A program made the translations under genes and the position numbers. A DNA stretch of 63,013 nt, counting the filler, from Collodictyon triciliatum (Eukaryota), in NCBI GenBank assembly GCA_043381765.1. It is 10 parts of 10 records of this genome, joined end to end, with 100 filler letters (N's around TTAATTAATTAA, not from the genome) between each part and the next. Parts side by side here need not be neighbours in the genome. Positions count along the whole stretch, not along the records: positions 27,902 to 34,101 come from JBHJMP010004645.1; 9 more parts are not named here. One strand, given 5' to 3'. The notes beneath the pieces were generated by a model. That model had not been told where the DNA came from. It saw only the letters and a list, made by a program, of their open reading frames with translations, and did not search any database. This document shows, piece by piece, positions 1 to 63,013 of this stretch. How positions within the stretch are numbered: the stretch's first letter is position 1; every line of letters begins with the position of its first letter.

Positions 1-1
1 T

Positions 2-93
<92 letters not shown>
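1..93. repeat. (TTTC)n microsatellite, intronic
   Basis: Direct reading. Confidence 0.95.
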
Positions 94-176
94 TGTTTAA
101 AAGAATGGACAACTGGGCCATTGTAGAAGATTGATCTCAATAACCATGTATAATCAAATATATTATTTATAATCAG

Positions 177-3100
177 GAAATCAGACGCACTTGCTTTGCT
201 CAACCAATCCGTAAAGATTTCTATTGATGGTCTCGGAGAAAATCACCCAGATGTTATTTCTACTTATGGACTGATAGGAAATATCAACCATGACTTGAAA
301 CAGTACGTATCTAATTCTAGAGCAATATATAAGCATTAAAATATGGTGAATATTGCGCAAAACTTTGGTCAAGATTGAACTTTGTATATTTTTCTTTAGG
401 TACAAAGCAGCACTTGATGCATTCAAACAGGCTTTAGATATTCAAAAGAAACTATTGGGGAATGAACATTTAGAGTGTGCAACTTCGTTGGAAAATGTCG
501 GGCGTGCTCACTTTGAGCTAAACGAGTAATCATATTATTAACTTTACCACTTACATCCAACTTGTAAATATCGTAGCTAGGATTTCATACATCTATTTTT
601 AAGAGGAAAAACCTAAATAAAAAACTATAGGAAAGACAGCGCGTTTGATTACATTAAAGAAGCAGCAAAAATCAGAAGAGAAACAAAAACCTTTATGAGC
701 ATTAAGGAAACTAACCTTATTGAGTCTATGATTAAATTTTGTGTTGATAAGGAAGAGACTGAAGCAGCAGTTCAACTATACAAAACTTTGATTATCAGGT
801 ACGCAGAAAAAACGTCGTACGATGATTGGAACTCATGGATCGCTGGTGATGATCTCAATATTTATTTTAAGAAAAAGAATCTTCATGAATCCGCCATTGA
901 AATCTGGACCGAAATGAGGGACAGATTCACTAAAAAACTAGGATGGGTTCATGACAGGACACTCAATGCCTGTGAATATATTTCGATGAACCATGAAATG
1001 ATAGGCATCTCCAAAGAACCGATCAAGTTCACCAGAGTTCGCTCTTTTATTGCAGAAAACTTACCGTCTGTAAATCCATCAACAAAGTTGAAAAGAAATC
1101 AAATAATAGTATATCTGTTTGAAATACTTCTCCTCTCCAGAACTAACAAGGATAAGTCTGTGGCAGCATCGAATGCAATTACGCTCTTAAACTTTATGAA
1201 TGTTTCCTTTGCCGGCATGGACTTATCAAGAGTAAGCATCCCGTTTGCTAACTTGACAAATTCTATCATTGATAGTGCAGACCTCACTGGGGCATGCCTT
1301 GAGGGCGTGACCTTTTGTAACTCAACTCTTGGAAGTTGTACATTGAAGGAGTCTGATATGAAAAACGTAAGGTTTGGATTCCCATTCAAGGAGCTACTCC
1401 ACCCTAACCCAGTAATCAATGCAATATGTGCGCTTGATGGACCAAACGGGGAATTTTGGATTGCATCCGGCTGCCGAGATAATGCGATAAGGATATGGGA
1501 TTTAGTAACAGGCATCCAAGTATGTTTATTTGAGGGACATACATCTCCTGTCACGTGTCTTTGTGCATTCAACTCTGGGAATGGAGAAGTGTTGTTGTGC
1601 TCAGGGAGCGAAGACAAGACGCTCAGGATTTGGGATGTAAAATCGAACAAGTGTGTGTCTATCATCGAAGGACATTCTAGATACATTCGCTGTGTTTGTT
1701 ATCTGGATGGGTTCAATGGAAATTCATATCTGGCTTCAGGAGGGCAAGATAACGTTATTCGAATATGGGATATTAGTACAGGAAGCCAAGTTAAAGTTCT
1801 TAGAGGACACAGTGGCTCCGTGTGGAGTATATGTTCTGTGCGAACTTCCAACGGAGAATATGCGTTGGCCTCTGGGAGTGAAGATAGCACCATACGCCTT
1901 TGGGATGTCAAGACAGGGACACAGACCAAAACTCTGGAGGGACATACAAAGTGCGTTTATGTCGTTTTAGAGACTCTTGGTCCCAACGGTGAATCCTGGG
2001 TGGCGTCTGGAGGGGATGATAATATGATTATTATTTGGGACGCCGAGACTGGGGACCAAGTGAAAACATTTGATGGCCACAAAAAAGCTGTAACAAGCAT
2101 GTGTAACATCAAAGGACCCAGTGGGGAAAGATGGATAGCTTCGGGTAGCGATGACAAAATCATCAGAATATGGGACCTTCTGACTAATCGACAGCTTAAG
2201 TCGATGGAGGGAAACACTCAGACAGTAAATTGTATTTGCAACATCAGAGGACCAGAAGGTGGGAACTTCTTTGTGTCAGGCGGCAATGATGACAAAGTTC
2301 GAGTTTGGGACTTAACAAATGAATCTCCACTGTATAGACACCACAACACTGAGACAAATTACACGTCCGGTAAGGATATTCTTGCCTTAGAAAACGGAAA
2401 TGATCATGGAAACATGGTCAGGGTAAACAGTACCGACTTTCATCCCTCAAACATCGATGATACTATAAGTCCTCGAAAACACAAGTTTATTAGCAGCTCG
2501 CGCAAGCTGATTGGAGGGGATATATACGCCAAAAGCGTTAAAAGCGTCAGTCTCATCAATAAACAGATTCTTCTCTCGATAGGCGCTGCAACTTTCGATA
2601 GCGACTTTATTAGGTACTGCGAAAATCACACTTACACGAAATTTCAACAAAGAATGATGGTTCTGTGCTATGAGCATGGATGGGGAGTCGAAAGGGATCT
2701 GTCAAAGGCTCACTTTTGGGAAGTCATTGTCCCGCTAAGAGACTCTAAAGACTTTAACAAGCTAAAACTCCTTGCCCGAGATGGATACAAGGACGCTTTC
2801 AGAACCCTTGAGACCTTGATGATTGGGAACGAGACTTACTCTAAATCATCACCGAAGCCCAAGACAAGATTCAATCACCCAGATGCTCTTCAGGCAGTAT
2901 CCCAATGCTACGAGCATGGATGGGGTGTTCAAATGGATACAAAAAAATCTGCAGAATTATACGGAATGGTAGAAAATTTCGATGCACTGACAGAATCAGC
3001 CAGTAAAGGATCGAAAGACTCTTTTAACATGTTAATGGTCTTATCAGAGGTTAGAACAATCGGCAACGGCCCAAGAATCGGTCAGTATGCTTCTGAAAGG

Positions 3101-5002
3101 TTTCAGTATCCGAACGCTGTTGCCAAATTAGCTGAATGTTATGAGAATGGCTGGGGAGTTGAGTCTGACCTCATAAAGTCCTGCGAGCTTTATCTGAAAG
3201 CAGAAAAATATGATGAAATACGCAGACTTTGTCAAAAAGGACACAAATCCATTTACGAATACTTGGTAGAGGTGAAGGAACAAAAGGAGTACGGAAAATA
3301 TAAATACCCTCAAGTTTTTAACATATTGGGTGAATGCTATGAGAAAGGATGGTCTGCCGAGAAGGACATTAAAAAGGCAACAAAAATGTTTAGTCGCTCC
3401 GAAAATCTGGATGAACTCAAAAGATTAAGCCAAGAAGGCTCTAGAGATGCTGTTCTGACGCTGAAGGAGATGGCTGAGATGAAGGACCATGGGAAGTCTG
3501 TACACCCAAAAGCCAACACATTTGTAGGCGAATGCTACGAAAGCGGGTCTGGCGTTGACCTTAATACAAAAAAGGCCTGTGAGTGGTTTTTCAAAGGAGA
3601 AGACTTTGAAGGCTTGAAAAGACTGGCCAAACAAGGTTCAAAAGATGCTGTTCATATGTTGAAGGAATCGTCAGAAATCAAGGACCATGGGGTTCCTGTA
3701 CATACCCAGGTATTTTCCATGATTGCAGAGTGTTACGAGAACGGTTGGGGAACCGAAAAGAGCCTAAAGAAAGCCTGTGATTGGTACAGCAAAGGGCTCA
3801 AGTTCCAGGAGTTAAAGAGAATAGCCAAACAAGGATCGGGTGATGCTTTCCATTTGTTGAAGGAAATGTCCGAAATGAAAGACCATGGCGCTCCTTTATA
3901 CCCACAAGTGTATCCTATTATTGCTGAATGTTACGAAAATGGATGGGGCACTGAGAAGAACGTAGAGGACTCCATTAAATGGTATGTTAGGTCTGAAAGT
4001 TATGATGAGTTAAAGAGGATGGCCAAGCAAGGCTCCAGGCAAGCATTCAAATCTTTGAGGGAACTTGCCGATACTTACGGGACTGGAGAATCAGGCACCG
4101 TTCGGTTGGTTTTGAAAGCTAGAGACAAGATGAAGCACAGCAACCTCCTCTCTATTATCGGAGAGTGTCTGGAGAATGGATTTGGAACTGATAGAAACAT
4201 AGTTGAATCCATACCTTGGTACAAAAGGGCAGAGAATATTGATAGTTTGAAAAGACTGGCCCAAAGGAACTTGAAAGAGGCCTTCCTGCAGTTGTTGGAG
4301 TTATCCGAGGTTGTCGAGCATGGAGCCCTACGTTCACCGCAGGCCTCTTGTGCTGTTGCTGAGTGTTTTGAGCACGGCTGGGGTGTTGATGTTGACTCTA
4401 CCAAAGCCACAAACACCCTCGGTAATGCAGTGATGAGCAACTATAAACCAGCCTACGAGTTGTTGGAAAAGATGGGTACCCAAGGTAATTCTTTGGCGCA
4501 AGCTTGGATTGCTCTGTGTTTCCATAAGGGTTACTGTATTGCTCAAGATTACAAAAGAGCTCATGAATGGTATCGCAAGGCCTTTGAGGGAGGAGTAGCG
4601 TCAGCAGCGAGGAATCTCGGTAATTTATACATGGAAGGGAGTGGTGTCCAAAGAGACCCTTATCAGGGTTTTATTTGGTTTCTAAAAGCATTCCGCTTGG
4701 ATGAAAAGTTTGGAGCAAAGAACATTAGAGACAATTTTGAAACGTTCAGGTCGGTAAACATGACAAAGTCTGAAAGTATTTACCTGAATGCATTTTGTGC
4801 AAAGAACGTTAACGCCAGGAAGTTTTTAATCGATGAGGCTAAATCAGGGAACGTAGAAGTCTTGAATATTCTCGAGTCACTCTACGAAAGGTCTGTCAAG
4901 GTCGTGGCGTCAATCGTTTCAGAATGCTATGAAAATGGATGGAGTGTTGAAGTGGATTTGAAGAAAGCGACTGAATGGAGAGCCAAATCGAGCCATAACT
5001 AA
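177..5002 (+). CDS. 5'-partial multidomain repeat protein: TPR exons (177-302, 400-525) then one exon 631-5002 encoding pentapeptide repeats, ~7 WD40 repeats and multiple SEL1-like repeats
   Basis: Two GT-AG bounded 126-nt exons encode TPR repeats (LGENHPDVISTY, LGNEHLECATSL) and splice in frame into the 1435-aa ORF. That ORF has AASNAITLL..ANLTNS..ADLTGA pentapeptides, GH..WD repeats and CYEnGWG SEL1-like repeats. Confidence 0.9.
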
Positions 5003-5113
5003 AGGATTCTTCACCAAGGAACAGCTTTTTTAAAAAAAAACAAAAAACAAACAAAAAACAAACAAAAAACAAACAAAAAACAAACAAAAAACAAACAAAA
5101 AACAAACAAAAAA

Positions 5114-5213
5114 NNNNNNNNNNNNNNNNNNNNNNNNNNNNNNNNNNNNNNNNNNNNTTAATTAATTAANNNNNNNNNNNNNNNNNNNNNNNNNNNNNNN
5201 NNNNNNNNNNNNN
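5114..5213. other. Artificial contig spacer (N-run, TTAATTAATTAA, N-run); also at ~15183-15282, 21500-21599, 27802-27901, 34102-34201, 40399-40498, 46696-46795, 52994-53093, 59289-59388
   Basis: Identical stop-codon linker embedded in Ns nine times; intervening contigs mostly ~6.2 kb, consistent with size-sorted concatenation. Confidence 0.97.
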
Positions 5214-5875
5214 TTATTGTTTTTATTGTTTTTATTGTTTTTATTGTTTTTATTGTTTTTATTGTTTTTATTGTTTTTATTGTTTTTATTGTTTTTATTG
5301 TTTTTATTGTTTTTATTGTTTTTATTGTTTTTATTGTTTTTATTGTTTTTTTTGTTTTTATTGTTTTTATTGTTTTTATTGTTTTTATTGTTTTTATTGT
5401 TTTTATTGTTTTTATTGTTTTTATTGTTTTTATTGTTTTTATTGTTTTTATTGTTTTTATTGTTTTTATTGTTTTTTTTGTTTTTATTGTTTTTATTGTT
5501 TTTATTGTTTTTATTGTTTTTATTGTTTTTATTGTTTTTATTGTTTTTATTGTTTTTATTGTTTTTATTGTTTTTATTGTTTTTATTGTTTTTATTGTTT
5601 TATTGTTTTATTGTTTTATTGTTTTATTGTTTTATTGTTTTATTGTTTTATTGTTTTATTGTTTTATTGTTTTATTGTTTTATTGTTTTATTGTTTTGAT
5701 TTTTTGTTTTGTTTTGTTTTGTTTTGTTTTGTTTTGATTTGATTTGATTTGATTTGTTTTGATTTGATTTGTTTTGATTTGATTTGTTTTGATTTGTTTT
5801 GATTTGTTTTGATTTGATTTGTTTTGATTTGATTTGTTTTGATTTGTTTTGATTTGTTTTGATTTGTTTTGATTT
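5214..5875. repeat. Compound (TTGTTTTTA)n/(TTTTG)n/(TTTGA)n simple repeat
   Basis: Direct reading. Confidence 0.95.
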
Positions 5876-5915
5876 TTCCCCGAACATAGAACCAGACTGT
5901 TTGCTCCCCTTGCAG

Positions 5916-6249
5916 AGAAGTCTCAGGAAGTGGATACGGTGCGTCTTTCTGCTGTCCATGTGCTGATGGGCTCTTTGGAAGTGTCGTGGACCCGCAATCA
6001 TGCTCCCGAGAGGATGGTTCATTTCGCCGAGATGAGGCCCATCAGATGTTCATCGCGCACATTCTGCGGCGTGATTTGTCTGAATCACAACCCGATGACG
6101 AAGACTCAGTGTCGAATGATGTATATGCCTGCGCTATCGGTGTTCCAAGTTCTCTCGAAAAGCTCAACCAAGACTGTACAGGCTTTGAGGACTCATGTGT
6201 TCCCTGTCCAAGAGGTGAAAACTTGCAAAAAAACATCTTTTATTATTAC

Positions 6250-6343
<94 letters not shown>

Positions 6344-6386
6344 TACTTCTTTACTTCTTTACTTATTTACTTATTTACTTATTTAC

Positions 6387-6417
<31 letters not shown>

Positions 6418-7411
6418 TTCATTTAAATTTATAATAATAATAATTGAGCAACTTATCTTTCGTACATTTTCCACCTGAGCTTTTTCTTTTCACTGCTTTG
6501 CTTTGAATATTTTTCATAAGTAGGTATAAACATGGCATTCAATTTTTCTCTCGATGGAATATTTATTTTTCCCTCCTTTATTATTTTTTATTTCGGGAAG
6601 ATTGTTTTAACTTCCTATCTGATTTTATATTACTCCGCAACGTGGACTCAGGCACATACAGGTCAAGGTCGGACAAGTTCTGTCAGACATGTGGGGTAGG
6701 CAAATACAGTGAAGTTGTTGGCTCGTCGTCGCCATCAAATTGCTTAGACTGCCCTGAAGGAAAATATTGTCCGTTTTCTGCCACGTCTGCTCCCATAGAG
6801 TGCCCTGAAAACTATCGATGCTCTTCAAAGTCAGAGTCTCCCGAAGTCTGCTCTGCTCTCGATGATTCACAACCAGGAGAAAAGGTTTGGCCTCCTTTTT
6901 ATTCAGCCTTACGTCATTTTATGAAAACTGTCCATGGTTGATATATGTTCGGAATATCCCGTATATTTTCCAATCCCAGCATGATTTTTTTTTCCCTTTA
7001 TTCGATTCAAAGCAATCCCAACATGATAACAATATTCAAAAAAAAAAATCTTATTTATCGCCAACAAGTCAAACAATTAAGTGTGCTAATGTGTCCGATG
7101 GATACCTCTATTGCAAATGAAAGTTTATATTTCTCCATGTCGTTTATGAATTATGATTCTCTTTTCCATGAGCCATTCCTCTTACTCTTCTGATGAACCC
7201 CATTTTTTATTTTATTTATTTTTGTTCTTCTCTCAATAATTCCTAGGATTGCGAGAACACCCCAGCCTTTGTCTTGTTAATCCTAGGAATTATCTTTTCC
7301 ATCGCAGTGTACATCGGTCTCATATTCCTTTTTTGGAGACAATACAGAAAGAAACTCTCTGAGGAACGATTGTCTGCTCATAGCGGCCCACAGATTTACT
7401 CCGGACTGTAA
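5916..7411 (+). CDS. 5'-partial Cys-rich (TNFR/ephrin-receptor-like CxxCPxGxY repeats) single-pass membrane protein; exons 5916-6214, 6652-6884, 7247-7411
   Basis: Phase-compatible GT-AG exons: CVPCPRGTY, CQTCGVGKY, CLDCPEGKYC, then a hydrophobic TM (FVLLILGIIFSIAVYIGLIFLFW) and a tail ending YSGL*. Confidence 0.8.
6986..7012 (+). mobile_element. Micro-retroposon copy 1, reading T8-CCCTTTATTCGATTCAAAG on + (poly(A) end on the minus strand), 15-bp TSD
   Basis: Flanked by caatcccagcatgat (6971-6985) and caatcccaacatgat (7013-7027). Confidence 0.75.
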
Positions 7412-7839
7412 TTCACCTTTCTTTGCTTTGATTTCATTTCTCCTTTTCAAGATAAAATTATGGCGAGGACAAAAAGAAAAGGGATGGAAACCTCATGTTC
7501 GATTATTCAATAATAAACTGGCGCTGGGAACGAATGGCTATGAAATCGCTTTTATTCATTCCGCCATTATTTTCTCTTTTCTTCCTCTAAAGAATCTAAT
7601 AAGAGAAAATAGTAATGCCTTTGAACGAGAATGCCTTTTCTGTTTGTTTTTGTTTTTATCGTATGTAAGCAAAATGTATTACAAATGTTTTTTTTTATAC
7701 CCTTCATTTACGTTGGTCGTCACCAGCAAAATGAACGCGAGAAACATTAGCTCCACGGAGGCGAATGGGAAGATATCTTTTATGGCTGAATTGGAATATG
7801 AAATGTTTATTCTCAGAGGCAAAATAATCGCTACAAAAC

Positions 7840-10800
7840 CTAGCGTCTGTCTTTGGGAAACAAAAACATCGCGAGCGCGCTCATAATAATACCAAAATTG
7901 AAAACAAGAACAAGGAGTCCCGTCCCTATCATATCGTCCAGTGGGCCACCGAACCGATACTTTATCATCCTGTTTCTCTTCAAGTAGATGTAGTATGAGT
8001 ATATGCTGAATATTGCACCAACAGATAGCAGAATTATGGAGCCGATTTTCATTCCTGTCGAGTTGTTCATCCTATTGGTTTCTGAAGTCAGCCGATAAAT
8101 TCAAGGCGATTTTTTTTTTCATCTTTGATTGAGGCGTAAATATATTATGAAAATAAGTGGGAAAAAAAAAGTGAAGGCTATGATGCAATTGTTTCTCGTG
8201 TGCCTTTTAAAATTAATGATAGAGTTAAAAAAAATTGATAAATCGATTGTTCGTTGAACATCGCCTTAGTAGCGTTTATAAAAACAAAAACATAACAATC
8301 ACAATGATAAAATGGTACCCAAATAATCCCAGGGAAAATAAACAGATTGTGAGGGAAAACTTAATCCACGCTATAAAAGTCCTTTCGTTTGAGAAATATG
8401 TATTTGGGCTTATCTTCATCGGATAAATAATGGGCTTGTCCATGTTTGGCGTGCCCTAGTTTCCGTTTTTTATTGTATGGTATATATAAGATTAATATTG
8501 ATAAAGCTTGTGTATTTATTGGTTCAAGTAGATGACGTCTGCGTATGCAATAAGAAAAAACTTTTTTTAAAAAAAATAAGACATTCTTAACGAAAGGAAA
8601 CTCGCTTTTTGAGAATTGCAATCATGGGTATCGTGCACTGTTGTCTGCTTCGGCTGCTGAGTCTGCTCGTTCCCGGATGAAATAGGTTGGCTTTTGTCTC
8701 TGGTGTCCGTTTTAATCTCATCGCAGTCACAGGCAACTGTTTCCTCCTTTTGGATGTCTTGTTGGATTTCGACTGAGATGGGCTGTGAGCCATCATCAAC
8801 TGTTTTGGGATTTGGATGACTTCGCAACGCCCGTACTTGAGATGGTGCTTCAGGTGCTGGAAATTGGGTCGATCCAGTTTCTCTTTGCGGCTGAAGGCTT
8901 CTTGGCGAGTTTTGGAGAGGTGTTGATGACGTGCTTGATTGAAGCCAATGGGGGACAGACGGGACGATGGTGGGAAGCAAAACAGCACATCCGTGAATAT
9001 ACTTGGAGAACTTTGGGACTTCGGTGATTAGCCCGCTTGCAATGAGTTCCTGAATCCATCGAGGAGATTCGTCTCTATATTACAGACATAAGGTAAGTCA
9101 TAAAATACAAACTTTTATTACCCATAGTCTTTCCTTTTCTTGAAAAACAAAGACAAAGACAAAGACAAAGACAAAGACAAAGACAAAGACAAAGACAAAG
9201 ACAAAGACAAAGACAAAGACAAAGACAAAGACAAAGACAAAGACAAAGACAAAGAAAAAGAAAAGACAAAGACAAAAAAGAAGCAACCAATATCCAAAGT
9301 ACAGTATGTATCGATACGAGAGAGACCGATATATTGGTTTGGTTAGAATGAGGGAATTAGATTTATCTTGACTGCATTGTTTTATACATGTAAACACTGG
9401 ATAGATTCGATAAAGGCTTACCCGATGTTGTGCGTGATTTTGAATTTTAGGACAGCAAAGGGAAACTGAGTGGTGTGACTTTCAGGAATGGCAGCTTTCC
9501 TGGTGTCTCTTTTCCATTCACCAATCTTGCATTTTTCAATCATCATATTTACATTCACGTCCAATGTGACGCGAAGAAACGGGTTCTGGGGATGCTGGAA
9601 AGTTGTCCTCGTGAATGCCGTTCGTATTGTTGGTAGAAGTTTCTTTTCTGCAATTATCTTTTGAATGTCTCTGGCGGTTTCCATCTGCTCGGTGATTAGG
9701 TCCGTCGACACACCAGTTTGTCGAAGTTCCTCTGCCTCCTGATTTGTATCAAATAGGGAGTGGAAAAAATACAAGACTTTCGGCTCTTGCACCACAAGCC
9801 TTTTCTTTATGTTGATGTCTCCCGTCCAATGAGTATGTATCTCTTTCATCTCGAAAACTACCTCTGTTGGCTCCAACACACCTTGCCATCGGATTTTAAG
9901 GACAGGTGCGCCCTGGAAAAAAGGTGGCATGTGATTTCATCGTTATATTTCCACTTTGATAAAGAAAAAAACCCAAACTTGATATTTGAAACTGCAATTA
10001 TAACTAGACTTTAAATAGTATTCATATGTTATGTTATTAGGAGATCCAATACTCGCAATGTGATTTTTCAGGCGATTCGTTGAAGGAAAAGCTACACACT
10101 GGATAAAAGTAAGGGAACCCTTACCTCTGATTTGAAAATCCGCGCAGAATACATGTCCATCGTTCGATTATCAAGGTATATGGAGGAAATCAGCTGCGAA
10201 TCACCGCGAACCTGTTTAATTGGGAGAATAGGGAGCTTCTTGAGAACCATAAACTTGACCTGCGTCACATGGTCCATGCGAACCCAATACTTGGTGGTCT
10301 TGTGGATTGCCTTGTTGCCTGTGAGAGAAGCCAAATCTGACTGGTTGACTGGCTCGTCTAGGCGCAGACGACCTTGGAGCATGCCCAGACACGTAATCAC
10401 ATCGTCGACCTTCTGGTTGAGAAATGGCTGCCTCCAGAGACTGACCATGTATGCCTGGCCGTATTGAACGGTTGAGTGTTTGTCGTGCTTCTTGAGTATT
10501 TTTAGGAATCCAGTGGCATTGATGTTGATGTAGCGCTCCAAAAGGATGATTTCCTGCTCGCAGATTTCAATCTCTGCGTTCATCTCATGGATTTGTTGCC
10601 TTTGCAACTGCCATATTGTCAAAGTGATCAGATTAGGTCTAAAAGCACGTGAGAGGCGAAAAAAATAAAAAGATGTGTGCTTATTTTTAGATATATTTAT
10701 TTATGTGTATGTAATCTATTATTGTCATCATCAATATCATCACCATCATCTAGCGATTAATTCCTTATGAAAAAATTCCTGGGATTATAACAAGGAGATA

Positions 10801-12259
10801 TAATGAATGTGCCAGAAAGAGGGTCCACCGTGGCACATGTATCAAGAGATTATGGACAAGAAAGCTGACCTTGGACTTTGCAATCAACACAAGCTTCTCT
10901 GTTCTTGCTCGGATCTGTGCTGCTTTGTCCTTTGTGAAGGCATTGACTTTGCTGATTTCCCGCTCTACAAGATAGGCAAAGTCCTCCTCCTTTGGCGCAT
11001 GCAAAAGTCCATCGGCGGCCGTCTTCGTGGAGATGGAAACAGCGTCGATGGGCTCTGAGTCGCATACGCAACAGAGGGTTTGTGGGTCAAAAGACTTTAT
11101 GTTATTTTTTCCATTATCTTATGACATCAGCTTCTGCTCTGTTTCTTCTTTTTTCTCTCTTTTTTTCTTTTTTTCTTTCTTTTTTTCTTTCTTTTTTTCT
11201 TTCTTTTTTTCTTTCTTTTTTTCTTTCTTTTTTTCTCTCTTTTTTTCTTTTTTTCTTTCTTTTTTTCTTTCTTTTTTCTTTCTTTTTTCTTTTTTTTTCT
11301 TTCTTTTTTTCTTTCTTTTTTTTCTTTCTTTTTTTTCTTTCTTTTTTTCTTTCTTTTTTTCTTTCTTTTTTTCTTTCTTTTTTCTTTCTTTTTTTCTTTC
11401 TTTTTTTCTTTCTTTTTTCTTTNNNNNNNNNNNNNNNNNNNNNNNNNNNNNNNNNNNNNNNNNNNNNNNNNNNNNNNNNNNNNNNNNNNNNNNNNNNNNN
11501 NNNNNNNNNNNNNNNNNNNNNNNNNNNNNNNNNNNNNNNNNNNNNNNNNNNNNNNNNNNNNNNNNNNNNNNNNNNNNNNNNNNNNNNNNNNNNNNNNNNN
11601 NNNNNNNNNNNNNNNNNNNNNNNNNNNNNNNNNNNNNNNNNNNNNNNNNNNNNNNNNNNNNNNNNNNNNNNNNNNNNNNNNNNNNNNNNNNNNNNNNNNN
11701 NNNNNNNNNNNNNNNNNNNNNNNNNNNNNNNNNNNNNNNNNNNNNNNNNNNNNNNNNNNNNNNNNNNNNNNNNNNNNNNNNNNNNNNNNNNNNNNNNNNN
11801 NNNNNNNNNNNNNNNNNNNNNNNNNNNNNNNNNNNNNNNNNNNNNNNNNNNNNNNNNNNNNNNNNNNNNNNNNNNNNNNNNNNNNNNNNNNNNNNNNNNN
11901 NNNNNNNNNNNNNNNNNNNNNNNNNNNNNNNNNNNNNNNNTTCTTTTCTTTTCTTTTCTTTTCTTTTCTTTTCTTTTCTTTTCTTTTCTTTTCTTTTCTT
12001 TTCTTTTCTTTTCTTTTCTTTTCTTTTCTTTTCTTCTTTTTTTCTTTCTTTTTTTTTCTTTCTTTTTTTTCTTTCTTTTTTTCTTTCTTTTTTTCTTTCT
12101 TTTTTTTCTTTCTTTCTCGTACACGCGGGGCTACGTGTCAGGCAAACCTTGTGCGCAGCCACCCAGGATCTTGAGAATGCGCTTGAGCTGGCTGTAGTCC
12201 AAGTAATGTTCTTTCCACTCGGCATGGACCTGTCCCTCAAGGAACTTGCCAAACTTCAT
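7840..12259 (-). CDS. VTC4-like: Vacuolar transporter chaperone (SPX + VTC/TTM + DUF202 TM) polyphosphate polymerase family subunit, ~7 exons
   Basis: MKFGK..W..HYLDYSQLK (SPX), INATGFLKILKKHDK, TTKYWV, ISSIYLDN, VPKFSKYIHG, YFSNERTFIAW, GPLDD; the 7840-8070 ORF is the last exon. Confidence 0.9.
9147..9255. repeat. (AAAGAC)n intronic microsatellite
   Basis: Direct reading. Confidence 0.95.
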
Positions 12260-12602
12260 CTTCTCTGCCTTGCTCTCTTCTTTTCTCTGCCCCTTTGCTT
12301 ATTCCCACCGCACTTGTCCTCGCCTGCGTTGCGACCCGGTGTTGCTTTGCGTTGAGTACAAGCACAGTATATACAAACATCATTCATAACAAGCGACTCT
12401 GCTTAAGAGGCAAATCCTTTGCGATCTGTGCTCTTCAAAAACCACAGCAGATCACACGTTTGTCCTGCTGTATACACGAGTCCAGCCTTCTTCATAGAGG
12501 GGGAAAAAACTGCTGCGAAGCTCTTCCGGCTGCTCTTCAAAGACATGGCTAACAGAAAAGACTGCGCAGAATCCAGAGTTGTGTGGGTCAGAGCGAGTGT
12601 CG

Positions 12603-14262
12603 ATGCAGGCTGGCGTCAGGGATGCGAGAGATATGAAGGCCATTGCCCAACTCGAGAGCTTCGGCGGATTCTGGTCGCCTCGCCCGGGACTCTTTGCGTC
12701 GTGCACGTGGCTGGATTTGTCGGGCAAGCGCTTCCACACACTGCCCGACTCCATTTCTCTCTTGGGCGGGCTGGCGATGTTCTACTTGGAAGACAACTTC
12801 CTCTCCACATTGCCTGTCTCCTTCTCTGCCCTCACGAACCTGCGTGCGCTGCGGCTCAGCTCTAACAACCTCCTGTGTCTGCCAAGGTGTCTCTCTGCCT
12901 TGACATGTATGAAGCAGCTTCATCTTGACAACAATCCAGTAGGCTACTTTATTGGTTTTTATTGGGTTTTATTGGGTTTTATTGGGTTTTTTTTAATTGG
13001 TTTTTATTGGTTTTTTATTGGTTTTTTATTGGTTTTTTATTGGTTTTTTATTGGTTTTTTATTGGTTTTTTATTGGTTTTTTATTGGTTTTTTATTGGTT
13101 TTTTATTGGTTTTTTATTGGTTTTTATTGGTTTTTATTGGTTTTTATTGGTTTTTATTGTTTTTTATTGGTTTTTATTGGTTTTTATTGGTTTTTATTGG
13201 TTTTTATTGGTTTTTATTGGTTTTTATTGGTTTTTATTGGTTTTTATTGGTTTTTATTGGTTTTTATTGGTTTTTATTGGTTTTTATTGGTTTTTATTGG
13301 TTTTTATTGGTTTTTATTGGTTTTTCGGGCGGCTTAAGCACAAGCCTATTTCTATTTGTTTTAATTTTAATATAACATTCGTATCTACTTGGTTTTGTTG
13401 AAGTTGGAGGCTCTGCCCGATTTCATCACATGTCTGAGAAACCTGGACGAGCTAAAAATAGGATTTAGTTCGTCCATGACAATTAAGCGGGCTCCGGAGG
13501 CAATAACATCTCTGCCTTGTTGGGAGAACCAAGAGGTGGTCGCCACCTTTCAATTCAAGTATAAAATGTCAGAGAGTCTCCATGCACTGAGTTTGCATAA
13601 TATGCTGCATCTTGGTATGGGGATACAGGATGTCTCGACACTGATGGCATCTCTTACGAAGCTTGAATACATCGATTTATCACATAATCAAGTCTACTTT
13701 TATTTCCATTTCAAACCATTCCATTTATTCAATCGAAATGCAATTGCATATCGCTCAAGTGATCCAATGTATGCATTTTCATCTCAAGCGAAGGCTTTGG
13801 CATCACTTTATTGATTTATTTTATGTCTGCTGCGCCCAAGATTTCCTTTTTGCCTGATTCCTTTTCCCAGCTTACCCAAGCCGAGCATCTGAATCTGTCC
13901 GGAAATCAGGTGTGCTCAACTTTCTTTGTTTTCGAAAATAAGCCCTTATTCACTGCAGCTGGACTGATGTTGATGGATTGTACATCGAAACCAAGATGCT
14001 GCAAGGCATTTCCCAAGCCGAGTCTCATCCTTTATTTCCAAATGCATAATTGGAAACAATCATCCTAGTTGACGCATATCCCTGGGCCTTTACTCCTCCT
14101 CAGCAATCTCATGACGCTGGATATATCAAGAAACCAGGTATCCTCCTCACGCGCAGAGTTTCGCGCACCCTTGCAAACTCCTCACACCAGCACCAATCTC
14201 TGATGGCGGTGCCAACACCTCGCGACTCACCCATCATTCTTGCGCAGATTAACGCGGCATAG
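12603..14262 (+). CDS. Leucine-rich repeat protein; exons ~12603-12938, 13404-13691, 13841-13909, 14069-14137, 14248-14262
   Basis: LxxLxLxxNxL repeats, phase-0 introns after N-P/N-Q; start codon uncertain; head-to-head with the VTC gene (~340 bp apart). Confidence 0.8.
12947..13325. repeat. (TTTTTATTGG)n intronic minisatellite
   Basis: Direct reading. Confidence 0.95.
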
Positions 14263-14654
14263 AAGGAACATGCACCCACATACACACACAACAGCAGCAC
14301 AAAGCAGCACAAAGCATTCTCTTTCAACCGTTATCCCGACAAAGGAAGCGTAAATCCTAAAATTAGCAGCAGAAATAAAGGAACAAAAAAACGAAACAAA
14401 ATCCTACTGGGCCAAAAATCCCTTCAAAGTGGCGATCGATTCACGCGCACATAACTTCTGCTGAGTCACGCACAACTCACAACTCACAACTCACAAGCAA
14501 CACTCGCAGGATAATAACAGGACGAAAAAAAAGGGGGGATTATAGAAGAAATAACACGAAAAAAATATATATTTATTAAAAAAAAAAACGAAATAGAAGC
14601 AAGAGCAAAGACAAAGACAGCACAACCACCCGATCGGCCGCAACGCCCAAAGCC

Positions 14655-14705
<51 letters not shown>

Positions 14706-14746
14706 CCAATACAGAAGCGCTCAAGGAAACACAAGGGGAGAAAAGA

Positions 14747-15029
14747 ATGTCTCGACCGGCCCGCGCAAGCACACCAACACGGAGTGCTCATCCCGTCTCA
14801 CGCCCCGCCTCGGCCAAAGCCCCGGCTGCCGCTTCACAACGCCCGCCCTCTGCGCACGGAAGCACGGCCGGTACACACGCCTCGGGCAGCCGCCCAGCCT
14901 CGGCAAAGAACACGCTTTCGCCGGCCGCAAAGCGCATTGTCGAGAAGATCAAACTGGTGGTCACGCAGCGATGCGGCGGGAATGCCCTGCGCGGCCTCGC
15001 CAGAATCTTTCGGGCCATGGACAACAGCG
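14747..15029 (+). CDS. First exon of a calcyphosin-like EF-hand protein, truncated by contig end
   Basis: RCGGNALRGLARIFRAMDNSG resembles the calcyphosin first EF-hand entry; GT donor at 15030. Confidence 0.65.
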
Positions 15030-15083
15030 GTTTGTCTGGCTTTTTTTTTCTGCTTCTTTATAACATGTCTCCAACGCTTTTAG

Positions 15084-15181
<98 letters not shown>

Positions 15182-16245
15182 TNNNNNNNNNNNNNNNNNN
15201 NNNNNNNNNNNNNNNNNNNNNNNNNNTTAATTAATTAANNNNNNNNNNNNNNNNNNNNNNNNNNNNNNNNNNNNNNNNNNNNAACAAAAAACAAAAAACA
15301 AAAAACAAAAAACAAAAAACAAAAAACAAAAAACAAAAAACAAAAAACAAAAAACAAAAAACAAAAAACAAAAAACAAAAGAACAAAAGAACAAAAGAAC
15401 AGAATAGAGTTGAAATGAGAACTGGGAAAAAAACGGCAGCACCAGAGCCAGGACATTACAAGCACGAGGCGCGCAGGAAAGTCAGATGGTTGTTGGGTTG
15501 TCTCCGCCACCATCAAAGTGCAAAATAACACCAACACGGAAGCAAAATGAGTAGACAGAGGCCAATGTTGTTTGAATACCCGCANNNNNNNNNNNNNNNN
15601 NNNNNNNNNNNNNNNNNNNNNNNNNNNNNNNNNNNNNNNNNNNNNNNNNNNNNNNNNNNNNNNNNNNNNNNNNNNNNNNNNNNNNNNNNNNNNNNNNNNN
15701 NNNNNNNNNNNNNNNNNNNNNNNNNNNNNNNNNNNNNNNNNNNNNNNNNNNNNNNNNNNNNNNNNNNNNNNNNNNNNNNNNNNNNNNNNNNNNNNNNNNN
15801 NNNNNNNNNNNNNNNNNNNNNNNNNNNNNNNNNNNNNNNNNNNNNNNNNNNNNNNNNNNNNNNNNNNNNNNNNNNNNNNNNNNNNNNNNNNNNNNNNNNN
15901 NNNNNNNNNNNNNNNNNNNNNNNNNNNNNNNNNNNNNNNNNNNNNNNNNNNNNNNNNNNNNNNNNNNNNNNNNNNNNNNNNNNNNNNNNNNNNNNNNNNN
16001 NNNNNNNNNNNNNNNNNNNNNNNNNNNNNNNNNNNNNNNNNNNNNNNNNNNNNNNNNNNNNNNNNNNNNNNNNNNNNNNNNNNNNNNNNNNNNNNNNNNN
16101 NNNNNNNNNNNNNNNNNNNNNNNNNNNNNNNNNNNNNNNNNNNNNNNNNNNNNNNNNNNNNNNNNNNNNNNNNNNNNAAAAACCCCAAAAAACCCAAAAC
16201 TCCAAATATTCTGAAAAGCAACAAAATAGCATAAACCAATTTTAG

Positions 16246-19200
16246 AGGCAAAAAATGCTCCGTGACTTGGTCAAAATCAGCCATGAGCAAGCAGGCGCCA
16301 ACGTGGAGGACACAACGACATGGGACATGATTTCCATCGGTGAGCTCACTGAAGAATCTATGATGCGCACTCTCCAAGAGCGTTTTGCCCGCGATCTTAT
16401 TTACGTGAGTCTATATGCGAACATATATGATTTTTATGCCTTTACTAAAACCAATTATTTTTTAATTTGTTTGTTTTATACCATAATGAAAATTTCTTTA
16501 CTATTCTCACTTTTCTCAACTTTAATATTCGATTCCTCTTCGAATCACTTTTTCATAAGTTTTCAATTTTCATGTATATCCAGGTATTAATTTCGAGACA
16601 GTAACTTATTAGACTTGAACAGAAACCGTGTATATTTCGCATGTGTTGATTGCTTTCTTTTTCTAGTGCTAAACAATTCAAATCTGACAAATGCAGACCT
16701 ATTCCGGCTCAATCCTTGTTTCTGTGAATCCATACAAGCTACTTCCGTATTATTCAGCGGATGCCATGAGGATTTACAGGAAGCAGCGCCCAGAAGAATT
16801 GCCCCCTCATCTTTTTGCCATGGCTGAAAATGCATATCGCAAGTTATGCACAGAATCAAGAAATCAATCTATCATCATCAGGTAAGGTTGATTATTGGCC
16901 AGCAGATTATATTTGTGAAGCGGAATTGCGAAACAAGATAATTGCCATTTTGTTTATCCATGCTTTAGAGATATCTTGAAGTATAAAGTATGAAATATGT
17001 TTTTTTTTTTACAAGACTATGATAGAAACAACATGCTCTTCATATGTTTTATTTCTTTCTAATTCATTTAATAAAACTAGTGGCGAAAGTGGCTCGGGTA
17101 AGACAGAGGCAGCCAAGGTAATTATTCAGTACCTTGCCTTTATAAACTCCAAGCATACCTGGGTTGAGCAGCAGATTCTGGAGGCTAATCCGCTCCTTGA
17201 AGCATTCGGAAATGCCAAAACAATATCCAATCACAATTCCAGTAGATTTGTGAGTCATTCAGTTTGACATAGCAAAAAGATACATACATTTTTGATGCTC
17301 ATACATATATTGGGCGAATAATCTATTCCTTTTGATATATCTTACCAAAATCTGTATTCCTCCCAGGGAAAGCTTGTCCAAATATTCTTTAACCGAGAGG
17401 GACACATATGCGGAGCGAAAATCGAAAGATGTAAGTCTGACTAAAATTTACATTCTAAACCATTTTTGAGCCATGAATACAATGACAGTATAATTTTCTG
17501 AGTTGCATGTTTCATTTGGTTTACTAAATCTGGTATTATAATCCACAAGATCTTCTTGAAAAGGTTTGCATGGCCAATTTGGCAGATTTGTCTTCTTCTT
17601 CTTCTTCCCCTCCCCTCACACTACACATGATTCAGTTTTCATCTGTCGCTTGGGTTTTTTTCTTTTCCATAAAACATAAAACAACTAACAAAAAAGCTTT
17701 CTTATTTTATACAACTTAGTCGAGAATCGTTTATCAAAATCCTGGGGAAAGAAACTACCATATATTTTATCAGCTTTTAGCTGGTTCGACCCTAGAAGAA
17801 AGAGGTTTTCTCACATACTAGATTGATTTCAATAATACATATTTTCTATGCTATCCAATTTTTTTTTTAAAAAAAGAGACTGAAATATTACATTTACATT
17901 ATGAAATCATTTCACTCAACCACATTGATCAATATACCCAAATCGCCCTCAGCATCCTTGCACCTGGGAAAAGCAGAGGACTATGCTTATCTTAACAAGA
18001 ATGGATGTTACGAGATTGATGGGATGAATGACGAAGAAGAGTTCGATATTGTCAAGGTGAATCAATAATTTGTAGTCTTTTTAACCTTCTCATTGAACAT
18101 AATTGGCGATGATGCATGTAAAAATACTAATACAATTACAATTCAGAAAGCTCTCACAATCATGGGAATCGGCGATCAATCGACGGACATATTCCGTATT
18201 CTTGCAGCTATTCTCCATCTCGGAAATATCTCCTTCGATGAAACCAATGGCAATGCAAGCATCAAGCAAGAAGAAGGTTTCACTAGAACTGATTTCAGTC
18301 ATCCATATATCACATATGCGCCTTTGCCTTTTGCCCATATTTTTTTCTTGGTGTTCAGGGATGTACATGTTTTGAACTTGTATGCATTTACTTGGGCATT
18401 TACAGCTTTGCAAGCTCTGAACCATGTTTCCAAGCTTCTTTCCATTCCTTCATCGTTACTTCAAAAGTTGCTTCTGGAGCGTGAAGTGACGGCTGGAGGC
18501 GACCATGTAAAAATTTTGATTGGAGTTGACGAAGTAAGATTACATTCACAATTACTCCCTACGAACGGGTTATTCCTTTTCATTCCCAGTTTATTCAATC
18601 GATACCCGACAAATGCATTTGAATATCTCAACATCATTCTTAACCATGCCAAACCAACATACCTATTATCACAACAAGATGATAACGTTTCCCGATAAAA
18701 TATACAGGCAGTGGACTGTCGAGATGCTCTAGCAAAGGCACTATATGATAGGCTCTTCAAATGGCTGGTAGATGCCATCAACAAATCTATCCTTCCTTCA
18801 CTAGGCCAAACAAGTCGATACATTAGCATCCTCGACATATTTGGATTTGAAAGCTTAGAGGTTATTGATATATAATATTTGTACGTGTGAATATACACCA
18901 CATTAGCCGTAGTATGTGATTACAATATGATTCGACTTCCATTTTATTAAATATTGGCGAATTGCTTTTGTATTGCAGAACAACTCTTACGAGCAATTTT
19001 GCATAAATTATGCAAATGAAAGGCTTCAACAAGAGTTTATCAACTATGTGTTCAAATTGGAGCAAGTAATCATTCGATAATTCGAGTATGGGCTAGCAAT
19101 TTTATATATTTCAAGAATTCATGCGCTGCTATGGTGCTTACTATAATTTTTTTTTTTTTTTTAGGAAGAGTATAAGAAAGATGAGCTGAAGTGGACTTAT

Positions 19201-20782
19201 ATTGACTTCAAAGATAACAAGGAATGTCTTGACCTGATTGAGAAAGTATTATTTCCAAAATACCGCTGCCTTTTTGGTCGAATATTTTCTTTAATCTAGT
19301 TGCGCACATTATATAATATTACCATAATATTAGGAACCCTGAACTCGATGATTAATACTGGCTTTTATAGAAACCTCTCGGGATGTTGTTTCTATTGGAT
19401 GATGAGTGTAGACTGCCTGAAGGGACAGAGCAAAGTTGGATTGATAAAGTTGCCAAAAACCACTCAAAGAATCCGCATTTTGCTACTGTCAAGACTGATT
19501 CATCGTCCTTTGTGCTGAGCCATTATGTCGGAAAGGTATCTTCCTTAACCTATTTTTTCATCCGTTTCTCGATCGAAGTATTTCACCGGACCTCGACCGA
19601 ATTATACCTCATACAAATAATTGCATTTTCCAGTAGAAGTCTCATTTCCAGTGAAAAATTAGATTTTTTTTTTGTTTATAAAAAAAAATCCACTTCTTCG
19701 GTAAGGTTCAATACAACTCTGCGAACTTTTTGGAAAAAAGCAGAGACACATTCCATGTGAAGTTTTATGAAATTGAAAAGGAATCAAAAGATCCTTTCAT
19801 GAGCGAAATACTGAATCCTACCACAAGGTTGAATCGCCAAATAGGGCACATTATTCGATTAGCCTTTACTTAATCTTTTTTTTTATTATTGTTTCAAATA
19901 TACTTTGTAGGGTTTCAAAGCATTACGTTACTTATTGAACAATGGATTTATTAAAAAAAAATCAGGTTCAGAGGCCAAAGCAACGTCTTAAAAAGACCAA
20001 ACCAAGCAACTCTAGGAATCAAATTTAAGGCATACTCATGCATTTGCTCTAATATATATTTTTCGAATTCATAATCTTATTCAAATCATCTTCAATTTAA
20101 TGTAGATTCTGAAAAGATTATACCACAAACCTGACTTTAAACCCAACTTATTATTATTATTGTTATTATTAATATGATGGTGGTGATGATGTGCATATTA
20201 ACATATACATTTATTACTGATTAAGATGTCTTATGCTTTCTTCTCTTTTTCTCTTACATTTGTAGGAACAACTCGACAGTTTAGTGGAGCTTGTACACGA
20301 GAGCAGTTGTCACTATCTTCGATGCATTCGACCAAACGACAGAAAAATATCCGGAGCCTTTCACGAACCCATGGTCTTCAAACAAGTAATTTTTTTTTGA
20401 AAAAAAACTATGGATATTCAAGGTTTCCAACATGGAATTAAGTTTATACAAAATTTTGAGGCTGTAATCCACTCTTATTGGCGTGAGGTATCGCTGCAAA
20501 TCAATTAAATTAGCTATTGTAACCTAGTTGCAATACTCTGGTATGCTCAGCACCATTGAGCTACGACGCGCTGGATATCCTGTGCGACTCGCGTTCGACT
20601 CATTTCTTCAGAGGTGGGTGTATTTTTCATTCGAATAAATCAATAATTTACACTCTAGGAGGTCTTTACTTTTGGGCTGAAAGAAACTATCATTATTGAG
20701 CCTTTTTTGAACCCATAATAAAAAAACATTACTTGATATATTTATTATAGAAAATGATGCCCTTTGTTTGAATCTTTATTGT

Positions 20783-20875
<93 letters not shown>

Positions 20876-21326
20876 TGATAATAATGATATTATATTTATC
20901 TAACTATATAGGTACAAGACTATCATTCCAAAGTCCGTCAATATCAACGCGAAAACAACAAAGGATTCGTGTCGCCTTATGCTAATTCACATCGAAGGGC
21001 GCGAGGGACAATATCAACTTGGAAAGCAAATGGTCTTCCTGAAGTACAGCCTGGTAATGCTGCATTATAGCTAGCATGACTTCCTATATCCTATCTGTAG
21101 TTTTCTCTTTAAAAGTAATTGATGTATCCACACCAATGTTTAGATAGTTTTTTTTCAACTGCATATTGACAAACAATCATGCCTATCCATCTTCAGCATG
21201 CTTATTTGGAAAAGATATTGCATTTCGTCCGTAACTCGGCTTCGAAAAGGATTGGGCGAGTATATGTGAAATATCGGGAAGTAAAGGTGTCAAACCAACA
21301 AAAAGCAGCAGCAAAGATTCAATCAG
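16246..21326 (+). CDS. Myosin heavy chain motor domain plus start of an IQ motif, ~19 exons, partial
   Basis: [104 protein letters not shown]; class not assignable. Confidence 0.95.
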
Positions 21327-21437
21327 GTGACTTTTTTTTTTCTCGACATAATATAAATAACTGCATACTCATGAAACGTTCAATCGAGAACTTCTTTACA
21401 TCGCTCCTGTCCATTCGTTCTGCTCTTCGTTCTTATT

Positions 21438-21499
<62 letters not shown>

Positions 21500-21916
21500 N
21501 NNNNNNNNNNNNNNNNNNNNNNNNNNNNNNNNNNNNNNNNNNNTTAATTAATTAANNNNNNNNNNNNNNNNNNNNNNNNNNNNNNNNNNNNNNNNNNNNT
21601 TTTTTATGCTTCTTTTTTATGCTTCTTTTTTATGCTTCTTTTTTATGCTTCTTTTTTATGCTTCTTTTTTATGCTTCTTTTTTATGCTTCTTTTTTATAC
21701 TTTTTTATACTTTTTTATACTTTTTTATACTTTTTTATACTTTTTTATACTTTTTTATACTTTTTATAGTCTGTTTTGTTAGTCTACTGTTATGTTTTAT
21801 CGTATTTTGTTTTATTTTGTTTATTTTTATTATGCTCAATAATAATAAAAAAAAAACAAATAAAAATATTGTAATATTATACTAATATATCTACTATCCA
21901 TCGTACACCCGGATAG

Positions 21917-24900
21917 ATTCTCATGCTTCTCCCTCAGACTGTGAGTTTGCAGGATGTGCCCATCAACCTGTACTTTCTTCTTGCCCATATTGTGATGATC
22001 GATGTGCAAGATTCGAACCGATTCTTTGCACTCGACGGCTCCCGCGGACTCATGAAAGAATACGGAGAAGCCACCTACCTCGTCAACATTGTCGTTCCTC
22101 CTCCAACGCCCGCAGCATGGAAATCGCTCCACGATAACCCTGTCAGCCTTTTCAGCCAGGAGTACGGCTTTTCCTGATAATATTGTATCTTTTATATAAG
22201 CTTCACCTTCTTCTTCTTCTCAGTATAGCTATAATTCTGCAACATGCTCAAATTAGTACTTGCGAATCCGTCGTTTATTTTCAATATCCAAAGGGTTATT
22301 TCCCTATTTCAAACACGGTCAAAGCTGGTTACCGACTCGTCGCCGATAATATTCGAGCGTGGGAAGATATTAATCGAGGGATTAAATAAGACTGTGCCTG
22401 TTGCAATCATTTCATCTCCTCTCCCACACTCTATGAATCCAGTATACAAGTATAGCTTACACGCATTTTTCTCGTATTATCAAACTTTCTTAATATTTGA
22501 AATAAATAAAAAAAAATTTGTTAGTTTTTTTTTCCATTTAATGAATTTATTATTTGCTTATACGAGCATATGCATGTCTATTATATTTGGTTAACGTTTG
22601 GTTCATGTAAAAAAATATTATATTTGATATGTGTAAATCCCATATTTTCCTACTTGGTTAGGCTGCCATACTCTTCCAAGGAGGTCATCAATGTATATCA
22701 AAGATACTCCAAGGTCATTTCGCCATATTTGCCGGGTCCGGATAGTTCTCATGCTCCAACAGCGTTCGGCTATCGTTCTTTTATGCAGAAAATGAAAAAG
22801 GAGCTCCATCCCAAGGACGAAATTAGATTATCAATCAGAAAGTGTGCCCCTTTAATCCCATTTTGTAACGTTGTTTTGATTATTTTTTGTTTTGTTTTTT
22901 TATTACGGTTTCTTCTGCAACTTTAATTTTCTCCCTTTTTTATTTACTTTTTCATTCAAAACGGAATATTCTCAATTTTATGGAACTGATTAATTAATTC
23001 CTGTTTGTTTTTTGTTTTTATTTTTTATTTTTTATTTTTTATTTTTTATTTTTTATCTTTTATCTTTTATCTTTTATCTTTTATCTTTTATCTTTTATCT
23101 TTTATCTTTTATTTTTTATTTTTTACTTATCGTTTAACATATCTGGTGCGTATCTCATGCATGTATTTATATTTATTCCCCACACTTGTAGATTTTCGGA
23201 TGATTTTATGAATACGCACTCTGACCAAGACGGAGAACGCCTTTCTATCTTTATTGAGGATGTAAAAACCAGGCTACTCAGCTACCCTGCCTGGAAGGGC
23301 TGTGGTCCAGAAGAAGAAAACAGCGTTGCCGAAGGGTTGGAAAGATATGTTACCAGTTCCATCTATGAAAAGTATGCTCACTTAGTTACAGGGGAAATGG
23401 ACATGCGTTTCAATCTGAGATACATATAATCGACATTACTTTTACATATATTTACATATTTACAAATAGAAACAAAAGAAAAGGATGAGAGAAGCGATAA
23501 GAAAGGAGCACCAAATTGCTTATTTTCCCTTGATTGCAATCACAGAGTATTCCCTCCGAACGGGAAGGCTGATACAACCAGAGATGCATGTTTCTATGAA
23601 CGAACGCAGCGCCTTTCATTCTTAACCCTGAGCCATCTTGAAATCCCGGAGTCATTTGGCCAAGAAATTGAGACAATGTCGTCTGCACGCTCAGGTTTTT
23701 TTAAAAAGAAAAAAAAAAGACAAAAACTCACTAGTAAATCTATTGAATAAATCATCACAAGGCAACCTGAATCCCTGACGTATGACATTCGATTTCTGTA
23801 TGTAGTGTCAATTATTTCACCTACATAATAGAACTATTGCGCGTGGATAAGTTCCGCGCACCAAGAGATAAGCTTGTGTGTCTCCTCAACTGCTGTAAAC
23901 TCGTTGCAAGTAAAGCACGTCATACACATTCTCAATAAATACATCAAAGAGCGTATGTAAAAAAAAAAAAAAAAAAAGTTAATCATGCTTACATGAAAGC
24001 CACAGATGCATTCAGGTATCCTCATTCTGCTTGCATTTGTTTTTTCTTGTTTGGTTGTAGAGATGATTTTCAATAACTCTGGCCTTGCCAATGCCGATGA
24101 ATTCCTGCCGCTGCTCATATGGGTAGTGTTAACCACGAAACCGCCAACTCTTCCGTCAAATATCGCGTACGCATTAGACTCATTTGCATTAAAATGAATC
24201 TCAAAGAAAACTGTTTGTTTGATCATGTAGTTACCTCGCTATATTAATTGTCATATGTTCTAACGAACTGTTTGTTTTTGTTTTTATTTTTGTTCATTTT
24301 TGTTCATTTTTGTTCATTTTTGTGAACCCAATGGGATATAGCTACGTTCTTCGCTTCCGTAATCCGTCCAAAATCCTTTCCGAAACCGCGTATTATCTTA
24401 CAAACTTTGAGATGGCCATCACCTTCATCGAGAACTTAGAGGCTGCTCATGTCAAAATGGCCCCTGAAGAATTCCAAAGGCACGCTTTCATATCACATCA
24501 AATATCCCACCACATCACATGGCATGACATTACAAACAACGCAATTCTACATATCCCAATTTCAATATATAAAACGCATCTTTGAGAGGCTTTGGTTGTC
24601 GTGTAATCTTTTCCTTTTCCTTCTCTTTTTTTTTTCTTTTTTTTTTGAATGGGGTCATAAACCGTAAACCAAAACAACAAAACCAAACAAGAAAGAAACT
24701 GATTATGCGAATGGAGAAAGCATTCGTCCGTCCATCGACATTCTTTTATACGCTCCCAATGACTCACTCTACTCTCCCATTCCACCCTCCCAGGAAACTA
24801 GAGGGCCAAACGCCGCCCACAACCCCACCGAGCAAATCCGCGTCAAGTCTCACAAACGCCTTAAGCGAGTCGCCCAGCAGAGATGTTGCGAGCCCGTCCC

Positions 24901-25492
24901 TATCATGCTCGAGCCACGCCGAGATTGTGCGGGGCAAAGCAGCAGACCAGCTGGATTCGACCCCGGACGAATTCGATACCAACAAGCAGAGCGAGCAGGA
25001 AGTGCTTCAGTCCTCCGAGCTGCAGCGGATGAGCGCACTCTTTGCAAAGACTCCGTCGGGCTCGTGGCTGCTCAGGCGACACAGCTCGGACCCAGACCAG
25101 ATGCGCAGACTTGCCCTGGGGCCCGCGTCCTTGTCGGTTTGTGGGCTCTGTTGCTATCTTGTTCGCGCCCTGTGTCATGCTTCATGCGAAATATATTTTT
25201 TCTCTTTTTTTCTCTTTTCTTTCTCTTTTCTTTCTCTTTTTTTTCCGTTGCGATTCAGAGTTCGGGATAGAGAAATATGCATCTGCAGGGGTTTACAGCC
25301 TCATGCAAGACACTCCCGATGCAGGCTTCGCAAGGGCAGCCGTACCGCTTCGAGCACGTGGCCCTGGAGACGCTCAAGATGGGGGATGTTCCGTCTCTCC
25401 TGGAAGAGTACCGGCTGGTTGTTGCCGAGAACCGCAGGCTGCACAGCAGGATTCAGGCGCTCGAGCAGAGGCAGCAGGGCGATGCCCAGTAG
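21917..25492 (+). CDS. VPS9-domain Rab5-family GEF with a VARP/ANKRD27-like N-terminal segment, 5'-partial, ~10 exons
   Basis: [58 protein letters not shown]-terminal [17 protein letters not shown]. Confidence 0.9.
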
Positions 25493-25756
25493 CAGGCGAT
25501 GCCCAAGTAGCAGGCGATGTCCGCAAAAGAACGGGCAAGAGAAGGTGGCGACAAAGGGTGCATAAAGACAATGCGGGTTTGTTGGATGCAGGGTGTCTGG
25601 GCAAGGTGTGCTTTGTACTCGGGCCACAGGGGGTGGGCTTGCAGAGAAGAAGAGAGGCGGTCTGAGTTGATCCCTGAGCGGCCCGACCCGCCAAGGAAGG
25701 GATGGGGATGGAGCAGAAGGGCAGGGTGGGGTGGAGAGTGAATAAGTTGTATTTAT

Positions 25757-27519
25757 TTAGCAGCAGGACGATGATTTGCCGACGGGCTCGGTGCTCTTTG
25801 TCAATCCGACGGTTGGCTGGTTGCCTCCCTTCACGGTTGTGTTGGCAACACTGTGGTGATGATATTGATGATGGTGATGATGATGATGATGAAGATGGTG
25901 ATGGTGGTGATGACGGTGACAGGTTTACGAACCGCTTCTTGATGTCAGTGGCCATGGTGATGAAGGCCTGCTCGACATTGGTGGAGTTCTTTGCAGAGGT
26001 CTCCAGGAAGGGGATGGACATGGAGGCGGCAAAGTCCTGCATCGCGTTTGGAGAGGTGGGGGAACGCATATTCGTATTCAGATGAGTCCATGTGGATACG
26101 CGCCATCGCGAAAACAGATTTAAAAAAAAAAAAGACAATGGAGAATTGCTGACGGGGTAATGGTGCATCACAGAGGAAAATGTTTCTGCGGGTGGATGAC
26201 ACAACAGGATATAAAATTGGCAATATATCACATGTATAGTCTTTTGCATTCGGCTGGGTGCTCTGAAAATGGCGGATAGAAAAGAGTACCTTTGCGGAGT
26301 TGTACTCAACAGCGCGCTTGGAAGTCAAGTCATTCTTGTTTCCAACAAGGAGTTTGTTGACGTTCTCGCTGGCATAGCGATCGATCTCCTGCAGCCATTG
26401 CTTGACGTTATTGAACGAGTCAGAGTCGGTCACGTCGTAGACAACGATGATTCCGTGGGCACCACGGTAGTAGCTGCTTGTGATTGTGCGGAAGCGCTCC
26501 TGTCCGGCGGTATCCCACTGCAACGCGACAATGATAGGATCAGTGTAGGGCAATGGTAGAGCCTCATTTAAATAATACAGAGAAAATGCTTCGTTGTCCT
26601 TGGCTCACTCTTGTGGCTCTGAGTATATATGTATGTTTATTTCCAACAAAAAAAGTGGAGTTGGCAGGCGTATGAGATATTACGATTTGAAGTTTCACGG
26701 TCTTGCCGTCGATTTCGATGGTGCGGATTTTCTGGTGGAGAATAAGAAGGGTATCAACATTTAAAAATTTTGAGGTTTCGGGCCTATTAGGACGACTAAG
26801 TTTCAAGGTAGGATATTGTGAGTGACATGACTGAGAGAAAGAGTTTCCTATTTAAAGGATGTTGCTATTCAGGTGTGCAAAGAAAGGTGGTTGTGGAATC
26901 CCATCTCAAAACAGCTCAATCATTGTGTTTAAACTTGGGTTAATATTAAAAAAAAACCATACAAAATCCACGCCGATGGTAGAAATGTAGCTGTCAGAGT
27001 ACGAGTCTTCCTACAGTTGACATGGTTGAGTCTGATAAATATGCATGTGAATCGGGTCTCGCTGGGCCACTTGTCTGACCAAATAGATCACGAAACATAA
27101 AAAAAGGGAGACAAATTTCACAAGATATACTCATATATCGCGACTGGCTGTTAAAACCCGGTCATAAGAGGATATTCACATACCACGAAACGGAGCAGAA
27201 GGCATGACTTTCCAACGCCAGAGTCACCAATCAGGAGGAGCTTGAAGAGATAGTCACTGTGAGGTGAATAGTTGTTCAGTTGGATGAGGTTAGAGTACTG
27301 GACTCGGAAATGAAGATATTGTATAATAAGACCAAAGTTGCAAGAATATAATTTTTTTTTCAACTAGGCCTTGCTAGAGAGGACATGCATCGATTAAAAT
27401 ACGTCAATATGGGCATCACAACTTTGTTCTTTAGAATTGTAACATGCTTCATACGAAGAAGGGAAGTATGGAAAGGTTCAAGTTGGTCAAGAGAATAGAA
27501 CTCACTATTCAGGGTTCAT
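25757..27519 (-). CDS. RAB1: Rab1/Ypt1 small GTPase, 7 exons, complete
   Basis: [68 protein letters not shown]-terminal CC. Confidence 0.97.
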
Positions 27520-27725
27520 GTTGTATCTGGGGAGCTACCTTAAGGTTACTCTAGGTCTGGAGTGCTAATTAAGTGTTAAAAACAAACAAAATAAAAAAAG
27601 GCATCCCTGAAAATTACACTTTTCTTCTCTTTTTCTAGTCGAGTATTGCCCCGTCTTCCTCAAAAGACCTCAAGATAGAAAGAGAGCTTTTGGACATGTC
27701 GCAGGAGTGAGAAAACGAAGAAAAA

Positions 27726-27770
<45 letters not shown>

Positions 27771-27901
27771 AAAAAAAAAAAACAGCAAAACAAAAACAAA
27801 ANNNNNNNNNNNNNNNNNNNNNNNNNNNNNNNNNNNNNNNNNNNNTTAATTAATTAANNNNNNNNNNNNNNNNNNNNNNNNNNNNNNNNNNNNNNNNNNN
27901 N

Positions 27902-30825
27902 TTCTGTGGATCATTTGGGTGTCTTCTTTTTAGCTCGCTCTGTCAACTGGCTCGCTGCTTTTGTGGGAATTGTAGCCTTTCTTGGATTCATCATCGCCAT
28001 TCTAGTTTTGGCCATCGCATACCTGCCTGTCTTCGTTTGCTTATGTAAGAACACACTTTCTCTCTCATATACTTTCTGTATTATTTTTTCTTCTTTTGTC
28101 CTCCTCTGCTCACCCACCACTTGTGAGACATAGCGGTAATTAACGGTTTATTCTACATGTATTTTGCTTTATTTTCCATTCGATTCTAATTTTTTTTCCC
28201 TTTATTCGATTCAAAGTCCATTCGATTCTAATTAATGTTGGATATATGATTCCATGGTCAAACAGATTTAGCTTACTTGATCTATGCCACCTTGTACAAT
28301 CTACCAAGCAACAAAGACGAAGATGAAACAGAGGAAGCTGAAGAAAAGAAGGAAACTGGAGAAAAGAAGGAAGCTGAAGAAAAGAAGGAAGCTGAAGAAA
28401 AGAAGGAAGCTGAAGAAAAGAAGGAAGCTGAAGAAAAGAAGAAAGCTGAAAAAAAGAAGGAAACAGAAGAAAATAAGACCGAAGAACATGAAACTCATGG
28501 AAATGATAAGATGAACAAGAATTCAAAGAGTACACCCAAGATTATTAGCAGAGTTAAATCCCAGTTGAAGACAGATGAATCCAAAGCCTATGAAGATAAA
28601 AATGAAAATCGCTCTCAGACTGAAACATCTAGCAGCATATTTGCCTTCGTCAAACGTATATTTCAAAAAGTTCAGAATCAGATTACCGAACAGTCTGATT
28701 TTATATATGGAAAAGATAGCGTGGTTATCAAAATTTTCTACAGCTCTTTGTTTGTCTTCTTACAATGGAGTTGGTTCATGACAAGCCCGCTGTGGTGGCT
28801 TGCATATGTTATTATGCAGAAATTGCGAGGTGAACAAAAGGTTTGTTTTATTCTCTATCTAACACAAATTGATATTTGTTTCACCTCTTTATATGATGCA
28901 TAAAGCCGTTCGTCGAAGTTGCTGTATATACAGAATTTTTTCGCAACCACAAAAAATTAAAAAAAAATTGGGCAATATTCAGCTATGCGAAACGCCTATG
29001 AATCTATCGATATACGCATACGCATACACATGTACATATTTATACTAGAACAAATATCTTTTCTGTCTACATTTCATTAGCTATCCAGCTTACGCACACT
29101 TGCACACAGCAGAAAGATTGTACCATCCACATCTATTCAACAGACAGGCAAATTTTATGAACACTTGCAAAAATGTCAAGTCTTTTGTGTGTCATAGGAA
29201 ATAATCAGCCAATTTAGCCTCTTATTAGACCCCTGCATAATGATACCAACTCTATCCATTACATAATACATGGTTGTATTAGTAATATGTAACACAGGTG
29301 ATGACTCTTGATCTTAGCCGCCCTGTAATATTTATACATATGGTTTTTATTTTCCAGGTACATCCACTCAAGAGACCCCATCGACGGAAGATACCCCGCT
29401 AAAGTCTTCACACTTTCGCCTTTTTGCACGAAAGCAGGATAATGACGCTGTTGTTTTCAACCTGAACAGCTTTGCACCAGAGAACACTCGAAATACCTTC
29501 TTTTTGATGGAGATCGAAATTCTTGCTGGTGAAAAGCTTGAGAAAGGTGTAGAGTCTGAGGGGGAAAACAAGAACTTGACTATTGGACTCTACTTCTATA
29601 TCGATAGGCACGGTGCACAAACGAGAATCACAAAACCTAACTTGATAACTTCGGATGAAAAATCCATTACTATGCAACAAGATTTTGCTGATAAGTGGAT
29701 GCACATGAACGTTGATTCTGTCGCCATCGTACTGAAGAAAGTCCGCATGATTTCAGTTAATTTTGGACAAACGCCATTTTCACTCTTCCAACCAAAGAAA
29801 TATCATGCTCTGGAGCATACCCGACTCATTCCATTTTCAAAGAATGCTTTGGACGTCACCAACGACGGAGTTATTGCATATCATGATAGTAATTCTAACG
29901 AAGAGCTGTTCTCTGTCGCAAATGGGCCGCTTCGCTTCTTTTCCTGTGGCCCTAACAGATATTCATTTGTAGTAAGACTCGCCCGTGTCCAGCTCACCGA
30001 AGATAAAGGTGTTTATTTGGGTCTTGTAATGAACCCAACAAACGGATCGGGGACCACAAAGGACTTCCTTTCTCTCTGCTATTTCTCTGTATCCCTGCAT
30101 ATTACGAGCCAAAAAGTTTCCCTGAAAACGTTTGCCCAAGGGTAAGGAAAGATCACAAAATGAGAAAACAATATGATTGAATATAGGTGTATCTGACCCA
30201 CTCATGAGCCTGCGTGTCAACGACGATATATTTTTTTTTTGATTTCCTTTGTCATCACCTTAAAACAGAAATCTCAATATTAACATGTTTTCTTTGTGCA
30301 CAAAGGCAAGAAATCAGGTTATCCAAGAACAAAACCCGCACTGCTGATATTCAATTGAACGGAAGCGACATTGACCACGTGATTTGCCTCTACGAACAAG
30401 ACAGCTGCGAGTTATCATTCTGGTTTGTCCTCAAGTGTAGTTTGGATGATGAACACAAGCAAGTGGTCAAGACAGAAACAATCAACATGTGCGATCTGCA
30501 TCCGTTCGTCTCGTTGAACACACCCGGAGACGCCGTCGAATTCATCCCGAACCCACTCGACTTTAAGATGTTCAGAGACGAGTTCAATGAGATGGAAGTT
30601 AGAAATCGCGATATCTCGTCGGATGGCAAACAGGAGGGCAGCCACCCGTCCAAATGGGAGAAGAAGGTATCTGTCGAGTGCGAGGGGGTTGGAGTCATTC
30701 TGGGCGAGCAGACCAGCCTCGAACTCCCGAACCAAGCCCATCATGACACCGCCGATACCCACACGAACAGCGGCTCCACCTCAAAGTCCGACGCCAAAAC
30801 CCCCCTTCTGAGTGCACAGCCGTGA
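27902..30825 (+). CDS. 5'-partial membrane protein with an E/K-rich repeat and a possible C-terminal SPRY-like beta domain; exons ~27902-28044, 28266-28829, 29358-30141, 30306-30825
   Basis: Phase-compatible exons and hydrophobic segments; LHPFVSLNTPGDAVEF recalls the end of a SPRY domain (weak). Confidence 0.65.
28191..28216 (+). mobile_element. Micro-retroposon copy 2 (poly(A) end on the minus strand) with an exact 16-bp TSD
   Basis: T7-CCCTTTATTCGATTCAAAG between two copies of tccattcgattctaat (28175-28190, 28217-28232). Confidence 0.8.
28330..28470 (+). repeat. 18-bp coding tandem repeat (AEEKKE)n
   Basis: gctgaagaaaagaaggaa units. Confidence 0.9.
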
Positions 30826-30943
30826 CCCGAATGCCCGTGGTCCGCGCCACCGGAGCCCCCGCGCCTCCGAAATAAACGAGCCACACGGCCGAGCCGCAAA
30901 AAAAACACGCGGGCACAAACGACACGGGCGGTGTTTTCACCCG

Positions 30944-31075
30944 TCCTTGGCGCTGCTGCCTTTGAACCGAAGAAAGGGAAAGATAAAACAATGAGTAATA
31001 ATCCCCGGCGCTGCTGCCTTTGAACCGAAGAAAGGGAAAGATAAAACAATGAGTAATAATCCCCGGCGCTGCTGC
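30944..31075 (+). mobile_element. 58-bp tandem duplication with structure TSD-element-TSD-element-TSD (micro-retroposon copies 3 and 4), directly upstream of the TRM61 ATG
   Basis: CTTTGAACCGAAGAAAGGG plus A-rich tail at 30960 and 31018; tcc(tt/cc)ggcgctgctgc at 30944, 31002 and 31060. Confidence 0.7.
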
Positions 31076-31080
31076 AGGGG

Positions 31081-33304
<2,224 letters not shown>

Positions 33305-33444
33305 CAGCGCTCGACACATCGCCCAATCTGTCTTCCAAGCTATAAAGACAAGAGCGCAAGGCAGCTCGCACGAGCCACGAGCAGAGGGTCTTGCATCTGA
33401 GGGTTTTATTGCCCGCCGCAATGGTTGTCTTCATGGGCACATCC

Positions 33445-33996
33445 TCAGTGCAAGGGTGGCGGAGGCGGTGGCGGCATCCCCATTGATGATGGAGGTGGAG
33501 GTGGTGGCAGATTGCCAGCAGGAGGTGGAGGAGGTGGTGGCATTCCTGATGATGGAGGTGGAGGCGGTGGCAGATTGCCAGCAGGAGGTGGAGGAGGTGG
33601 CAGATTGCCGGAAGGTGGCGGAGGCGGTGGCGGCATTCCTGATGATGGAGGTGGAGGCGGTGGCAGATTGCCGGAAGGTGGTGGAGGCGGTGGCGGCATT
33701 CCTGATGATGGGGGTGGCGGCATCCCCATTGATGGCGGAGGTGGTGGCGGCATATTGCCAGCGGGAGGCGGAGGCGGTGGTAGATTGCCAGCTGGGGGTG
33801 GAGGCGGTGGCAGATTGCCGGAAGGTGGCGGAGGTGGAGGCGGTGGAGATGCTGGCGAGGAGGCGGCTGAAGTGGCGCTGGTGGAGATGGAGGGTGGGCG
33901 AGCAGTTGGTGTGGTGTTTGCAGGGGTTTCGTCGCGTAGGGTGGTCACCTTGAATTCCTCCACGTATTCATGGGCGGGTGGGTGGAAGACGGCAAT
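33445..33996 (-). CDS. Terminal exon of an unknown gene ending in a long polyproline (FH1/WASP-like) tract
   Basis: CAG acceptor after a (ACTC)n repeat; ~13 proline runs; TGA followed by AATAAA about 35 nt downstream. Confidence 0.7.
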   Translation of the reverse strand: MAVFHPPAHEYVEEFKVTTLRDETPANTTPTARPPSISTSATSAASSPASPPPPPPPPSGNLPPPPPPAGNLPPPPPPAGNMPPPPPPSMGMPPPPSSGMPPPPPPPSGNLPPPPPPSSGMPPPPPPPSGNLPPPPPPAGNLPPPPPPSSGMPPPPPPPAGNLPPPPPPSSMGMPPPPPPPLH

Positions 33997-34003
33997 CTGA
34001 GGG

Positions 34004-34101
34004 TGAGTGAGTGAGTGAGTGAGTGAGTGAGTGAGTGAGTGAGTGAGTGAGTGAGTGAGTGAGTGAGTGAGTGAGTGAGTGAGTGAGTGAGTGAGTGAGT
34101 G
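34004..34101. repeat. (GAGT)n microsatellite
   Basis: Direct reading. Confidence 0.95.
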
Positions 34102-34903
34102 NNNNNNNNNNNNNNNNNNNNNNNNNNNNNNNNNNNNNNNNNNNNTTAATTAATTAANNNNNNNNNNNNNNNNNNNNNNNNNNNNNNNNNNNNNNNNNNN
34201 NCTAAAAAAAAGAAAAAGAAAAAATGGAGGATGAAAGAAAGAAAAAAGAAAAAAGAAAAAAGAAAAAAGAAAAAAGAAAAAAGAAAAAAGAAAAAAGAAA
34301 AAAGAAAAAAGAAAAAAGAAAAAAGAAAAAAAAGAGGGCATGTCCCTCACTAGCACAGCTTTCTGAGCCCACAAGCAGACGCCCCAAGTAGATTTATCGC
34401 CTTCGTGCCGACCGCGCTCCACTCCCAGTGGTTTTGCTCTTCTCGAGCGCGGTGTTTTCCTTGATTTGGTTAGACCAAGATGGGTGACAAAGCTGAAGAA
34501 TTATACTATTTATGGAATATATAATTTATAGTATATAAAGTTATATTGAAAAATTATCAAATCCATTATAATTAAAAAACTATGTAATGCAATCATATTA
34601 GATGTAATCAAAAACATTGCCGCATATAGAATGACTACTCTGTTGGTTTCGAATCACTCTCGATTAAGCCAATCCCTAGCCCAGCCAAGATCTTTTTTCT
34701 TTTTTTCTTTTTATTCACGACAGAAAATCATGGCATAAAGACATGAATACAGAGAGCTTCCTCACAAGCGAGACGAAAACCACAACAAAAAGCATATTAA
34801 AAAACACACCTCCGAAAACAGGAAAAAAAAGGCTCTGTGAACTGCAGCTCCAGTCGACAAAATGAGGCCACAAACTCAAAGAGGCCTTTCTACCCACATA
34901 GGC

Positions 34904-37737
34904 ATGAGCGGGTCCCACTTCTGCGTCACTTCTTCACTGCCGTCCGGTGCTCGGATCGGCCTTCTGAGACACCCGACACGGGAAATCACGCTCCAAACTC
35001 CCGCCTGGTTGGCTCCGTCCACACGCTGTGCTGTTCCTCATTTGGCTCCCGACACAACACCGCAGCTGATCAACGCTGTTTCGGCCAACATACATGACAT
35101 GTAAGTCTCTGCCGCGCTCTAAGTCTGCGTCGAATACATATGTCCTATATATATTGGGTCGGTGAAATATTTGGGCTTCTCAGGTTATATCAAGATACCA
35201 TCCAAATTACTGTGATGAAAATTATTCCAAATAAAAAAAAAGAAGCAAAAAAGCCACAGAATGCATACCCTTTATCATTATTTTCCCTTTGAAATTCAAC
35301 TCTAATGCTTTTTTTTGTGTCATTGATATTTGTGCACTGGATGGCCGTAGTTATTGAAAATGTGAAGCTGCGTTGATAATAGTTTTATTTATTTATATAT
35401 ATGTTTGATTTCTCTTGGATCATATATTCAGGTATGATCATCCAAAATGTACCGTCCTTTCGGAATTTAAGACTGCAAAAATGATGCAACAAACCGCCGA
35501 AAACTCAGAGGTCAAACTAGCAAGCGTGTGGCATGAATTTTTCAATGTCCCAAACAACCGATGGATATCTTTATGTGTTCGTGACGTGACTAATCCATCT
35601 ACATTTGATACTCAGGTTACTGTTAATATGATTGATACACGTATACAATATCTTTTCAAATATAAATCGATCAGTCTTGAAAATTTAATTTTTATTTGCA
35701 CTTACCTAACTAGTAAAAATATACATTCTTTCATATTTCTTGAATATAATCTCATTGATTTGTTTTCTAATATACAGCATGCCACATGTAATATACCTGT
35801 CTCCTTATTTTTATCAACACTTTAAAAGGTAGGAAACGAGTTCATTACAATTCAGTCTGCAGCGGGCCGAAAACAAGTATATCAAGTCATCTATATAATT
35901 TAAATAGAATTATTAAATGCTCTTCAAGAATACAAATCGATATGTCATTCATGCACATCTAGTTAACCTGCTCCCAATATATGGAGTTGATTAATCTAGT
36001 CAATCCTGATATCATTTTCATGATGAGCGACGAAGTATTTTATTTCTCATTACTTTTAGGATATTTATTGCTTTTATATTAGAATATGCAAACTTAACCA
36101 TGTAATTTAAACTACCTTTCGATTGCCACTAGGTTCCTGGAACTGCAAGTCTGAAACGTATCCAGAAATCAGTCGAAAGAACATCACAGCTTTTCAAATC
36201 TTGTATGAAATTGAGGACGACTACAGTATGTTATATTACCTTCACTAAACCAAAAACTACTTTCCTCTCCTAGCCCATATCTCCAATAGATGCTTTAATA
36301 TTTAGCACATTCTGTCCTAATGTTCTTGCCGAAAATTTTTAATAGGCAATATCATTCGGCGTGATACAGGGTGGAATCAATCCCGAGTTGAGAGAAAAGA
36401 GTCTGAAAGAAATTCTTGAATTGGACGTGCACGGTAATCCACTTTGATTTTTGGATAGAGTATATGATTATATCAAACATCACCATATGTAACTTACAAA
36501 CAAAAAAGAAAGAAAGAAGACATCCACTACAATCATATATTAATACTTGTAGGTATTACAATTGGAGGATTGGGCCTAGGAGAGTCAAACGCACAGCGTA
36601 ATGATGTTGTAGCTCATGTTTTAGTAAGGTCAATTCATAAAAAAAAAAAAACCCAGTGTTAATACTTTTTTTTTTCTTGAATCAATATGGTGAAACTAAA
36701 TACCAGAAAAGTGTGAAAATATCGCAAATATAAAAATTTGCTTATTGTCTTATTGTCTCCTTTTACTATTCGACAGAAACACATGCCCCTTGAAAAAATT
36801 CGTGCTGTTCAAGGAATCACAACTCCTGGTTTTTGAAAAATCAATTTAAACATCCTAATAATACCAATTCGATTCTCTCTTTTATCTTCTCCCCAATTGA
36901 ACCTTATTTAAGGATAAATCCTATCCGCAACCATTTACGTACAGTTGAAATAATGGAAGCAGTTAAGCTAGGGATTGATTTGTTTGATACAAAGTAGATT
37001 TTCCGATTCAATTTTGATAAAAAAAAATAAAAAAAAATAACAGACAAACAAACAAAAAAAAAAAAATAGATCGACTTTCTAGTTTTGCAAAGCCTTGCCT
37101 TAATTTTTATTCATTTTAATATCTACATTCTACCATTTATACCTTGCTAGTTATCCATATTTGATGACTGAAAATGGATGTGCTCTCACTTTTCCTGTGG
37201 TGTGTGGTCATAGCTATGACCCTGCTTACGATTACAACGGAGGATTCGTCAACTTAAACGATAAGAAATTCAGGTGCATATCACTTTAACGCGCAACAAC
37301 TGGCAAAATCCATATTTGCTACCGATTATTTTAGCTTTGGTTGAGGTGATTCTTCCCGCTGAGATATTTTTCTGACAAAAATTTTTTTATCATTATTTAT
37401 TTATTTATATTCAGATCAGACAAAAGACCTTTGGTCGATGGTTGTCCATGTTTTACATGCAAGAGACATACACGAGGCTACCTGCATCACCTTCTGAATA
37501 CACAAGAAATGCTCGTTGACACCCTCCTGAATATGTGGGCGTTTCCCTCAGTCATTTACAACAGAAGATTGCATTTAATTTTTAACCACCCTAAACACTA
37601 CTCCTAATCATACTTTCTCCTATCATAGACACAACGTCACACACACCATGTTGTTTTTTGAGAACATAAGAGAGGCTATCAAGTCTGGAATTTTGGATGC
37701 CTACTCTGAATTCATCAGGAGCATCTATGAATCTTGA
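34904..37737 (+). CDS. QTRT2: Queuine tRNA-ribosyltransferase accessory subunit, 12 exons
   Basis: ARIG..TP..VPHL, KSVERT, GVIQGG, GIDLFDTNYP, CPCFTCKRHTRGYLHHLLNTQEML..LLNIHN; lacks the catalytic DSGG motif. Confidence 0.9.
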
Positions 37738-38012
37738 ACGAGATGAAACCAAAATTTGGATAAATAAATCCACCAAAAATCAAGATATCAGATTATGGGG
37801 AAGGCTCATTAGCCAGTATTTCGTAGTTCGGTTGAATCATCTGCTCATTCAGCTGAAAAGACATCTTCATAACCAGAAACATCAGAATTGTACAAGGAAC
37901 AAAGGCCCCTACTGCCCGAAAGAACCCTGCAGCGAGAGGCTTGTAGAATAGCTGGAGCATAGAGATGGTGGGAAGTGCGACATGAATAATCTTAGGAGTA
38001 CATCCAAGGAAC

Positions 38013-38081
38013 TGGAATGAAAAGGAATGAAAAGGAATGAAAAGGAATGAAAAGGAATGAAGAGGAATGAAAAGGAATGAA
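38013..38081. repeat. (AAAAGGAATG)n minisatellite
   Basis: Direct reading. Confidence 0.9.
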
Positions 38082-38529
38082 ACAAACAGACAGCAGCAGC
38101 GACGGGTCTCACAGGTTCCACCGCTATGTGTCCTGCACTTTCAACCCTCATATGGTTATACATACCAAATAAGGAACCTATATCATAGGGGGTATTTAGG
38201 TATGGTACGATGTATTCCACACTAGGCAACTGCACCCAGCCGATCACATTTTTTTTTGCGCGGTTCTTGTTCTGTGTTTCTTAGTCCAGAAGAATGATGA
38301 GCGGGTTACATTCACAAGTGTGCGTGAATGACGGATCAGGCTGGCTGCCTGTGCAGAAGCGCTCATGTGATAACTGCTCGATGATTTGAGAGCCTGAGGT
38401 GGGATAGCAACAACTATGAGTATGGGAGTTGGTCATAGTGTTTTTTTTTGTCTTTTGTCTTTTTTGTCTTTTTTTTGTCTTTTTTTCTTTGTTTTTTTGT
38501 CTTTCTTTTGTCTTTTTTTGTTTTTTTTT

Positions 38530-38593
<64 letters not shown>

Positions 38594-39615
38594 TTTTTTG
38601 TTTTTTGTTTTTTGTTTTTTGGGATGCAAGGAGCTCGGTCAGAACTCAAGAAACATTATGTACACATATAAAAAACTCGTTTTCTCAACCCCTATTTTAT
38701 TTTAACGTAAAGCTTGCGATGAGATGTCACATGTCTGAAAATCTCAAGATAGGATGTCCAGAGGCAAATCCACTGGTTACCCTCTTTTCCTTTTCCTTTT
38801 CCTTTTCTTTTTCCTTTTTCCTTTTTTCCTTTTTCCTTTTTTCCTTTTTTCCTTTTTTCCTTTTTTCCTTTTTTCCTTTTTCCTTTTTCTTCTCTTTTTC
38901 TTCTCTCTTTTCTTTTTCTTTTTCTTTTTCTTTTTTTTTGCTCAATAATAATGTATGCTTGTGCTTAGTCACAATACGATGGAAATAATATTGGGTGCTG
39001 CACTGGCGATGCCCTCGTGACTGCGAAGCACGGATATGTATGATTTTGGTTTAGCTTACAACATATTCATATATACTCCATTTAGAACTACTAGTAATAT
39101 CCACACGCGAGTTATCATTTGAAGTAAAAAGTTTTTTCCATTATAAGTATGACTGGTTGTGTGAGAACATGTATATGCGCGCAATCCGGTTATATCCTCT
39201 CCTTATTGAATTTGCAAGGGGTGAATAGGATGTGTTATGTTTATACTGGTTACTTTGATTAAACACATCAGTTTGAAAGCAAAATACCACATAAAAGGGC
39301 AGAATTCACACCTACAATTAAAATCAATCTCTTTCGAAAATACGATAAGGATTACATGAGAACGAAAGTCTATCCATCAACATTATTCGTATCTGTCAAG
39401 ATGAAGTCATCACTCCCAATGGTACTGATGCATGTTAAAACAATCTTCATATATTCGCGTTGATAAATTCAAACTTCTCGGACCTATTCAAATGAAAGTA
39501 CCAAATGGTTTTTAACTTTTTTTTTCTGAGTATCACTCTTTCCTACATCAGAATCCTCCTAATTCTCTATATGTCTCTTGTGTACCCAACAACGTCATTT
39601 GATTATATAAAATAG

Positions 39616-40398
39616 ATTCTCCAAACCCGAGAAATGCATCAATCAATTTTTTGGAACATTATCGTGCCCAATTACAAGCAGCACACAGGACTAATGATTG
39701 GATTTCAAAGACACCTGTGGAAACCACTAATCAAATATTGCTTTGTGTCGAAAGAGAAAATAGTTTTGTCTCATTTTTTCTTTTCGATGAGGCTACAGAA
39801 CAATTAACCACTGTGGATGATATTTTCATTTCACTGAAGTTGGATGGGGATAATCCTATGAAATTCGTTGTCGACCATGCCAATGACTTTTCATTTATAA
39901 TCCGAATAATGGATAATAAAAAGCCTCGTTTGGTGATTTCTCTGAAAATGTGTGGTGGTGGCTCTGGGTCATCTCGACTAAAGTCTCGGTCAACTGTTAT
40001 CGTCATCAAGCAAGTGCAACAACCACCCGACTCCGATGCACAAAAGATCAAAAATAATACAGCCGTAAATGATTCAAATGAGGTATTCAAATCTCCGACC
40101 ACCAAAGCTAGCGTTTTCAATGAAATAGATCAGGAGAACCGCATCGTTGGTGTGCACTCCCCAAGGCCCATTTCTGTTATAAACAACCCAAAATCCATAA
40201 TTGAGAATGAGGTTTGTATTGCATGATACATTTATATGGGCTATGCTTATAATATAAAATAGCTTATTTACTAGGAGCTGTGTTCCTAAATTTCGTTCTT
40301 GCTTCAAAGGCTATCCTAGATTGGATTAATTTTCATCTGTCCAAGATTGACCTGAAGGCAAAAGATATGGAGACTGACCTCGAGGATGGCTTCATCCT
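39616..40398 (+). CDS. Partial gene: possible ubiquitin-like segment ending CGGG, linker, and start of a calponin-homology domain
   Basis: Exon 39616-40211 plus exon from ~40310 AILDWINFHLSKIDLKAKDMETDLEDGFIL (CH helix A to DLxDG). Confidence 0.65.
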
Positions 40399-40595
40399 NN
40401 NNNNNNNNNNNNNNNNNNNNNNNNNNNNNNNNNNNNNNNNNNTTAATTAATTAANNNNNNNNNNNNNNNNNNNNNNNNNNNNNNNNNNNNNNNNNNNNAA
40501 AAAAAGAAATAAAGAAAGAAATAAAGAAAGAAATAAAGAAAGAAATAAAGAAAGAAATAAAGAAAGAAATAAAGAAAGAAATAAAGAAAGAAATA

Positions 40596-40627
<32 letters not shown>

Positions 40628-40747
40628 AAAAAGAAATAAAAATGAAAGAAAAAAGAGGCAGCTACATAAGACGCATACACACGCAGCCTCCTCTTCTCGC
40701 TGCCACTAGCGCCAGAGAAACACAGAGTCAGAAGAAAGCCTCGAGCG

Positions 40748-41035
40748 ATGCAGCTCGCCAGGGACGAGAAGATCGTGCCGCCCAGCCTGACAAAGGGAGG
40801 ATCGCTCCATTCAAGCACCGATCAGCCCGTCACGCCGCGCAGGAGACTCATCGACCCCACGGCAAAGGGCACGGTTCTCCTCCGCTCAGACAGCTTTGTG
40901 CGCAAATGGTGGGAAAACTACATGGCCATCGTGCTCATCTACTCCATCCTCAGCGTCCCATACGAAATGGCCTTTCAGGTTTTCATGTCGTTTAGAAACA
41001 CTCGCATTTTCTCTCTATTTAATTCTATTATTATA

Positions 41036-41100
<65 letters not shown>

Positions 41101-42928
41101 TTCCTACACTGTATCATTAAATGTGTAAGATATAAAATACTATTTCTACGACATATGATAATAAAATTAAAAATGATTAAATGAAAACTATAATTTTACA
41201 GCTGTGCATATGAAAATACGCAGTCGTAATTAAATCTTAAATAAGAAAAATGCAACTCGCTGTAGACTTGACACAAAAAGATAGAGCAGTCATGAGAAAC
41301 AAAATTATTCAATGACGCTTAAATTTTATTTCTTTGTCAATATATTTTAACAATCTTTATTAGACATGTAATCCAACAGCAATTTTTATTAGAACATATT
41401 AAAACCACGAAAGTTTCAGACTCGGAAGATTTTCTATTGAATTTTTCCTACATTATATATAAACGAATACTTATTTTGTGTTTGTTGGAGGATATAACCA
41501 GTCTAAGAGTTGCATACTCAAATATAAAACTACCACTTGGTCAACTAGATTTTTAAGGAAAAAACATTATAAAATACTATTTTATTACCTAGACTAATAT
41601 AGCCGGTATCGTCCTGGGTTGGGAGATACTTGTGGATGTATGTTATCTCATAGACGTGTTGGTCAACTTCAGGACAACTTATGTAGACCAAGTAAATATT
41701 CCATTTAATGTGGAATTTCCATCACCACTTATGTGTTTTTTTTCCCCTGGTGCTAGCAAAACTTTACAACAAATCACTTCTCACTGTGTCACGGCTTTCA
41801 AAAATACAACGTACTAATATATTTTACAGGCCACTGCCTTAAAAATTGCTGATGCGTTTCCAATAAATAGGGAGTTCACATAGAAGATCTTAAGAGAATT
41901 ATCAAAAACTATGTTTCATCCTGGTTCTTTATCGACCTTGTGTCGGCAGTCCCTGCTGAGACTATTATTATATTAATACCTCCACAATCATTCGCTATTG
42001 TTACCGTAATACGCATAACAAAGTATTTTATCAATATCTTCAACGATACATGCATATAAATATTTCGAAAATGTCTTCACATAGGCATCGCTCTAATTTT
42101 TTCTCCTGTAATCGCATGACTCTCACTATTTTCTTATCTCTTTTTCATCCTACTTTAGGCTCGCCCGATTGTCTCGCATTTTTCGAATGGACGGAGTCAT
42201 CCAGAGGTTTTCTGTGTATACCGGACTTAGCATTGGTATTTCATTTCTATGTATCGAGAGACATACCGCAATATCCTTTCCCCTGTTGGTCTTGTAATCA
42301 TATCTTTTAACATCTCTGCTACCTATGCTTACATTTATCCAAAAATTACGAGCACTAAAAATATAATTAGGCGGCTCTGATATTTTGAGGCTGTCCATTC
42401 TTGTCATTACTGTGGCACACGTATCTGCATGTGGATATGCAACCCTGGATCGTTTACAGGTTTGCTGCAACAAATATGTAGCAACATATAATTTTGACCA
42501 CGACAGTTGAATTCCTTTTATTTTATTTTATTCATTTTTTCGTGTTACTTTGAATGAAACTATCTTGGAAGTGGAAAACAATATATTTCCCCATGAATGT
42601 AATGAGATAAATGCGCTTTTCTATGTCAACACACACATACTGTCCAGAATGTCCCTTATCCCTTACCTCATAATTGGCCACCTGGAGACCAAACATGGTG
42701 GGATCGCTATCGCAGCATCACGCACCAGACGGTGGATGTCATGAATCGATTTATATCAGCTTTTCATTTTGCTCTTACCACACTCGCCACAGTCGGATAC
42801 GGGGATATTGTGCCTTTCGTATGATATTTTTTTCCAAATGTACGAAATAAATGCGCGATTCTTTGTTTTATTTTCATATTTACCATTTTTATTTATTTAT
42901 TTATTTATTATTATTATTATTTTGTGAA

Positions 42929-43015
<87 letters not shown>

Positions 43016-44052
43016 AAAATTGCTCACTCATAACTTTTGCAATCATTTCATCTCTGTAGTCTGAAGTTGACCGTGTATATTCCGTTATCAGTATGCTCCT
43101 TGGTGTTTCAGTGTTTTCTTTTGCTATTGGTGCTATGACCTCAATTATTCAATCTATTGATTCCACAGAGGAGGCAAAAGGAAAGAGGATGGAAGAGGTT
43201 TAAATCTTATTGCATTACCAGCTTGTTTATTTTTCTTTAATTTAAGCTGCTCACATTATTCTTTCTTTTTCTTAAGGTTCGACACTGGGTGTCATTCAGA
43301 AGATTCAATTTTCAGCTGAAGCTTCAAATTCGAGAATATTTTAAAAAATCATGGTATATCATTCTATTTAATAATGAAGCATTGTGCTAATAATTCAGAC
43401 AAATTAAAAAAAATTGTGGTTCTTGATATCCACGTATAGGAATAGAAGGCAGGCCCAGATGTCTGAGGCAAAAATATTGTCTGAACTAACCGTAATACTT
43501 TTATGATAAACTATCTCATTCGAATAATAGCTATTGGAAGATTACTTCTCACATTTTACTTTCATTATTGATGCACACGTTTTAAGCGGACTGACTTTAA
43601 ACTCAGTTTGTTTGTATATTTAACATGATGTGAAGAGGAAAACAAAAAAAGCTTATCTAAGCAACAATTTATTTGCATGCATGCAAACAACAACAAAAAC
43701 AGGGGCCGCTCCGTCATGAAATATTAATGATTCTCGTATCTGGAGTGGTGAAAAAAGTGCCATTTTTCACAGATATCGGTGAAAAAGCATTGGCCGATAT
43801 TTTATCACAGATGAAGCCGAAGAGCGTACGGCCCGGCGAAGTCATCATTAGGGAAGGATACGTAAGTCTTTCTTTTCTAAATAAAGAATAAATTATGGAA
43901 GCAACTTTCACGCAAAATACAAAAAATAAAAATAAAAATAGGAAGCAAAAGTAAACAAAAAAATATTACAAATTGGCAATATCAAAGCTTTCGAACTCCA
44001 AAATACCAAATATTATTGCATTATCATTGTTGTTATTACTTTTACATTAACC

Positions 44053-44150
<98 letters not shown>

Positions 44151-45930
44151 AATCGAATGATTTGCTGAGCCCTTCACTTCTCTCAAAAAATCATGACTTG
44201 CTCGATTTCTTTTTATTATTGCCCAGCCCGGTGAAGGAATGTACTTTCTTACACGTGGAAGGGTTCGAATCTATTCCATGTTCAGCGGGGAGATATTTCG
44301 CACATTAGGTGACAACACATACTTTGGTGAGGTTTCTCTCCTAAATGACGATGGCCTGAGGACTGCGTCTGTGCGCTCTCTTTCCTTCTGTGATGTATTT
44401 TTCCTGAGTAAACAATCGTTCTTCAAGGTAGTTTATACGTAAATCCTACAAATCCAGTTTAAAATTCTCTTCAGGGTTGAAATGTCCTCTCCTCCTCCCT
44501 TCCTTTTCTATTCTTTTTTCTCTATCTCTTTCTTTTACTTTTACTTTACTCTTTCTCTTACTTTTTGTTTTTGTTTTTGTTTTTGTTTTTGTTTTTGTTT
44601 TTGTTTTTGTTTTTGTGTTTTTGTGTTTTTGTGTTTTTGTTTTTGTTTTTGTTTTTGTTTTTGTTTTTGTGTTTTTGTGTTTTTGTGTTTTTGTGTTTTT
44701 GTGTTTTTGTGTTTTTGTGTTTTTGTGTTTTTGTGTTTTTGTGTTTTTGTGTTTGTTTTTGTTTTTGTCATCGTTTTTGTCATCGTTTTTGTTTTTCTTC
44801 TTCCTATAAAATTTTCTTTGGAAACGATACCAGATCATAATGGACTACCCAGAGTTGATTATGGCCATTCGAACACTAACAAAGCGTGACGTGAACACTG
44901 ATGGAATGTGTGTTTTTCATGCTTTTCACAATTTTACCTGTGTTATATGTTCAAAAATTTGTGACTGTTTGTAAAATGAACACAATTTCATACTCTGCTC
45001 TTGATATGCTGCAGCGATGAAGGTTCGGGTTTTGGATGTCTCAAAGCTGACATGGTTCGTTTGGGATACAAGGTCTGTTCTTGCTTTAAGCTGTATGACG
45101 GGGTCGTACTTCTGTTAGCCTTTTGGAAATCCTGATGGTTTTCAGCTGATTCGCTTTTTTAGTGTCTTCCCCCCTCCCTCCCTCCTCAGTAATATGGCTT
45201 TATCAATCAGATTAACCCATCAATGAATGATTTGTCACCAGCCTCAAAAAAATCCATGAGGGAAATCGTGGACCACTATAAGGTAGTTTTTTTTTTTTCA
45301 GAATATCTGTTCTCATTAGACTTGGAAAATTGATTAATATGACTTGATATGGATGAAGTATGTCAGGAAAGCTTAATAATTGATAATAATTTACTATTTT
45401 TTTTAAANNNNNNNNNNNNNNNNNNNNNNNNNNNNNNNNNNNNNNNNNNNNNNNNNNNNNNNNNNNNNNNNNNNNNNNNNNNNNNNNNNNNNNNNNNNNN
45501 NNNNNNNNNNNNNNNNNNNNNNNNNNNNNNNNNNNNNNNNNNNNNNNNNNNNNNNNNNNNNNNNNNNNNNNNNNNNNNNNNNNNNNNNNNNNNNNNNNNN
45601 NNNNNNNNNNNNNNNNNNNNNNNNNNNNNNNNNNNNNNNNNNNNNNNNNNNNNNNNNNNNNNNNNNNNNNNNNNNNNNNNNNNNNNNNNNNNNNNNNNNN
45701 NNNNNNNNNNNNNNNNNNNNNNNNNNNNNNNNNNNNNNNNNNNNNNNNNNNNNNNNNNNNNNNNNNNNNNNNNNNNNNNNNNNNNNNNNNNNNNNNNNNN
45801 NNNNNNNNNNNNNNNNNNNNNNNNNNNNNNNNNNNNNNNNNNNNNNNNNNNNNNAGCACTGGCGCCTTCGATGGAGAAGCTGGTTGTCGACGGAACCCAA
45901 TCACACGCCCCAGAGCCCGCCGATGAATAG
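40748..45930 (+). CDS. Voltage-gated K+ channel with a cyclic-nucleotide-binding domain (KCNH/HCN/AKT-like); contains an internal N gap
   Basis: DVLVNFRTTY, WFFIDLVSAVP, S4 RITKLARLSRIFR, filter TVGYGD, KVPFF, MYFLTRG, YFGEVSLL..RTASVR. Confidence 0.92.
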
Positions 45931-47584
45931 AAGAACATATTACCAAATAATAACTATTATGGACGAGTGCATAATATTACACTTAAAATAACTCAAGAGT
46001 GCATCTGGTGGTGGTGAGACTGCAGCACCAAATAAAGTATCACCAGACATGAAGTTTGACAAAAGAAATGAATAAAACCCTTGCGGCTTTCGTCTTGGCC
46101 TCTGCATCTTACGATTTATCATGTGCAGGACCGTACGCCCTCAGCCGCTTTATCCACAATAGGGAAAATTCCTTGAATTGTTGCGACCCGTCTTCGTTTT
46201 GTCAGATCTCTGAATCGCGAGACTTTGGGACGAAGGTTGGAAGGAGTTCAGCTTCATTCTCGCCAGCAAGCAGGACGGCGGCGAGTGACTGGATCATAGA
46301 AAAAAGAAGCAAAGGCATAAAGGCATAAAGGCATAAAGGCATAAAGGCATAAAGGCATAAAGGAGGAGCTGGGGCCTCTGATTGGATAAGTAGTGCATCT
46401 TTGTCGCTGTCGGTCGTTCAATAATCTCCGTTCACTAGTTTGTATTTTTTTGTTTCGGCTTTCGGTGTTTGTCTCTAGGAAACCAAACAAGAAACAACGA
46501 GGTTGTAAAAGGGCGCGGTGCCCCCTTCTTGCGTGCATTTTTTTTTATTTCTCTATTTCCTTTCGAGTAAGATCCGTTAAGTGTTTGACTCTCAAAACAA
46601 AACAAAACAAAACAAAACAAAACAAAACAAAACAAAACAAAACAAAACAAAACAAAACAAAACAAAACAAAACAAAACAAAACAAAACAAAACAANNNNN
46701 NNNNNNNNNNNNNNNNNNNNNNNNNNNNNNNNNNNNNNNTTAATTAATTAANNNNNNNNNNNNNNNNNNNNNNNNNNNNNNNNNNNNNNNNNNNNAGGAG
46801 CCGCCGATCCACCACCCCTCCCCCCTCCTCCAAGTAGTAGATCGAAACAGTTCCCTTTCCCACGGATTTTGTCTTTTGTCCCTTCCATTTGCAATTGTAT
46901 CTGAGTTTTGTCCATGACTTTAGTTTGAACATTTTCTCCGATTGAAGATGAACAATTAATGGTTAATATGGTAGATTGAATAAAACAATGCGATTCTTCA
47001 GCTAGTCCATGAAGTTGTCAGATTGAACCATTTATCAAAACGAGACCTAAATTAAGAATAAAGTTTGATAGATAATCTGCTAAAAATTAGGCTATACACA
47101 CATGTACTTAAAGTGTGCGTATTTGGTTTTTCTATGATTGAATATCAAACATTTGACGAATTTTCTGTGATACAAACTTAAATTTTTTCGTGCTTTTCAC
47201 TTATGAAAAGAATTAGAAGGGAAAATTAGACAAGAATCATACTTTTTTACTGTCAGATTCTTGGTCAATCTGGCCCAAAGATTGCACTATTCTTTGTAAT
47301 GCCCTCATAGATTTAATTATGAGTTTCTTTAATTATAATAAAAATTAGATTCATGGTACTTGAAACCTTGAGATAAATAAATTTCCTTTCGATGCTATGA
47401 ATTGGCTTGGTCAACCTACTGTATGACTTGTTTATCGCCAAAAAAAAATGAGAGCTCCAGAGTCTTTGTAAGATGAAATGGGTGACAGATGGGCCCTTTC
47501 AGAAAGTTCGCGAAGTGCTATGATAAATGGTTTTTTTGAGTTCATCCTGAGAAATAATCAAAATTTAAGAGTTGAAAAATTTGT

Positions 47585-47766
47585 CCTGGTTTTTCTTATC
47601 CAAGCACAAGACCCAGGCTACAGGCCAAAATGCAGGATGCAATTCCTGATTAGCGACTACTTCTCCGCCACTCGGCAACCAAGTAGCGTCCATGCAAACG
47701 ATGGCTAGCGAACCAAAGCCAACATCTCCACCGTCCTGCACAAAATGGAATGGAAGAATAAAAAAA
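47585..47766 (+). mobile_element. 5'-truncated non-LTR retrotransposon 3' end with A-tail and degenerate TSD
   Basis: QAQDPGYRPKCRMQFLISDYF matches the end of the 51281-51868 ORF; flanks gttgaaaaatttgt / gtcgaaaatattgt. Confidence 0.7.
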
Positions 47767-50700
47767 GGTCGAAAATATTGTATTAATCATACAGATTTTT
47801 TTTTGTATCAATGAAACCCCTTTAATATTGTTGAAATTAACTCAGGATGGACTTTTCCAATTTGGCTATTTTTAATTCATTCATCATTCAATATCATTTA
47901 CGCCTTATGAAAAGTAAAGGTAAAAATTAACTAGGATAGCAAAGTATCAGAATCTACCGTTTATTTGGAATCATAAAAATACCTGTAGAGATTTTCCCAA
48001 ACATGTGTCATAACTGAATCTGGTTGATTAAAGTATAATTTTGAATTTCAAGAAGTCAAATTGAACGGACGACGGTCTTCAGACTATAAGAATGGATAAT
48101 ACATTGCTTATATTTCCAAAATTTTTAGTAATACTGTAGTTGCTAATTAAAAAATAAAGGTATAATTCTTCTGAGTCTGCAAAAATATATACAATATTCT
48201 TGCCGGTTCCGCTGATGCCTATCCTGAGGAAGTTATGCTGGTTTGCCGGCTGTTATATGTTATCTGTTAAATACTAGACATATATAAGTCAAGGGTATTG
48301 AATTTGGAGCCGAATAGAATGAACGAATATAAAGGAATCTGATCGGAAAGGAGAGCAGGGTAGTCGCGTGCACTTTCGCCCCAGGGAGAATTTGGCCTCC
48401 GATCAAATTGAAGTCAGAGTCCTTGGTAGTCGCACCTCTTAAAGGCTGCAACTATTCTCGACCATATCGGTTGTATATTGATGAGCCACAAATTCAAATT
48501 CCATACGCTGCTGGCCTGAACCCCTTAACCGACACATGTCACTGCTTTCAACCAAGATGCAACAACTACGGCGTCCTGTAAAAAATTTAAAAACCCCCTT
48601 CATTCACTTGTATCGAATAAAGGAAAATATGTATAAACGAGGTATTTATTTTTTTTTCCACCAATAGGCGAATCCCATGAAAAAGGCCGAGTTGAGAAGA
48701 GAACAAACAGATCAAAAACCAACCTGAAAGCAAATCCAAGATCTAAGAGACGCTCTTAAAGTCTACATTTGAAGGATCTCCATCGAAGTGATCTTACTGT
48801 GGGCAGAGCAACCAGAGATTCGATCGCCCCGAAGCTCCTGGCAAGCATCACAAACTGCATGAGATTGGAATAGAATTCACTTTAAATTCATGGTAACAGC
48901 GAATTGACAAATCAGCTAAAGCTTCGATAAAAAATAAAAAAAAAGGGATATTTCATATAGTGTGGATGCGTGGCCAACGATGCTTTGCGACAGAAAGGCT
49001 CGGAAATCCGGAAGATCAGCTCTCCTTGGCTCGCGAATAGTTATAATGATAAGGGCCCTAAAACCTCCGCAGGAAGGAGGAATAGTTGAATCTAATGTTT
49101 ATTTGGGTATGTAAATATGTTTTTATGTGTTTTGAGTTTTGGTCGGTTCGTACGTAACATAACTTAGGGATTATGCTGGGCAAGACTAGAGCCAATCACA
49201 TAAAGTTTTGCTGAAGGGACTCATCTTTGGCCCGTTCTTGTTTCTTTTATTTTATTATTATATTTATTTGCCAGCTGTTGATAGACTACCCCATTCTTCT
49301 CGATAAAGTCTTCTGACTTTCTGACATAGGTAAAAGACTTGCTTGGGTATAAACCTCCGCTTTTTGTAAAAAAAAAAAAGAAAATAAAGGTATGTTTTCA
49401 TGTTGTATTATTCAGTTTGCTTGATGTTATGTTGATCGGTGGCTTTTTTTTTGTGTTTTGTTAAAAATAATAAGTGTCCAAGCAAAAGGGATTCTATAGA
49501 TCAGTTGTGTTGTGTATGTCTTTGACTTTGGTTCTTGACTGTCTGTGTGCTTTCGTCGGTGGAAATGAGCTTGTGCTGAAGGCGAAGGTGTATTTAATGT
49601 GTGCTTATGATTCGAGTCTGAAATTGTTCTTGCCGATTTGAAAAAGAGTTGGTCGGAGGTTGAAGTACAAAGAGATAAGTAAATTTTGTTGTTTTCTTAT
49701 TACAAACTCTAGTCGCGCAGAAAAATCCAAAGCAAAAAAACATAGGAAAGTGATGGACGGAGCGAAGGGGAAAAAATGGGGCTAGTGTCTTGGATATCTG
49801 AATAAGCGGGTTAGTGACTATCTCCAAAGTAAATATAGCCTGGAATATTTATTGTTTTCTAATACTGCAACCCATACATCTCTTCCATCACATTATCAAC
49901 TCTTGGTTGATACTTTTTTTTATTTGTAACGGTCTTTGAACAGAGGGAAATATTGCAACTGCACATAATAAAATGTGTATCTATGGAAGGTATATCAACA
50001 TTAACATTCACATTCACAAAACACAAAAACAAAAGCACCAGAACATCGCATTGTATTAGTTGAAGAGAAAAGCACATTGTGCGCATCAAATGGCCACATA
50101 TCAACCTTATCCATTCAGATATCTGATGGAAAGGGATGCAGTCCGTGATCTAAAAAACCAGTAAATCAAAGCACTTTGATACATTTCACTGCTGATTGTT
50201 GCTCTTGAAAGCACTGCTGGCACATATCGCTATTGGAAATCCAAAGTCTAGTTTGCTAGCTTGTTACTTCTTCCTTCTTTTCTTTCTTTTTTTCATTAGT
50301 TTATTGATCAAACACATCGCCAATGATGAATACCGTTTCTTTTTTATTCTATGTTTTTTTTGAAAAGGCTGATATTTTATGCTGGGTTAATTGACGCACC
50401 ACCTTTCGAGTATCTTTATTGACCCATTATAATGGCTTACAAAACCCAACACAAAGCAAAGGCTTATGCTATAACCTTACTTTTTTTTAACTTTACAAAA
50501 GGAATACATGATATTATTGGATATTCTGTAAAAATAATAACTTATTAGATCACTGCTAGAAATATCTTTTTTGTAAGTTACTGATCTCACACTGTCGCTA
50601 AGGTCAATGTGGCTCATTGATTTTTTTTCCTTATATATTTTGTCTAAAGAAAGGGTTTTATTATTTTCCTACAGCCCGCCCTAGTTTTTACGTCTTGGTT

Positions 50701-51280
50701 GAAAGCACCAACGCGTTTTGGATTCACATGCAGGTCGGTGTAGTATAGAAACAAAACTCATGACTCATCTAAATATATCTATTGTGGGTCGAGCTTCTTC
50801 ATACAATCCTTTATAGCTGTAACAACCAAAGCCCTGACTTGGATTCAATCCGAGGCCTAGCTTCCGGCAAAGTCCAAATGACGCAGCTGATTTAAATCAG
50901 ACGATGAATGCGTAACTAGTAGACGCAAGATGCGAAAGTCGCTAATCTCATTTAAAAAAAAGGACTTTCAATTTGGATATAATGCTGTATTTGATTTTTT
51001 TCTATTGTTTGATTGAATGCCTTTTGCCCGTGATAAATATATGTATATGAACTATGCTGACGCACTACAACTCAGTTCCTGAGTAAACTCATTCCACCAT
51101 TTGATGCAAAGCTCTGTTTAAGTGCATCGTTCAAAGAATCCATCGCGTTCGATTAACTTACTTTTCCACGAAGCCGAAGTCAAAGCCAATTTACTTTGCT
51201 AATAAACCCATCTTACTGGGCCATTCTTTGCTATTTTTATTTTGTTTATTTTTCTTTGCGTGTGAGATGAAGTTCCTGTC

Positions 51281-51868
51281 TCAAAGGTGCCAGCCTTCTT
51301 TTGCACTAGCGCTACTTGGTGGCCGGGTGGTGTAGAAGTAGTCGGTAATCAGGAATTGCATCCTGCGGTTTGGCCTGTAGCCTGGGTCTTGTGCTTGCAT
51401 GAGAGATACAAGGCGAGGTTTAATATCTTTATCAGCTTCTTTCCACATGTCTCTTCTCACGGGGTCGGAGTAATAGAGAATATGCAGGTGGTGGAGGAAG
51501 CTGTTGAGGAAAGAGATTTGTGTGATGTCATCCAGCCTATTATCGGGAATGGGTGGCTGGTTGTTGAATCTTGCCTTGCGTGAGTATATGGGTGCTATCC
51601 ACATAGTCCGTAGCAAATGGCCTGGCGTCACTGCCCAGAATGTTTTCGCATCTGAACGCAGCTGTTGCAGAGGCCCAAATATCGCCTGGATTGGGCCAAC
51701 AGCCGCAGCCGTGTTGAGTGTCAGCCGAAGAATCTCACCGGCTGTTTCGCGCAGGTTTTGGGCGAAGGGACATTGCACAAATGTGTGTTCAATGGATTTA
51801 TCACCGTTGCTGCTCATATGCATTGTTGCGAGACTTTGCCAGCTTTTGTCGCGCGTGTGCCTATCCAT
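51281..51868 (-). mobile_element. Degenerate LINE (L1/Tx1-like) ORF2 C-terminus, zinc-knuckle region
   Basis: SIEHTFVQCPFA (zf-RVT-like ExxxH..C pattern) followed by W..R..RF; intronless; second copy at 47585. Confidence 0.7.
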
Positions 51869-53218
51869 AGCTCCCTATTGATGAGATGACATAAAGCAGC
51901 CGAAAACATTACCAAAGCCAAGGGGATGCAAACCATACCATAACAAAAAAAGTAATTGGTTCACTCTGTATAATATCGACATATAATATTTTGATTTCTC
52001 TTGACTGCGACACGTGAAAAAAGAGAGAACAAGTATGAGTCGTATGTTATGCCATCTCGTCTAGTGGTGTATATCCAAAACAATATTATGTCTATTGGTG
52101 TATGTCCGGTGATAAGTAGCATTCAGTGGCGTCCATTCAGTCGTGTGCTCCATCAAGACGGATTGAACACAGTTCTGTTATATTCATAAATCTAAAGCTT
52201 CTGGAAACACATACCTTTTTTTAACTTTCTACTTTTTTGTATCATAAATATTTGTGTGCAACGCGACTGGGCAAATAACAATAAAGCAAAAATAAGAATA
52301 TTTGACTCTGCTTTTGCTTTGCAATCTCCAAAAAAACACGTCTGATATGCTTCGCTTCTTCGCTAATCACTTGCATTTCTTTTTTACTCTTGTTTTTTTT
52401 TTCATAGAGCTCATATTTGTTTGACGCTATAATCCGCCATTTGTCTACCAATATATATTAACGCGCGATTTTATTTGGTGTTTTCTACAGTGTTATATCG
52501 AGAAAGTAAATCCGTAGAAAACGTTTTATCTGTGGGCACATAAATTTACACAGGCTAGTTTTGAAAGATTTTATTAAGTTTTTTTCTTGATTAATGCAGA
52601 TGTTGAAGTTTATGATGACGAATAGCTTAATAACTAAATATTGTTTTCAATATGTATAGACATAGTCACATGAAAATTTTTAATAGGAAGCCAACTTATA
52701 TGACTTTTTGGAGAGTGCTTACTGCATGGATGGGTTGGTTTCTTCGTATCGAGGATTTTATAGATGTCTAATCTGATTTACCTTTTTAATACCCATTCGG
52801 ACTTGAACACTGTATATAAGCAACATGTTACAACCAACATATCGATATACTTTTTCATGAAAAAATTAATCAAGTACAATCAAATGATATTTATTTATTC
52901 TAGATATATAGAATAAATAAATATCAGAATTCTGGTCGTTTAATTAATTTCGCGTTTATATACCCGATCTAACTTCCTTATATGGATAATTGTNNNNNNN
53001 NNNNNNNNNNNNNNNNNNNNNNNNNNNNNNNNNNNNNTTAATTAATTAANNNNNNNNNNNNNNNNNNNNNNNNNNNNNNNNNNNNNNNNNNNNTTAAAAT
53101 TAAAAACAAAAAAAAAAAACCAAAAAAGATTTAAATTACATGGGATTAACTATTCACATAATTTAGTAATTCAGGTGCGCTGTTTCTTCTTCTTTTTTTT
53201 TTTTTTTAATACTCATAG

Positions 53219-56200
53219 ATTACAATTTCCGAACATGCCCTCACCATAGGAAACTTTGATTCTTCAATCACCATATCCAATGCTCGCATGGTATTATCAA
53301 ATTTTTCCCTTTTATTCGATTCAAATGATATTATCAAATGTAATCAGATAGATTCAATAATTTAATGCAAACCTTGAAATATTATCAAATGAACCACATT
53401 AAAGAAATGGGTTACTTCTGAACTTAAAATAACTCATTTCAGGCTTTAGATATTTCATCTACGTACCAGTCAGTCAATCAAAATGATTCATTGAGGTGTA
53501 AAATCGAGAAAATCAATTATTTTTTCTTTATTGTTTGTGTAAATAAGCTCTCAATTATTCTGGCACAAAAATACACTCCTGTTCTGCAGCTGATCATCTC
53601 ACAGTGTTCCTTCATATTTCTGTTAGCAACGTATGCGATTGGTTGGTTAAAAATATGCAATTGACTGGACTTGATACAAAACTTCATTCATTTTCACCCA
53701 AGAGCAAGAGCGTGGAAGGCTATAATGTTGTAGGGAGAATCAGGGCTAGAAAGGGATCCGGGAAAGATGCTATCATGATATCCTTTCCGTATATTAGTAA
53801 CGGTTAAGATGCTCATATGGATAAAATATATAAATAGTCATCAATAAGACGAATCTTGGGCTATTTTCTTATTTCAAATATGAAATGCAGCAAGCGAAAC
53901 TATTATTGAATTGAAGAGTGCTTCGGCTAGAGTTGGACTGGCTTTTATGCTGATGCGGCATTTTAAACGTGACCTGAAATTCAAATTTATGTGTAACAGT
54001 GTTTATGATTATTTTTTTATATTCATCTTTTCATTTTGCAAAATATCAGAGGGGCTGGCCTTGATTTGCTATAAAATACAATATCGAGATGTAATGTAAA
54101 ATACTTTTGGATTAAATATACTGACTATTTTGTATGATACGCGGATTATAGTTGTTCCATGGCTTCATAAAGATATATATTTCCTCGCTTTTGATGGGAG
54201 GTGGAAATACAACGAAGCAGTCGATGAATGGCTCAAAACGGCTTTTTTTCCAGGTTTGCAATTGAAAGAAAAGCATTCCAGTAACCGCGTACACATATTA
54301 AAAAAATTGTAAGCTAGTATATAATAACATAACTTGTTAGTCGCTGCAGCGCTTTTTGCATAGTATTCATTTTGAGTACTTTTGTAAACATTTCCTCCCA
54401 TGAACATTAGAGATGAATTCCACCAGCCCATTTCTAAACCCCGGCTCAATAATTGCATCCTTATCTTTGGAATTCTCTAATAGAAATGCTGAGCGTTTGT
54501 CCCTTCTTGGGCGTAAGTGATAATTATACAATAAAAAAGTATTGAGGCTATACAATTTAAAAACAAATCAAAATATTCACTTTTATTACTGTCACCATTG
54601 AAAGTTGGCATTAATGGGCAGCTCCCTGACATGGACATTCTTGCGACAATTGCCCATAATTCAGAAGTAATACCGGTTATACTTAAAATAAAAGAAACTG
54701 ATTCAAAAAAGAACTTTTGAGCAATGCAATTGTACAGCTTCTAAATCGAGATATGCAATCTACTCATTTTCCCCTGTAGTATCAGCTTGCCCCGTATAGA
54801 AGGTCAGTGGCCTTTTTTTTTTAAAAAAAAAAATTAATAATTTTAAAGCCGAATTAGACTTACGTGGATGGTACATTTTCTTCTTCTTCTTCTTCTTCTT
54901 CTTCTTCTTCTTCTTCTTCTTCTTCTTCTTCTTCTTCTTCTTCTTCTTCTTCTTCTTCTTCTTCTTCTTCTTCTCTATCTTGCCTACATCTTGCTTATAT
55001 CTACAGCGATTTATATATTTTGTCCTACTAGGCTCTACGACATTTTTAGCGTCTTTCCTGTAGACTTATCTGGAATGTTTACTTTCATGACGGAACAAGC
55101 TATCGGAGTCCCTAGAGGAGCTCATGCTTATTTCATGAAGTAACGGCTGATATATTGACTCTTTTCTGATTGCATCAAGTATTCAATAGCATGTGAATCG
55201 CAGATATAACATACCAGGCGCAACTATATCGGACTTGCAGACTGAGGTTGAAATGAATGAAAAGGATGTTGGGGTGGAGTTTATGTACTCGTTGGCTAGG
55301 TAGCATTTGTATATTCAAATAAATATCAAACTTGAGGTCCAGACATATTTATCTGGCCAATTTGCTTTTTTTCATTGTAGTTAAATATCACGACTTTCTT
55401 AAAAATTTCTTAAGTATGATAGCCATTATATAATGGCCTATACCTAAACACACAATACGTTATCTCTATTGAACCCAGCGGAGTTACAGCATCTCACTTC
55501 ATCCTAACTTATCCTATCCTAGAACTATTGATCAATCAGTCAGAAGTTTGAATAATCTAATTGAACCACTGCACGCATCATTTCTTTTTTATCTACTGCC
55601 ATCAATGAAAACAGTCATACCAAGCTCCGAGTACTCTGTCGCTTTGATTCTGGTTCTCTTATATGGAGTGCTAAAGGTATAATTGGACACTACTTCCTCA
55701 TACGATTATATATGCAAAATATTGACCCGTAGGATGATATTATATCCTTTTGATCCGTTTTCAACCTAAAGTTCCTACTAACAGCTTCTTTCTTTTAAAA
55801 AAAACGAAAAAAATTCTGTTGTCATGAATAGGCATGTTCCATCCTAATATTAGACCTTGATATCAAATTTCGTAACGTGCTCTGGTCTGTGTTGTGTATT
55901 GTCGTTGCCACACTCGGCTCTATGGCCCCACATTTGTGTTGGTTGCTCCCATTAGAAATTGAGCCGTGGATGGTAAAAATATATATATAAAATACTTGTT
56001 TAGTTTGTGTTTTCCTTTCCTTTTGTCCCATTTCTTGGCGATTAAAAATAATCTAGTATATATAAATCGATGTACATGCGATTGCGACTTTTAAAACCAA
56101 CATCTACCTCAGATCATTAGCGGATGGTCCACGTTCTGCACAGTCTTTTCAATAGCATACACCAAATTCATAGTCCCTTTCATCACACACATGACGCTGG

Positions 56201-56604
56201 AGCCTTCAGACGAGCTTCCAAAGGCCACTTTGCGAGCCGTATCTCTGTTGTGGGTCACCATCCTAGGCGCGTGTACCTCCGTTTCGAATTGGTCGTTCGG
56301 GATGTTTGTCCTTGCTGTTTATATCCCGATTAGCTGTCTTTTCCGCGGTCGTTCTTATGGCATCGGCCGTTGGTGTGAGCGTATTGTGCACGTTATGTTG
56401 GTTCCAGATTTTCTGCTTCTGTACCTAGGACTTGTGTGCAAACGGTACCCTTCTGATGTATTTTTTTTGCTTGTCGACCAGTGGGTTCGGTTTCATACGT
56501 TCCTGCTCCCACTTGTGGTTGTGCTCCACACTCCCATGTTCATTGTCTTTTCTATCCAACTCTACCACACAAATGCGCGAGTGGCCAAAGATAAATTGGA
56601 CTAG
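53219..56604 (+). CDS. GAA1: GPI transamidase subunit Gaa1, 5'-partial, ~13 exons
   Basis: ISEHAL, NVVGRIRARKGSGKDAI, WLHKDIYFL, GINGQLPDMD, RSLNNLIEPLHASFLFYLL, TM helices, KDKLD* ER-retrieval tail. Confidence 0.9.
53303..53324 (+). mobile_element. Micro-retroposon copy 5 (poly(A) end on the minus strand), with a TSD spanning a GAA1 splice donor
   Basis: T4-CCCTTTTATTCGATTCAA between atggtattatcaaat (53288-53302) and atgatattatcaaat (53325-53339). Confidence 0.7.
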
Positions 56605-57272
56605 ACATATACGACATTCAGATAAGCACTGATACCCCATTCAATCTCTTCTCTTTGGACAGACACCATACGCGAGTGAATGCATCGTGGATATGAGTAC
56701 CTTGAAACGAAATAAATGAGATATAAATGAGAATGTTGCTCTCTTAAAGTCACTTTTTTTTTTTTTTTTACACTTCCTCTATTCTTTATATTATTCCTTC
56801 TTTTTCTTCATCTTCATCATTATCTTTTTTTTCTTCAACATTTGAACGGCTCAGTTCTGTTTCATGCGAGCAGGGAATCTACCAGACGTGACAGCTGATG
56901 CTACTCAATGATTTATTTATTTGGTTTACTTAGTACTGCCTGCTGATGAGAGAAAGTCGTTACTCTGACTCAGATAATACCGAAAGCCAATTCCAACATC
57001 TCAATATCATACAAGGCATTTAAAGTATGAAAGGAAGAATTAAAAATGAAAATACCCTTTTGAATTCAATTATGTAATATATATATATATGTATTTGTAG
57101 ACATATACATAAGAAGTAATGTGCTTAATCCCAATGTTGATGCCTTTAGTCTCTGAATAAAGAGGATTGTGGTGCGCTTTAATCCGCGCGATGCACTCAA
57201 TTCTAGAATATATGACATTCGATTTACATACCCCTTGAATGGTGATTAGATATCTTATCTTTTATTTTCTCA

Positions 57273-58790
57273 TCAATGACCGAGCTGCTGAGGAAATAGA
57301 CTCTGAGAGTCACATTGCATCGGATAAGGACATAAACATTTCCCATCCATCCTAGCTCGTCTGAAAGTCACCGAGATTCTTCGTTGTCTCACTATTTCTT
57401 GTGGTTTAACACCTTCTTCATAAACGCCTGCATGAATTACTGCGTCCACTTTTCGGTCGGGGATTTGGTGATCCAAAAGGTATCTTGCTTGACCCGTCAT
57501 TATGAGAAGTGAGCGACGTGGAAGAAGAATGTTTTTGGTATCTTCAGACTCTGTATGTATCAATCTGTGTTTTCCACTTGATATGTCTTCGAGAGGTAGT
57601 CTAAATTCCATTACACAGTCGGATCCAAGGCTAATGGAAGCAACTTCATCCTAAAGCATGGTTATAAATGAATGGCGATTGTTATGAAGTAATATTCATT
57701 TATGAGACTTGTGTTATCCACCAGCACTCTGAATGCTAATAAAAATACCATGAAAGAAGAATGCGAGTCAACATGAAAACGTATTCCTTGCCCTGGTTGG
57801 TAGTCATTCAGCGTCAGTTGTGTGGGGCAAGACGGAAAAAGGCCCATGCCTTTTAGTTTTTCGGAAATACTTTGGTATGGTGTGGGAAATGGTGTAGGTT
57901 CCCTGTACACATCTAGCCTTCTCGTCTGAGATGAGAAGGAAGCGGAAAATGAGAATATATAAAAAGTTATCAAGGTCTATGGTTGGTAATGTCATCAAGA
58001 AAGTTAACTAGAAATTACTTTAACATAAACATAGGATAAATCAAAACTTGATAATTAAATTCAAATCCAAAATGTTGCACTCTTCTCCTTTGGATATTGT
58101 CAATCCAACAATTTTCATCCGTGTATTTTATCAGGTACTCTTCCTCCTCCTTTTGATAAGTTTTAAATAAGCCTTTACTTAAGAAGGATAATTTTTGTAT
58201 GTTAGAAGGATTATTACCAGAGATATGAAGTCTTTTATGACTTTGATTCCGTCAATAGATTCAGGGTCCTTGTTTAGCAATTGGGGAGGGGATTTTCTCA
58301 ATATTATTTTCAGAAATATAAGCACATATGTATAATAGTCATAATAAGCTATTAAAATTGCTATATATTACATGAAGGATTGTAGGTCCAGGTGTTTTCA
58401 ATAAAGAAATTTTTGTTTCGTCCTTGTTTGAGAATCTTGCGTTCATTCGCATTCCATTGATGAAAGAAAATTCGCCTGAATTTATTCTCTGAAAGCACAA
58501 TCCCGAGGATTCGATATGGGAAAAAGATACTTGTAATTGTCCAGATTGTGCGGAAAACTGAAGTGACTCTATAGTTCCAAATTCTTTCTTTAATTGAGTC
58601 CAAATACTATTGCCATCATCATAAGCTGTAATTGGCATCATCTTTTCTATTTCCCAGGTGATATGCAAGTGTCTTGTAGAGCCCAACTTTACAGCTGAAT
58701 ATTGAGAACAACGAACTGGCGTTACTTTTTCCAAAAAAATCGGTTTCTCTATACTTTGGCTGTCTGGAGAGTCTGTATGTAGCCATGAAA
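57273..58790 (-). CDS. ALKBH8: ALKBH8-like tRNA hydroxylase (RRM + AlkB + Zn motif, no methyltransferase domain); first exon not resolved
   Basis: RRVQHFGFEFNY, QLTLNDYQPGQGIRFHVDSH, SISLGSDCVMEF, LPRRSLLIMTGQARY..H, RISVTFR, CLCPYPMQCDSQ. Confidence 0.88.
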
Positions 58791-59082
58791 CTAAAAATCA
58801 GTTACATTGTGATATATGAACATAATATATTGCTTCATATGTAATATTTCAGCCATTATTGCGTTGGTTCATTCTGAAGAAAAAAAAGTATTAGAAGATT
58901 CAGGGGTCATCATCATTTACTCGTTCATAGTTTTAGTACAATAGGCTATTTGGATGAAGAGGCATCGAAAGAAATGTGAACGGGAATAATATAATAATCA
59001 TAATAATAATAATCATAATAATAATCATAATAATAATCATAATAATAATCATAATCATAATCATAATCATAATAATAATCAT

Positions 59083-59107
59083 CTTTGAATCGAATAAAGG
59101 AAAAAAA
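59083..59107 (+). mobile_element. Micro-retroposon copy 6 inside an (AAT/AATCAT)n microsatellite
   Basis: CTTTGAATCGAATAAAGG-A7; TSD not resolvable within the repeat. Confidence 0.65.
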
Positions 59108-59224
59108 TCATAATCATAATCATAATCATACTAATAATATTAATAATAATAATACTAATAATAATACTAATAATAATACTAATAATAATACTAATAATAC
59201 TAATAATAATACTAATAATAATAC

Positions 59225-59259
<35 letters not shown>

Positions 59260-59389
59260 CTAATACTAATACTAATACTAATACTAATNNNNNNNNNNNN
59301 NNNNNNNNNNNNNNNNNNNNNNNNNNNNNNNNTTAATTAATTAANNNNNNNNNNNNNNNNNNNNNNNNNNNNNNNNNNNNNNNNNNNNA

Positions 59390-59420
<31 letters not shown>

Positions 59421-59456
59421 CTATGTAAAGAACGACAAAAAATTATTCTCTAATAG

Positions 59457-61223
59457 GGAGTCACATTCCTTGCTCTTGGTAACGGGGCACCCGATATCTT
59501 CTCTGTCTTTGCGTCGCTATCATCTGATGACATGGATATTGCCCTAGGAGGATTATTAGGTTATAAAGAAAATCTTGTTTTGACGTGTGAAGTATGTAAC
59601 ACACTACTTCATATCAATTTATATTCTTATGACTCTTTCGGCTTTCCTGACATTTTTATATAATTACCTTTGAAGGAGCTGGACACTTCGTCGTTGCACT
59701 AGTTTTTGGTGGCGTCACGATAGCTTCTGATTTGGTTGTAAACCCTCACCTGTTCGTTCGTGATGTCTCTATGTATATCATCGGAGTTGGTGGTCTATTC
59801 ATTACAACGATGGATGAAAAGGTTCCTATTCAAAAAACAAGACGATCTGTAATTCAATTTCCTCTTACTACATATTCTATTTTCATATGCTGTAATTAAA
59901 TTTTGTGTTGGTTATAGACTTGGGATATCTAATTCGCATTATACAAACATTTTACTTGCTAGATTTATGTTTTTGAGCCACCACTCTTCATCTCCCTTTA
60001 CATCGTGTGAGTGACATACAATATTTTTCAAGAATCTAACAAAAATCTCACTTTTATGATTTTTATTTTTCGAGCCTTGAATCAAGTTGCGGATGGCCAA
60101 TCGATCAACACTTATGTTCATCCTTATTTCCCATAGGTATGTTTTGGCTGTCTTCTACCGCCACAGAATGAAATCTGTCAAGGGAGAATATCAAGTTCTG
60201 AAAAATGAGATCAGTTCCCAAGAATCAGGTTTCACTCCATAAATTGGTAGATTACTGACAAATATCAATGATTCATTCAATAACCAGATTCTACAAAATT
60301 ATAAATAGGCTCTGAAGCAAATATTCAAGTGAGGTATGCGAGCAAGCCCTCATTACGATTTTATCAGAATATACTCAACACACCGCACTCGTAAAAATAT
60401 TAATTTATTGCGGTTGGTGGTGGGTGGTTTTCTTTTTTTGTGTGTGTATAGATCTGATTATGATGAGGACGATAATGACGAGGACGATGATGATAAACCA
60501 TGGAATGAAAAGTCGTTACTCATGAAGATAGGTAGATGCAACATTTATATTCTCGTTAATATTTGCACATACCTTCTAATTGTCTAGCCTTTGTAATCCT
60601 CAAATTATAGTCGGTGTTTGAATTCAATCAACACAGGTGATTTTTTTAGTCATATCTTTCTTGCCACTAGTTTTCGTGATCACATATCCAACTGTCATCG
60701 CAAGAGACTATTCGATCCCACCTTGCCGAAACTCAGACTGGGATAGAAACCGAGCTGCTGCTTTCCCGATATTCGCATCATTAATGTTTTTGCTTGTCTT
60801 AGAAGGTACATCTTGATAATAGCACAATATGATCATACATATCGACTTAAATACCATAATTCAATCTATACAGGAGAAAACATGTTCAATGCCTCCATAT
60901 CTGGAGATTTTCTGGCGGTCTATCTCGTCTTAATTATTGGCATGATCTTCTCAGCGATAATCTACTTTACCGTTCCTGAGGACTCTATCCCAAAGAATAC
61001 ACTTTACCAATCAGTAATAATAGAAGTTTAAACCCCAATAGAAGTACTGGTGCAGAGTATTAATTAATACATGAATGCATGATTAAGTGTCCTAAATATC
61101 ACAGGTCTTTATTTTTGGAGGGTTCGTGATGTCGATTGTGTGGATTTACATCAGCGCTGGCATGACTGTGTCTCTTCTTCAGGTTTTGGATCAAGGCTTA
61201 ACTAGAAGTTCACTCACTCCTTT

Positions 61224-61271
<48 letters not shown>

Positions 61272-61283
61272 NNNNNNNNNNTT

Positions 61284-61331
<48 letters not shown>

Positions 61332-62125
61332 ATATCAATAACAATGATCGATAACCGTGATTGATCTGTCGTAACTTGTGTGTGTAAATCCTAAACAGTC
61401 TCTTGGATTGGTCGTCGGCGTCAGCAATGCTATTTTGGGAATTACTGTTCTTGCATGGGGAAACAGTATCGGTGACCTTGTCTCCAACATATCAGTGGCA
61501 CTCAATGGAAAGCCCCAGATGTCTGTTTCCGCTTGCTACGCTGGGCCCTTGTTTAGTATCCTAGACACCAACACCCTTTCTGTCATGATGCATATTTCTC
61601 TCTTTAAATCATACTGAAATAATGTCCCGATAACGATACTTCTGGTTCGAAAAGAGACAAACCTTGACTCGTTAAAGACATGTGCTTCGGAATGGGCATT
61701 ACCCTGCTTCTCACGACAATTGACGTACAATTTATGCAATATCGTCGCATAATCTTTTACATGTGTCGTTCAATGTTAAGAAAAAACATTTCATTCTTTT
61801 CATATCTCATCATGATTGCATACAGGATTCTCCGTTCACCTTCAGTATGGCGTCTGGAAATATCATCACATTCGTCTCCTTGCTCCGTATGATTTTCCTT
61901 ATCAAGTATTATATATATATATATATAAAAGAAAGGGGAAGAAAGAAGTACGGGGCTCTGTTATTCTAATTCGTCAAACCACAAACAGTGTGCCTGTTCA
62001 TCACCCTAGTAGTCGTTTGGTACAACAAATGGAAGTCACCAAAATATCTTGGGTATTTCCTGATTGGATATTACACCTTATTCCTGATCATCTCTGGACT
62101 GAATGAGGCAGGGCTAATGTTCTAG
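59457..62125 (+). CDS. Cation/Ca2+ exchanger (CCX/NCLX family), 5'-partial, ~13 exons
   Basis: Alpha-1 GVTFLALGNGAPDIF; alpha-2 GITVLAWGNSIGDLVSN..ACYAGPLFN; acidic loop. Confidence 0.93.
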
Positions 62126-62695
62126 ACATCCGTGCAACACCAAGCACGCTAGAGAATGAGAAAAAATAATCATTTTGCTTGCGTCTCATAAACAAATAAG
62201 CAAATATGCCATACAAGGATGGGTTATGATTTTCTTAAGGGGCTCGCGGGGAGGGTTTTGGGTGGCTGGAATATATATTCTCCTCGCGATTTGCAGGGTT
62301 TGTTTGCGCAAATAAAAAATTTCCCAGGTTGATCTATTCTATACCTCACAAAGCGAATATATATGGAGATCACACCGAGAGGCAGAATAAAAAAAACACA
62401 ATGTGTAGGAAGATATCTCTTTTGCTGAGAAACAACAAGCACACTGAGAGAAAAAAGAAAGGCACATTATGCGAAAAATAATATAATATTTCACTGGCGT
62501 TCTTTCCCTCTCTTAACCCGCTACATTCTGAGGCCGAAAAAAAAAGAAAAAACAAGCAAGCGAGCGAAAAGAGGGATTCCCGAGAAGGACGAGACCGCTT
62601 ACCAGGAGATCGGTGCCACAGAATGCCCCGATGAATGCCGACTGATCGTACGCAAAACGAGAAGGCCGACGCAGCCAACGCAAAGGGCAAAAAGG

Positions 62696-62771
62696 TCACT
62701 TGACCAAATCCCTTACAACACAGGTTATGCACCGAGACACACCGAAGACCAAGACGCCAGCTGCCACCGAC
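62696..62771 (-). CDS. Possible short terminal exon of an unknown gene
   Basis: CAG acceptor after a microsatellite-filled intron, then SVAAGVLVFGVSRCITCVVRDLVK*; no recognisable motif. Confidence 0.25.
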
Positions 62772-62820
62772 CTGTGAGTACAACAAACTACTAATAAGGC
62801 AGAGCGAGCTCTTTGGAACG

Positions 62821-63013
<193 letters not shown>

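What the first reader, a model, noticed from the sequence alone, without database searches (positions are those of the whole stretch)
28175..28232. Ultra-short (~19 nt + A-tail) dispersed retroposon family with 15-16 bp target-site duplications
Seen: CTTTGAATCGAATAAAGG(G)-A(n) occurs at 6986-7012, 28191-28216 and 53303-53324 (A-tail on the minus strand), and at 30960, 31018 and 59083 (plus), with a degenerate copy at 48607-48627. That is about one copy per 10 kb, on five unrelated contigs. Four sites have 15-16 bp flanking direct repeats (exact at 28175/28217), and five copies begin at the same CTTTGAA. The body can fold into a CTTT(G)/(T)AAAG stem, and the substitutions in copies 3 and 4 leave the CTTT/AAAG pairs intact. 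Known: an A-tail plus ~15-bp TSDs is the hallmark of LINE target-primed reverse transcription, but SINEs are normally much longer and 5' truncation points are normally variable. Inference: either a defined tiny RNA is being retroposed, or a LINE reverse transcriptase reproducibly stops at its own 3' stem-loop.
Basis: partly seen in the sequence, partly recalled or inferred. Interest (0 to 1): 0.85.

Follow-up and report, generated by a model that had tools for sequence, protein, structure and literature searches.

The report
Tiny tail-only copies of a LINE
The 19-letter repeat with an A-tail is the very last piece of a jumping gene of the LINE type, pasted into new places after almost none of it was copied; this is an ordinary kind of event, odd only in that every young copy stops at the same letter.

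Summary
The repeat is real. CTTTGAATCGAATAAAGG matches 7 times in the window at up to 3 mismatches, against 0.15 expected.

Four matches are clean insertions of 18-19 nt plus A5-A9. Three of them have abutting 13-15 bp direct repeats.

It is not a stand-alone tiny retroposon family. A metagenome contig (L002) carries the same 18-mer plus A10 as the last letters of a LINE. There it follows an ORF2 C-terminus with a zf-RVT domain and a ~95-nt 3'UTR. Full-length relatives have endonuclease + reverse transcriptase + zf-RVT.

The window also holds a truncated LINE of that superfamily.

So these are extreme 5'-truncated, tail-only LINE copies made by target-primed reverse transcription.

- **Still unexplained:** all four young copies start at the same base, give or take one.
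- **Not supported:** the proposed stem-loop (MFE 0).
- **Multi-copy elsewhere:** RNA-run contigs of two related organisms also hold the unit many times over.
- **Seen before:** this scan noted truncated LINE tails mistaken for tiny retroposons in another genome, C. merolae.

No whole genome was available, so there is no census.

The parts
6970..7027 (-). s1: tail-only LINE copy. Body 6994-7012 (19 nt), A9 at 6985-6993, flanking direct repeats 7013-7027 and 6971-6985 (14 of 15).
28175..28231 (-). s2: tail-only LINE copy. Body 28198-28216, A8 at 28190-28197, exact 15-bp duplications at 28217-28231 and 28175-28189. It lies antisense in a GT..AG intron (28045-28265) of a + strand gene.
   Evidence: (joint 28044>28266 in X1 and X2)
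53289..53339 (-). s3: tail-only LINE copy. Body 53307-53326 (ATTTG..AAAAGGG, possibly lacking base 1), A5 at 53302-53306, duplications 53327-53339 and 53290-53302 (12 of 13).
59066..59124 (+). s4: tail-only LINE copy. Body 59083-59100 (ends GG, as in L002), A7 at 59101-59107. It splits an ATC/ATA microsatellite, so the duplication is ambiguous (15 of 17).
30949..31075 (+). 58-bp unit in 2.2 tandem copies: GGCGCTGCTGC + CTTTGAACCGAAGAAAGGG + a 28-nt A-rich stretch. Possibly an older copy with the same 5' boundary that was later duplicated between its 11-bp flanks. It lies between the poly(A) site of one gene (~30903) and the ATG (31084) of a TRM61/GCD14-like gene. Uncertain.
48500..48627 (+). 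Repeat C: a longer (at least 110 nt, perhaps ~250 nt) retroposon 3' end. It ends ..TTCA|CTTGTATCGAATAAAGG + AAAA(TATG..).
50620..50750 (-). Repeat D: inverted partner of C (77% over 62 nt by blastn). It ends ..ATATATAAGG + A8.
51215..51960 (-). Copy B: a 5'-truncated, frameshifted LINE ORF2 C-terminus plus a short 3'UTR with a different tail (..CTCACACGCAAAG + A-rich). It belongs to the same superfamily as L002.
   Evidence: P0090: 46% identity over 171 aa, E 4e-45
47585..47770 (+). Copy A: a short fragment of the same LINE 3' end as B (85% over 125 nt), in inverted orientation.

Best explanation
The 18-19 nt unit is the extreme 3' end of the RNA of an L1/Tx1-like, poly(A)-tailed non-LTR retrotransposon (LINE). 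The LINE's endonuclease nicks an AT-rich target. Its reverse transcriptase primes on the poly(A) tail and copies only the last 18-19 nt before the cDNA is joined to the other side of a staggered break. The result is body + A-run between 13-15 bp target-site duplications.

Shown here:
- the insertion anatomy;
- the 18-mer + A10 as the terminus of a LINE;
- relatives of that LINE with endonuclease + RT + zf-RVT;
- LINE debris of the same superfamily in the window.

Inferred: that this LINE's protein made the copies.

Unknown: why all young copies stop at the same base. My guesses, in order of preference:
1. The LINE RNA is cut at a fixed site (..CA|CTTTG..), and the 3' fragment that remains bound to the protein is used as template.
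2. The enzyme has a strong early release point just past the ~19 nt it holds.
For: 1. Insertion anatomy. There are four units of 18-19 nt + A5-A9. Three have abutting direct repeats of 14/15, 15/15 and 12/13.
2. A window-wide scan looked for an A-run of at least 6 followed by a 12-mer repeated within 600 nt upstream (up to 1 mismatch). Apart from tandem arrays it returned s1, s2 (listed twice, the second row being an overlapping match within s2) and one other, doubtful site.
3. Parent element. L002 (minus strand) reads: ORF with zf-RVT PF13966 (E 1.5e-7, 32.4 bits against a cut-off of 27.5), then a 3'UTR, then ..GCTACA|CTTTGAATCGAATAAAGG|A10. It was 1 of 4 metagenome hits and 1 of 7 hits in both collections. 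It is the only one with CT in front and a long A-run behind.
4. A phmmer search of the L002 ORF against 1.84 billion representatives found 14 proteins. One is 98% identical. Four have 1226-1275 aa, and all four carry Exo_endo_phos + RVT_1; three of the four also carry zf-RVT.
5. The window holds a truncated copy of the same superfamily at 51305-51927(-).
6. Repeat C/D in the window runs at least 110 nt upstream of a degenerate 18-mer + A-run.
7. The longer copies share CA before the unit: L002 ..TACA|CTTTG and C ..TTCA|CTTG. Three RNA contigs of X1/X2 run on as ..GAACA|CTTTG (table 7).
8. Independent data. The 110-nt bin holding the unit has summed contig depth 375 (X1) and 259 (X2), against 0-50 in the other 29 bins. 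Records 2-4 of X1 cover only 28183-28224. A DNA-run contig (X3 record 12, no differences) starts inside the unit and crosses its 5' junction.
9. The bottom-strand nick sites implied by this orientation are AATT/AATG, TGAT/AACA and AAAT/GTAA (read). All are T/purine in AT-rich DNA, as recalled for L1-type endonucleases.
Against: - The parent with the exact 18-mer comes from a metagenome contig of unknown organism, not from this assembly. No whole genome was held.
- The one LINE fragment in the window with coding homology (copy B) has a different tail.
- Ordinary 5' truncation gives scattered lengths. Here 4 of 4 young copies start at base 1 or 2, and searches with four sub-motifs found no shorter or intermediate young copy in 63 kb. 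That fits a defined template RNA as well as, or better than, random fall-off.
- No structure explains a stop.
- 4 of 4 junctions show no shared microhomology with the parent's ..ACA (read).
- The target of s2 resembles the unit itself: it shares the 9-mer GAATCGAAT (11 of 12), p <= 0.0065 against 4000 random windows. Simple target-primed reverse transcription does not predict this.
- Only four copies were available, so there is no census.
Confidence: 0.78

Rival explanations
1. A separate, non-autonomous 'micro-retroposon'. A discrete RNA of ~19 nt + poly(A) has a defined 5' end, either transcribed from a master locus or produced by site-specific cleavage. It carries just the LINE's 3' recognition module and is mobilised in trans, as a SINE reduced to its tail.
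For: - The 5' end is uniform in 4 of 4 young copies, and in the founder of the 58-bp tandem unit.
- The copies are nearly identical: 19/19 between s1 and s2.
- The last ~20 nt are the only part shared between L002's 3'UTR and repeat C, as expected for a conserved recognition module.
- In the RNA runs X1 and X2, only 6 of 43 and 6 of 30 laid records fit the stretch only in part, while depth piles up on the unit. This would fit many copies whose flanks differ right at the unit's ends. It is an inference from summary tables; 63 pieces were not shown.
Against: - 19 nt cannot hold an internal promoter, and no master locus was seen.
- No Rfam family matches anywhere in the window (0 matches).
- No tRNA-like head was found (0 tRNA genes).
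- Longer elements with this terminus exist (L002 and C/D).
- No small-RNA data could be laid.
Confidence: 0.17
2. Template switch. The A-run is copied from the poly(A) of one RNA, and the enzyme then jumps to a separate ~19-nt RNA ending in GGG-3'. This would resemble the known U6/L1 chimeras.
For: GGG lies exactly at the body/tail junction in s1-s3. This looks like an acceptor end. The resemblance is an idea, not a test.
Against: In L002 the same sequence is contiguous with the LINE's 3'UTR and tail, so no jump is needed. s4 and L002 have GG, not GGG.
Confidence: 0.03
3. Not mobile: a short functional motif, a chance recurrence, or an assembly or library artefact.
For: The unit contains AATAAA. 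The window consists of small unplaced contigs.
Against: - 0 of 100 shuffles reach 7 matches.
- The abutting duplications of 12-15 nt are site-specific.
- The unit or its junction is present in contigs of three other runs.
- The full text of 8.4 million papers holds no such string, for example as a published oligo (0 papers).
- AATAAA sits 3 nt from the A-run, whereas the one mapped mRNA end in the window lies ~21-27 nt after its AATAAA.
Confidence: 0.02

Closest known systems
5'-truncated ('dead-on-arrival') copies of L1/Tx1-type poly(A) LINEs made by target-primed reverse transcription
   Same: A-tail and variable 13-15 bp target-site duplications. The unit is identical to the 3' terminus of an element whose relatives have APE endonuclease + RT + a C-terminal zinc knuckle.
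   Different: The copies keep only 18-19 nt of the element. All four young copies break at the same base, whereas truncation points normally scatter (general knowledge, recalled).
SINEs that carry a LINE-derived 3' tail for recognition by the partner LINE (PMC5786205, abstract seen in the listing)
   Same: The mobilised piece is exactly the partner LINE's 3' end. The 5' end is defined.
   Different: There is no head, no body and no room for a Pol III promoter. The shortest primate SINE named in the literature I searched is ~100 bp (Platy-1, PMC4864456, abstract seen), about five times longer.
Truncated LINE tails in Cyanidioschyzon merolae noted earlier in this scan (e1-555848, e1-556212)
   Same: Tiny poly(A)-tailed repeats with 12-bp duplications, first read as a new SINE or retroposon, turned out to be front-truncated LINE copies (AI notes, not checked by me).
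   Different: Another organism and another LINE. Those copies were longer (116-217 letters), and no fixed breakpoint was reported.

Membership tests
5'-truncated copy of an APE-type poly(A) LINE | 3' poly(A) run directly after the element's last base | tested here: met
   A9, A8, A5 and A7 at s1-s4; A10 in L002
5'-truncated copy of an APE-type poly(A) LINE | Target-site duplications of variable length abutting both ends | tested here: met
   14/15, 15/15 and 12/13 at s1-s3. s4 is ambiguous because it lies in a microsatellite.
5'-truncated copy of an APE-type poly(A) LINE | Sequence identical to the 3' end of an autonomous element encoding endonuclease and RT | tested here: inconclusive
   There is an 18/18 match to the terminus of L002, which has only the zf-RVT end of ORF2 because the contig ends. 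APE + RT are seen only in relatives at 29-38% identity. L002 is not from this assembly.
5'-truncated copy of an APE-type poly(A) LINE | Scattered 5' truncation points | tested here: not met
   4 of 4 young copies start at base 1 or 2. Longer copies exist only as the old repeats C/D and as L002.
SINE | Internal Pol III promoter or a small-RNA-derived head | tested here: not met
   The body is 19 nt. There were 0 Rfam matches and 0 tRNA genes in the window.
SINE | 3' tail shared with a partner LINE, and a defined 5' end | tested here: met
Stringent-type LINE 3' end (structured RNA recognised by the RT) | Stable, conserved 3' stem-loop | tested here: not met
   MFE 0 kcal/mol for the unit. The last 74 and 124 nt of L002 give z +0.58 and +0.79.

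The most novel reading that the evidence does not exclude
The last ~19 nt plus the poly(A) tail is itself the unit of retroposition. A discrete 19-nt + A(n) RNA would arise, for example, by a site-specific cut of LINE transcripts at ..CA|CTTTG.., by host slicing or by the element's own processing. It would stay on the LINE protein and be inserted genome-wide. That would make it by far the smallest retroposon known, and a direct read-out of the minimal RNA that this reverse transcriptase needs.
Probability: 0.2. Interest if true: 0.7.

Novelty: new variant of a known kind. Interest (0 to 1): 0.3.

Why it matters
In kind this is ordinary LINE debris, so the high first-stage score does not hold.

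What is worth a specialist's glance is the fixed 18-19 nt breakpoint at a density of about one copy per 15 kb. If it holds genome-wide, it marks either a precise cut in the LINE RNA or the length of template the enzyme holds at initiation. It would also give a natural measure of the minimal 3' module that an L1-like reverse transcriptase accepts.

For annotators, such 27-bp insertions are invisible to standard repeat maskers. Here one sits in an intron and another may sit just upstream of a gene's start codon.

Tried and rejected
- **Whole-genome census:** impossible, since no genome is held for this window.
- **Exact 23-mer scans** of metagenome contigs and genome contigs: 0 hits each.
- **Relaxed 21-mer scans:** 4 + 3 hits. 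Six look like chance, with no CT in front, no long A-run and bacterial or unrelated context.
- **18-mer in viral contigs:** 1 hit without a tail, taken as chance.
- **Paper search for the 18-mer:** 0 papers.
- **Rfam at gathering threshold and ARAGORN** on the window: nothing.
- **Pfam on 144 window ORFs of at least 80 aa** (145 passed my filters; the 1461-aa one had been scanned): no RT, endonuclease or transposase family at E <= 0.001. Copy B was found only by tblastx/tblastn.
- **Word-index search for long homologues of the L002 ORF:** none.
- **Naming the organism:**
  - The Sel1/WD40 protein has only 20-30% identical relatives.
  - The one VTC hit is a Diphylleia rotans transcript at 59% identity. 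This is a weak hint only.
  - The Atlas gave no usable taxon.
  - The runs that hold parts of the stretch are mostly labelled freshwater, but only X1-X4 were laid.
- **Target-site duplications for repeats C and D:** none found.
- **A 606-bp 'insert' at 56754-57359(-)** with A16 and an 11/12 flanking repeat. The repeat lies in the coding end of an AlkB-like gene, and about 0.4 such matches are expected by chance (my estimate). Left open.
- **Microhomology at the 5' junctions:** none shared.
- **Reverse orientation (T-run as the 5' end):** rejected, because the implied nick sites then show no pattern.
- **Earlier notes of this scan:** none for this genome, nor for look-alike stretches.
- **Supplementary files of papers:** not consulted.
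Full report
**What the window is.** The 63,013-base window is a chain of unplaced contigs. Most are about 6.2 kb, and they appear in descending size order. They are joined by N44-TTAATTAATTAA-N44 linkers.

The contigs carry ordinary eukaryotic genes: WD40+Sel1, VTC/SPX, myosin, Ras/Arf, Gaa1, TGT, a GCD14/TRM61-like gene and an AlkB-like gene. The genes have GT..AG introns, and microsatellites are abundant. No whole genome is held for the window.

I could not name the organism. The runs that hold parts of the stretch are mostly labelled freshwater. The only informative protein hit is a Diphylleia rotans VTC transcript at 59% identity, which is a weak hint.

**The observation.** The 18-mer matches 7 times at up to 3 mismatches, against 0.15 expected; 0 of 100 shuffles reach 7.

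Four matches are clean units:

| Site | Body | Tail | Flanking repeats |
|---|---|---|---|
| s1 | 6994-7012(-) | A9 | 14 of 15 |
| s2 | 28198-28216(-) | A8 | 15 of 15 |
| s3 | 53307-53326(-) | A5 | 12 of 13 |
| s4 | 59083-59100(+) | A7 | ambiguous |

In s3 the first letter can be read as part of the duplication, so that copy may start at base 2. s4 lies inside a microsatellite, which is why its duplication cannot be asserted.

Searches with four sub-motifs found no shorter or longer young copy.

I scanned for any A-run followed by a 12-mer repeated within 600 nt upstream. Apart from tandem arrays, it returned s1, s2 (listed twice, the second row being an overlapping match within s2) and one doubtful 606-bp case.

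The other three matches are different things:
- 30960 and 31018 are one 58-bp unit in a perfect 2.2-copy tandem array.
- 48606 has no duplication. It ends a longer repeat (see below).

The seven sites lie on four contigs, not five. The proposed stem does not fold: MFE is 0 kcal/mol, and 200 of 200 shuffles fold at least as well.

**Independent reads.**
- RNA-run contigs of two related organisms were laid on the stretch. X1 and X2 carry a SMART-type oligo in a loose end, and the long exon pieces differ from the window at about 2-5% of letters (13/599 to 34/722, records 5, 9 and 10).
- Both splice out 28045-28265 as a GT..AG intron, so s2 lies antisense in an intron.
- The 110-nt bin with the unit has summed contig depth 375 (X1) and 259 (X2). 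The other 29 bins have 0-50.
- X1 records 2-4 cover only 28183-28224.
- Contigs that continue past the 5' boundary do so with unrelated sequence. Three of them read ..GAACA before CTTTG.
- A DNA-run contig (X3, no differences) starts inside the unit and crosses its 5' junction.
- Limits: 63 pieces were not listed, and contigs cannot give copy numbers. I take from this only that the unit is real and multi-copy in relatives.

**The parent.** Exact 23-mer scans of the metagenome and prokaryote-genome collections found nothing. A relaxed 21-mer found 4 + 3 hits.

Six of the seven look like chance. The seventh, L002 (1157 bp), has the full 18-mer preceded by CA and followed by A10.

Read on its minus strand, L002 contains:
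- an ORF open to the contig end with a zf-RVT domain (PF13966, E 1.5e-7, above the curated cut-off);
- one frameshift;
- a stop about 95 nt before the tail;
- the ending ..GCTACA|CTTTGAATCGAATAAAGG|A10.

A full HMMER search with the ORF found 14 proteins. One is 98% identical and reads through the frameshift. Four have 1226-1275 aa, and their C-termini match. All four have Exo_endo_phos + RVT_1, and three of the four also have zf-RVT. That is the ORF2 architecture of L1/Tx1-type LINEs; the clade name is from my own knowledge.

**LINE debris in the window.**
- tblastx and tblastn place a 5'-truncated, frameshifted copy of the same superfamily at about 51215-51960(-). P0090 matches it at 46% identity over 171 aa, E 4e-45.
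- Its 3' end shares ..CTCACAC with L002's ..GCTACAC, but then reads GCAAAG + an A-rich stretch. It therefore belongs to a family with another tail.
- A short inverted partner lies at 47585-47770.
- A second inverted pair, C (to 48627, + strand) and D (to 50620, - strand), is alignable for at least 110 nt and perhaps about 250 nt. C ends in ..TTCA|CTTGTATCGAATAAAGG + A-rich, and D ends in ..ATATATAAGG + A8.
- A-C and B-D keep the same order and orientation, which suggests one old inverted segmental duplication. I did not resolve this.

**Explanation.** The unit is the 3' terminus of a poly(A) LINE, and the four young sites are tail-only copies made by target-primed reverse transcription. The implied first-strand nick sites are AATT/AATG, TGAT/AACA and AAAT/GTAA, each a T followed by a purine in AT-rich DNA. 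The opposite orientation gives no pattern.

**What stays unexplained.**
1. The breakpoint. All four young copies, and the founder of the tandem unit, start at base 1 or 2. No hairpin explains this, and the junctions share no microhomology.
2. The s2 target. It carries the 9-mer GAATCGAAT (11 of 12) found in the unit itself, p <= 0.0065. s1 and s3 have 7-mers nearby (p ~0.1 each), and s4 has none. This could be RNA-target pairing, insertion into an older copy, or chance.

A defined 19-nt + poly(A) template, produced by a cut in the LINE RNA or from a locus of its own, therefore remains a live rival. I give it about 0.17-0.2.

**Comparison with what is known.**
- 5' truncation of LINEs is textbook.
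- SINEs borrow LINE tails (PMC5786205, abstract seen).
- The shortest primate SINE named in what I searched is about 100 bp (PMC4864456, abstract seen).
- I found no paper holding the 18-mer. I did not make an exhaustive literature search for fixed-length tail-only LINE copies, so I do not claim that the phenomenon is absent from print.
- This scan had already met tiny poly(A) repeats that proved to be truncated LINE tails in C. merolae (AI notes, unchecked).

**Verdict.** The repeat is real and is a retroposition product, but it is LINE debris rather than a new class of element. Interest is 0.3. The fixed 19-nt length deserves a genome-wide census.

Noticed in passing
window 5114-5213 and eight further linkers: The window is a chain of unplaced contigs in descending size order (most about 6.2 kb). 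They are joined by N44-TTAATTAATTAA-N44 six-frame-stop linkers, so neighbouring contigs are not linked in the genome.
   Followed up: yes
window 47585-48627 (+) and 51960-50620 (-): There are two inverted blocks. Each holds a LINE 3' fragment followed, 370-620 nt later, by a second repeat of about 110-250 nt ending in a degenerate version of the 18-mer. The same order and orientation suggest an old inverted segmental duplication, or a composite element.
   Followed up: partly
window 28175-28189 / 28217-28231: The s2 target TTAGAATCGAATGGA|AAATAAAG resembles the inserted unit itself: the 9-mer GAATCGAAT, 11 of 12. Unexplained.
   Followed up: partly
window 56754-57371 (-): A 606-bp stretch ends in a genome-encoded A16 and is flanked by GTGACTTT[C/A]AGA (11 of 12). 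The upstream repeat lies in the last codons of an AlkB-like (2OG-FeII_Oxy_2) gene. It could be a retroposon insertion into the gene's end, or chance.
   Followed up: partly
window 31074: RNA contigs of both relatives (X1, X2) match the TRM61/GCD14-like gene from 31074 onward. Upstream they read an unrelated ..CTAATCAAAGA. This could be a 5'UTR intron ending at ..GCAG|GGGATGG, or a lineage difference caused by the 58-bp tandem unit.
   Followed up: no
window 28044/28266, 28838/29079, 30140/30305; ~30903: Three GT..AG introns (221, 240 and 164 nt) and an mRNA poly(A) site about 21-27 nt after an AATAAA, all read from RNA-run contigs.
   Followed up: yes
window 617-5002 (+): An intron-less 1461-aa ORF with WD40 propellers and Sel1 repeats. 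Its best public relatives are only 20-30% identical over residues 600-1300.
   Followed up: partly
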